DNA of 36,426 nucleotides from the UHGV virus genome UHGV-0192694. One strand, written 5' to 3'. This document shows, one piece after another, positions 1 through 36,426 of the stretch. Position 1 is the stretch's first letter, and each line of letters begins with the position of its first letter. Source of the DNA: a virus. A program made the translations under genes and the position numbers. A model generated the notes under the pieces. That model ran no database searches. It had not been told where the DNA came from and saw only the letters and a list, made by a program, of their open reading frames with translations.

Positions 1-126
1 ATGAAAAAAATAATTAAACATTTTATGAAACCTGTTGAAATTTTTGAAACATTAGATGATGACATTGGGATGTTTTTAATCATTTCTATTTGCACAGCTC
101 TGATCTTTACTTTCTTTAGTAAATAA
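1..126 (+). CDS. hypothetical small hydrophobic peptide (41 aa)
   Basis: ATG at 1, TAA at 124-126; C-terminal half hydrophobic (FLIISICTALIFTFF); no recognisable family; may be incomplete context at window edge. Confidence 0.2.
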   Translation: MKKIIKHFMKPVEIFETLDDDIGMFLIISICTALIFTFFSK

Positions 127-226
127 AAAATGTGTTAAATAAATTCTCAGATACTTTCCGCAGTATACCAAATTAGGAAGTCAAAAATATCTCAAAAGAA
201 TTGACTTTTCATACAACGTATTTTTA

Positions 227-249
227 TGGATCATACAGGACTCGAACTG
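227..249 (-). other. tRNA 3'-end-like fragment (T-loop plus 3' acceptor strand only)
   Basis: Reverse complement reads CAGTTCGAGTCCTGTATGATCCA, i.e. the GTTCGAGTCC T-loop consensus plus acceptor 3' strand; sequence 5' of it is not tRNA-like, so a remnant (possible old att duplication). Confidence 0.3.
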
Positions 250-422
250 CAGTGCAAAAAAATCAAGCTTTTTTAAGCGGCTTATTTCCTATGCTGAACT
301 GGAGATAAGCCGTTTAATTTTTGCTTAATTCTACTATATGCTATACCAGTAAATATATTCGTGCAAAACCTGAATAAATTGTTTAATAAATTCAAACTAA
401 AATAAAAAACTGAAACAAATTA

Positions 423-1364
423 CTACAAAGAAATAATGTCCTTTACTAATTTTGCAAATTCAATATCCCCATTAAATGGATGAACATATTTGTAGAATTC
501 CCCACCATTTTCTAAAAAATAGTTTCTGTTTTCGTGTTCCAATTCTTCTATTGTTTCTAGACAGTCTACAACAAACCCTGGTGCAACAATTAATATATTT
601 TTAATACCTTTTGATGGTAATTTTTTCAAGGTATCATCAGTTGCTGGTTTTAACCATTCAGATGGCCCAAATTTCGATTGATAGGTTTGATAATAAGGAA
701 TATCTCCTAATTTATCCATTATTAATTTTGTTGTTTTAGTACATTCCTCCGGGTAGTTATCCCCATCTTTTACATAAGACATAGGAATTCCGTGGTATGA
801 AAAAACGATAGCATCTATTGGACTTTCATTCAAAGCTTCATTTATTTTTTTTGAAAAGTAACCTATATACTGTGGATTATTGTAAAATGATCGAATAAAT
901 TTAATATCCACTATCCTATCACTTTTTATAAAATAATTCATAACGGAATCAAACACTGATCCTACCGTTGTCCCAGAGTATTGCGGATACATTGGTATGA
1001 CATTGAGTTCTTCAATCTCTTTTGATAATAATGTATCTAGAGCAGTTTCTATACTCGGTTCACTGTATGACATTCCAATTGTAACTTCCACTTCTGGACA
1101 TATATTTTTCAAATTTTCCATTTGTTTCTCAGTATATTCCAAAAGAGGAAATCCATTTTCAGTACAAATTTTTTGATAGAGTTTTGCTGATTTTTTTGGA
1201 CGTATATTCAAAATAATACCGTTCAAAATCGGTTTCCAAATTATAGGATGTATTTTTATTACTCTTCTATCTGATAAAAAAGTTTTTAAATACTTCCTTA
1301 CTTCCGTCTTGGAAGAATCTTTTGGTGTTCCTAAATTCACTAAGAGAATTCCTGTTCTTTTCAA
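423..1364 (-). CDS. hemH: ferrochelatase
   Basis: 313 aa; Firmicutes-type ferrochelatase features (LVNLGTP N-terminus, conserved GxxSxxxxH region, C-terminal HxxxxxE); family recognised from translated ORF. Confidence 0.8.
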   Translation of the reverse strand: MKRTGILLVNLGTPKDSSKTEVRKYLKTFLSDRRVIKIHPIIWKPILNGIILNIRPKKSAKLYQKICTENGFPLLEYTEKQMENLKNICPEVEVTIGMSYSEPSIETALDTLLSKEIEELNVIPMYPQYSGTTVGSVFDSVMNYFIKSDRIVDIKFIRSFYNNPQYIGYFSKKINEALNESPIDAIVFSYHGIPMSYVKDGDNYPEECTKTTKLIMDKLGDIPYYQTYQSKFGPSEWLKPATDDTLKKLPSKGIKNILIVAPGFVVDCLETIEELEHENRNYFLENGGEFYKYVHPFNGDIEFAKLVKDIISL

Positions 1365-1393
1365 AATAATTCACTACCTGTCTAATTCTATTA

Positions 1394-1467
1394 TCGACCA
1401 TGATGAATTCGAACCATCGACCGAATGGTCATGAGCCTTTTGCTCTAACCAGCTGAGCTAATGGTCC
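1394..1467 (-). tRNA. tRNA-Ile2/Met(CAT)-like gene, slightly degenerate
   Basis: RC folds as GGACCAT-TA-GCTC AGCTGGTTA GAGC-A-AAAGG CTCATGA CCATT-CGGTC-GATGG TTCGAAT TCATC-ATGGTCG-A; anticodon CAT with U33; very close to Bacillus-type tRNA-Ile(LAU) pattern, but G1-G72 and A29-A41 mismatches; no encoded CCA. Confidence 0.5.
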
Positions 1468-1560
1468 AAGTAATAACTAGCTTATTGGGGATAAAATAGT
1501 TCTTACTGGTTATAGCTTAATATATAATAATTTTACTTTACTGATTTTCAATTTTCAACA

Positions 1561-1593
1561 AAAAAACGACCGTCTTATTGAGAAAAGGCGGTC
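1561..1593 (-). terminator. Rho-independent terminator (minus strand)
   Basis: GACCG...CGGTC stem (1568-1593) preceded on plus strand by A6 = U-run after hairpin on minus strand. Confidence 0.45.
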
Positions 1594-1677
1594 TGCGTAA
1601 AAAATAAGAGTTTAAATATGTATCAATATTTTACAATATCTATTTTTTTAGTTCAATATTTTTATGTAAAAAGATGC

Positions 1678-1709
1678 CGCCTCATTGGGGAAAGGCGGCA
1701 AGAGGTAGT
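1678..1709 (-). terminator. Rho-independent terminator (minus strand)
   Basis: GCCGCCT/AGGCGGC 7-bp stem with loop cattggggaa, A-run on plus side; loop and stem related to the 1561-1593 hairpin (CCGCCTTTYCYCAAT...). Confidence 0.5.
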
Positions 1710-1831
1710 AATAAAATGAAAAATAAAATTGTTTGGTAAAGATATTTTACCGCTTTCTTTTTTAAATTTCAAGTTTTCATTTTACAAAACAATTGTATTT
1801 TATTTATAATTCAAATATACAATTATAAATA

Positions 1832-1890
1832 AACACCTACTAAACATACACAACTTGGGGAAGTACTGTGCGTCTTCAGTAGGTGTTTTC
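1832..1890. repeat. structured repeat element copy 1 (AACACCTAC stem, CTTGGGGAAGTAC loop core)
   Basis: 10-bp outer stem AACACCTACT/AGTAGGTGTT, A-run before and T-run after (bidirectional terminator-like); paralogous to 3241-3300. Confidence 0.6.
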
Positions 1891-1922
1891 TATATACACA
1901 TGATAATTTCGTTTTAACTACT

Positions 1923-1980
1923 ATGATAAATTCGAACAATCAACCGAATGATTACGAACCATTTGCTCTAACTAGCTAAC
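1923..1980 (-). pseudogene. 5'-truncated degenerate copy of the tRNA(CAT)-like gene
   Basis: Aligns to 1394-1467 from the 3' acceptor through T-arm, variable, anticodon and D-arm (about 70 percent identity) but lacks the 5' acceptor strand and has a D-loop deletion. Confidence 0.4.
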
Positions 1981-2079
1981 AATTTTTAAATAAAAATAAC
2001 AGATCCTTTAACACGTAAAGAATCTGTTTAGAAAAAAGAGCATGCCATAAATCCTTGTCTTAAGTTTAACACAAAGACC

Positions 2080-2352
2080 CTAATCTAAACTAGGGTCTTT
2101 TAATTGATACATCGATAATAGTTTCTCATAACTAATTACTGTTTTTTCTTTTTTGTTTTTTGGCTTAGAACTGTCTATAATGTTAATTACTGCTGAATTA
2201 ATTAATAAAACAGCTATTATACCACTTCTAATTTCTTTTCTGTAAATAAATGATACTTTCTGTCCTTCTTCAAACTGTTTACTTTTATCTGATGGTATAA
2301 CTTCTTTCCATTTTCCAAATCCCATATGATGATCTCCTTTCGTTTTCAACAT
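2080..2352 (-). CDS. hypothetical small membrane protein (90 aa)
   Basis: ORF with one predicted TM segment (IIAVLLINSAVINII); no family recognised. Confidence 0.35.
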   Translation of the reverse strand: MLKTKGDHHMGFGKWKEVIPSDKSKQFEEGQKVSFIYRKEIRSGIIAVLLINSAVINIIDSSKPKNKKEKTVISYEKLLSMYQLKDPSLD

Positions 2353-2423
2353 TCAGAGCCTATCAATTTAATCTTATAAAAAAAACGTTCCAATTAAATT
2401 GGAACGTTTTACCAAAACCTTTA

Positions 2424-2624
2424 TTATGCTTTAAAAATATTAACAGCTTGCATACCGCGCTGTCCTTCTTCAATATCAAAAGTTACTGCTTGTCCTTCTT
2501 CTAATGACTTAAAACCATCCGCTTGAATTGCTGAAAAATGAGCAAATACATCATTGCCATCTTCACCTGTAATAAATCCAAAACCTTTGTCTGAGTTAAA
2601 CCACTTTACTGTACCGTTGTTCAT
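2424..2624 (-). CDS. csp: cold-shock protein (CspA family)
   Basis: [18 protein letters not shown]...VFAHFSAIQ canonical cold-shock domain with RNP1/RNP2 motifs; start moved to second ATG (2624) because AAGGAGG SD lies inside the first ATG codons. Confidence 0.9.
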
Positions 2625-2867
2625 ATATGTTTCCTCCTTGTGCATACCCTGTATGCGATTTGTTGCAAAAAATGTTTGATAAGCAAAAGGAGAATTATAG
2701 TCTTATGTATAGCGCTCTCGTTACATGTCAAAATTGATTACCTATTTATAATACCATACTACTTCATATAAAGCAAATGAGTGTATTAAAACATGATGGA
2801 TCAATACTATAAAAAGGTTATAATCCATCTACTCTAGACATGAAATATAAATATAAATATACGATAC

Positions 2868-2901
2868 AAAAAACCCCCTTGCACAATTATGATACAAGGG
2901 G
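2868..2901 (-). terminator. Rho-independent terminator (minus strand)
   Basis: CCCCTTG/CAAGGGG 7-bp GC-rich stem, A6 on plus side (U-run on minus). Confidence 0.5.
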
Positions 2902-3240
2902 CCTGTAGTCTTTTACTACAAGTAATTGCTTTATTATTCTAGCAAATTAGTTTTGTTAATTCAACCAATAAAATTATTCACAACTTATTAACATTATTAA
3001 CAAAATTGTGTTTGGCTTTAAATTAGAACTGGGATATTAAGGAATATCGCTAAAGTAGCTGTACTACAATTTTCCACTTATTTAAAAGGAAACTGTTCTC
3101 AAGTAATAGTAGCTTAGAAATAGGCTAATTCTATTTTTTATTAGGATAAATTCCGTACACATTATCCTTTTCATAAATTCAAGCTTAACCTTGTTATAAA
3201 AAAAGAAAATCGGTTATGATTAACAAGTAAAATCTAAAAA

Positions 3241-3300
3241 AACACCTACCGCACAGACAACTGCTTGGGGAAGTACGTGCATCTGTGGTAGGTGTTTTCT
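3241..3300. repeat. structured repeat element copy 2 (AACACCTAC stem, CTTGGGGAAGTAC loop core); bidirectional terminator-like
   Basis: AACACCTACC...GGTAGGTGTT outer stem with nested CACAGA/TCTGTG stem; A7 before and T4 after; about 180 bp downstream of endolysin stop. Confidence 0.6.
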
Positions 3301-3476
3301 TATGTAATACAATAGCTTTAAACTAAGCTACGTATGAGTAAAATTAAAATGCTCCTACCTAAGGACTTGGCATAAGATAGGAGCACCTCTTTTCTAAATC
3401 GAAAAGAGTCATAATATGAAAAGGTGATTCTATTGTAAATGAGGTACCTCTAAATTTCAACCGATTTTGCAAAAAA

Positions 3477-4736
3477 TCAATAGCTCAATGTTTGACCAGG
3501 ATAAATCAAGTTAGGATTTGCTAATCCGTTTAATGCAGCTAAGGTTTGATAAGTCGTACCAAGCTTAGCTGCAATGCTTGATAAATTATCACCGTATTGA
3601 ACTGTGTAAATGTTGCTTACTACTGATCCATTTACTTTCAAAATTTGGCCAGGGTAAATAAGATTTGGATTTGTCAATCCATTTAATGCAGCCAATGTTT
3701 GATAGTTTGTTCCGTATTGATAAGCAATGCTTGATAATGTTTCGCCGTATTGTACCACATGAGTCGCTTCTGGTAGTTTATCAGGAACAGTTGCCGCATC
3801 TGGCAATAATTCAATATCGCCTTTGCTGATCCATGACAAGATACCTTCAAGCAATACTCTGCTCTCAGTTACTTCTTGTACTATATAGCTGTTTCCTTTT
3901 ACCCAATCTGGAATAGCTTCGCCTGTTGCCCAAGCATCTACATTAAATTTCACTTTGACGGTATCGCCAACTTTAACATCAGAATTAGGTATTTTTTCAA
4001 TTTCTTCGCCTGCATCTGTTGCTGGCGTGTCCGTTTCTGGTTTATTGGTATCTGTATAACCACTATCCGTAATTCCTATTAAATCTACGTTACCATCTAA
4101 CCCACCTGCAATATAAGTGGATGTAAATTGCCAAATACCAATGCCCTCCATACTTGGGAAATAAGCATACAATGGTTCTGGCGTTACTTCATAGCTAGGA
4201 TAAGCAGCAATCCATAAAGAGTTAGGGAACTCTTTAATAATTCGCTGATAGTCCACATACTGCAACGTAAAAGGCTTGTATGAATAATACATTGGTGTAT
4301 ACCCTGCTTGTTTAATACGGCGCATACCGTACAGGATTGTTTCCGTATTTGCGTTTACGTCAGAACTAGCACCATGCTCAAAGTCTAAAGCAACGATGGA
4401 ATTTTTAGGCGTTTGAATACGTGGTAAGAAGTAATCCATTGTTGTTTTTGCAATATCCATGTTTCCCCAAGTGTCATACCAAATATAGGTATGCGCACGT
4501 TTACCTTGTGCAATAGCACTCGCTACTTGTGATTTATATGTGTATTGTTCATAAATACCGCTAGCATTGTAGCCACCAATCTGGGCAATAGCGAATTTAT
4601 CATGTGCATAGCCAAAACGGCCTTGTTCGCCTTGATAAATCGCCCAGTCAACGCCTTGATCACCTTTTGCAGCGAATACATTTAAAGGAGCAACTGCTAC
4701 CAACGCTACAATAATCAACGTTACAATTTTTTTCAT
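3477..4736 (-). CDS. endolysin: Sec signal peptide + GH25 muramidase + 2x LysM
   Basis: N-terminus [25 protein letters not shown] is a typical signal peptide followed directly by GH25 DxxxxQG motif (GVDWAIYQG); two C-terminal LysM repeats ([17 protein letters not shown]..., [16 protein letters not shown]...). Confidence 0.85.
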
Positions 4737-4748
4737 AAAGACACCTTC

Positions 4749-5129
4749 CTATTTTTTATTTTTTAAATTTTTTATGAAATCTTCAAATAGCTCCGTAACT
4801 ACTCCCATCTTCTGATAGTTCTCAAATATCGATTTAATTTCCATCATCAGATAGCCAACATACAGAACATATAATAGCCCCACACCAGCGCCACCAGGTA
4901 CTAACGGTGCTAAGGGAATGAAAAAAAGCAGCAAGACAATACTTGCTACTTTCCTTAATATTCCGTTGATCCCTATTTTACTTTTAAACTCAATTTCTGG
5001 ATTTATCTTGGCTGCGATAGTGCCGCTAATAAAATCAATAGTCATTGCAATACAAATCAACATTAAAACATATACTGCTTTATAATCTGGGTCTGCTACA
5101 AAACGCTCCAAAAAATCAAATAACGCCAA
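4749..5129 (-). CDS. holin (Hol44/LL-H-like, 3 TM)
   Basis: 126 aa, three hydrophobic segments, charged C-terminus, immediately upstream of endolysin. Confidence 0.65.
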   Translation of the reverse strand: MALFDFLERFVADPDYKAVYVLMLICIAMTIDFISGTIAAKINPEIEFKSKIGINGILRKVASIVLLLFFIPLAPLVPGGAGVGLLYVLYVGYLMMEIKSIFENYQKMGVVTELFEDFIKNLKNKK

Positions 5130-5139
5130 ACCTACTTAC

Positions 5140-5262
5140 CTACTTTCCGACAATTTCTTTCGCTTCTTTTTCTGTAATGCAAAGTGGGACAAACTCCATT
5201 ACTTGTTCATCTGTAAAACAGCCCCAGTCATACATCATTTTAATGTCATCAAATGTAAACAT
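5140..5262 (-). CDS. XkdX-like small protein (40 aa), not in ORF track
   Basis: MFTFDDIKMMYDWGCFTDEQVMEFVPLCITEKEAKEIVGK; matches the XkdX-family pattern (W-G-x-T-x-E...I-T-x-EE) commonly found just before holin genes in Firmicutes phages. Confidence 0.5.
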   Translation of the reverse strand: MFTFDDIKMMYDWGCFTDEQVMEFVPLCITEKEAKEIVGK

Positions 5263-5263
5263 T

Positions 5264-5659
5264 TTATTCCACTCCTTCTGCTAATTTTTCGTTAATTTCT
5301 TTTACCTGATTGGTTAATTGATTAATCGCAAGCATTGATTTTGCACTAATTTGCGCAAAATTATCTGCTTTTTTCGTTACTTCTGAAAGCTCTTTTTTTA
5401 AATTCACGTCATTAACCATGAGTTTTGAATTCAATTGTTTTAATTCCGCATTTTCGGCTTGTAATACCTCAATGTCGGTTGGTGGTGTTGGCTCTGGTTG
5501 TGGTGCATTTTCTGGATCATGAATCAATTGTGCGCCATCATAACGCCAATTCATAAAATCAAACGGTTCTTTTTTCACTTCAAGCTCAACATTATCTGGT
5601 TGTTCCATTGTAGAATAACCTTCTAAATAGCCAATTCTATTTTCAATCCAAATTTTCAT
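5264..5659 (-). CDS. hypothetical phage protein (XkdW-position, coiled-coil C-terminus)
   Basis: 131 aa between baseplate genes and XkdX/holin. Confidence 0.4.
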   Translation of the reverse strand: MKIWIENRIGYLEGYSTMEQPDNVELEVKKEPFDFMNWRYDGAQLIHDPENAPQPEPTPPTDIEVLQAENAELKQLNSKLMVNDVNLKKELSEVTKKADNFAQISAKSMLAINQLTNQVKEINEKLAEGVE

Positions 5660-5677
5660 AGCTAACTTTCTCCTTTC

Positions 5678-6130
5678 TTAAATTGCATACACCCGTGTCA
5701 ATACAAAAGTTTTTGAAGCAGTATTATTATTTTTATGGCCTAAAATTTGCGTATTGCTTATATAAATATATTTGTTGTATTTTGCTCCATTCAATGTTTC
5801 TAAATGATGAACAACCGCACGACCTCCAAATTCCACTATATGCGTTTTTGGAACAAATACATAGTTCAAATCCCAATTGTCTCCTAGGCTTGTACTTGTG
5901 TTATATGGTTGATATAAAAATAACCAGCCAGAAAGACATTGATCCAATGGTAAACTCGGATTAATTGATTGATTTTCCCCCATATACCATGCTCCTGACC
6001 AAACTTTTTTACCTACATTTAAAATATTTGTTTCAGATAACTTATTTAGTAACTTTTCAAGACTATCAAAATTTTCTTCAATAGCTTCTGCTCCGTTCTC
6101 CATCCCTCGATAAATTCTGGTTAATTCCAT
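5678..6130 (-). CDS. receptor-binding protein (BppL-like lower baseplate protein)
   Basis: N-terminus LTRIYRGMENGAEAIEENFDSLEKLL resembles the conserved N-terminal shoulder segment of lactococcal P335-group RBPs (recalled TP901-1/Tuc2009 BppL N-terminus KKVYRGMKNGAETINDDLEAIN); last tail gene before lysis module. Confidence 0.6.
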   Translation of the reverse strand: MELTRIYRGMENGAEAIEENFDSLEKLLNKLSETNILNVGKKVWSGAWYMGENQSINPSLPLDQCLSGWLFLYQPYNTSTSLGDNWDLNYVFVPKTHIVEFGGRAVVHHLETLNGAKYNKYIYISNTQILGHKNNNTASKTFVLTRVYAI

Positions 6131-6146
6131 ATTCTCAACATCCTTT

Positions 6147-6887
6147 CTATATAATTAAATCAAACACTATGGATCGACTATTTTTTTCATCTATAAGTAA
6201 ATATTTATATTCATTAATTTTTACTGGTAAAAATTCCGTTGTATAATCCAAAGGAATAGATACAATGCACTCTGAAGAATTAACATGTCTTACAGTGCTT
6301 TGAATTGATTGAGAAGCACTACCGCCAAATAACCCTGTTGGTTCTGTACCTAAAGGCAGTACACCTATACCATGTGTCCAAGTACGAACATTAACGACTG
6401 GTTGAGCTCCTAAATTGTGAACAATAGTTACATCAAAACCAACTGGAATTACAGAAGCAATAATATTTTCAAAATATTCTAGCCGTTCATCCAACGTTTT
6501 AAAATTCCCCAAACGTTCACTACTTCGAGCATCGATAACTTCGCTATCTGTTGTAGCATTTGCGATTACATCTTTAAAACGTTCCTCTAAATTGGTTTGA
6601 CGTTGTTCTACTTTAGATTGGCGTTTTTCTGTATTTTCAGAAATAGCCTTTATTTTATTAAATAAAACACTGGTATACTCCATCATACGAGCTAAAGATT
6701 CTCGAACATGTCGTCGATACATCTTTGTTCGAATCCACAAAGCGAACGTTTGAGAAATAGGATCAATCACACCGTTTTTTATTTCATCTTGCACCTCATC
6801 GACATCGGTCGGGTCTTGATAATCAACTGTTGTATTTGGTTCATTTGTTGGTCGAGTATCCTTAAATTCTTGTGCCAACCGTCTCAC
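6147..6887 (-). CDS. baseplate protein (BppU-like, upper baseplate)
   Basis: 246 aa, N-terminal coiled-coil region, positioned between Tal and RBP. Confidence 0.45.
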   Translation of the reverse strand: MRRLAQEFKDTRPTNEPNTTVDYQDPTDVDEVQDEIKNGVIDPISQTFALWIRTKMYRRHVRESLARMMEYTSVLFNKIKAISENTEKRQSKVEQRQTNLEERFKDVIANATTDSEVIDARSSERLGNFKTLDERLEYFENIIASVIPVGFDVTIVHNLGAQPVVNVRTWTHGIGVLPLGTEPTGLFGGSASQSIQSTVRHVNSSECIVSIPLDYTTEFLPVKINEYKYLLIDEKNSRSIVFDLII

Positions 6888-6892
6888 CTCTC

Positions 6893-8338
6893 TTATTTTT
6901 CTAATTTCTCTACGCGCTTAATTAAATCGTCTAACGCCTTTTTCATCTCAGTTTGAGCAGTACCTACAGATTCGACTGTATTTGTTAAATCACTTGCTAA
7001 TTGTTTAAAGGCTTCCGTCGATTCTGTCACGGTTGTTGATAATTCACTGGTTAAGTCTTCCAAAGAACTAACTTTACTACTTTGAACAGATAAATCATTG
7101 TCAAATTCTTCCTGTCTTTTTATCAACTCTGATATGTTTTGAACTCCTGCCGTCGCAAATTTTTTTACGTTTACTAAATTGGATTGAATAGCTTTTATTT
7201 CGTTTTGATAATCGGTCAGTTTTTTCTTTTTCGAACCAATAGTCAAAGTAACCTTTTGCGGTTCTAAAATACTAAATTTTTTCTCAATCACTTGTAATCG
7301 TTCTACAGCATAAATAAATTGATTATCTACTTTATAACTGTTTCCTAAAGTGATTAATTCATACCGTTTATCCAATAGCCCTAACTCAATGGCTTCAACT
7401 GTCCAAGTTACCAGCATCAAGCTTTGGTCTTTTAGCCATTGCAACCCTCGACGTTTTAAAATTGATGGGTCTTTGACATTTGAAAATTCTACAATGCCCG
7501 TGTTTAATCCAAATTTTTTGATTAACGCTTCATCATCAAGGTAATTCTTACCGCCATTTACTTTTTCGATGGTGTATTTAGGTCGTGAAAAATCTGTTCC
7601 CACTTCAATATCAGTATTTGACGTATCTTCAATATCTTGACCGACGGGCACAATCCTTGTAAACAATTCAGAAATATCAATATCTCGAGTAGCACTTTTT
7701 AGATTTTTGGTTAACTGTAAAGGAGTTTCACTGTTCACACCATAATTAGATAGATAATCTAAATAATTTATATTTCCAACGCGTCGAAGTGTTAACGTAC
7801 CGCCCAGCCTATCCAACAATTTTTCTTTAATGGTATCAGCTGTACTTTGATAGCCTAATCCTCTTAGCAAGTCCCCATTATCTACAACATTCACTTCACC
7901 AAGCCGAAACTGCTTATGCGCTTCAACTTGTTTATTGTGTGCATCGAGTATTTTTTGTAAATAAGCAGATACAGTCATCCGTGTTGGTTTCATATAGGTT
8001 TGAACAGAATCATATAAAAAAGCTTTCTCATCCTCCGCTAAAAGAGTTTGAGAAAAGCTTCCTGATGCTTCCATTTTATTCGTGATTTTAGCAACTCTAC
8101 CATAAAAAATTTCTTTATTTCTTGTAACATCCAGAATCTGGATAAAGTGAATAATCGGCTCAATCTTTTGATAGTATTTATTGTTAATATTAAAGGTAAA
8201 TTCAAAAGTAGAAATTCCTAATCCGTTAAGCGATAAATATACTTCACTATCTTTGATTTTCTCACCATAGCTATATGGCTCATGAACAATCTTTGGATTC
8301 TTTCTGTTCGGATTATCAAACAATAATACTCGATACAT
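6893..8338 (-). CDS. tail-associated protein Tal (prophage tail endopeptidase-family N-terminal domain)
   Basis: 481 aa directly after Dit; no C-terminal lysin domain evident. Confidence 0.6.
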   Translation of the reverse strand: MYRVLLFDNPNRKNPKIVHEPYSYGEKIKDSEVYLSLNGLGISTFEFTFNINNKYYQKIEPIIHFIQILDVTRNKEIFYGRVAKITNKMEASGSFSQTLLAEDEKAFLYDSVQTYMKPTRMTVSAYLQKILDAHNKQVEAHKQFRLGEVNVVDNGDLLRGLGYQSTADTIKEKLLDRLGGTLTLRRVGNINYLDYLSNYGVNSETPLQLTKNLKSATRDIDISELFTRIVPVGQDIEDTSNTDIEVGTDFSRPKYTIEKVNGGKNYLDDEALIKKFGLNTGIVEFSNVKDPSILKRRGLQWLKDQSLMLVTWTVEAIELGLLDKRYELITLGNSYKVDNQFIYAVERLQVIEKKFSILEPQKVTLTIGSKKKKLTDYQNEIKAIQSNLVNVKKFATAGVQNISELIKRQEEFDNDLSVQSSKVSSLEDLTSELSTTVTESTEAFKQLASDLTNTVESVGTAQTEMKKALDDLIKRVEKLEK

Positions 8339-9060
8339 TAGACCATCACCTCACTAGACATAAAGAAAGAGATATGACCTTCGCCATAAATAGTTAAGTG
8401 GTTGGTCCCTCTTTTTAATTTAAAGAAATAATCTTGCGATTCGCCTTTCGGAACTTTTATTGTTGTTCCGTCATCAGTAGTTAATTGCATTGTAGACGTT
8501 GCCTTTATTGTTGGACTAGAAGCATTCGCTCCCATATTGATAAGAAAAATTTCTCTTTTTCCGTGAATATAGTAGCCTGTCCAATTGTCGGCGCTATCGT
8601 CTGTGAAATAGTCCTCGTCAAAGACATCGGAATAAGAAATATTTTCCCTTAAAGCAAAAGGATACACGTCAAATTCTACGGTTAACGTTAATGAATTACT
8701 TGACGAGTCATCTTCTGCTTTCACACTTTTGCATTTTCCATACCAGCGAAGCCCTGAACGTAACCAAGAATCATCAATGTAATCAATTCCATCCATCATC
8801 AACTCTTCTTTTACTTTCGCCTCTAATGCCTTTCGTTCTTCGTATGGCGTATTAGGTCGCCAAAAAGTAACAGTGACAATGCGATTACTAAAAATTCGTT
8901 CTCCTGTAAGCATGGAAAAATCATACTGACCTTGCATGAAAGGGATCTGTTCAATAATTTCCACTTCTTCCGCTGAAGGAGCATCGTGTTCAATAATGTA
9001 GAAACCATGTTCTTTGCTATTAAAACGACCTTTGGCCATATATTCTACAATTTCAATCAA
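8338..9060 (-). CDS. distal tail protein (Dit)
   Basis: 240 aa immediately downstream of TMP, siphovirus tail-component family. Confidence 0.65.
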   Translation of the reverse strand: MIEIVEYMAKGRFNSKEHGFYIIEHDAPSAEEVEIIEQIPFMQGQYDFSMLTGERIFSNRIVTVTFWRPNTPYEERKALEAKVKEELMMDGIDYIDDSWLRSGLRWYGKCKSVKAEDDSSSNSLTLTVEFDVYPFALRENISYSDVFDEDYFTDDSADNWTGYYIHGKREIFLINMGANASSPTIKATSTMQLTTDDGTTIKVPKGESQDYFFKLKRGTNHLTIYGEGHISFFMSSEVMV

Positions 9061-12000
9061 CTACGATACCTCCCATCTTGCTTTTGTTGTTCTGCTAAAT
9101 TAAGATTCATTGGGCTACCTAGCGCTCCCACTACTTGGCCAGTATCCATCACGACAGTTAAATGTCGTATTTCTTCTAAAATTTCTACCATTTTTCCCAT
9201 TGGCGTATTATCTATAGAGTGTTTTACCTCAATTGCATTTGAACGTTTCATCAAACGGCTACCCGTAATAGATTGATGAATACTTGAAATCATATCTTTT
9301 GCACTTTGTACGGCAACCGACGTATCTTCTCGAATACCTGCAGCTACACCTTGTGCAAGGAAAACACCAACATCATATTTCAATAGGCGTGATGGTGATT
9401 TAATTTTTGCTTTTTTCTGTGCTTCTGCATTAACGGCGGCTACTAAATTTTGCATAGCAGCCACTGCTTCTCCCTGACTTGCACGAATACCAGAAGCAAC
9501 ACCTCTAGCCATATTTGAACCTACAGGGCTCATATCTACAGAACCTGCACCCTGACTTACCGCATTTCCTAAAGACCTTCCAGCATTATTTGCAGGGGGT
9601 AACTGAGTTAAATATCCTTGAATTGTTGCCGCACCTAGCTGACTTCCAGAATTCTTCGCATTTCCTTTTTCAGAATTCGTTCCAGCATTTGTCTGTTGAG
9701 CATTGCTTTTACCAGCATTTTTATGTTCATTACTTTTACTTCTTGTTCCAGCAGCAGCTGCACTACTATTATCAGCGGCAGCTTTCTTAGAATTAGATTT
9801 TTGCGAAGATTGACCACTATTCATCGAAGACATCAATTCTTTACCAACATTATTAAGTTGTGTTTTACCAGAGTTTAATCCATCAATTAACTGGTTTTTT
9901 CCGTCTTGACCATTTCTAAATAAGTCAGGAGGCAACGCTTGTAAAGTATTCACAATGTCAGCTCTTGACATATTCGCCCACTTCGTTGGATCATTACTTT
10001 GTAATCCCTGAACTAGTCCGTTAGAGCCATCAATCCCTCGTTGACGTAGCATTCCTGCCAATAAAGCCATTTGTTGGTCAATGCTAGCACCATTATTTAC
10101 ATAAGATTGATAAATGCCTAAAAGCTGTTGGTCTGTAACGCCTTTAAGTTGTGCTAAATTATCAGCTGTCACTGCAATTTTATTTGTACCATTTTGTGAA
10201 ATAATCGCTAGAAGTTGAGCTCCTTGCTCTAATTCACTTTGTCGTATTTGAGCATTTTGCGTTTGTAATTGTGTAATTTGATTTTGGAAAGCTGCTTTTT
10301 CAGATTCCGTTTTTGCTTGGTTCTTTTGTGTTTCTAGTTGCTGAATTTGGGCGTTATTTTCTTGCACTTGTTGCGCTTGAATTTCCCCAAGCGTTCGCAA
10401 GCTTGTCAAAGTTTGTTCTTTTTCTTGCTCGCTTAATGCTTGTTTATTAGCCAACTTATTCATACCTACCTCAACAAATTGTTGGTTCTGTTGTAATAAT
10501 TGATCACGAATAATATTCGTTTGATTTTGCAAAGTAGCTCTTTGCTGTTCTGTCAATTCTTGACCCTCTACTGTTTTATTATTCTTCAATTGGTTAGAAT
10601 AATCAGTATATACCTTCAATAAATCACTATTATTCGTTTGAATAGCTTTCATATACTGGCTTGAAGCATTGGCAAAAATCTTTTGCTTCTCTGCTTCTGA
10701 TTTTCCTTCTGCCGCTTCAATTTGCTTGTTATAGGTTTCAACAGCCTTTTTCTGTTGTTCCTTTAAATTCGTAACTAAATCAAGTGTATTCTTGAAATAA
10801 GTTTCTACGCCAGCCGTACTACCATTTTGCTGTGAGAAAAGTTCAGTCATTGCCTGTTTAGCTTCATCAAGTTTTGAAGAATAATTTTCAACACTTGAAG
10901 AGGCTTCTTCCATATTTAACGAAATTGCTTTCGTAGTGTCTTTGGACTTTTCACCTAATTCTTCGGTGCTTTTAGCAGCTTTTTTTAAGGCAGAATCAGA
11001 AAACATTGTATCCCAATCTTTTTCTATATCAGATAAGCTTTTCTTCATATCTTTAAATGCTTTATCAGCACCTTTAGAATCGCCTTTTAATCGTTTCCAA
11101 AGTCCTTTTACACCGTTTGAAATTGCCATTATTGCATTTACTACCGTTTTTCCTACAGTAACGATAGCACGTAATCCATCTACAAAACCTGCTATTGCAA
11201 AAGTGACACCAACAATTGCGCCAGTACCTAACCATTTAAAGGTATTTCCTAATCCTTTTATTGTTTTAGTAACACTCGAGGAGCTAGGAAGTACACTTTT
11301 AAACGATTTTACTATTCCGCTAAAAGCAGTTTTCACGTAGCCTTGAATGTTCATAAAATTGGATTTCCAAGCTTGCACTACACCTACTATCGTAGCGGTT
11401 ATTGCTACTAAAATTGCTGTTATGGGATTGCTCAACATAGCTCCTGTTAAACTAGCTATAGATCGTATACCCGTTACCGCAAATGTTCTAAAACCTCCAC
11501 CTGCTTTTGAAGCAGCTACGCCAAGCCCTGATAAAACCGTTCCTGATTTGCCAGCTGCAGAGGATAGGTTTCTTAGCGACCCTACAGGATTAATAACAAC
11601 AGAGGCAAATTTCGCTAACTTACTGTTAGATAATTGTAAAGAAGCAGAAAAAGAACGAAAAAAGTTAGTAACTTTATTCCCTTCTCCTAGCATATTTAGC
11701 TGTCTTTGGCTTGCTCGTAAATTTGCTCTAAATGTATCTAACGTAGGAAAAAGACCTGAAATAGTCTCTCCTAACGTGGTAAATCTTGTTAGTACATTTA
11801 CGTTAACTCCCGCATTTTCAAGCCCAACCAGATTTGCTTTATATTTAGAAACAAACCCTTTTACAGCTTGTAATGCGCTATTAGAACCCCTAATAATAGG
11901 ATTATTGATAAATTTCTTCCACTTGCTGTCGATATTTCCCGCGGTTTCAAACATTGTTGAAATTGTTTTTCCAAAAATGCTTGTCATTTTTCCAAAGACT

Positions 12001-13535
12001 TTTAACACGGGACCAACTGAAGCTGCTAACGCAATCATTTTCATTATATATTCTTGAGTTTTAGGATTGGCCTCTGAAAAAGCTTTTGCCATCTTTCCTA
12101 AAGTTTCAACTAAAGGTTTAGAAGCCTGTAGTGCACTTCTTAATGCATCTACAAAAGGACCACCTAAATCTATTCCCATATTTACAAATTCATTTTTTAA
12201 CATTCCAAGTTTTGCTTCAGTTGTCTCGTAACGCTTACCAGCTTCATTTGCTAGAGCTGTATTTTCTTTAAAAGCTGAATTACCTCGTTTTACAGCACCT
12301 TCAAAGACATCACTTGCATTAGCCGCACGTAATAAACTATCACGTAATCTAACTTCTGTAATTCCCATATCATCTAGCACTTTAATAGCTGATATTCCGT
12401 GTTTTTCTGAGTCTTTTAAGCCCTGGATAAATTCAATTAATGCTTGAGATGGATTGCTTTTGAATAATTGTGCAAACTCTTCTCCAGTTCGACCTGTTAC
12501 ATTCGCGAAATCTTCCAGACTACCTGAAGCTTTACTGGCTTCTTTATACATTTTTTTTAATTCTGAGGTAGGCATTCCCATTTGCTTAGAAACTGCCGTC
12601 AGTTCTTTTCCACCCCAGTTTACAGCATGCACAAAAGATTCCCAAGACACGCCTTGCTCCGCTACTGCTTGTTTCAGCGGCGCAAAAGCTTCAACACCTG
12701 TTTCTGTTGCTAATTGCATTTGAACCATTAACCGAGAGAACGCTGAACCACCCGCTTCGGCCTCTATACCAACAGATGATAACGCCGCTGCAAAACCTAC
12801 AATATCTCCTTCAGTCATACCAATTTGTTTTCCTGCACCAGCTAAACGTAAGCCCATCTCTGTAATCTCTGATTCGGTAGTCGCTAAATTATTCCCTAAG
12901 TCAACAATCGCTGAACCAAGGTTGCTAAATTTATCTTGTGACATCCCTGTAATGTTAGCAAAACGAGCTAAGGAAGTAGCTGCTGAATCGGCTGACATGT
13001 TTGTTGATTCGCCCATATCGATCATAGTTTTGGTAAATCCTACAACTTTATCAGTTTGGATACCTAATTGCCCCGCCGCTTCCGCAACGTTTGCAATTTC
13101 TGTGTGACTTGCGGGCAATTCTTTTGCTAAATCTCTAAGGCCTTTTTCTAAATCATCATAAGAATAAATGACTTTACCGTTAGAATCGACCATCTCATCG
13201 TTGGTCTTTTTAACTCCAGTAAAGGCGCTTTCCCATTTTACCGCTGCGGTTGTTACTGCGCCAACGGCGCCCGCAATTGGAAGTGTGATACCTTTAGTCA
13301 TAGAATCGCCGACTTTTTCAATGCTTTGACCGATACTTGCGGTTTTATCACCAAAACTTTTCATCGCACCATTCACTGTATTCAAATTACTAGGAATATC
13401 AGAAGCGTTTGAGCTAAGTTTTTTTAGCGAAGATACAGCACCGTTCATCGCACTGGTAAAATTGTTATCACGTGCTGTAAGTATGGCTGTTACCGTTTTA
13501 CTTTGTGTCACGTTTTTTCCTCCTTTCCTCAACAA
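9057..13535 (-). CDS. tape measure protein
   Basis: 1492 aa, long helical/TM-rich central region, Q-rich coiled coils, position after G/GT chaperones. Confidence 0.9.
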   Translation of the reverse strand: MLRKGGKNVTQSKTVTAILTARDNNFTSAMNGAVSSLKKLSSNASDIPSNLNTVNGAMKSFGDKTASIGQSIEKVGDSMTKGITLPIAGAVGAVTTAAVKWESAFTGVKKTNDEMVDSNGKVIYSYDDLEKGLRDLAKELPASHTEIANVAEAAGQLGIQTDKVVGFTKTMIDMGESTNMSADSAATSLARFANITGMSQDKFSNLGSAIVDLGNNLATTESEITEMGLRLAGAGKQIGMTEGDIVGFAAALSSVGIEAEAGGSAFSRLMVQMQLATETGVEAFAPLKQAVAEQGVSWESFVHAVNWGGKELTAVSKQMGMPTSELKKMYKEASKASGSLEDFANVTGRTGEEFAQLFKSNPSQALIEFIQGLKDSEKHGISAIKVLDDMGITEVRLRDSLLRAANASDVFEGAVKRGNSAFKENTALANEAGKRYETTEAKLGMLKNEFVNMGIDLGGPFVDALRSALQASKPLVETLGKMAKAFSEANPKTQEYIMKMIALAASVGPVLKVFGKMTSIFGKTISTMFETAGNIDSKWKKFINNPIIRGSNSALQAVKGFVSKYKANLVGLENAGVNVNVLTRFTTLGETISGLFPTLDTFRANLRASQRQLNMLGEGNKVTNFFRSFSASLQLSNSKLAKFASVVINPVGSLRNLSSAAGKSGTVLSGLGVAASKAGGGFRTFAVTGIRSIASLTGAMLSNPITAILVAITATIVGVVQAWKSNFMNIQGYVKTAFSGIVKSFKSVLPSSSSVTKTIKGLGNTFKWLGTGAIVGVTFAIAGFVDGLRAIVTVGKTVVNAIMAISNGVKGLWKRLKGDSKGADKAFKDMKKSLSDIEKDWDTMFSDSALKKAAKSTEELGEKSKDTTKAISLNMEEASSSVENYSSKLDEAKQAMTELFSQQNGSTAGVETYFKNTLDLVTNLKEQQKKAVETYNKQIEAAEGKSEAEKQKIFANASSQYMKAIQTNNSDLLKVYTDYSNQLKNNKTVEGQELTEQQRATLQNQTNIIRDQLLQQNQQFVEVGMNKLANKQALSEQEKEQTLTSLRTLGEIQAQQVQENNAQIQQLETQKNQAKTESEKAAFQNQITQLQTQNAQIRQSELEQGAQLLAIISQNGTNKIAVTADNLAQLKGVTDQQLLGIYQSYVNNGASIDQQMALLAGMLRQRGIDGSNGLVQGLQSNDPTKWANMSRADIVNTLQALPPDLFRNGQDGKNQLIDGLNSGKTQLNNVGKELMSSMNSGQSSQKSNSKKAAADNSSAAAAGTRSKSNEHKNAGKSNAQQTNAGTNSEKGNAKNSGSQLGAATIQGYLTQLPPANNAGRSLGNAVSQGAGSVDMSPVGSNMARGVASGIRASQGEAVAAMQNLVAAVNAEAQKKAKIKSPSRLLKYDVGVFLAQGVAAGIREDTSVAVQSAKDMISSIHQSITGSRLMKRSNAIEVKHSIDNTPMGKMVEILEEIRHLTVVMDTGQVVGALGSPMNLNLAEQQKQDGRYRS

Positions 13536-13803
13536 TTTTTCTTGCTTGTTCTAATCGACGAGCGTTTTCTTCTAGCTCACTTAGCTTTTCCGCTTCTCGT
13601 TGCGAAATTTCACCTCGTACATCGCGTTCAAGCTTCTCAAAGTCATAGACATCTTTCACTTCGTTAAAAATATAGCGTTGTCCTTTTTCGTCTGGCGTTG
13701 TAAAAATACGTGTAGCTAACGCGTTAACGTATAGCTTCCTTTCTTCGTTAATTGCACGTAAATTTACAGCTTTTATCCGTAAATAAAATTCATAAGGAGT
13801 CAT
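13498..13803 (-). CDS. tail assembly chaperone GT C-terminal part (T segment)
   Basis: Its reading frame remains open upstream across the stop of 13872-14288 in the -1 frame, consistent with a programmed -1 frameshift G/GT pair. Confidence 0.5.
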   Translation of the reverse strand: MTPYEFYLRIKAVNLRAINEERKLYVNALATRIFTTPDEKGQRYIFNEVKDVYDFEKLERDVRGEISQREAEKLSELEENARRLEQARKIVEERRKKRDTK

Positions 13804-13871
13804 ACGCTCAATTTCTTTTAAAGTGATATTGGGGAAATGTTGAAAACAAGTGACAACTATTTCGTCATAAT

Positions 13872-14288
13872 CTAGGCTATCGTTTCTTGTTGATTGACTT
13901 GTATCTGTTCCATGTAAGCCATGATTTTTTTGATTGCTTCTAGTGCTTTTTTCGTCCGAAGAGCCGTTAACGGTGCTTGCTCCAAGAAAGAGATAAAATT
14001 TTCAAACAACGTTAAAGCCTCTTCTGACGTTTCTAAGTAGTCGTCAATTTCTTTCGTTGTTAAGTCATCATAAGTAATTAACGCTGCGTGCATTAATTTT
14101 TGAAAGGCAAAAGCATCGCCATCATGTAACCCTCCGATCAGTTGGACAAAGCCATCTACTTCTTCAACGTCAGGTTTCAATGCGTTAATTTCATTTAAAA
14201 ATTTAAAACCGAAAACCAAAGGATATTTTTTTCCGTTAATTGTTGCGATTGGTTTTACGTTTGTTGACATGTAAAATTCCTCCCCCAA
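13872..14288 (-). CDS. tail assembly chaperone G
   Basis: 138 aa acidic protein between tail genes and TMP. Confidence 0.6.
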   Translation of the reverse strand: MGEEFYMSTNVKPIATINGKKYPLVFGFKFLNEINALKPDVEEVDGFVQLIGGLHDGDAFAFQKLMHAALITYDDLTTKEIDDYLETSEEALTLFENFISFLEQAPLTALRTKKALEAIKKIMAYMEQIQVNQQETIA

Positions 14289-14317
14289 AAAAAGGAAGAC
14301 CTATACTAGATCTTCCT
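14286..14317 (-). terminator. intra-operon Rho-independent terminator/attenuator
   Basis: AGGAAGA/TCTTCCT stem + U7 on minus strand between Ig-like tail gene stop and chaperone-G RBS (GGGGGAGG). Confidence 0.5.
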
Positions 14318-14323
14318 AATTAT

Positions 14324-14905
14324 TTATTCGTTTTTCTGTAGTAATGATAAAAGTATTTCTTTTGTATCAGATGTTTTATATTCTATGTTTTTTTCATCTA
14401 ACTTGGCTTTCATTTCATTAGCCGTCATGCTCATAGAATATGCAGATTGTATAACAACATCAGAAGTTCCTAACTCTAAAGACTCGTCATATAAAACAAC
14501 CTTCACTCTGTCTGAAGCTTTAAGATCTTGTTTATAATATCGGAATTGTTTTTTAGAAGTTAATTCTTCTGATAATTTTACAGTTTGTTGCTTTTCATCA
14601 TTCACAATTAAAGCAATTTTTGTCGGTGATATTCCTTCATATTTTCCTGTAACGTAATTACTACCTATAGAGTAAACATCTGGAGTAATCAGGCCTGTTT
14701 TAAATGATGGAATCTCTATTTCTGCTGTTTCTTTTTCTTTACCGTTTATAGTATAAACACCAACTAAAATGTACTCGCCAGTTGCTATCGACGTATTTGA
14801 TAATATTTTAGAAATTCGTAGTGGTGAGTTTCCTTCGCTTACCAAAACTCTTCCCGCTTTTTTATAGATTCGAAACTTTTCAAAAAATCCGCTCATTTTA
14901 ATCAC
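14324..14905 (-). CDS. Ig-like (Big) domain tail protein
   Basis: N-terminal segment paralogous to 14945-15127 ORF (YKKAGRVLVSEGNSPL... vs YKGSEKVVEGASPL...). Confidence 0.45.
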   Translation of the reverse strand: MIKMSGFFEKFRIYKKAGRVLVSEGNSPLRISKILSNTSIATGEYILVGVYTINGKEKETAEIEIPSFKTGLITPDVYSIGSNYVTGKYEGISPTKIALIVNDEKQQTVKLSEELTSKKQFRYYKQDLKASDRVKVVLYDESLELGTSDVVIQSAYSMSMTANEMKAKLDEKNIEYKTSDTKEILLSLLQKNE

Positions 14906-14944
14906 CCCACTTCCACTCTATCTATCATATTCATAATAAGAATG

Positions 14945-15127
14945 TCATGATTGTACAGTAAAAGCAGGAATAGCTACTTTTTCAGATTCTTTTTCATCTT
15001 GCACACGTACAATATGATACGTTCCTGCTGCTACTTTTGCTCCTGCATCAAGCCCTGTAATAGTTAATGGACTTGCTCCTTCAACTACTTTTTCACTACC
15101 TTTGTAAATACGATAAGTAATTGCCAT
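14945..15127 (-). CDS. small Ig-like domain protein (tail decoration)
   Basis: 60 aa, own RBS GAAGGAGGAAG inside the end of the major tail protein gene. Confidence 0.4.
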   Translation of the reverse strand: MAITYRIYKGSEKVVEGASPLTITGLDAGAKVAAGTYHIVRVQDEKESEKVAIPAFTVQS

Positions 15128-15129
15128 GA

Positions 15130-15735
15130 TTATTCTTCCTCCTTCACTTTTACAACGGCGCCATCTGATGTCGGCGTTACACTTTCAACTTTAGGTACTT
15201 CAATTGTTTTTGGTGTGTATTTTTCTACAGGTTCTTCTGGTTCCGCACCAGCCACTGTGTCGTAGAAGAAAGCACGCGCAAGTTCTTCATTTTCGGCGTC
15301 AACCGTTGCCCAACCTTCTACTAGGTCACCATTTAAAACTAGAGTTGGTTTAATACTTGAATTAGAATCGGACTCGGCAGAATCTCCGAATGAATCCAAC
15401 AAGCCTGTGCCAAATTCCGCTTCGTATTTTCCTGTTTTTGGGTCTTTTTTATCAAAATTAATGCGCCATACATCAATTTCTAGCCCGTTACGATACGCAT
15501 ATTTCAACATGTTGTAAGTTTCTGTGCCTGTCCGTAAAAATTCCATTTCGATGGAAGCTGACGGCATTCCTGATGTAGGAACATTCCCGTCTTTTGTTGA
15601 TTGTGTATCTGTTTTTGTTTCTGACTTATATTCGTGTGAAATTTCTAAAGCTAATAACTTCGCTGCTGTTGTCGCACGTTCACGTGTTAGTCGAAACATT
15701 AACTTAATTTTTTTACCTTGAATTGCTTTTTCCAT
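15130..15735 (-). CDS. major tail protein
   Basis: 201 aa, phi13-family-like MTP position and size. Confidence 0.7.
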   Translation of the reverse strand: MEKAIQGKKIKLMFRLTRERATTAAKLLALEISHEYKSETKTDTQSTKDGNVPTSGMPSASIEMEFLRTGTETYNMLKYAYRNGLEIDVWRINFDKKDPKTGKYEAEFGTGLLDSFGDSAESDSNSSIKPTLVLNGDLVEGWATVDAENEELARAFFYDTVAGAEPEEPVEKYTPKTIEVPKVESVTPTSDGAVVKVKEEE

Positions 15736-15753
15736 TTCGAGTTTCCTTCTTTC

Positions 15754-16146
15754 TTATTCAAATTCTAACGTGATGTCAAGTACACCGTGTGCAAGGCTCG
15801 TACCAAAATTGGTTGTATTTTCATAAATTACTTCTGTGCTACTTTCTGTCACTAACCAATTAAAGTTCTTAGTCTGATGCAATTCATGAACGATTTTTCG
15901 CACATCGGCTAATACTTGATTTAATTCTCGACGTTTGTCGTCATGATCATAAACATGAATCATAATATTTGTTGAACCTAACGTTCTTGTTTTTGTTTGT
16001 CTATCCTTAGACCATTGTTCACCTAAGAAAACAAACGGGTAAGAAGCGTCGTCATCTGGCAAATGCCCATAGGTTTCATAGCCTGTTTGCTCCAAAGTGA
16101 CAAATAACGCTTCGTAAAGTTCTGAATACGGGTCTTTAAAGGTCAT
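15754..16146 (-). CDS. tail terminator / tail completion protein
   Basis: 130 aa, position directly upstream of MTP. Confidence 0.5.
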   Translation of the reverse strand: MTFKDPYSELYEALFVTLEQTGYETYGHLPDDDASYPFVFLGEQWSKDRQTKTRTLGSTNIMIHVYDHDDKRRELNQVLADVRKIVHELHQTKNFNWLVTESSTEVIYENTTNFGTSLAHGVLDITLEFE

Positions 16147-16481
16147 TTTACTAACGCCTCCATATTATCAAGAAATCTTTTAGCTGCTGCTGTATGCCCT
16201 TTTTTCATATAGAAACGTCCGTACATATAACGCGTTCCATATTCTACATATGCTGAATAGTCAGCCATCGCTTCAACTTCGCCAGTCATTCCGTCATCTT
16301 TAATAGAAGGTGTCTCACTTCGTTTTAAGTATCCACTTCTGACTGGTGTTTCTTCTGCAATTTGATTTGCCATATAAGCAGTATCATTTTTGACGACCTC
16401 TTTTACATCGTCTAGCTTTTTCGCTTCTTCAATCGCTTCGATTAAATCATCCAATCCTGAAATATCTACTCGGTAAGTCAT
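16143..16481 (-). CDS. HK97 gp10-family head-tail joining protein
   Basis: 112 aa; RSGYLKRS motif typical of gp10 family. Confidence 0.5.
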   Translation of the reverse strand: MTYRVDISGLDDLIEAIEEAKKLDDVKEVVKNDTAYMANQIAEETPVRSGYLKRSETPSIKDDGMTGEVEAMADYSAYVEYGTRYMYGRFYMKKGHTAAAKRFLDNMEALVK

Positions 16482-16753
16482 CGATATTCGCTTCCATAAA
16501 CCGAAGTTCCTTTGCTAACACGCAAATTTTTAACAACGGTAAATTTTCGATTTTTTTGTTCTTCTTCGTCGTAGTATTCAAGAAATCCTGAACGAATAGC
16601 TAGGCGGTCTCTAAAACGAAAAATGACCATCTGCTCCTTTATGTTAGGGAAAATGGTCATTTGTTTTTCCGTTCCGACTTCGGTTACATTACCTATCAGT
16701 TTTTCCGAAATTAGCTCGTGTTTTTTGTTGTAGTAATCAATACATGTTCTCAT
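16478..16753 (-). CDS. head closure / head-tail adaptor protein
   Basis: 91 aa, overlapping-stop arrangement in connector gene set. Confidence 0.45.
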   Translation of the reverse strand: MRTCIDYYNKKHELISEKLIGNVTEVGTEKQMTIFPNIKEQMVIFRFRDRLAIRSGFLEYYDEEEQKNRKFTVVKNLRVSKGTSVYGSEYR

Positions 16754-17082
16754 AAAAAGGACACCTTCCTTTTACGAATCAAGCCTTGTTCTTCAAGATA
16801 ATCGTTAATCTCATCTTGAAATTCCCCGAAGTCATCCAAATTATAAGAGATTGTTTCTTCTGATTGAGAGTGTTGTTCCATGCCTTCAAAACCTAAACGG
16901 TTATATCGTTTCACTACAATTGACGGAACAATATAGTCCAATTTTTCTGGTATTTTATCAGCTTTCAATTTTACTCGCAGCTGTTTTTCAGTAATGTCCC
17001 AGATTTTGATAATTTTTGCCTTATCTTTTTCGTAGGTATCCTCTGAAATATCCAGTAGTACGCGATAATCTGAAAGAGTCAT
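16750..17082 (-). CDS. gp6-like head-tail connector protein
   Basis: 110 aa; YNRLGFEGMEQHSQSEETISY resembles the conserved C-terminal motif of this family. Confidence 0.5.
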   Translation of the reverse strand: MTLSDYRVLLDISEDTYEKDKAKIIKIWDITEKQLRVKLKADKIPEKLDYIVPSIVVKRYNRLGFEGMEQHSQSEETISYNLDDFGEFQDEINDYLEEQGLIRKRKVSFL

Positions 17083-17152
17083 TTTTTCACCTACTCTGCT
17101 TCAACAACTGCCCCATCTGCCGTTGGTGTTACCTTTTTAACGGTCGGGGCGC

Positions 17153-18049
17153 TTACTTTGAATCGTAAGAAACGTAAATGGCAGGACGAGCTTTTTCAGT
17201 TACGATAGCATCATAATAGTTTAATCCTTTGATGGTATCTCTGTAGCCGTCACGGTCTTGTGAAGCTGGAATTAGATCAATAGAGTTGTATTTTTCAACT
17301 GGCGAACAAACCATCAAAGGCACAAGAATATAGTTAATTTTCTTCGTAGAATCTACCTGTAAACGAGATTTTGCAACTTTTTGAATAATAGTATCGGAAC
17401 CGTCTAACTGCGCAACTTTACGGTTAATACCTGAAATTTGTTGCTCGTTCGTAGTAAATGTTTTTGAAACACCTTTTGCATTTTTTAATGCTGAATAGTA
17501 GTCAGTGGATGCAAACATAATAAACGGACCGACAATTTCTGTATCTGTCATATACGCTTCTGCTGCGTCATAAGAAGCTAAAGAGTTTTCTGTAGTAATG
17601 GTTTCTTTTACCGTTTTTCCAACGTATTTTCCTTCGCTATCATCATCCGCAGCCTCAGCAAATGCCGCTTCTAATAAGCGTTGTACAGCAGTTCGATCTT
17701 TTTCAGGAATCGCAATTAAACGAGTATGCTCTTCCACAAGCGCTTGAACTTCGTAGGAAGCATTTTCTGATTGATCTAATGTGTCTAAGTCATAACCAAA
17801 CCAACGCTCTTTCTCTAATTTGAACGTTTCTTTTGCCACATCAATTTTAGAACGTTTATTGTCTTCGTTACGTTTATAATCACTAGCAGTAAAACCTTTC
17901 ATTTTGTTGATGCGGACTTCTTTTGCGCCTACAAAATCCGCTTCAGTTACTGCAGCAGCTCCACCTTTCAATAAATCCCAAACTTGCGAACCTGCGGCAA
18001 ATTCTTTGTCAATTGCTTTTAAATCTTTGCTATCTAAAATAACTGGCAT
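17153..18049 (-). CDS. major capsid protein
   Basis: 298 aa between scaffold and connector genes. Confidence 0.65.
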   Translation of the reverse strand: MPVILDSKDLKAIDKEFAAGSQVWDLLKGGAAAVTEADFVGAKEVRINKMKGFTASDYKRNEDNKRSKIDVAKETFKLEKERWFGYDLDTLDQSENASYEVQALVEEHTRLIAIPEKDRTAVQRLLEAAFAEAADDDSEGKYVGKTVKETITTENSLASYDAAEAYMTDTEIVGPFIMFASTDYYSALKNAKGVSKTFTTNEQQISGINRKVAQLDGSDTIIQKVAKSRLQVDSTKKINYILVPLMVCSPVEKYNSIDLIPASQDRDGYRDTIKGLNYYDAIVTEKARPAIYVSYDSK

Positions 18050-18062
18050 AATTTTTCATCTC

Positions 18063-18716
18063 CTATTTCTTTTCTAAATTTTTAGTCAAATTGCTGCGCC
18101 AATCGGTCTCTTTTGTTGCTGTAGCAACGTTTACAGTTTGACCTTTCAGCAATTCTTTTTGGATACCATCTCTAGCTTTTGAAATAATTTGTTTTAATTC
18201 GTCTACAGCTTTCTTTGTATCCTCGTCTGTATCTTTCACAAGCAATAAATCGGCTTGCGCAGCACTTACGTAGTCGGAAAGGCCATTCTCGGATAAATCA
18301 TTACGAACAGATTCGGCACGCGTTAAACGGTCAAGACGAGCTTGGGCTTCCTTTTCTCGTTTTTCCGCTAGTGCTTCTTTGTCAGCGGCTTCTTGTTCTT
18401 TCGCCTTAACACGTTCTTCCGCAGTCATTTGCTCGTAAGATTTTTGCTTTTCCCAATCAGATTTTGCTTGCTCCACTGCTTTCTTAGTTTCTGCTGCAAT
18501 CATTTTTGATACATCTTCACGGGTAAAAGTCTTTCCAGTTTCTTTTCCGTCTGGATTTTCATTTTTGGGATTTTGAGAATCCTTTGTAGATGAATTCCCA
18601 GATTCGTTTGAATTGTCAGAGTTTGGCTCATCAGAATTTGGCTCATCTGCAAAAAATTGTAAATCCATTGGTAATAATAAGTGTTTTTCTTCGTTCATGT
18701 TAAAACCTCCAGCCAT
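18063..18716 (-). CDS. scaffolding protein
   Basis: Acidic, coiled-coil rich; contains tandem 15-bp repeat encoding DEPNS-DEPNS. Confidence 0.7.
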   Translation of the reverse strand: MAGGFNMNEEKHLLLPMDLQFFADEPNSDEPNSDNSNESGNSSTKDSQNPKNENPDGKETGKTFTREDVSKMIAAETKKAVEQAKSDWEKQKSYEQMTAEERVKAKEQEAADKEALAEKREKEAQARLDRLTRAESVRNDLSENGLSDYVSAAQADLLLVKDTDEDTKKAVDELKQIISKARDGIQKELLKGQTVNVATATKETDWRSNLTKNLEKK

Positions 18717-18820
18717 TACGTGGCTAATCGAAATTAATAGGTTACGCCTATCAATCGAAACAGCTTTCTCTTTAACGCCTGTAAGCAGTAAGAAGGCAAA
18801 TAAAAAAAGCCTAACTTTCG

Positions 18821-19747
18821 CTAGAACTTTTTGTCTTTATAAGCAGGTGCAGTACTACACCGACACCAGTTGTGAATAGGACTTGCATTGATTCCTGGGC
18901 TCATTTCAGAAACCTTATGTGGATTTGCACTTGCTATTCCTATACAAATAGGACAAGCGCTTGGTTCTACAATTAGATTGTATTCTTCATACCCATATTT
19001 TTCGTAGCTTTGCTTTTGTACTTCGCTTTGTATTCTTGCAGATTCACTAATCATTAGCCGACGTGCGACATAATCAGCCGTTTCCTTTCCTCGCAAGCTG
19101 TCAATCACAACTAATCTCCGTAGCTCTCTAGCCAGTACATCTGGATGCTTACCTGCTACTAGCCCAACTGTTAATAAGCGATCGATACTCGCTTTCAAAA
19201 CATCTTGGTTTGCCCACAAACGTTGAGAAAATGTCGCGTTATGAAACGACCCCTCAATAATCGCTTTAGCAAACAATCGATAAGTTTCTTCGGAAAGAAC
19301 AGACTCGCCTAATATCCCCGCTTGTCGTACAAACTCCGCTACAGATTCCTCTGTTAACATTGCTGTAAAATAGATCTGTAGCTGATTAGTGTTGTCTGTT
19401 AAATACAAACCTATTTTCGATTTTAAAAGCTCTAAACGATTAACCTTCATCGTTAAATTGTATAACCTTAATTGCTCGTTAGCTTCTTTTGAAAAATCTC
19501 TTGTTTGTACATAACGTTTCGCTTTTTCCGCGAAAATTTGTACGTCATGTTTACTTGCACGTCGTTTCGCTTCATCAATGCTAATCTTCTCTTTCCCTGC
19601 ATAAGCGACGTAAAACTGTTGAATTTCTGCTTCTATCGTTTTCCATAACTGTAAATACCGTCTATGAATTTCTTGTTCGTAATTCACATGTCGTTTCAGC
19701 ATTTCTTCGATATGTTTTGCTTCTCGTTCCGCCCAATAATTACTCAT
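18821..19747 (-). CDS. minor head / head morphogenesis protein (SPP1 gp7-like) with C-terminal Cys cluster
   Basis: 308 aa after portal; C-terminus CPICIG...NWCRCS looks like a small Zn-ribbon. Confidence 0.6.
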   Translation of the reverse strand: MSNYWAEREAKHIEEMLKRHVNYEQEIHRRYLQLWKTIEAEIQQFYVAYAGKEKISIDEAKRRASKHDVQIFAEKAKRYVQTRDFSKEANEQLRLYNLTMKVNRLELLKSKIGLYLTDNTNQLQIYFTAMLTEESVAEFVRQAGILGESVLSEETYRLFAKAIIEGSFHNATFSQRLWANQDVLKASIDRLLTVGLVAGKHPDVLARELRRLVVIDSLRGKETADYVARRLMISESARIQSEVQKQSYEKYGYEEYNLIVEPSACPICIGIASANPHKVSEMSPGINASPIHNWCRCSTAPAYKDKKF

Positions 19748-21224
19748 GTTCTTCGGTCACTTCTTCCGTATTTCGAGTAAAATTACCGAAATCAACTTGT
19801 GGATTTAAACGTTCTTCCGTTTCTTCGTCCTTTATACGTTCCATTTCTTGAGTTACGTCAGGAACAATCGATAATACGCCTAATTGCGTTTCTCTTGAAA
19901 CAATCCCTTCAAGTTTTTGTGCAGTTTCCGCTTCGTCTTTAATATTGCGCGGAATATTAAAGTCAAAAGTGTATTCTAAATTAAACCATTCCTTAGCTTT
20001 ATTAGCAGGTACATTCGTAGGCAATGAAAAAATCATTTTGTACATTTGCGCATATGCTTTTTTAAACTTCCTAGCTTTCGCTTGTGCTAAATTCCTAGGA
20101 TTTTGCATTTTAAATTCTAGCGAAATCCCAGAAGCGTTATTGCTAAAACTTTCATCGTTTGCATTATAAGTCATAGACATTTGATAAATTAACCGCTCTA
20201 ATCGGTCTAATAGATTTTCTTGTGTTGTATCTGAACTAGGTTTATCTAAAAAATTAATATCTACCGATTCGCCTTCATTTAAAGGCTCGGCGCTGTTAAT
20301 CACTCGGTTATCACGTAAATAGGAAGCGACGTTTTCGTCAGCTAAATCTACCCCTATCATTTTTAAGTAGGCATCCGCAAAATAACTCACGTCGTTCGCT
20401 TTTTCTGATAGAGCTTCATTGTAATTGTTAATCAGCGACCACACAGACTCAATGCGTCCTTGTCGTTCGTCATTTTCCATAAACTCAATCATAGGCACTT
20501 CACCGTACGGATTAGCGATTGCCTCTTTTCCACCTAATAAATAAGACAAGGCTTTCTGAAAAACGGTTGGTCCTCTCTTAGTTTCCAATCGTTTAGAAGT
20601 CTTGTCTTGTGTAAAAATAAACGTTTCTGTGCTATTTTGTGGATAAACAGTTGCTGTTAGCTCGTCCTTTGTCATTTTGTTGTAAAGAACCGCAAACATA
20701 GGCGCTTTTAATAAGTCATCTGCGTAAACAATGAATCCTTGCGTAGGTTTTAAATAAGTCACGCACGTTTCTGCTTCTTCATTTTGATATAAAAGCTTAT
20801 AAGCATGCCCATAAATAGCAGTTAGCTTAGAAAGCTCTGCATCGTTGTCTTCTTCCTCATTTCGTTTACGGAAATTTTGAACAAATTCTTTTACCTCACC
20901 ATCTGGATGAGTAATCTTTGTTGGTTTACCGTTAAAGAAAGCTGCAGAACTATCTACAACATAACGGGCAAAGTTGACTGCAATTCGATGGTCAGGTTTT
21001 CCAATTCCTTTATTTTTTTGATAATAAATATCATGTTGACCGTTGTAGAGCTTTTCTAATTCTTCGTAAAATCCAATTAATTTCCGATGCTTATTGATGT
21101 ATTTATCCACCAAGCGTTCGTCAATCTTTGCATTTTTATCACAATAAAAGACACGATTTCCTAAAAGGTCAACGAATTCACGTATTTTACTTTCAGTATT
21201 TGGTCTACTTACTTTTTCTGTCAT
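19740..21224 (-). CDS. portal protein
   Basis: 494 aa directly downstream of TerL, SPP1-type portal size/position. Confidence 0.85.
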   Translation of the reverse strand: MTEKVSRPNTESKIREFVDLLGNRVFYCDKNAKIDERLVDKYINKHRKLIGFYEELEKLYNGQHDIYYQKNKGIGKPDHRIAVNFARYVVDSSAAFFNGKPTKITHPDGEVKEFVQNFRKRNEEEDNDAELSKLTAIYGHAYKLLYQNEEAETCVTYLKPTQGFIVYADDLLKAPMFAVLYNKMTKDELTATVYPQNSTETFIFTQDKTSKRLETKRGPTVFQKALSYLLGGKEAIANPYGEVPMIEFMENDERQGRIESVWSLINNYNEALSEKANDVSYFADAYLKMIGVDLADENVASYLRDNRVINSAEPLNEGESVDINFLDKPSSDTTQENLLDRLERLIYQMSMTYNANDESFSNNASGISLEFKMQNPRNLAQAKARKFKKAYAQMYKMIFSLPTNVPANKAKEWFNLEYTFDFNIPRNIKDEAETAQKLEGIVSRETQLGVLSIVPDVTQEMERIKDEETEERLNPQVDFGNFTRNTEEVTEEHE

Positions 21225-22519
21225 TAAATAACCCCTTTCACGCTCTGTAGCTTAATTCCTCGTGCTTTTTTACTACGATGTTCTACTGCGTATCGTAAAG
21301 CATCTATCACGTGATTATAGCTATCAATAGGTTCATTGGTGTACTCCCCTGTTTTCTTGTCTTTAGCCCATGTGTAGTTTTCTAATTCCTCAATCAGTTT
21401 TACGCAACGATCGTCTACGATTAGCTCATATTGCAATAAAAAAGAAAGCCCCTGTCGTATTGAATCAGGGCCTTTCTTAGCTGCACGTATTCTAGTAATT
21501 CCGTTCTTCTTGATTTCTGCAATAGATTTCTTTTCAGCTGAATCTGCAGTGATAACTTCTTTTGCATAGCCTAAATCTTTAATAACCGTTGAGATTTCAT
21601 CATTCAGCAAGCCTTTTTTGACGTATTCTTCAAGAACATAAATACGTTTGTTCTTCTCGTCTACCTTTGCATGCACAAAAGCGGAAGGGTCGTTTACATA
21701 CCCAAAGTCTAAGCCAAAATCTGAATCAATCTGTCTTAACAGTTCGTCGTGCTTGTCTAATCGTTTTCTCTGATAGTTTGGAAATACAAGTTTATCTAGC
21801 GTAGCAAATTCTCCTAAAGCATATATGCGATAATACGCTGGGTTTCGTTTGGCTAAATCCTCAATCACCTTTTTATTTTCACTATCAAGAAACCGATTGT
21901 CTTTATAGGTGCTGTGATAAATACCCGTTCTTCGTTGATCGACTTCTGCTTCCTCATCAAAGAAAGATTTATATACCCAGTTCAGTTTAGAAACTGGGTT
22001 AAACATTAAAAAGATTTGACGTTTCACATGCTTACGTTCACGTAAACGCAAAGTAAGCTGTGTATAATCTTCTAGTGTAAATTCTGTTGCTTCTTCCATC
22101 ACGACGTCAGACAGCCCTTTGATGGATTTTATTTTCTCTGGGTCATCCATTCCCTTGAAAAGAAACTCTGCGCCGTTTGGTAACGTGATTCTAAAATCAG
22201 TGTTATTTACTTTACACTTATCTAGCAGTCCCCAATCAGAAAGACACGCTTTCACATCCTCGAAAATAGAGTCTTTTAAGCTACGCCCTACTTTTCTTGT
22301 AAATAAAATCTTTCTTGGTTTCTTCCATCTTTGACATGCTTTAAAAACAACCTTTTGAACGACACCGTGACTTTTGCCAGATGAAGCGCCGCCCCAATAA
22401 ACCTCGGTGAATTTAGAATAATCCACCAATCGATCATAAAACGATTTGTTAAAAACTCTTGACGGGAAGTTAAACTCTAAAACGATATTACGTTTCTTCG
22501 TCTGCATCCCACTCACCAA
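21224..22519 (-). CDS. terL: terminase large subunit
   Basis: Walker A GGASSGKS; 431 aa; overlaps TerS stop. Confidence 0.9.
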   Translation of the reverse strand: MVSGMQTKKRNIVLEFNFPSRVFNKSFYDRLVDYSKFTEVYWGGASSGKSHGVVQKVVFKACQRWKKPRKILFTRKVGRSLKDSIFEDVKACLSDWGLLDKCKVNNTDFRITLPNGAEFLFKGMDDPEKIKSIKGLSDVVMEEATEFTLEDYTQLTLRLRERKHVKRQIFLMFNPVSKLNWVYKSFFDEEAEVDQRRTGIYHSTYKDNRFLDSENKKVIEDLAKRNPAYYRIYALGEFATLDKLVFPNYQRKRLDKHDELLRQIDSDFGLDFGYVNDPSAFVHAKVDEKNKRIYVLEEYVKKGLLNDEISTVIKDLGYAKEVITADSAEKKSIAEIKKNGITRIRAAKKGPDSIRQGLSFLLQYELIVDDRCVKLIEELENYTWAKDKKTGEYTNEPIDSYNHVIDALRYAVEHRSKKARGIKLQSVKGVI

Positions 22520-22931
22520 CCTTAATCACAATATCGCCCGTTTGTAAATCGACTTTATCAGTGAACAGCGCATGACGTTTACCAAGAAGCTCGGCTGCTT
22601 TTAAACGGTCTTTTGCGCCCACATCGATGTCTACAACGGCTTGTGCGCCTTCGCCTACACCAATTAGCGTTGCTTCTTTGTACTCGCCACGCATAACAGC
22701 TGTTAGGTACTCTAGCACCTCTTGGGCATCGGCTGTTCGTTCGTTTTTCAGTTCTGCGAGGCGTTCGTCTATATAAGCTCTGAGGTCAGGTTTAGTCAAG
22801 TTTTCCTGTCCTATCTGCTTTGCAGTCTTTTCGCTATATCCCGCTCTGATAGCAGCCTCTTTGGCATTTCCTGTCTCGATGTAAAAGTCACAAAATCGTT
22901 TCTGTTTCTCGGTCATTCGCATGTTATTCAC
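22488..22931 (-). CDS. terS: terminase small subunit (P27/Terminase_2 family)
   Basis: MTEKQKRFCDFYIETGNAKEAAIRAGYS N-terminal HTH typical of this family. Confidence 0.85.
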   Translation of the reverse strand: MNNMRMTEKQKRFCDFYIETGNAKEAAIRAGYSEKTAKQIGQENLTKPDLRAYIDERLAELKNERTADAQEVLEYLTAVMRGEYKEATLIGVGEGAQAVVDIDVGAKDRLKAAELLGKRHALFTDKVDLQTGDIVIKVGEWDADEET

Positions 22932-23484
22932 CGCCTTTCTGTCTAATAATTTATCACTTCACATACATTTCTATATTCTCTTGTATATGCTTATCTTTCC
23001 AACTACCATAACCACAATAAACTAGCTTGCACGCATCAATTTCCTTCGGCGTGGCTTCTCTCGTCATTTCAACAATAGATGCATTCTTTTTTATCTGCAC
23101 AGACATTACAACACGCATTGAAACAGTTGAGTGCTTCGGATGTGGATATTCATGTGTTAACGATACCTACCAATAGCTTTTCATGTTCTCTCTCCTAATT
23201 GTTTTTATGTATATTTGTTTATTGTAAGACAAACACTTTAATCCCTGTTATACTCATTGAAAGACAGCAACTCCTTTTTGCTTCATGTAACACTTCCAGT
23301 TATTTCAAAACATAATCTGCTGTCTGGCCACTAGATATTTTATCTGGTGGTTCTTCATGTGAAAACAATCCAAATATCCGACAAAACTTGACAGCTGTGT
23401 TACACTTGTTTTAGGTAGCACTCTTTCATAATAGCTAAAGTTCATAAACTACAAGTGACACGAGATTTTCACTAACGCTACCTA

Positions 23485-23515
23485 GCCACTAGATCCCATT
23501 TCTAGTGGCTTTTTT
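23485..23515 (+). terminator. Rho-independent terminator (plus strand)
   Basis: GCCACTAGA/TCTAGTGGC 9-bp stem + T6. Confidence 0.5.
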
Positions 23516-23522
23516 ATGTACG

Positions 23523-23547
23523 AAAAAAGACCACTCACTGAGTGATC
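23523..23547 (-). terminator. Rho-independent terminator ending the two-gene cassette
   Basis: GAUCACUC/GAGUGGUC 8-bp stem (one G-U) + U6 on minus strand, 100 nt after the 4-TM gene stop. Confidence 0.6.
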
Positions 23548-23654
23548 TTTATATCGGCGTGGCAGGAGTTGAATCTGCACAAGCACGCATGCACTATTTT
23601 AAAAATCAACTGACCTCACTAATTGAGCTACACGCTGTTATTTAAAACAAAAAA

Positions 23655-24104
23655 TTATTTTTTTATTTCTTTGTTAATATTTTTGAATAAATCAATAAAT
23701 ATATCCAACATCCCAAAAAGAGATGTTGCTATTAAAGCTAACCATATCGTATATATAAATTGCCAACCCAGTGTTGCAAACATCTCCATAAAAACAAAGA
23801 TTAGAGACATTATCGATGTCAAAAAAAATAAAAAAGAGTCTAACATTATTCTTTCTAATACTTTTACATCAGTTTTTAAATTTTTAAAAAGAGGAGATTT
23901 TTCAGCCATTACCGGGATAAAAGACACTGTAAAAAAAAGAAATGCTGTCGCCAGAGATGCAAATGATAGTACAGCATCTACAGCACGGTTAAATGTTTCT
24001 AATTCATTAGGTTTCATTGTTTTTGGATCTAAATAAAGAAAAAAATGAAATCCTATAAATGCTACAATAAAGATTAAAACTATGTCCTTATTTCTGCAGA
24101 GCAT
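23655..24104 (-). CDS. 4-TM small membrane protein (candidate membrane effector of exclusion cassette)
   Basis: 149 aa, four hydrophobic helices; translationally close (29 nt) to upstream 305-aa gene. Confidence 0.6.
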   Translation of the reverse strand: MLCRNKDIVLIFIVAFIGFHFFLYLDPKTMKPNELETFNRAVDAVLSFASLATAFLFFTVSFIPVMAEKSPLFKNLKTDVKVLERIMLDSFLFFLTSIMSLIFVFMEMFATLGWQFIYTIWLALIATSLFGMLDIFIDLFKNINKEIKK

Positions 24105-24133
24105 CTCACCGTCAACTCCTCTCTTCTTAATTT

Positions 24134-25051
24134 CTATTTCAGATCCAATGCTAAAATCAATTCGTTATCGTTATAAGCTTGTTCTATTGACATTACCATA
24201 TTTTCAATAGTAAGTTTTCCTTGCTTATTTAAGGGAATCTTATCATCAACATAGATTAACCTATTACTAATTAAATCTATTACTTGCTCCCTGTCTCCCA
24301 CTGTCCCTTTCAAAACCAATTTATCTACATCTTCTTTTTTATTTAAAAATCCTTTACAGTAATTGACAACATTATGAATATTTAACTGTCCTGTATAAAT
24401 TATTTTTTCGCGATTTGCTTCTAGCTTTTCTATAATTTTCTGTTCCTTTTTTGCACTTCTTTTGTTATCTTTCAATTCATTTTCATCTACAATTCTATGG
24501 ATTGCAATATCAATCTCATGGATACTATCCATATGGTTGATATTTTCTAAGTCAGTATTATTGATAATCGTAGCTAATTCCCCACCCTGTTTTCTGGTAA
24601 TCCTGTAAAAGAAAGTAACTAACAAATTCTTTCCTATTCCACTTCTATTTCTCGGAATGATAACCACACCTGTTATTGGATTAACCAAAATTACCGTATC
24701 TGTTGTAGGACCTTCATCACTCGTTTCTGCATAAACACTTCTGCCACTTTGAACAGATTTAGAAATGCTGTTTACAATAGCTTCTTTTTCAATATCTACC
24801 TTTGATAGGCTAAATACCCACACATAACCAGTCGATACCTCTATTTTTTTTATATAACTAAATCCTACATAAATATTTTTGGAGCATTTAACGAAGTTTA
24901 CGTTCGATTCTTGATTATTACGTATATATCTATAATATTCATCGATTTTTTTGTCAAGTTCACTCAAATCTGTTATTATGTCACCTTTTACTATACGTCT
25001 ATACTTAAAAAAGTCGTACGATTTGGTAGTTGTTTTCACCATATAAATCAC
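24134..25051 (-). CDS. hypothetical 305-aa soluble protein (candidate sensor of exclusion cassette)
   Basis: No recognisable catalytic motif; C-terminal charged coiled-coil; strong RBS AAGGAG. Confidence 0.6.
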   Translation of the reverse strand: MIYMVKTTTKSYDFFKYRRIVKGDIITDLSELDKKIDEYYRYIRNNQESNVNFVKCSKNIYVGFSYIKKIEVSTGYVWVFSLSKVDIEKEAIVNSISKSVQSGRSVYAETSDEGPTTDTVILVNPITGVVIIPRNRSGIGKNLLVTFFYRITRKQGGELATIINNTDLENINHMDSIHEIDIAIHRIVDENELKDNKRSAKKEQKIIEKLEANREKIIYTGQLNIHNVVNYCKGFLNKKEDVDKLVLKGTVGDREQVIDLISNRLIYVDDKIPLNKQGKLTIENMVMSIEQAYNDNELILALDLK

Positions 25052-25162
25052 TCCTTATAATAAATATCTACTATAATAATAATTAAATCAAAAAGAAATC
25101 AAAAAAACAAGCATTTTCTTGACTTCTTTCTAGTAGATATAATCATAAGGATTACAATTTAT

Positions 25163-25191
25163 ATTATAAAAGAGAACAAACGTTTGGTCAA
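25163..25191 (-). promoter_or_regulatory. sigma-A promoter of the cassette (TTGACC-17-TATAAT)
   Basis: Minus-strand reading: TTGACCaaacgtttgttctctttTATAAT, about 110 nt upstream of the 305-aa gene start. Confidence 0.6.
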
Positions 25192-25211
25192 GTGTAACTA
25201 GTACTTACAAA

Positions 25212-25242
25212 TAAAAAAGAGACACCAGCTTGCTAGTGTCTC
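25212..25242 (-). terminator. Rho-independent terminator after tRNA gene
   Basis: GAGACAC/GTGTCTC stem + U7 on minus strand. Confidence 0.55.
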
Positions 25243-25307
25243 ATCATGAATGTAGTAGAAACATCTATTGACGATACTAATTTTATTTAAGTAGCGATGC
25301 TACCTAC

Positions 25308-25378
25308 TGGAACAATAGGACTCGAACCTATACCGACGTTTTTGGAGACCGCTGCTCTACCAGTTAAGCTATGCCCCA
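25308..25378 (-). tRNA. tRNA-Trp(CCA)-like, prophage-encoded
   Basis: RC folds TGGGGCA-TA-GCTT AACTGGTA GAGC-A-GCGGT CTCCAAA AACGT-CGGT-ATAGG TTCGAGT CCTAT-TGTTCCA; closely parallels Bacillus-type tRNA-Trp; two G-U pairs in acceptor, one G-A mismatch in anticodon stem, no discriminator+CCA encoded. Confidence 0.55.
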
Positions 25379-25615
25379 TTAACACTCACAAACCTGTAGA
25401 AAAAAGAGAGAGGAATTACACCTCATTTCTTTTAGTTTGAGAACGTCTGATTTGTGAGTGATCATTGCAACTTACATAGCGCTATCTTGACAAGTGCTTT
25501 CAGCGTACGTCTACGTGTAAGCTTAATGCCAAGTTTATTGCAATATTTGCTACCTAGACTAAACGAGACAGAAAGAACTGGACTTTCCACATCCTTATTC
25601 TTTATTTTTTTGTAG

Positions 25616-25690
25616 GTAGCCTCCAAAGATAAGCGAAACGGAGCTAAGATAGGTAATGCATGCCTTACCTCGTTTCCTTATCTTTCGACA
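25616..25690. repeat. long nested imperfect palindrome
   Basis: AAGATAAGCGAAACGGAG...CTCGTTTCCTTATCTT outer arms with inner AGGTAA-TGCATGCC-TTACCT. Confidence 0.4.
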
Positions 25691-25719
25691 CTACCATAGT
25701 AACATCTAAATATTGATAA

Positions 25720-25755
25720 AAACCGCCAACTTTCCGCCAAAAAACCGCCAAAAAT
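25720..25755. repeat. three CCGCCAA direct repeats at 11-12 bp spacing immediately after arpU-like stop
   Basis: accgccaactt tccgccaaaaa accgccaaaaa. Confidence 0.5.
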
Positions 25756-25756
25756 T

Positions 25757-26173
25757 TTATCTATAGGCGATTATTTTTCCATTTCGATACGCTTCAGCAA
25801 ATTCAATTAAAGCTTCTGATTTCATACGTTGAATACTTCTTTCAGAATATCCAACTTCTCTAGCAATCTTGTAATTAGAGTAATGATCCTGCACACAAAA
25901 ACTGTAGTGCAGAATTTGTCTACTAGTCAAACTCAAAGCCATAAGTGCAGATAAAATTGCATCTCTTTCTGCTTCTGCATCAGCTAATTGTACCAGTGCA
26001 TCTTCTGTTTTGTTTCCGTGGCTTTGGCTTTTAGGCATTTCTGTAATAATTGGTGATTTTAAATCTATCAAAGAGCGACCAGCTATTCGCTCTAAACGTC
26101 TAAAACTCTTCAACACATTTCTAGCATTCGCTTTTGTTTGTCGAAAATCTACTTCTTTTAACAATAGAATCAA
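25757..26173 (-). CDS. ArpU-family late transcription activator (Alt-like)
   Basis: 138 aa; TTG start with AAAAGGAG RBS; sigma-70 region-4-like C-terminus (YSERSIQRMKSEAL) typical of ArpU/Alt family; located upstream of packaging genes. Confidence 0.7.
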   Translation of the reverse strand: MILLLKEVDFRQTKANARNVLKSFRRLERIAGRSLIDLKSPIITEMPKSQSHGNKTEDALVQLADAEAERDAILSALMALSLTSRQILHYSFCVQDHYSNYKIAREVGYSERSIQRMKSEALIEFAEAYRNGKIIAYR

Positions 26174-26191
26174 GTGAAATCGCTCCTTTTA

Positions 26192-26260
26192 TGGTATAAT
26201 AATTTATAATAAACATATCATCATTTAAGAGTTGCTTAGCGGAAACTAAGTAGCTTTTTT
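26192..26260 (+). ncRNA. short plus-strand transcription unit 1 (extended -10 TGGTATAAT to CGGAAA-loop terminator)
   Basis: TGGTATAAT 26192-26200; hairpin GCTTAG-CGGAAA-CTAAG + T7 at 26233-26260; no ORF. Confidence 0.4.
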
Positions 26261-26295
26261 TATTTATCCAAACATATATAAGAAATGCTTATTCT

Positions 26296-26393
26296 TTGCT
26301 CATCAGCGACTCTATATGATATAAATTATACTAAGAATACTATTCCAATAGCTATTCACTTCTCAGCCAGTCGGCGGAAACCGACTGGCTATT
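26296..26393 (+). ncRNA. short plus-strand transcription unit 2
   Basis: TTGCTC-18-TGaTATAAA promoter-like; hairpin AGCCAGTCGG-CGGAAA-CCGACTGGCT 26365-26390 followed by AUUUAUUUAU. Confidence 0.3.
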
Positions 26394-26588
26394 TATTTAT
26401 CAAAATATTCATCACTCATACATGTTTGTAGTCAACAAATTATTGGTTGACTATAAAGAAAACAATAATAATTCTACAGTATTTTACAATCTTCCATTCG
26501 TTATCTTTCACATCATCTTTATTCATTTGATATTTTCCATCTAATAAATATTTTTGGCATAGAAAGTATTTTCAAATCTATTTTTCAA

Positions 26589-26833
26589 TGGTATAATCAC
26601 TTTAACTTTCTTGGGGATTTTATTTATGAAATAAATTTCCTCCTTTTCTACATTAACTTCTGGTAAACAGTTAATAGTAGTACACGTCTCTACAAGAGAT
26701 TTATTGTCGATTTTTAATCGGCTATTTAATAGCACTTTATTTGGGGAAAGTGCTAACTCACACCTAAAGAACAACTGGCGGAAAACAGTTGTTTCTACCA
26801 CATAAGTCAGCTAGTGGTCAGCTGGCTTTTTTT
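26589..26833 (+). ncRNA. plus-strand transcription unit 3 (about 230 nt structured RNA)
   Basis: Extended -10 TGGTATAAT 26589-26597; internal hairpins GCACTTT-atttgggg-AAAGTGC (26732-26753) and AACAACTG-GCGGAAAA-CAGTTGTT (26770-26793); terminator GTCAGCT...AGCTGGC + T7 (26806-26833); no ORF longer than 2 codons after promoter. Confidence 0.4.
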
Positions 26834-26834
26834 G

Positions 26835-26928
26835 TTGCCTTAAATTTCATAGTAATGTATTATTAATTGTCTCTATCTGAGATGAAAATGTATCTATAAC
26901 TAGCTAGCGGAAACTAGTTAGTTTTTTT
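26835..26928 (+). ncRNA. short plus-strand transcription unit 4
   Basis: TTGCCT-17-TATTAT promoter 26835-26863; hairpin AACTAG-CTAGCGGAAA-CTAGTT + T7 26898-26928. Confidence 0.4.
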
Positions 26929-27080
26929 ATACTATTTTTTATTGGTTTTAAAACTACTTAGCCTTTTTATATAAATGTGAACGTCGAATAATTGAATATT
27001 AAATTCTTTAAATTTAAGCATCTTCTTTACTCGCTTTCTAACCGAATAATTCTCTTTGATCTGTTTACCCGTTTTACCCA

Positions 27081-27488
27081 CTACACTTGTTCCTCCAAAC
27101 TTGTAATTTCTAGTTCTGTTCGTGGTCGCATACTGTACAACTTTTGACAAACCATTACAGCAATTTGACCATCGTTTTTATATAAAATACCTTCGGCAGC
27201 TTCAGTGACTGCTTTGAAATAATTATCCAAGTCAGGTTTCTTATCGCAATATTTCCGCTCTAATTTCACTTCTAAGCGTTTCTTTTTAGAACTTAATGAT
27301 ATTTTAGGGGTAGCGATGTAAAACGTAATATGCGCAAAAATAGCCCCTTTTTCAATCAATTCTGGTTTTGCCTTTTGTTTATAGGCACCCATAGCGCTAT
27401 CTTCATAGGTTTGGACATAATTCCCACGTCTTGCAAACCTCGGGCGACTTTGCAGTTTTCGTTCAATTGGCAGGATAATTCGCATCAT
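27081..27488 (-). CDS. rusA: RusA-family Holliday junction resolvase
   Basis: 135 aa; KKPDLDNYFKAVTEAAEG...NDGQI matches the RusA D-x-D-N / K...D catalytic core. Confidence 0.8.
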   Translation of the reverse strand: MMRIILPIERKLQSRPRFARRGNYVQTYEDSAMGAYKQKAKPELIEKGAIFAHITFYIATPKISLSSKKKRLEVKLERKYCDKKPDLDNYFKAVTEAAEGILYKNDGQIAVMVCQKLYSMRPRTELEITSLEEQV

Positions 27489-28342
27489 TTCCCCTCCAAG
27501 TATTCTTTTATTTGCCTATCAAGTTCAGCTTGCTTTTCTGGTGATAGTTTCTCCTCTTCTTTTTTTGGTTCATTTACCCAATCTGGCAACTTCTCTTGTC
27601 TAACTGGATTATTTGAATATCTTACTTGCGTTGCCGTTTCAGACAAGTCGTATTCATCGTTAAAACGTTCATCACGTATCCAGCGGAACAATTCTTGTGG
27701 ATGATACCAGTCGTTTAATTTGATATACTTAAGATAAGCTTTGTATCCTGTTTTAAACCGTTCGAAGTCTTCATCTGACTTAATTTTCTTTAAGAATTGC
27801 TCTTTGGCTTTTTTCTTATTGGTTTTCTTCGGATATGTTTTCCAAACCTTTTCAAATAATTCAGACATGGTTGAACTTTGTTCAACACTATATATATTCT
27901 TTGTATTATTCTTTGTATTATTAATTAATGTATTATTCTCTGTGAAGTTTTCTTCACTAGGGGTAGTGAAATTTTCTTCATCCCCCTCCTGATGATTTTT
28001 TCCATAGGTGATGAAATTTTCTTCACTAGGGGTGTAAAATTCTGTATCAGTTGGATACGGTAAGATATAGATATGTCTCCGATCTACCATTTTGCTGTTT
28101 GGCTTATAAAAAATTTGCATTTTTATATAGTTTCTTTCTTCTAACTGTTTCAGCCATGAAATAATTGTTCGCTTGCTAACGTTATACAGATTTGCAAAAT
28201 ATTGATTCGTTGCCCAACAATAGCCTTTTTCATTTGCTAATGCCGTTAGCTCTCCATACAATAATTTTGCATTCCCATTTAAGTGGTTATCATAGCGAAC
28301 AATCGCTGGGATAATGGCGTAATATCCTCTATGTTCATTCAC
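27485..28342 (-). CDS. phage replisome organiser / replication initiation protein (DnaD-like N-terminal wHTH)
   Basis: N-terminal YYAIIPAIVRYD...LNGNAKLLYGELTALANEKGYCWATNQYFANLYNVSKRTIISWLKQLEERNYI typical of phage_rep_org_N; internal peptide repeats TPSEENF and NNTKNNTK. Confidence 0.8.
   Translation of the reverse strand: MNEHRGYYAIIPAIVRYDNHLNGNAKLLYGELTALANEKGYCWATNQYFANLYNVSKRTIISWLKQLEERNYIKMQIFYKPNSKMVDRRHIYILPYPTDTEFYTPSEENFITYGKNHQEGDEENFTTPSEENFTENNTLINNTKNNTKNIYSVEQSSTMSELFEKVWKTYPKKTNKKKAKEQFLKKIKSDEDFERFKTGYKAYLKYIKLNDWYHPQELFRWIRDERFNDEYDLSETATQVRYSNNPVRQEKLPDWVNEPKKEEEKLSPEKQAELDRQIKEYLEGK
27895..28045. repeat. iteron-like direct repeats inside replisome-organiser gene (candidate ori)
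   Basis: 2.5 tandem copies of CTTTGTATTATT (27898-27936) plus two 25-bp direct repeats TTCTTCACTAGGGGT(A/G)(G)T(G)AAAATT at about 27950 and 28015. Confidence 0.55.
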
Positions 28343-28542
28343 TAGTTATCCTCCTCATCAACAACGACCGTATAAACATATTTATGCTTAATTTCTCCGT
28401 TAACGACTTTTTTTATTGTTTGTGCTTCAATAGCTATTCCTTTACCATTTCTTGAACCGATATAGACAAATGCTAATAGTTCAAAAAATAGTTTTTGACT
28501 CGATGTTAATTGCCTGTATTTTTCAAGTAATTCCTCTACCAA
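28342..28542 (-). CDS. hypothetical protein (66 aa)
   Basis: Stop/start overlap with flanking genes in replication module. Confidence 0.4.
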   Translation of the reverse strand: MVEELLEKYRQLTSSQKLFFELLAFVYIGSRNGKGIAIEAQTIKKVVNGEIKHKYVYTVVVDEEDN

Positions 28543-28546
28543 ACTG

Positions 28547-29188
28547 TTAACCTCCGATATTCAACTTCTTACGTTCTTCAACGTTTAGTTTTACTGGTTT
28601 AATTTGATACTTGTTTAAAAAGTTCTTAGTACCTATCTGATGTTCTTCTTGATGATGTTGACGACAACCAGCGTAAAAAGTAAATGTTTCGTGATTAATC
28701 TTTTGACGATTTCGCCCCATACCGACTACCTCGATATGACAAACATCGGCATGTTTCCCACAAATACAACACTTACGGTATTTAAGGCAGTAATAAAACC
28801 ATTTGTTATTTTCTAACAAGTATTGGTATCTCTTTTCTAGTGGTACATCATTTTTCAAAATGAATTCGATTAAAAAACTAATCCATTCTGTTGCTTCATG
28901 TCGTGTAGCCTTACTATGTTCAAAATACACGCCACTTTTAGCTTCGTAGTAATACTTTAAAACTTCCTCTATCCATTTGGGTTCGTCATAACTCCAACGA
29001 GCTATATCAGCTATTAAAACGTGAGAAAGTGCATTCTGTTTTTGAGACATTTGTCGATTATCTAATAGTTCAACTTTTACTAAATTGTCATCGTTGTTAG
29101 CTAGGAGTTTGAGGAAATTCGAGTTGATCTCATCCTCAAACTCAATCGCCAATTTATTTCCTTTGTGTTTTATGATTTTTCCAATCAT
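28547..29188 (-). CDS. hypothetical protein with C-terminal Cys/His-rich putative zinc-binding (HNH-like) motif
   Basis: CCICGKHADVCH...YAGCRQHHQEEH pattern; between Erf and replisome organiser. Confidence 0.45.
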   Translation of the reverse strand: MIGKIIKHKGNKLAIEFEDEINSNFLKLLANNDDNLVKVELLDNRQMSQKQNALSHVLIADIARWSYDEPKWIEEVLKYYYEAKSGVYFEHSKATRHEATEWISFLIEFILKNDVPLEKRYQYLLENNKWFYYCLKYRKCCICGKHADVCHIEVVGMGRNRQKINHETFTFYAGCRQHHQEEHQIGTKNFLNKYQIKPVKLNVEERKKLNIGG

Positions 29189-29192
29189 TCAA

Positions 29193-29927
29193 TCACTTCT
29201 TATCTTCTTGAACCTTCTGCCTAGATTCATAAAAATTTATCCACTTCGCAAGCAATTTAGAAATAACACCATAATCATAAGCACTATATTCTTCAAATGC
29301 TTTTTTAGGATTCAAATCAGAATCATTTATAGCTAACGATTTCACAGCTTCAAATTCTTGCCCTGCCAGCTCGGCTACTCTACTAATTGATGCGTTCAAC
29401 ATATCAATTTGCCGTTCAGTAATTGCAGTATTTTTTAACTGTTCTTTTTGGTATTTATCAGGATCGTCATCATCTGTTGCGATATTAAAAAATTTCAATA
29501 AAAAATATTTTTCCGCATACGTTAGTGCTTTTCCTACACCCTTTTCTCCTTCAATATCTACTCCTTGGCTATACCATGAACAAGCAACAATCTCAGAAGG
29601 ATTATGAATATTAATCCATGTCATCATTAACTCTAGCTCTGTAAAATACGTTGTACGTTTTTTGGCTACAGGCTCTTTCTTTACTTTATCCGCTTTCCAT
29701 ACCTCATCTTGTGATTCCCGAACTTGATGAGCAACAATTTCTGGCTTCAAAATTAATCCAACTTGATTTATGACTGTATTTAATGCGGATAGTACATCGC
29801 TTGACCCCACATAGCTGTATTGCTGGCCACGTTTACTTTTTTGAATATATGGTGCTTTTTGTCTCACATACGCTAATTTTTGATAAACATTCAACTTAGA
29901 AAGATCTGTTTTGGTTGCTTCAGCCAT
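29193..29927 (-). CDS. ERF-family single-strand annealing protein
   Basis: N-terminal LNVYQKLAYVRQKAPYIQKSKRGQQYSYVGSSDVLSALNTVINQVGL matches ERF pattern (L..L.APKN..N.FGKYKYRS.EDIL..V). Confidence 0.6.
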   Translation of the reverse strand: MAEATKTDLSKLNVYQKLAYVRQKAPYIQKSKRGQQYSYVGSSDVLSALNTVINQVGLILKPEIVAHQVRESQDEVWKADKVKKEPVAKKRTTYFTELELMMTWINIHNPSEIVACSWYSQGVDIEGEKGVGKALTYAEKYFLLKFFNIATDDDDPDKYQKEQLKNTAITERQIDMLNASISRVAELAGQEFEAVKSLAINDSDLNPKKAFEEYSAYDYGVISKLLAKWINFYESRQKVQEDKK

Positions 29928-30237
29928 TCAATAAGCCCTCCTTATATCTTTTTCCTGAACTCACATATTCAATTAAATACACGTTTTCTTCGCCTAATTC
30001 TTCTATCAAATCAACGATTGTATCTTGTGTAGCAATTTTTTTACAGGTGAGTACTGGTTGTCCTGTATAAAGACATTTCATTGCAAAAGTTAGCTCAAAC
30101 ACACCGTCTTCATCAGCAATTTCATTTCCAAAACAATCAGTAGTGTCCACTGGATCATCTTCATAGGTTTCCTTATATAGTTTTTCAGTCGGCTCTGTTA
30201 AATATCTATCTAGTACATTTGCTTCTCTACGATTCAT
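29920..30237 (-). CDS. hypothetical early protein (105 aa, acidic)
   Basis: RBS AAAGAGG; overlaps erf start. Confidence 0.4.
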   Translation of the reverse strand: MNRREANVLDRYLTEPTEKLYKETYEDDPVDTTDCFGNEIADEDGVFELTFAMKCLYTGQPVLTCKKIATQDTIVDLIEELGEENVYLIEYVSSGKRYKEGLLNG

Positions 30238-30286
30238 TCACAAAACCTCTTTTCTGTGTTAAAATTTTTCTAGTATAATTTTGTAT

Positions 30287-30321
30287 GCGACTATTTGTTT
30301 GGCGGCTTAAGTCGCTTTTTT
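30287..30321 (+). terminator. hairpin + T6 (plus-strand terminator-like)
   Basis: GCGACT/AGTCGC stem with 17-nt loop then TTTTTT. Confidence 0.35.
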
Positions 30322-30325
30322 GTCG

Positions 30326-30411
30326 TCATGCGACACCTCTGCGCTCTTTTTGTTGCTGGTACCATAAATCAGCAATTTTTGGGGCTTGCTTTAGTTTTTC
30401 TTTTCTTGTCA
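30326..30411 (-). CDS. small ORF (28 aa) MTRKEKLKQAPKIADLWYQQQKERRGVA; paralog of 31240-31299
   Basis: RBS AAAGTAGGTAG; first 29 nt 25/29 identical to the second small ORF. Confidence 0.35.
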
Positions 30412-30453
30412 TTTAATTCTACCTACTTTCTTTGCCATACTTTAACTTGAAAG

Positions 30454-31011
30454 GTGATGAATAATTTGAAAAAATATTTTGATGTTTTTGTAAAATGTGT
30501 AACTACTATCGGAGCTTTATTTGCTATTTGGAATGTGATGCAAAACAACAATCAAATAAAAAAAGTTAATTATGAAAATGAGCAAAATATAAAGTTAGAA
30601 CAATCAAAAAATATTTCTGTTTGGAACAATGAACAATCAAATAAAAATAGCCCCATATCGCTCGAAAAAATTCCAAATGTGATAGCTAATAATTCGAATC
30701 AAGCACCAGTATATAAAGTATTTGTTATTTCTATTCCTAATAAAATAGACAATGATTCATTATCTAAAAAAGTATCTTTCGCTTCAGAATTTAACAGCTA
30801 TAAATATTTAGAAACTCTGCCACCAGGAAAAGTCGAATTAAGTCTTCCTGTTTTACCAAATGCTATGGGGGGCATTCATGGTGTACCTATAATATTTTTT
30901 ACGGATTTTAGAAATGTTGAATGGTATAGGGATCAACAAGGGCGCCTCATGGAGTATCCCAAATACGAAACTTTTTTAAATAAAAATGGAATTAATCCAC
31001 CATATCGTTAA
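30454..31011 (+). CDS. N-terminally membrane-anchored moron protein (185 aa), opposite strand to early genes
   Basis: Single N-terminal TM (FVKCVTTIGALFAIWNVM), N/S/K-rich extracytoplasmic part; RBS AAAGGTG; convergent with flanking minus-strand genes. Confidence 0.55.
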   Translation: MMNNLKKYFDVFVKCVTTIGALFAIWNVMQNNNQIKKVNYENEQNIKLEQSKNISVWNNEQSNKNSPISLEKIPNVIANNSNQAPVYKVFVISIPNKIDNDSLSKKVSFASEFNSYKYLETLPPGKVELSLPVLPNAMGGIHGVPIIFFTDFRNVEWYRDQQGRLMEYPKYETFLNKNGINPPYR

Positions 31012-31198
31012 GAATTGTCAATATCGCTAAAACAATTAATACAATAGATGCAACCGAAATTAATAAGCCGACAGAGTCATATAAGAAATTTGTAGGACTT
31101 TTCTTTATAATATTTATCCATGACACTAGCGAATCCCCTATAAAAAATGCCATGATTAACAACATTGATATTAAAAACGTTCCGATAAATTTTTTCAT
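30992..31198 (-). CDS. small 2-TM membrane protein (68 aa)
   Basis: RBS AAAGGTAGG; two hydrophobic helices. Confidence 0.45.
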   Translation of the reverse strand: MKKFIGTFLISMLLIMAFFIGDSLVSWINIIKKSPTNFLYDSVGLLISVASIVLIVLAILTILNDMVD

Positions 31199-31239
31199 AC
31201 AGAAGTACCTACCTTTAATAAATTTGAAATACTCCTCTC

Positions 31240-31299
31240 TTATAAACAGCTTGGAGTATTTACTTTTTTTGCTTGGTTTAACTTTTCTTTTCTAGTCAT
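31240..31299 (-). CDS. small ORF (19 aa) MTRKEKLNQAKKVNTPSCL; start overlaps upstream gene stop (ATGA)
   Basis: RBS AGGTGAG; translational coupling geometry. Confidence 0.35.
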   Translation of the reverse strand: MTRKEKLNQAKKVNTPSCL

Positions 31300-31632
31300 T
31301 TCAACTCACCTCGAAAAATCTTCGATAATATATACATCAAATCGTTTGGATCATCTGTGACAAAAGTATGTGTATTTTTAGTCGTAGTTTCTGTTGCAAT
31401 ACCGTACATCTCCTTTAATAAACGATGTCTTGGACAATCACAATCTGATTGTTCCAGTTTTTTTTGTTAGTGTATATTGGCTATGTGCAGCAATGGCTAC
31501 TATCGTGCCTTTTCCAACTTGAGATATTGCCATCTCTCCTTCTAAATCGATAGCTGCCAAAGATAAACCTACATCTTCTTTCTGGCATTCTTTTGCTAGT
31601 TTTTTAATTAATTTTTGAATTTTATCGTTCAT
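31296..31632 (-). pseudogene. gene split by a frameshift in an A8 homopolymer (64-aa ORF + 59-codon continuation)
   Basis: At 31449-31465 (T8 on plus strand) the 31438-31632 ORF ends shortly after; removing one A continues translation in an open frame to a TGA at 31296. Confidence 0.4.
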
Positions 31633-31668
31633 TTTGATATACTCTCCTTAGTTCATTTTGTATGTGTC

Positions 31669-31878
31669 CTAATCGTTGGCAGACGATTGGGGCTTTTTAT
31701 TTTGTCTTTTTTGAAAATGCTGATACTCCGCTTCATCCCAGTTGAAAAACCAACGGATAAAAAGAGGTACACTTATTGTTGCCAACACTGGAACTGAAAA
31801 GTGGCTTTTCAATAACACACCTAGCGCAATCATCAATAATAATGCGCCTATCAATCGTGCTTCACGTATTGCTTTCAT
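31669..31878 (-). CDS. small membrane protein (69 aa)
   Basis: Two hydrophobic segments; divergent from DUF1508 gene. Confidence 0.4.
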   Translation of the reverse strand: MKAIREARLIGALLLMIALGVLLKSHFSVPVLATISVPLFIRWFFNWDEAEYQHFQKRQNKKPQSSAND

Positions 31879-31900
31879 ATTTACCCTCCTATAATTTTTT

Positions 31901-31909
31901 TGATATAAT
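31901..31909 (+). promoter_or_regulatory. extended -10 promoter TGATATAAT of DUF1508 moron
   Basis: Perfect TGnTATAAT 24 nt upstream of ATG with RBS GAAAGCGGGG. Confidence 0.5.
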
Positions 31910-31932
31910 TCAGTTGAAAGCGGGGTGTCAAA

Positions 31933-32121
31933 ATGTTTTTTGTAATAAAGAAAGCTTCTAATAAAAAATACTATTTTGTAATTAAAACCGAAGAAAATGA
32001 AGTAATCGCATCAAGCAAGACTTATTACTATAAATCTTCTGTTTTAGAAATTATTGAATCCATCAAAAGTGATATGGATCAAAAAGCTATTATTGTTGAC
32101 ACTACTTTTAACTGGGGATAA
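31933..32121 (+). CDS. DUF1508 (YegP-like) domain protein
   Basis: KKYYFVIKTEENEVIASSKTYYYKSSVLEIIESIK fits the YegP/DUF1508 repeat signature (F.LKA.NGEvIa.SE.Y). Confidence 0.65.
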   Translation: MFFVIKKASNKKYYFVIKTEENEVIASSKTYYYKSSVLEIIESIKSDMDQKAIIVDTTFNWG

Positions 32122-32140
32122 GTTAAGGCTTATCCTTTTA
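32116..32140 (+). terminator. Rho-independent terminator overlapping DUF1508 stop codon
   Basis: GGATAAG/CTTATCC stem + TTTT. Confidence 0.55.
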
Positions 32141-32146
32141 TCATTA

Positions 32147-32920
32147 CTATCCTATTTCTTTAAACATATCTCCATTACCATTAGCCATATCAATTCTTGC
32201 TTGTAATTCTAAGTTAGGCTTCCATCTAGGAATTAGAGCTACAGCCTCTTTATATCGAACTTTTGGAATGTCTACATAAGATGCTACATCGAATAATGCT
32301 TTCAATTGTTTATAACAATTACTAAAGGCTGATTGCTTAATACTTGAATCCTGATAAGCCAATGTTTTTTTGCCACCTAATACTTTGATAACAGTTGATG
32401 AAACTAGCCCTTGTATCTTTCGTTGTTGGCTTCTATTAATTGTAGTTTCTGTTTCTAGCTTATCTAAACGTTGATTTACAAGAGTCAATCCACGTTCATG
32501 TTTTAACGCAGCTTCTAATAACAATTCTGTGTTATTAATCGGTAAGTTTGATTGAGTTTTAAGCAATTCCTCCATTTGGTTAAAAGCTTCAATGTATTTC
32601 AGTTTGAATGAATCTGCTTTTTTTCCAGTGAATCCAAATGCAATGAAAGAAAAGCCATCTCGATTCATGTAGTACAATCTTTGTTTTCTACCTCTTGAAT
32701 CTTTGTATTCTCCTTCAGCAAACATGTTTTGGTAATAAGCCGAATTTTCGGCCGATTGAATTTTAGCCTCTATTGCTTCAATAACATGCTTATGTTGTTT
32801 TTCAAATACTTCAGCAACTTGTAAACTAGTTGTTACTGCTTGTTGGTTTTTCATAATTACTAAGTTGTCCATTTTTTCCTCCTTAAATTGTTTCTGTATC
32901 GCTCTTTCCTTTAATCCCAA
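32147..32920 (-). CDS. Rha-family phage regulatory protein / antirepressor
   Basis: VTTSLQVAEVFEKQHKHVIEAIE is the Phage_pRha N-terminal signature; C-terminal coiled-coil domain. Confidence 0.7.
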   Translation of the reverse strand: MGLKERAIQKQFKEEKMDNLVIMKNQQAVTTSLQVAEVFEKQHKHVIEAIEAKIQSAENSAYYQNMFAEGEYKDSRGRKQRLYYMNRDGFSFIAFGFTGKKADSFKLKYIEAFNQMEELLKTQSNLPINNTELLLEAALKHERGLTLVNQRLDKLETETTINRSQQRKIQGLVSSTVIKVLGGKKTLAYQDSSIKQSAFSNCYKQLKALFDVASYVDIPKVRYKEAVALIPRWKPNLELQARIDMANGNGDMFKEIG

Positions 32921-33231
32921 TGATTCATGATGTCATTACAAATTTTTATAGCTTCTTTAGCAGGCCAATATCTTTTTCCCTTGCTAGTACCAGGCTTTCT
33001 TTTCTCGATCATTTGCATACGTTTATCTTTTACAAAATTTTGTTCAACTTCGGGAACAGACATTGAATACCTTGACGATAATTGTTTGATGTCTAAATAC
33101 TCGGCACGTTCATTTAATCCTTGGCTAGCTTCATCTATTACTTGCTCAAACATTTTTCTTAGAATCTTTTCTATAATGTTGTATAGAAAGTTTTTTGAAG
33201 ATGAATCTAGAAAATTTTCCATTCTAATCAC
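32911..33231 (-). CDS. hypothetical early protein (possible HTH/DUF771-like)
   Basis: 106 aa between cro and antirepressor; YLDIKQLSSRYSMSVPEV looks like an HTH. Confidence 0.35.
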   Translation of the reverse strand: MIRMENFLDSSSKNFLYNIIEKILRKMFEQVIDEASQGLNERAEYLDIKQLSSRYSMSVPEVEQNFVKDKRMQMIEKRKPGTSKGKRYWPAKEAIKICNDIMNHWD

Positions 33232-33232
33232 C

Positions 33233-33409
33233 TCACTTGATATTTAAGATTTTTTTGATTTTCTGAACTTGCTCTTCTGAACGTCTGCGGCCATGAAGTA
33301 TATCTGATAAGTACGGACTTGAAATCCCTAGTTGTTTTGCTAACCAAGATTGGTTTTTCCCTGCACGAATTAGAGCTGCTCTAACATCAATCGCTAAGTC
33401 TTGTGACAT
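33233..33409 (-). CDS. cro: Cro-like XRE-family HTH repressor (58 aa; below ORF-track cutoff)
   Basis: MSQDLAIDVRAALIRAGKNQSWLAKQLGISSPYLSDILHGRRR; divergent from cI across operator-containing intergenic region. Confidence 0.7.
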   Translation of the reverse strand: MSQDLAIDVRAALIRAGKNQSWLAKQLGISSPYLSDILHGRRRSEEQVQKIKKILNIK

Positions 33410-33444
33410 ATTTATTACTCACTCCCTTTTATTTTTAAATTGTA

Positions 33445-33460
33445 AGCTAAAAAATTAGCT
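33445..33460. promoter_or_regulatory. operator palindrome AGCTAA-aaaa-TTAGCT
   Basis: Perfect inverted repeat overlapping putative cro promoter (TTATTA...TACAAT on minus strand). Confidence 0.5.
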
Positions 33461-33476
33461 AATTTAATAAAATCCG

Positions 33477-33505
33477 TTGACACTTTCTAACACATATTGT
33501 AAAAT
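33477..33505 (+). promoter_or_regulatory. plus-strand promoter TTGACA-17-TAAAAT
   Basis: Consensus -35, 17-nt spacer, near-consensus -10; faces cI. Confidence 0.45.
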
Positions 33506-33609
33506 GAACCCATAGCTAAATAAGACTTTAAAAGCCTTCTAAATCAATACTTTTACCGTTCCCCAACGATTTTTAAGTTTTGTTTGTAGGTTTTATTTGA
33601 GAACTTATT

Positions 33610-33625
33610 AGCTAATAAATTAGCT
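33610..33625. promoter_or_regulatory. operator palindrome AGCTAAT-aa-ATTAGCT
   Basis: Second copy of the same half-site; a third half-site TAGCTAAAT at about 33512. Confidence 0.5.
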
Positions 33626-33720
33626 TACGTGATTATATTACTAACAAATATTGTAAATGTCAAATGTTTTTACTAACTTTTTTTGTAAATAACACGTAAC
33701 TAGAAGGAGAATGCATTCAT

Positions 33721-34053
33721 ATGAACCTCTTGGAACGTATAAAAAAACTAGCAAAAGATAGAGATGTGTCTATTTATCAGCTTGAAGAAGAAATAAATAT
33801 TGGACGAAATACTATTTATCAATGGAATAAGCGAACACCTTCTTCGGATAAACTTGAAGCTGTAGCCAATTATTTTAATGTTTCTGTTGATTATTTATTA
33901 GGTCGTACTGAAAATCCAAACCAAGCTGGTGCTAAACCATCTGATGATTTAGATGAAGTATTAGACAATGTGATGAGTTTCGATGGTGAGCCTTTGGATG
34001 ATCATGATCGGGAAGTTATTCGTGCTTATTTGAAAGGGAGATTCGGAAAATAA
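33721..34053 (+). CDS. cI: CI-like repressor (XRE HTH)
   Basis: N-terminal HTH (KDRDVSIYQLEEEINIGRNTIYQWNKR); acidic C-terminal half; RBS GAAGGAG. Confidence 0.8.
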   Translation: MNLLERIKKLAKDRDVSIYQLEEEINIGRNTIYQWNKRTPSSDKLEAVANYFNVSVDYLLGRTENPNQAGAKPSDDLDEVLDNVMSFDGEPLDDHDREVIRAYLKGRFGK

Positions 34054-34060
34054 TTTAAAG

Positions 34061-34414
34061 GTGTGCTATATGAAAAGTATCAAAGAGTTGGTGGAAGAAT
34101 ATGAAGTAGAGTTAGTTTTCGCTCCAATAAATAAGCGCGCATGTTACGAGCCAGTCAAAAGAATAATTTTCGTAAATCAAAATTTATCTATCGAAGAACA
34201 AGAAGAGTCTATATTCCATGAGTTCAAACATGTTGTCTCCCATTCGGATTATATTGAGTTATATAAAATTCCTTCTTTTAGAAATAAGATGGAAGCTGAG
34301 GCAGATTATCATATGTTTAAATGTCTTATTGAAAAACATGACGGGCAATTTAATTATTCTAATGTGATTACTCATTACAATTTAAAGATGGGACAGGAAA
34401 CTTATTTAAATTAA
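34061..34414 (+). CDS. ImmA/IrrE-family metalloprotease (HEXXH)
   Basis: HEFKH zinc-binding motif; immediately downstream of cI as in ImmR/ImmA pairs. Confidence 0.7.
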   Translation: MCYMKSIKELVEEYEVELVFAPINKRACYEPVKRIIFVNQNLSIEEQEESIFHEFKHVVSHSDYIELYKIPSFRNKMEAEADYHMFKCLIEKHDGQFNYSNVITHYNLKMGQETYLN

Positions 34415-34449
34415 AAAAAGCTTGGTATTTAGAGAGTGAGAGAATTTCA

Positions 34450-35178
34450 TTGAAGATAAATCAAAAAATCTATAATTACTCTGTTGTTGTCTTAGCATTA
34501 ATTTCAATTGCTTTAGTTATTTTTGATTTTTCAAATGTTATTAATATTAGTGATCCACCATTTAACATTATTGATAATTTTATCTTAATCACATTTACAA
34601 TTGACTACATTGTTAGATTCATTATTTCAAAAAATAAAATCAAATTTTTTAAAGAAAATATTTTTGATCTGATTGCAATAATTCCTTTTGATGCTATTTT
34701 TTCTTTCTTTAGAATCGCTAGGTTATTTCGAATAGCTAAAATAGCTAGACTTGCAAAGCTAACAAGAGCGATAGGTGTGGTTGGCAAATTAACAAGAAAC
34801 ACTAAATCATTTTTAAATACGAATGGATTTTTAAACGTGATTTATTTAAGCTCAGTTCTTATTGTTATTTCAGCAATGATTTACTCATATGCAGAAAATG
34901 TCCCGTATATTGATGCATTTTGGTGGGCTTTAGTGACAACAACTACTGTTGGTTATGGCGATATTTCACCAGCTACGCCATTAGGTAGAGTTGCAGCAAT
35001 CATTTTAATGATTTTAGGAATTGGATTTATTGGTATGCTTACTTCAACTATTACAGAATATTTTAATAAAAGTAATAATGAAGATGAAGAATCAAATGAT
35101 AAAATTGAAATACTAATTAATAAAATTGATCAATTAGAAACTACGATTGAACAACTAAAAGAGGAAATAAAAAAATAA
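34450..35178 (+). CDS. 6-TM voltage-gated-type K+ channel
   Basis: S4 with Arg/Lys every third residue (RIARLFRIAKIARLAKLTR), pore helix + selectivity filter TTTTVGYGD, S6, C-terminal coiled coil; TTG start with RBS. Confidence 0.8.
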   Translation: MKINQKIYNYSVVVLALISIALVIFDFSNVINISDPPFNIIDNFILITFTIDYIVRFIISKNKIKFFKENIFDLIAIIPFDAIFSFFRIARLFRIAKIARLAKLTRAIGVVGKLTRNTKSFLNTNGFLNVIYLSSVLIVISAMIYSYAENVPYIDAFWWALVTTTTVGYGDISPATPLGRVAAIILMILGIGFIGMLTSTITEYFNKSNNEDEESNDKIEILINKIDQLETTIEQLKEEIKK

Positions 35179-35277
35179 CGCACCCTCTCCGACCAAGAAG
35201 TTAGTGCGTTAAAAATAGAAACAAAATAGGCTTATTTTGTTACGCCTATTTTACCACAAAGAAAAGGACGTGAAAAT

Positions 35278-36426
35278 ATGGCGAAACTAAATTGGTCCAA
35301 AAAATACAAATATGTTTTTTCTTACTCAAATAAAAAAGGAACTTTTTGGGGATATCGCTATCCTTATTACAACTCTCTAAAACACCGAAAAGAAGCTAGC
35401 AAACGTGGATTTGAAAGCGAAAGAGCAGCGAATAAAGCATTGCTAAAAATCCAATATGCTTTAGAAACACAAAACACTTCCTTCATCGAAAATAAACAAC
35501 TCACCATAGATGAATGGATCGATGTATGGATACCTTACGCCCAAGACAATTGGAGTGTTTCAACTAAACAAAACATTGAATCTGCTATCAAATTTCACAT
35601 ATCACCATTAATTGGAAATCAAAAACTATCTTCTTTAAATAAGATTACCTATAAACGAGAATTTATTGATAAATTAAGACAAAAAAACAAATATACAGAA
35701 TCTACCATCCAAACTTGGCATAAAATTGTAATGAGGATGATTAACGCTGCAGTACACAATCAAATCATCCCTAGCAACACGCTAACAGGCTTTAAATTTG
35801 ATTTAAGTAATAATGTTCGTTCGTTCTCTAAAAAGGAATTACAGCGATTTGTGGCGGTTTTAGAAAACGAAGATATTCAAACGCAAGTTATATTTTTAAC
35901 TCTGCTAAAATCTGGAATGAGGAAAGGCGAACTGATGGGGCTGCGTTGGAGTGATATTGATTTAACCGAAAAATATTTCGATATCAATTCTACACGTGGT
36001 GATTACGGTGAAAATAAACCTAAAACAAAAACCAGCATACGTAAAGTTTATTTTGACAACTCGTTACTCACTTTAATAAAAAAATACAAAAATCATGAGA
36101 AAGAACGGCTTTTCAGAGAAGGGATAATTTTAAGCGATAAGGACTATTTTATTTTAAGTTCTCGAAATTTACCTATCAAACAATCAAGAATTACGTATAT
36201 GTTTCGCCTGTTATGTGAAAAAGCAGAAGTTCAAAACATAACCGTACACGGCCTAAGACATACCCATGCAACGTTTTTAATTGAAGCAGGAGCAAACATT
36301 AAGTACGTTTCAACTCGGTTAGGACACAAGAATATTAATATAACTTTGGATGTTTATAGCGATGTGCTAAAAGAAGAAGAAAAAGAAACAGCTGATATGA
36401 TGGATAAACTTATTGAGAACTTGTGA
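35278..36426 (+). CDS. int: tyrosine integrase
   Basis: C-terminal catalytic region with conserved R...HxLRH...Y (HGLRHTHATFLIEAG...LGHKNINITLDVYSDV); RBS AAAGGACG; stops at the last base of window. Confidence 0.9.
   Translation: MAKLNWSKKYKYVFSYSNKKGTFWGYRYPYYNSLKHRKEASKRGFESERAANKALLKIQYALETQNTSFIENKQLTIDEWIDVWIPYAQDNWSVSTKQNIESAIKFHISPLIGNQKLSSLNKITYKREFIDKLRQKNKYTESTIQTWHKIVMRMINAAVHNQIIPSNTLTGFKFDLSNNVRSFSKKELQRFVAVLENEDIQTQVIFLTLLKSGMRKGELMGLRWSDIDLTEKYFDINSTRGDYGENKPKTKTSIRKVYFDNSLLTLIKKYKNHEKERLFREGIILSDKDYFILSSRNLPIKQSRITYMFRLLCEKAEVQNITVHGLRHTHATFLIEAGANIKYVSTRLGHKNINITLDVYSDVLKEEEKETADMMDKLIENL

Follow-up and report, generated by a model that had tools for sequence, protein, structure and literature searches.

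Results

Organization of the locus

The DNA analysed here, called the window throughout, is the 36,426-nucleotide virus genome UHGV-0192694. In a 740-bp stretch neighboured by arpU, rusA and a dnaD-like gene, four short transcription units (A to D) follow one another on the plus strand. Their elements and those of arpU are listed below, with the corresponding transcription start sites (TSSs) of Enterococcus faecalis V583.

25757-26173, minus strand: arpU, late-gene transcriptional activator (sigma-70-like); TIGR01637 130.6 bits, PHROG 248, annotated ArpU in related phages
26174-26330, minus strand: arpU primary promoter and 144-nt 5'UTR; -10 TATAAT at 26330-26325; TSS 26317 = V583 1952986(-), value 23, identical 51-mer
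26466-26516, minus strand: arpU secondary promoter; TSS 26466 = V583 1953135(-), value 20.3, two mismatches; 5'UTR of 293 nt
26192-26265, plus strand: unit A, RNA of about 58 nt (3' end predicted); extended -10 TGGTATAAT at 26192-26200; TSS 26208 = V583 1952877(+), value 178, identical 51-mer
26227-26258, plus strand: unit A hairpin H1; loop CGGAAA at 26240-26245, T7 run at 26259-26265
26317-26457, plus strand: unit B, Ref1C-like, predicted RNA of about 65 nt or longer; extended -10 TGATATAAA at 26317-26325; TSS 26333 = V583 1953002(+), value 1602.8, one mismatch
26335-26357, plus strand: unit B hairpin 1; conserved 5' motif TATTCACTTCT at 26353-26363
26365-26390, plus strand: unit B hairpin H2; loop CGGAAA at 26375-26380, then ATTTATTTAT
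26425-26457, plus strand: unit B degenerate 3' hairpin; loop AAATTATTG, no T-run; its homologue in intact copies is the AGTGGTC terminator
26569-26835, plus strand: unit C, sRNA Ref94, about 232 nt; -35 TTTTCA at 26569-26574, extended -10 TGGTATAAT at 26589-26597; TSS 26604 = V583 1953273(+), value 92,897, identical 51-mer
26613-26642, 26648-26680, 26686-26700, 26706-26722 and 26730-26755, plus strand: unit C hairpins 1-5 of seven
26769-26794, plus strand: unit C hairpin H3; loop GCGGAAAA
26804-26828, plus strand: unit C terminator; loop AGTGGTC, T7 at 26829-26835
26835-26930, plus strand: unit D, RNA of about 62 nt (3' end predicted); TTGCCT at 26835-26840, 17-nt spacer, TATTAT at 26858-26863; TSS 26869 = V583 1953538(+), value 229, identical 51-mer
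26898-26923, plus strand: unit D hairpin H4; loop CGGAAA at 26908-26913, T7 at 26924-26930

The promoter elements lie exactly where an initial sequence-only reading had placed them, with TGGTATAAT at 26192 and 26589, TGATATAAA at 26317 and TTGCCT-17-TATTAT at 26835. That reading had also put a hairpin plus T-run behind every promoter. Units A, C and D do end, in the manner of an intrinsic terminator, in a G+C-containing hairpin followed by T7, whereas unit B offers only the weak run ATTTATTTAT; all of these signals are on the plus strand and mark predicted 3' ends. In unit C the CGGAAA hairpin (26769-26794) had been mistaken for the terminator; it lacks a T-run and precedes the last hairpin, the AGTGGTC one, to which termination is assigned. 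A terminator scan found none on the minus strand between rusA and arpU.

The plus-strand units fold with z-scores ranging from -2.2 to -6.7, including -3.6 for unit A (-13.6 kcal/mol), -5.8 and -6.7 for unit B and -4.3 for unit C (-58.6 kcal/mol), and the fold of the 144-nt arpU UTR is unremarkable (z -0.04). A small ORF in unit C was rejected as a coding candidate, as it comprises two codons (AUG-AAA-UAA) and is gone in the phiFL1-type copy.

Published transcription starts of V583 correspond to all four units

We mapped the V583 dRNA-seq TSS table (Michaux 2020, supplementary file 2; PMC7724050) to the window. For every one of the predicted -10 boxes the table has a plus-strand TSS 7-8 nt further on, and over these promoters V583 prophage pp4 differs from the window by no more than one mismatch, so that the four predicted promoters are real. 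All are of the host sigma-A type and active in the lysogen. The 5' ends of the units were thus mapped experimentally, on the near-identical V583 sequence rather than on this isolate. The values for units A to D are 178, 1603, 92,897 and 229, against 23 and 20 for arpU (PMC7724050); in the lysogen, values at the plus-strand starts are 8- to 4000-fold higher than those for arpU, a ratio to be read with the caveat that multi-mapping reads could contribute to the signal, as there are several related prophages in V583.

Unit C is the RNA known as Ref94, described in Innocenti 2015 (PMC4408782) as an sRNA "antisense to ef2025", and its promoter 51-mer is identical. The accessible part of the published sRNA table has no entry for units A, B and D, whose TSSs stand in the same published TSS table as that of unit C. 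As far as their accessible sections go, Innocenti 2015 and Michaux 2020 report transcripts and start sites only, and describe neither a shared loop nor a relation to Ref1C nor a position next to arpU. Together, the V583 TSSs and the identity of unit C with Ref94 support the earlier proposal of a set of small plus-strand non-coding RNAs with their own promoters and terminators.

One loop is kept on diverged stems

On the plus strand, CGGAAA occurs eight times in 36.4 kb, and four of the eight copies lie in the cluster (26240, 26375, 26779 and 26908), each capping a hairpin with 9-13 contiguous pairs. A fifth hairpin previously credited with this loop, the "CAGCT-type" one at 26804-26828, carries AGTGGTC instead. 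None of the other 22 copies in the window has more than five flanking pairs. Across 100 kb of E. faecalis chromosome, none of 57 copies is held by a comparable hairpin that contains G+C (one is in an A/T stem of six pairs), and none of 55 terminator-like hairpins has a CGGAAA loop.

The stems had been called unrelated. They fall into two sub-types, CT(T)AG-CGGAAA-CT(A)AG and CTG/CGG-GCGGAAAM-CAG/CCG, in which the loop-proximal pairs are kept, and they look like diverged paralogues. In an alignment of 14 distinct hairpins, 93.6% of cells are paired and double (compensatory) changes occur at nine of ten stem pairs. In 500 shuffles, neither the observed percentage of paired cells nor the covariation score nor the count of doubly changed cells was reached once, and 10 of the 500 reached nine doubly changed pairs. 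Unit C and its phiFL1-type copy likewise differ by compensatory changes. The 7-nt G-CGGAAA is invariant in 14 of 14 hairpins, chromosomal copies in two species included; this set was collected by loop search, which makes the invariance partly one of construction, an effect mitigated by an unbiased hairpin census and by ArpU-anchored loci. The loop includes GGAA, a GNRA-type tetraloop sequence, between C and A. Descent from a Ref1C-like ancestor under constraint explains the common loops better than convergence does, and the invariant G-CGGAAA may be a recognition surface common to the family, engaged in a loop-loop contact or by a common partner.

Several candidate partners of the loop were tried and discarded. 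Pairing with the anti-Shine-Dalgarno sequence has the wrong polarity. A pseudoknot between an upstream ACCAC and the GUGGU of the terminator loop would need connecting loops longer than those present, and ACCAC is not conserved in the related copies L106, L277 and L326. GCGGAAA is the 5' end of tRNA-Gly(GCC) and AGUGGUA its D-loop, but order and spacing do not fit tRNA or T-box mimicry, and we regard this as coincidence. Trans targets inside the phage were likewise rejected, as UUUCCG occurs in no plus-strand gene region, which leaves the cis-antisense sites as the only complements in the phage.

The units are relatives of the core sRNA Ref1C

Ref1C (Rfam RF02845; also sRNA_103) is a core-genome sRNA of E. 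faecalis. At gathering thresholds, an Rfam search of the window returned two tRNAs and nothing else. Below the Ref1C threshold of 90 bits, the covariance search suggested by the sequence-only reading did reveal a relative: the Ref1C model matches unit C at 26730-26836 with 40.6 bits (E 2.3e-4) and unit B at 26329-26426 with 39.1 bits (E 4.8e-4). Judged by these scores, the window copies are significant relatives of Ref1C and not members by Rfam's own rule. The scores of the model are graded, with 149.8 for chromosomal Ref1C, 93.7 for the phage copy L277 (above threshold), 53.7 for L326 and 49.1 for L106.

The units follow Ref1C in strand logic and in architecture: promoter with extended -10, hairpin at the 5' end, GCGGAAAA-loop hairpin and AGUGGUC-loop terminator. 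The Ref1C 5' motif UAUUCACUUCU is also found in unit B. On the chromosome, too, such units form a tandem array at the Ref1C locus, where the twin upstream of Ref1C is closed by a terminator with the CGGAAA loop. Unlike Ref1C, the window copies are phage-borne and their stems differ throughout. The GCGGAAAA-loop hairpin and the AGUGGUC-loop terminator are both present in the 3' domain of unit C, a unit extended on its 5' side by about 125 nt of additional hairpins; unit B shows the first and a degenerate second that lacks terminator loop and T-run, and its homologue in L326-type phages is intact and retains the AGTGGTC terminator; units A and D have the first only.

Our own covariance model, R1, for which units A and D were not in the training set, found unit A with 24.2 bits (E 1.9e-3) and unit D with 26.8 bits (E 3.6e-4). 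It matched the four units and nothing else in the window, and had zero matches over 100 kb of the E. faecalis chromosome. Unit B and the 3' domain of unit C are diverged members of the Ref1C sRNA lineage, and units A and D are minimal versions in which only the 5' tail and the signature hairpin were retained.

To look further afield, genome contigs were scanned with GGCGGAAAAC-N(20-50)-AGTGGTC and viral contigs with GCGGAAAA-N(15-45)-AGTGGTC. Among the matches listed from both scans, which were almost all due to chance, only L106, L277, L314 and L322 are real. A guessed exact Ref1C 22-mer had no match in metagenomes; a degenerate pattern did recover the Ref1C locus. Two other RNA classes were considered and dismissed: a type I toxin-antitoxin of the Fst kind (fstAT match 16.6 bits, E 6.5; no hydrophobic peptide ORF) and GOLLD, ROOL or another large phage RNA (zero Rfam matches).

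The overlapping minus-strand ORFs

The cluster could in principle be incidental to coding sequence, the real genes being the minus-strand ORFs of 86 aa (EF2025) and 72 aa. Both are annotated in related records, and the 86-aa ORF has its own PHROG, phrog_35744. That profile is exactly 86 positions long, which suggests a family without length variation. The 86-aa ORF is full length only at an identity of at least 97% and is not maintained once homologous sequences diverge: in the phiFL1-type one it is broken into two non-collinear fragments, and a plus-strand "gp33" is annotated there instead. This gp33 was itself rejected as a coding gene, being intact only in its own sequence type, and neither it nor the 86-aa ORF has a Pfam match. 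The strongest transcript runs on the opposite strand, and the G-U pairs favour plus, with 12 G-U cells in the 14-hairpin set (A-C mismatches if read on the other strand) against three true mismatches. The doubts raised earlier about the 86-aa ORF are upheld in that only its own near-identical sequence type has it intact, and the idea that the cluster is antisense to the arpU leader and to both weak ORFs stands for the leader and the 86-aa ORF; the 72-aa ORF (26932-27150) falls outside all four units. That coding sequence accounts for the hairpins is thus very improbable. The selected strand is plus, and the overlapping minus-strand ORF is probably an annotation artefact.

Discussion

We interpret the 740-bp stretch as four small non-coding RNA genes in tandem, each transcribed independently, in a temperate E. 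faecalis phage resembling V583 prophage pp4; the cluster may act as a cis brake on ArpU, and we give this reading a probability of about 0.6. The arpU leaders (TSSs 26317 and 26466) overlap all of unit A and most of unit B in antisense, as expected of cis-encoded antisense RNAs, and unit A is fully antisense to the 144-nt 5'UTR; for units C and D, antisense overlap is conditional on read-through from rusA. The primary -10 box of arpU (26330-26325) abuts that of unit B (26320-26325), with divergent TSSs 16 bp apart. This layout is conserved: three ArpU lineages have the cluster immediately upstream of arpU on the other strand, namely 83 loci, a phage group with a 36% identical ArpU, and L277 with an ArpU-like protein, and the unit A -10 box is placed 19 nt beyond the arpU start codon in 83 of 83 related loci. 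Accessory "moron" genes commonly occupy the early/late junction, which makes position by itself weak evidence. It is the layout beside arpU together with the complementarity of unit A, the abutting -10 boxes and the excess of plus-strand starts from which we infer a brake.

Such a brake would act by promoter competition, by interference between convergent transcripts and by antisense pairing, and would keep the late genes silent until induction. Antisense action combined with promoter competition is, from the arrangement of the sequence, the likeliest role of the cluster and the one we favour. Phage antisense RNAs of this general kind include lambda paQ (against Q), lambda OOP (against cII) and P22 sar. 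Like these, the units are short RNAs made by host RNA polymerase in the lysogenic state, with their own terminators, from the strand opposite a lytic regulator. They differ in that there are four tandem units and not one, that in this Gram-positive phage the target is the leader and promoter region of a late activator that is sigma-like, and that the family has chromosomal members too; the regulatory effect here is a proposed one.

The identical loop on different stems is not accounted for by cis-antisense action. Furthermore, Ref1C and the L106 copy are chromosomal and lie in non-phage contexts, so the family has a function independent of arpU. One partner that might explain the loop is the ribosome. 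The CGGAAA hexaloop could kiss the apical loop of 16S rRNA helix 26 (h26; GGG-UUUCCG-CCC) and AGUGGUC, in the larger units, could pair with 16S 1020-1027 (UGACCACU, at the h33/h33a junction), tethering the sRNAs to the 30S subunit. Checked against the actual E. faecalis 16S record, the reverse complement of the h26 tip, GGGCGGAAACCC, matches perfectly over 10 nt in H2 and the Ref1C twin and over 8 nt in H1, H3, H4 and Ref1C, and the first docking site coincides exactly with the tip of a hairpin. For AGTGGTC(A) the complement at 16S 1020-1027 is perfect over 7-8 nt, and 23S and 5S rRNA contain no further match of at least 7 nt. The chance that two random 7-mers both have 16S complements is 0.8%, or 0.44% when composition-matched. 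In published Grad-seq, sRNA103 (the Ref1C locus) and sRNA027 are among only nine E. faecalis sRNAs that sediment with 30S (PMC10117718); a predicted 68-nt pairing with ef2025 mRNA leads us to infer that sRNA027 is a relative of unit C. The authors of that study offer small ORFs or mRNA association as alternatives (PMC10117718). Helix 26 protrudes from the 30S subunit, and in 100S particles of Firmicutes it is the h26 tip that touches uS2 on the partner ribosome (PMC6177447), so docking could modulate hibernation or 30S function. The match was, however, found post hoc, its invariant part is 7 nt only, and motifs this short match much: besides the two tRNA-Gly segments, CGGAAA also occurs in the A2058 region of 23S rRNA. 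The two 16S sites lie in separate subunit domains, the abundant phiFL1-type terminator loop AUUGGUC has no 16S match, and the h26 tip is conserved across Bacilli, leaving no variation for a co-variation test. The 16S complementarity of both loops and the 30S co-sedimentation of Ref1C are thus a lead, not a result. Docking of the hairpins on the 30S subunit seems to us unlikely, if compatible with a cis brake, and its extension to the whole Ref1C family, prophage copies included, through both 16S sites is, on sequence complementarity, a rather improbable generalization.

An invariant loop on co-varying stems is also the classic signature of a hairpin recognised by protein. The loops could be sites for one RNA-binding protein, of host or phage, with the cluster serving as its decoy or sponge or being stabilised by it. 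The CsrB, RsmY and RsmZ sponges carry GGA loops, and lambda boxB has a GNRA-like loop bound by N; the hairpins described here, whose loop includes GGA/GGAA, resemble both in having a conserved purine-rich loop on variable stems. The great abundance of unit C (TSS value 92,897) and the presence of several copies per phage and per genome would also suit a sponge. Unlike the CsrB-type sponges, however, these hairpins are on separate transcripts, and the host apparently lacks CsrA; enterococci seem to be without Hfq and ProQ as well (PMC7724050). Unlike boxB, they are on the wrong strand for nut-like sites in phage lytic transcription, and the genes that accompany the cluster (arpU, rusA and a dnaD-like gene) include no candidate for an RNA-binding protein. 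By analogy with these systems, a common protein partner is therefore rather doubtful. Less probable still is that the loops have no function, the units being outward-facing promoter/terminator pairs (insulators or duplication remnants) whose loop reflects recent duplication and a preference for stable GNRA-like sequences. Of the window's four CGGAAA hairpins, three are terminators; in other phages the homologues of unit A finish with plain GNRA tetraloops (GCAA or GGAA), and one homologous CTAG-stem hairpin has an AAAAAA loop. Neutral loops should nevertheless be the first to diverge, and here the stems have changed at nine of ten positions and the seven loop nucleotides in none of the 14 hairpins. 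The loop is also found on hairpins that are not terminators (H3, Ref1C hairpin 2), and is absent from the 55 ordinary host terminators.

The antisense and promoter-competition brake remains our preferred reading of the cluster, and it offers a testable idea of how an RNA could restrain prophage late genes, with a bearing on induction and on the cross-interference seen between prophages of this major hospital pathogen. From phage annotations, the analysis removes two "hypothetical proteins" that are probably spurious, EF2025 with its 86-aa homologues and phiFL1 gp33. To date, almost no sRNA of the enterococci has a known mechanism. Here the core sRNA Ref1C gains a family of phage-borne relatives set against arpU, one of which, unit C, is among the most strongly initiated transcripts of its neighbourhood in the lysogen. 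That the conserved loop may contact 16S rRNA helix 26 is a second testable idea, and we know of no sRNA-rRNA interaction of this kind described for bacterial sRNAs. If true, a prophage with high hairpin expression could tune the hibernation of host ribosomes or mark 30S subunits.

Results

The phage is a temperate phage of E. faecalis. The deposited genomes most closely related to it are SEsuP-1, at 99.4% identity across this region, and those of the phiFL1 group. The integrase/repressor end of the phage lies on the plus strand. With lysogeny genes on the plus strand and lytic genes on the minus strand, the four units (A, 26192-26265; B, 26317-26457; C, 26569-26835; D, 26835-26930) are oriented with the former and against the latter:

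25757-26173, minus strand, arpU (lytic)
27081-27488, minus strand, rusA (lytic)
27485-28342, minus strand, dnaD-like replication gene (lytic)

A tRNA-Trp gene (25307-25378, minus strand) lies downstream of arpU. In SEsuP-1 and phiFL1B (L001, L002 1811-1883) a tRNA, annotated as Asn in SEsuP-1, has a different offset from arpU, so this stretch varies among otherwise near-identical phages. A second tRNA gene (Met) occupies 1393-1468. A 305-aa ORF (24134-25051, minus strand; EF2022) falls between the packaging genes and the arpU-tRNA region; it has its own minus-strand promoters in the V583 start-site table and is a possible accessory or defence gene.

Re-reading the sequence confirmed the regional layout of the sequence-only reading. 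CGGAAA occurs 8 times on the plus strand of the 36.4-kb window, 4 of them within 670 bp (26240, 26375, 26779 and 26908). A script extending pairing outward from each CGGAAA on both strands gave 13, 10, 9 and 10 contiguous flanking pairs at these sites, respectively, and at most 5 at the remaining 22 copies in the window (both strands). By comparison, 100 kb of chromosome sequence from E. faecalis contained 57 copies, not one of them on a comparable G+C-containing hairpin (one lay in a 6-pair A/T stem), and 55 terminator-like hairpins, none of which carried the loop. The cluster is real and far beyond chance, and the loop is no general habit of the host. The terminator scan found:

26227-26258, plus strand, CGGAAA hairpin followed by a T-run
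26365-26390, plus strand, CGGAAA hairpin followed by a weak T-run
26804-26828, plus strand, hairpin with loop AGTGGTC
26898-26923, plus strand, CGGAAA hairpin followed by a T-run

Since the loop at 26804-26828 is AGTGGTC, four hairpins share CGGAAA, not the five originally counted. A CGGAAA hairpin plus T-run per unit holds for units A, B and D; unit C carries its CGGAAA hairpin (26770-26793) internally and is terminated by another hairpin. AGTGGTC terminators form a second conserved-loop family on co-varying stems (cagcT/Agctg, caacC/Ggttg, cagcC/Ggctg), seen at 26804-26828 and at comparison loci L024, L026, L083, L326, L106, L277 and L360; the phiFL1 type has ATTGGTC instead.

The supplementary start-site table of Michaux et al. 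2020 (PMC7724050), which gives a 51-nt string per start with the start as its last nucleotide, was queried with the window promoter sequences. These matched V583 prophage pp4 (ef1988-ef2043; PMC3675006), adjoining EF2024 (ArpU) and EF2025, a 261-nt ORF that is the counterpart of the 86-aa ORF in the window. The evidence consists of V583 5' ends only, converted by subtracting 1,926,669 from the V583 coordinate, and because V583 carries related prophages part of the reads behind the following table values may multi-map:

26208, plus strand, unit A start (value 178; 0 mismatches in the 51-mer)
26333, plus strand, unit B start (value 1603; 1 mismatch)
26604, plus strand, unit C start (value 92,897; 0 mismatches)
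26869, plus strand, unit D start (value 229; 0 mismatches)
26317, minus strand, primary arpU start, 5'UTR of 144 nt (value 23; 0 mismatches)
26466, minus strand, secondary arpU start, 5'UTR of 293 nt (value 20; 2 mismatches)

The four plus-strand starts, each with 0-1 mismatch to the window promoters, agree with the proposal of sRNA units with their own promoters and show units A-D to be four sRNA genes active in the lysogen. Unit C is Ref94, an sRNA named by Innocenti et al. 2015 as antisense to ef2025 (PMC4408782); the starts of units A-D are absent from the ANNOgesic sRNA table in the version examined. A further V583 plus-strand start falls at 27736 (identical 51-mer, 27686-27736), antisense to the dnaD-like gene (EF2027), so antisense transcription in this phage extends beyond the arpU leader.

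Fourteen distinct CGGAAA-loop hairpins, drawn from two chromosomes and from phages, the window included, were aligned on the loop. In this alignment 93.6% of cells are paired, both sides change at 9 of 10 stem positions, and the seven nucleotides G-CGGAAA are invariant, partly by construction since the hairpins were gathered by a loop search. In 500 shuffles the real values for percent paired, for covariation score and for doubly changed cells were never reached; the count of 9 doubly changed pairs was reached in 10. Loci retrieved by ArpU protein alone gave seven different stems with the CGGAAA loop, and in an unbiased hairpin census at such loci CGGAAA recurred more often than any other loop on stems containing G+C, which reduces the concern about loop-search bias. 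The stems, first described as wholly unrelated, fall into two sub-types that each keep the loop-proximal pairs and are therefore diverged paralogues.

The plus strand is the selected strand: the stems contain 12 G-U cells (A-C mismatches on the opposite strand) versus 3 true mismatches, and the units fold with z scores of -2.2 to -6.7 against shuffled controls, versus -0.04, no excess stability, for the minus-strand arpU leader. The 86-aa minus-strand ORF, already considered doubtful, stays whole only where identity to the window is 97% or more. The homologous phiFL1-type region has it in pieces and carries an annotated plus-strand 'gp33', itself broken up in the window sequence type. Neither has a Pfam match, and we conclude that both are probably artefacts of annotation over an RNA gene. 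Contrary to the antisense relationship suggested earlier, the 72-aa ORF is located outside the units.

The first hairpin of unit C (26610-26634, plus strand) contains GGGGA, a 9-nt spacer and AUG-AAA-UAA, a two-codon mini-ORF with a Shine-Dalgarno-like element that could contribute to 30S association; the phiFL1-type copy has CUG in place of the AUG, so the mini-ORF is probably non-functional. Hairpin 5 (26729-26756) of unit C, itself a very abundant RNA, reads (A/T)TAGCACTTT-N8-AAAGTGCTAA, perfect in L002 and L003, and is close to the CIRCE operator of HrcA (TTAGCACTC-N9-GAGTGCTAA).

An Rfam search at E-value thresholds detected Ref1C (RF02845) relatives on the plus strand at 26730-26836 (40.6 bits) and 26329-26426 (39.1 bits), both under the gathering score of 90. 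Ref1C (V583 2405867-2405996; alias sRNA_103) was discovered through 5'tagRACE and Northern blots, and every E. faecalis isolate examined has it (PMC3074167); its consensus has a hairpin loop GCGGAAAA and the terminator loop AGUGGUC. The chromosomal locus, recovered from metagenome contigs, is a tandem array of an upstream twin, whose 3' end is GATCAGCTGG-CGGAAA-CCAGCTGATC followed by T7, Ref1C proper and sRNA_104, in agreement with published starts at 2405737, 2405869 and 2406008. A BsrC-like RNA (RF01410, 65.6 bits, threshold 38) lies opposite sRNA_104 (L360 7394-7481, minus strand), so the core locus too has a sense/antisense sRNA arrangement.

Scores under the Ref1C model descend from Ref1C (149.8) through a phage copy at L277 (93.7, above threshold), L326-type phages (53.7) and the chromosome of another Enterococcus species (L106, 49.1) to the window copies (41 and 39). 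The L326-type copy shares the 5' hairpin and TATTCACTTCT motif of unit B and has a hairpin AGCCAGTCGG-CGGAAAA-CGACTGGCT plus an intact AGTGGTC terminator, whereas the last hairpin of unit B has a mutated loop and lacks a T-run; the L326-type copy shows the former state of unit B. Our own covariance model, trained on seven Ref1C-like units with A and D outside the training set, matched the four units alone in the window (D, 26.8 bits, E 3.6e-4; A, 24.2 bits, E 1.9e-3), and its top match in 100 kb of chromosome had E 0.16. The units are phage-borne relatives of Ref1C, a known but functionally uncharacterised sRNA family.

Discussion

Taken together, the results show that selection acts on plus-strand structure, that the units are kin to Ref1C and that the cluster overlaps the mapped arpU leaders in antisense. 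Both arpU 5'UTRs (144 and 293 nt) are overlapped, in line with the proposed antisense relation to the arpU leader, and unit A is complementary over its whole length to the 144-nt leader. In 83 of 83 loci retrieved with ArpU protein, a plus-strand TGGTATAAT is found 19 nt past the arpU start codon, and a short unit with a variable terminator (loop CGGAAA, GCAA or GGAA) comes after it. The order arpU, unit A, Ref1C-like unit (opposite strand) recurs in a phage group with different flanks and an ArpU of 36% identity, and at L277 with an ArpU-like protein (TIGR01637, 36.6 bits, full-length alignment). Unit B (26320-26325) and the primary arpU promoter (26325-26330) have abutting -10 hexamers and divergent starts 16 bp apart, so polymerases at the two should exclude each other; the terminator scan found no minus-strand terminator between rusA and arpU. 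We infer, with a probability of about 0.4-0.5, that in the lysogen the cluster holds ArpU back by such promoter competition, by head-on transcription and by antisense pairing. However, this brake leaves the chromosomal relatives unexplained, and accessory genes commonly occupy the early/late junction.

Plus-strand phage genes of the window contain no complement to the loop. Ribosome docking, in which the CGGAAA and AGUGGUC loops would pair with 16S rRNA, is unlikely, yet several observations point to it. In Grad-seq data, sRNA103 (the Ref1C locus) and sRNA027 are two of only nine E. faecalis sRNAs that sediment with 30S (PMC10117718); we take sRNA027 as a unit C relative because of a predicted 68-nt pairing with ef2025 mRNA. 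The Firmicutes 16S helix 26 end GGGUUUCCGCCC, confirmed in the sequence of an E. faecalis rRNA operon, has the reverse complement GGGCGGAAACCC, which matches sRNA hairpin tips over 8-10 nt, and AGUGGUC(A) has a perfect complement at E. faecalis 16S 1020-1027. For either loop there is no other match of at least 7 nt in 23S or 5S, and two random 7-mers would both find 16S complements with a chance of 0.8%. Helix 26 juts from the subunit and touches the partner ribosome's uS2 in Firmicutes 100S dimers (PMC6177447). However, this is a post hoc match, its invariant part is just 7 nt, the common phiFL1-type loop AUUGGUC has no 16S match, and CGGAAA is also present in the 23S A2058 region. GCGGAAA is likewise the 5' end of E. 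faecalis tRNA-Gly(GCC) (L383 1668-1739, minus strand), whose D-loop AGUGGUA resembles AGUGGUC, a likeness that is probably a coincidence of short motifs. That a protein partner reads the invariant loop seems quite improbable; enterococci seem to lack CsrA, Hfq and ProQ (PMC7724050). A loop devoid of specific function is more doubtful still.

The sRNA interpretation of this region is supported by published transcript maps, and one of the four elements, unit C, already had a name. As far as the examined literature shows, the Ref1C family relationship of the units, the loop that stays constant while its stems co-vary and the fixed position against arpU are new, and the complementarity to 16S rRNA may provide an extra lead.

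Follow-up and report, generated by a model that had tools for sequence, protein, structure and literature searches.

A Kv-type potassium channel gene carried as cargo in the lysogeny operon of an Enterococcus faecalis prophage

The DNA analysed here (36,426 nucleotides, UHGV virus genome UHGV-0192694; hereafter the window) ends with the lysogeny region of an E. faecalis prophage, in which four co-oriented genes follow one another in the order cI-immA-kch-int. Upstream and on the minus strand, a divergent cro-like HTH gene (33233..33409; Pfam HTH_3 and HTH_31) begins the early lytic operon, and a Rha/ORF6C antirepressor gene, assigned by Pfam, lies downstream of it (32147-32920, minus strand). 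A Sigma-70-like sequence on the plus strand (TTGACA-17-TAAAAT, 11 of 12 consensus positions; 33477..33505) points into cI-immA-kch-int and, going by its match to the consensus, is a candidate lysogenic promoter. It is faced by a promoter-like site on the minus strand (33663-33635) that is directed to the cro-like gene. The first gene of the plus-strand series (33721..34053) encodes a cI-like HTH repressor of 110 aa, which matched Pfam HTH_26, HTH_3 and HTH_19, weakly Phage_CI_repr, and PHROG 8 and 4, both of them transcriptional regulator/repressor families. The second (34070..34414, plus strand, with an alternative GTG start at 34061) encodes a 114-aa ImmA/IrrE-type M78 metalloprotease (Peptidase_M78, E=6e-7; PHROG 87, metallo-protease, E=1e-20).

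The third gene (34450..35178, plus strand) starts with TTG, is preceded by a Shine-Dalgarno-like stretch, GAGAGTGAGAG, and encodes a protein of 242 aa identified below as a six-TM voltage-gated K+ channel of the Kv type. Since a strong promoter-like site stands ahead of cI, only 35 nt separate the channel gene from immA, and RNA folding gave no terminator-like fold within this gap (z=0.36), it is plausible that the channel is expressed in the lysogen by co-transcription with cI-immA. As for a promoter of its own, we found only a weak promoter-like site within immA. Downstream, the stop codon of the channel gene and int are 99 nt apart, and two hairpins (35176..35241, plus strand; -26.3 kcal/mol, z=-3.2 against shuffles) lie between them. 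These have no U-run and the terminator scan made no call there; they may possibly act as a partial terminator or attenuator. The last gene (35278..36426, plus strand) encodes a tyrosine integrase of 382 aa (Phage_integrase, E=5e-29, with Phage_int_SAM_3 and Arm-DNA-bind_4). Its stop is the last codon of the window, and the attachment site is therefore outside view; in other assemblies of this prophage, host comG genes come directly after the integrase. The same prophage also bears genes for a ferrochelatase and a cold-shock protein, both host-physiology cargo.

The preliminary description had placed the channel gene between the repressor genes and the integrase, in the orientation of cI and immA, and the gene order bears this out. 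In relatives the same slot may be empty, as in phiFL1A, or filled with other cargo, as in SEsuP-1, and the composition of the channel gene is atypical (26.1% GC against 34.5% for the window). Location, orientation, presence or absence among relatives and composition are the marks of a moron, an extra gene dispensable for phage growth, and they strongly support the view that the channel gene is cargo of the lysogeny operon.

The identity of the protein was approached by profile, sequence and structure comparisons, all of which agree. It matched Pfam Ion_trans (PF00520) with E=1.6e-22 and 80 bits (cutoff 25) over profile positions 2-239 of 241, and Ion_trans_2 with E=4e-19; its only PHROG matches were 7872 (E=1e-105), 14690 and 15627. 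A sequence search of the PDB returned the KvLm pore module (4H33, E=3e-25) at the top, followed by Kv1.3, Shaker and KvAP. The AlphaFold model (pLDDT 80) contains S1-S6, a pore helix and a long C-terminal helix (helices 2-27, 38-59, 63-77, 80-93, 98-122, 124-149, 153-164 and 177-241), and Foldseek matched it to Kv1.3, Shaker, Kv1.2 and Kv2.1 structures over 213-259 aligned columns with E of about 1e-7. Pfam, AlphaFold and Foldseek thus each recover the six-TM architecture, with an S1-S4 sensor and an S5-P-S6 pore. NCBIfam gave no equivalog-level match, and the hyperpolarisation-activated archaeal channel MVP (NF040645) scored 47.9 bits, below its cutoff of 300; gating polarity itself is not readable from sequence (PMC2151562).

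The elements on which such a channel depends are all present. The K+ selectivity filter, T166-V-G-Y-G-D171, is read directly from the sequence at 34945..34962 on the plus strand; it is invariant across the homologue alignments, including one of 62 homologues, and occurs in 79 of 79 full-length IMG/VR copies. The S4 helix (residues 85-106, SFFRIARLFRIAKIARLAKLTR; 34702..34767, plus strand) carries seven successive basic residues at each third position (R88, R91, R94, K97, R100, K103 and R106), exactly the periodicity that had been claimed for it at the outset. HMMER alignment to Kv1.3 places these charges on R2, R3, R4, K5, R6 and K7, and the R1 of Kv1.3, replaced by Ser85, is the sole S4 charge absent. 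Residues D42, F49, D52 and R56 in S2 and D73 in S3 align to the Kv1.3 E, F, E, R and D positions, that is, to the counter-charges of the Shaker family and the Phe of the charge-transfer centre. Among the 62 homologues F49, D52 and D73 are invariant, and R88, R91, R94 and L229 are each at least 90% conserved. L229 belongs to a C-terminal heptad, coiled-coil-like helix (residues about 219-242; 35104..35175, plus strand) with a clean 3-4 heptad spacing (I219, L222, I226, L229, I233, L236 and I240), into which the AlphaFold helix 177-241 runs unbroken from S6; it is probably a tetramerisation bundle, and the channel presumably assembles as a tetramer that would insert into the host membrane. The Pfam matches, the Kv1.3 alignment and the AlphaFold and Foldseek results thus uphold the earlier description of a complete Kv-type channel with intact filter, voltage sensor and C-terminal coiled coil, and the profile search proposed as a check on it found neither the filter nor the voltage-sensor motifs disrupted. 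They strongly support the prediction that the prophage gene product is an intact, voltage-sensor-bearing and K+-selective member of the Kv family, and we hold with high confidence that a Kv channel is carried here as cargo in a lysogeny operon.

The closest characterised relative is KvLm of Listeria monocytogenes (Lmo2059; PDB 4H33/4H37), with 40% identity over 206 residues (E=8e-40). Both are short six-TM proteins (about 245 aa for KvLm) with a TTVGYGD filter and a C-terminal helical tail. KvLm is K+-selective and activated by depolarisation (PMC2151562). In contrast to the prophage channel, it is chromosomal, and its neighbours look by eye like genes for heme A synthase, copper resistance, mscL, a bile-salt hydrolase and groEL. 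The sensors also differ: that of KvLm, which its authors credit with 3 of 8 conserved charges, is degenerate, whereas the prophage channel has R2-K7 and all S2/S3 counter-charges. It shares its fold, filter, S4 periodicity, S2/S3 acidic residues and charge-transfer Phe with KvAP, Shaker, Kv1.x and Kv2.1, but has a short heptad tail in place of T1 or any other cytoplasmic domain, Ser at R1, and a temperate phage as its carrier.

Among phage proteins, gp27 of Lactobacillus phage PLE2, an 'ion transporter' (YP_009282368), is 50% identical over 75% of the query and occupies the same slot, there in the order HTH, metalloprotease, channel, other cargo, integrase. The only mention of it that we found in the literature is a single sentence in Greiner et al. 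2018 (PMC6163359), which names it as a phage K+ channel with 'four predicted TMs', identical to a host protein; voltage sensor, lysogeny-module position and wide distribution go unremarked there. The two-TM, Kcv-type channels of chloroviruses and of Vibrio, Aeromonas, Acinetobacter and Pseudomonas phages are likewise virus-encoded and have a canonical K+ filter, and the pore of PHROG 14690 is homologous to channel residues 123-229 (E=1e-26). However, these are pore-only proteins of mostly about 80-160 aa, with one Vibrio phage protein of 228 aa (PMC6163359), whereas the prophage channel, with 242 aa, a full S1-S4 sensor and a place in a lysogeny operon, is not of this minimal kind. The two-TM matches come from large phage genomes (97-235 kb).

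The position of the channel gene is shared widely. Context counts in IMG/VR refer to the best 80 of 257 relatives: a co-oriented recombinase lay just downstream in 75 of these 80 loci (68 tyrosine, 7 serine; median gap 156 nt), and a co-oriented HTH gene upstream in 73. All E. faecalis contigs examined had the order cI-ImmA-Kch-Int, the same slot was occupied in Carnobacterium, L. plantarum, Enterococcus sp. and Oscillospiraceae contexts, and the isolated phages PLE2 and JNU_P5 have the same gene order around their homologues. The cassette is found at several chromosomal sites, adjoining different recombinases. These observations strongly support the conclusion that the channel family keeps its slot and orientation in temperate phages of Enterococcus, Carnobacterium, Lactobacillaceae and gut Clostridia, and does so independently of whether the recombinase is of the tyrosine or the serine type. 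The family centres on phages of acid-producing Lactobacillales. With dN/dS of 0.08-0.22 between phage alleles, the gene is under purifying selection. In the contexts compared we found no universal partner gene: E. faecalis copies have no companion or a lipoprotein, Carnobacterium copies a 66-aa basic protein upstream, and L. plantarum copies an 80-aa membrane protein downstream.

Three points are absent from the preliminary description: the gene is very common, it is already annotated, and related species have chromosomal homologues. An index of public assemblies has the identical protein in 2,458 blocks. What is new here is the positional conservation; the gene itself is not rare, and PHROG 7872 is annotated as 'unknown function'. 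Chromosomal homologues of 47-54% identity occur in L. sakei, X. apicola and E. mediterraneensis, with the same filter, sensor-charge motifs and heptad-like C-terminal tail, among metabolic and housekeeping genes and not in defence islands. In a rough neighbour-joining tree (a distance method, drawn without support values, which does not give the direction of transfer) phage-borne and chromosomal copies were interleaved. A profile search of genome contigs returned, among the matches listed, mostly distant chromosomal Kv genes of other phyla, and so gives no estimate of how many Lactobacillales Kv genes lie in prophages. Matches labelled 'Listeria phage LM 4-11-1 / 4-14-1' were rejected as phage-borne channels because OR848302 (LM 4-14-1) is Listeria chromosomal DNA with KvLm itself.

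The slot is a defence hotspot. In the loci of the IMG/VR relatives, co-resident cargo fell into 92 clusters, which include Abi_2/AbiD (4 clusters), Abi_alpha, PemK toxins, SLATT 2-TM effectors, SIR2/ThsA and a ThsB TIR-like protein (Thoeris), DUF3644/EC042_2821, a non-specific endonuclease and the PADLOC candidate systems PDC-S02, S19, S25, S47 and S57. The phage-borne channel thus resides among defence genes, the pattern used in guilt-by-association. In P335-type lactococcal phages sie genes lie between integrase and repressor (PMC7693887), as had been stated in advance of this work. A survey for sie genes in relatives, proposed at the same time, gave a mixed answer: Sie-like lipoproteins and Abi or other defence genes do occur in the relatives' slot, but the lipoproteins often sit beside the channel, as in sibling E. 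faecalis prophages, and do not replace it. The channel itself gave no convincing match in PADLOC-DB v2 (a marginal PDC-S05 line at E=0.007, with no stretch passing alone), no similarity to an Abi model and no match to the Sie PHROGs.

In phage lambda, RexAB adjoins the repressor gene. RexAB and the gp30/31 pair of phage Sbash are functional and positional analogues of the channel, lysogen-expressed, with no kinship to it in sequence or fold. The RexAB-like Sbash pair is expressed in the lysogen, and its membrane 'ion channel' has been proposed to stop superinfection through the membrane potential (PMC6426596). RexB and gp31 are four-TM proteins that lack a K+ filter and depend on a cytoplasmic sensor protein, whereas the prophage channel combines voltage sensor and K+-selective pore in a single polypeptide. 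K+-channel-type domains have a precedent as anti-phage effectors in Hailong, found on mobile elements, in which a channel effector with an IRK K+-channel domain is combined with a nucleotidyltransferase (PMC13586616). It is unlike the prophage channel in having two genes, nucleotide-signal gating and no voltage sensor, and in residing in P4 satellite hotspots of Gram-negative bacteria; PADLOC detected no similarity between the two, though it misses Hailong according to PMC13586616. Sie2009 and Ltp of lactococcal and streptococcal temperate phages share with the channel the repressor-integrase slot, membrane location and expression from the prophage (PMC7693887, PMC3952083), but these small proteins, either membrane-anchored or lipoproteins, prevent the injection of DNA and are not homologous to it. 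Our searches for literature linking a prophage K+ channel with superinfection exclusion, lysogeny modules or defence returned nothing specific.

Our preferred guess, tentative both as a defence role and as a statement of the best explanation, is that the channel is a lysogen-expressed, single-protein, voltage-triggered K+ valve that protects against superinfection. An incoming phage would disturb the membrane potential as its DNA enters or early in infection, causing the S4 sensor to open the pore; K+ would then flow down its gradient, and loss of K+, together with clamping of the potential at E_K, would stall DNA entry or macromolecular synthesis. Such a mechanism would resemble in its logic that of RexAB in lambda or gp30/31 in Sbash, with a voltage sensor in place of the cytoplasmic sensor protein. 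The conserved position, the slot as a defence hotspot and the precedents of channel-type abortive-infection effectors (Sbash gp30/31, Hailong) and of Sie genes between int and repressor all speak for it. The argument is, however, wholly one of location. There is no universal partner, the channel here following directly after ImmA, and no convincing PADLOC or Sie model match. The chromosomal homologues in L. sakei, X. apicola and E. mediterraneensis sit among metabolic genes, KvLm is chromosomal too, and the ferrochelatase and cold-shock protein show that not all cargo of this prophage is defensive. KvLm, the only characterised relative, has a V1/2 of +154 mV and seldom opens at physiological voltage (PMC2151562). 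Moreover, the pore is predicted to be strictly K+-selective in every copy, and a channel of this kind brings the potential to E_K but is unable to abolish the proton-motive force, as RexB-type or SLATT pores supposedly do. The 'controlled depolarisation' first suggested for this channel is doubtful because opening a pore selective for K+ alone would shift the membrane towards E_K and so, at any but high external K+, repolarise or hyperpolarise the cell. That the voltage-sensor domain itself is the infection sensor, shut at rest and opened by a superinfecting phage or a pore-forming bacteriocin, seems to us rather unlikely; a channel so opened would release K+ and stall the invader, a one-protein and possibly reversible, Rex-like immunity.

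The existence of chromosomal homologues and the commonness of the gene make lysogenic conversion nearly as likely as defence. Here the prophage would give E. faecalis a voltage-gated K+ pathway that it otherwise lacks, for electrophoretic K+ uptake or for repolarisation after membrane stress, and the phage would benefit from a fitter host, with better pH, osmotic or bile tolerance or a steadier membrane potential in the gut or in self-acidifying fermentations. In H. pylori and C. glutamicum, K+ channels (HpKchA and CglK) mediate K+ uptake, which counts for this reading, as does the centring of the family on phages of acid-producing Lactobacillales. The homologues of 47-54% identity keep their motifs in housekeeping settings and are interleaved with phage copies in the tree, which suggests that the biochemical activity is unchanged; the K+ selectivity motif is strictly kept under purifying selection, and the ferrochelatase and cold-shock protein are other host-physiology cargo of the prophage. 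Published inventories of E. faecalis K+ systems hold Kdp, KtrAB, KtrAD, Kup and KimA only, and no Kv channel (PMC9945522, PMC12296724), an absence that favours conversion. On the other hand, these are five redundant uptake systems, the annotatable cargo of the slot is mostly of the defence type, and a channel like KvLm hardly opens at physiological voltage.

Three further readings carry much less weight. The gene might be a passenger, neutral or nearly so: a host Kv gene recombined into a permissive slot and hitch-hiking on successful prophages, of no use to either phage or host. Its low GC is consistent with foreign origin, chromosomal relatives exist, and the slot accepts very diverse cargo or, in phiFL1A, none; yet the low dN/dS between phage alleles, a filter retained in every full-length IMG/VR copy with sensor charges in most, persistence across several bacterial families with differing repressors, replication modules and recombinase types, and the sheer number of assembly blocks with the exact protein make this improbable. 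A part in the phage's own cycle, through a membrane potential set for the timing of induction or lysis, the blocking of premature holin triggering, or help with DNA entry or exit, we regard as quite improbable. Holin triggering does respond to membrane potential, the hairpins 3' of the channel could permit regulated read-through to int, and the Kcv channels of chloroviruses are active in the course of infection (Greiner et al. 2018, PMC6163359). Against this, in the contexts examined the channel is never within lysis or structural modules and is always co-oriented with repressor and recombinase, opposite the lytic operons; none of the full-length six-TM relatives examined lies outside a lysogeny-type context, and the other phage matches are short, to small channels of the two-TM type in Aeromonas, Acinetobacter and Pseudomonas phages. 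Finally, the reading of the gene as chromosomal DNA just outside the prophage, for which no supporting evidence was found, is effectively refuted: the channel gene lies inward of the integrase, and in other assemblies of the same prophage host comG starts only after the latter, the cassette occurs at several chromosomal sites next to different recombinases, and homologues are present in the deposited complete genomes of phages PLE2 and JNU_P5.

Prokaryotic Kv channels have served as structural models for twenty years, with a physiological role that is largely obscure. Here a canonical Kv channel appears as a mobile, present-or-absent gene of very common prophages of E. faecalis, Lactobacillaceae and gut Clostridia, placed where prophages carry their lysogen-expressed genes, and isogenic lysogens with and without it would form a natural gain- and loss-of-function system for the role of a bacterial Kv channel. 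If the channel excludes phages, membrane voltage would be a new sensing principle in anti-phage immunity, with a bearing on phage therapy against enterococci and on the robustness of starter cultures; were its voltage-sensor domain itself the infection sensor, no voltage-gated channel would have had an antiviral role before it, nor any bacterial Kv channel a clear physiological one. If instead it tunes K+ and membrane potential, it would be a widespread lysogenic-conversion trait of gut and food bacteria. Under either reading, PHROG 7872 could lose its 'unknown function' label.

The open reading frame at 34450-35178 (+) begins with a TTG codon, with a purine-rich ribosome-binding stretch close upstream, and runs for 242 codons. 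Its product aligns with the Pfam family Ion_trans (E=1.6e-22) across positions 2-239 of the 241-position profile, and the pore half is matched by Ion_trans_2. The selectivity filter, T166-V-G-Y-G-D171, can be read from the sequence at nt 34945-34962 (+). S4 (SFFRIARLFRIAKIARLAKLTR) has R/K at 88, 91, 94, 97, 100, 103 and 106, and in a HMMER alignment to human Kv1.3 its charges fall on R2, R3, R4, K5, R6 and K7, the sole replacement being that of R1 by Ser85. Residues D42, F49, D52 and R56 of S2 correspond to the two S2 acidic residues, the charge-transfer Phe and the S2 Arg of Shaker-type channels, and D73 to their S3 Asp; the tail carries a regular 3-4 heptad (I219, L222, I226, L229, I233, L236, I240). 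An AlphaFold model (62 homologues, pLDDT 80.4) has S1-S6, a pore helix and a long helix running on from S6, and a Foldseek comparison of this model with the PDB returned Kv1.3, Shaker, Kv1.2 and Kv2.1 over 213-259 aligned columns. The full-length Ion_trans match, together with filter and voltage-sensor motifs that are intact on the profile and Kv1.3 alignments, bears out the preliminary description of a complete Kv channel. The protein belongs to the prokaryotic Kv channels and the virus-encoded K+ channels, and is predicted to form a tetrameric, K+-selective, voltage-gated pore.

The nearest characterised relative is KvLm, the chromosomal Kv channel of Listeria monocytogenes (40% identity). 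By its authors' description, the KvLm sensor has only three of eight conserved charges, whereas that of the prophage channel is more canonical. KvLm is activated by depolarisation with a V1/2 of +154 mV and gating polarity is not readable from sequence (PMC2151562), so the gating of the prophage channel is not predictable.

The gene lies downstream of a cI-like HTH gene (33721-34053, +) and an ImmA/IrrE M78 protease gene (34070-34414, +), and upstream of a tyrosine integrase gene (35278-36426, +). A cro-like HTH gene and a Rha/ORF6C antirepressor gene diverge on the opposite strand. Elsewhere the window is laid out as a siphophage on the minus strand, with a lysin gene and an ORF of 1,492 aa, a size that fits a tape-measure protein, and parts of the window are 96-98% identical to Enterococcus phage SEsuP-1. 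Other assemblies of this prophage show host comG genes starting only beyond the integrase, so the channel gene is not part of the flanking chromosome; this and the gene order uphold its earlier placing inside the prophage, co-oriented with cI and immA. Its GC content is 26.1%, against 34.5% for the window, a typical signature of acquired cargo. Among the operon signals, the 35-nt gap between immA and the channel folds no better than shuffles (z=0.36) and cI is preceded by a near-consensus promoter-like site, making co-transcription with cI-immA plausible but unproven; two hairpins lacking a U-run lie 3' of the channel (z=-3.2). We infer that the channel is expressed in the lysogen.

The switch region (33420-33720) contains face-to-face promoter-like sites, at 33477-33505 (+) towards cI and at 33663-33635 (-) towards cro, and two families of operator-like repeats: GTAAGCTAAAAAATTAGCTAAT at 33442-33463, with an inverted copy at 33607-33628, and TTaCTAACAnATATTGTAAA at 33484-33504, 33638-33658 and 33670-33690, the second family overlapping both promoters. 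The channel-bearing contigs L194-L199 show the prophage inserted next to the comG operon of the host (T2SSE, T2SSF, ComGC; about 5918-6448, just past int). The ORF abutting the integrase there varies (138, 147 or 176 aa, overlapping the integrase end in one case), so the 3' end of a comG-operon gene may contain the attachment site.

All E. faecalis contigs examined share the gene order cI-ImmA-Kch-Int (Kch being the channel). The order in Carnobacterium is HTH-M78-171 aa-66 aa-Kch-Int, and in an Enterococcus sp. element HTH-Rgg-Kch-Int. An Oscillospiraceae prophage has a large serine recombinase directly downstream of the channel; on the Oscillospiraceae contig L186 (1882-2649 and 2649-4268) the channel stop and recombinase start share a coordinate. 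In L. plantarum an identical channel protein occurs in prophages with differing repressors (S24 type, or HTH plus M78); replication modules also differ, and more cargo lies between channel and integrase. A 98%-identical E. faecalis allele is accompanied by a tyrosine integrase in one prophage and a serine recombinase in another; in the E. faecalis locus L116 the channel occupies 10001-10723 and a serine recombinase 10818-12185. Phages PLE2 and JNU_P5, deposited as complete genomes, share the order seen in other channel-bearing phages.

A scan of IMG/VR found 257 relatives, of which the best 80 were analysed. Since IMG/VR comprises viral contigs only, the counts describe location within phages and not the phage-borne share of Kv genes: a co-oriented recombinase follows within 6 kb at 75 of the 80 loci (68 tyrosine, 7 serine; median gap 156 nt, 400 nt or less in 45), a co-oriented HTH gene precedes the channel at 73 (median gap 434 nt), and 71 have both. 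Among these best 80, TVGYGD is present in 79 of 79 full-length copies and the five-charge S4 pattern in 74. The prophage gene encodes an intact Kv-type channel that is under selection (dN/dS 0.08-0.22 between phage alleles) and sits within the lysogeny operon. Some channel-bearing elements (L181-L183, L190) encode a REP_ORF2-G2P rolling-circle-type replication protein and have no structural genes within the displayed 6 kb of the lytic side; these might be small satellites or islands, not full prophages.

The slot between repressor genes and recombinase is empty in the sibling E. faecalis prophage phiFL1A, and in SEsuP-1 holds a LysM protein and a small PHROG-9078 protein. Across all channel-bearing loci it contains 172 further co-oriented ORFs in 92 clusters. 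Apart from 12 ImmA-type proteases, defence families dominate the annotatable clusters, with Abi_2/AbiD (4 clusters), Abi_alpha, PemK toxins, SIR2/ThsA and a ThsB TIR-like protein; SLATT effectors, DUF3644/EC042_2821, a non-specific endonuclease and several PADLOC candidate systems are also found. The slot does match that of the lactococcal sie genes, as first proposed (PMC7693887, PMC3952083). The channel itself has no convincing similarity to Sie, Abi or PADLOC models. Sie-like candidates occur at this position in related prophages, but beside the channel instead of replacing it: between ImmA and the channel, sibling E. faecalis prophages encode a 304-aa lipoprotein with a lipobox and DUF4352 (L105:8766-9680) and a 132-aa lipoprotein with a lipobox but no family match (L116:9585-9983).

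Two small proteins adjoin the channel in other lineages. At L016:8738-8980 and 13 other L. plantarum-type loci, an 80-aa very hydrophobic protein without a family match starts 3 nt past the channel stop, and could be a lineage-specific partner. At the Carnobacterium-type loci L012:7799-7999 and L181:5788-5988, a 66-aa highly basic protein is encoded directly upstream; it matches the first 66 positions of the larger PHROGs 10934, 3374, 29766 and 4721, and so looks like a detachable N-terminal module.

Public assemblies contain the exact channel protein in 2,458 indexed blocks, and at least 1,000 contigs carry it; its NCBI name is 'potassium channel family protein [Enterococcus]'. PHROG 7872, labelled 'unknown function', matches it over its whole length (E=1e-105). 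In a 2018 survey of transport proteins from viruses, the homologue of Lactobacillus phage PLE2 receives one sentence, which describes it as a K+ channel having 'four predicted TMs' and the same sequence as a host protein (PMC6163359); this homologue is 50% identical to ours. Although the gene is common and has been annotated before, it is uncharacterised, and our literature searches found nothing on its function, voltage sensor or position. What appears to be new, and undescribed in the literature searched, is a lysogeny-module position kept across many phage lineages, in a defence-rich hotspot.

Plainly chromosomal homologues (47-54% identity) are present in Latilactobacillus sakei, Xylocopilactobacillus apicola and Enterococcus mediterraneensis, with metabolic genes as neighbours and no recombinase or repressor nearby. 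The same holds for the Streptococcus oralis and S. mitis homologues (43-44% identity), as it does for KvLm. A rough neighbour-joining tree interleaves phage-borne with chromosomal copies inside a Firmicutes clade, more distant relatives being all chromosomal; this interleaving indicates that host chromosomes and temperate phages have exchanged the gene, in one direction or the other. Published inventories of K+ transport in E. faecalis name Kdp, KtrAB, KtrAD, Kup and KimA but include no Kv channel (PMC9945522, PMC12296724); the prophage probably adds a conductance type otherwise absent from the species. One apparent phage-borne copy, OR848302 'Listeria phage LM 4-14-1' (L191, 1-8545), was rejected: the record is Listeria chromosomal DNA, with ORFs that look by eye like those of a heme A synthase-like protein, KvLm itself (837-1589), copper-resistance genes, MscL, bile-salt hydrolase and GroEL. 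Its siblings OR847073, OR847074 and OR848322 should likewise not be counted.

The other end of the prophage, beyond the lysin, carries genes for a full-length ferrochelatase (423-1364, -; Pfam E=1e-107) and a cold-shock protein (2424-2645, -; CSD, E=4e-29), both annotated in the near-identical SEsuP-1 too. E. faecalis is not known to make haem, so the ferrochelatase is odd cargo for its phage. Two ORFs running against the early lytic genes may be further lysogen-expressed cargo: a 185-aa ORF, hydrophobic at its N-terminus and matching no family (30454-31011, +), and a 62-aa DUF1508 ORF (31933-32121, +).

A K+-selective pore moves the membrane toward E_K; at normal gradients it repolarises or hyperpolarises or, at potentials negative to E_K, admits K+, with no collapse of potential. 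On basic electrophysiology, the 'controlled depolarisation' first proposed for exclusion or abortive infection would be workable only at high external K+. We rank first, as a tentative reading that falls short of probable, that the channel protects the lysogen from invading phage, because of the association with a defence hotspot and because there are precedents for lysogen-expressed channel effectors. Such effectors include the RexAB-like Sbash gp30/31 (PMC6426596), and a further channel effector is the IRK-domain protein of Hailong (PMC13586616). S4 would sense the voltage disturbance from an incoming infection, and the resulting K+ loss, or clamping at E_K, would stall the invader.

Almost as good, if somewhat more doubtful, is lysogenic conversion of the host: chromosomal homologues do not lie in defence neighbourhoods, the pore reads as strictly K+-selective, the channel has no universal partner gene, and the ferrochelatase and cold-shock protein are on the same prophage. 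That the gene is a neutral passenger is improbable given the selection data, and a part in the lytic cycle, against which its orientation argues, is very slightly more so. The prophage channel reduces the long-standing question of the purpose of bacterial Kv channels to a simple experiment, lysogen versus deletion.
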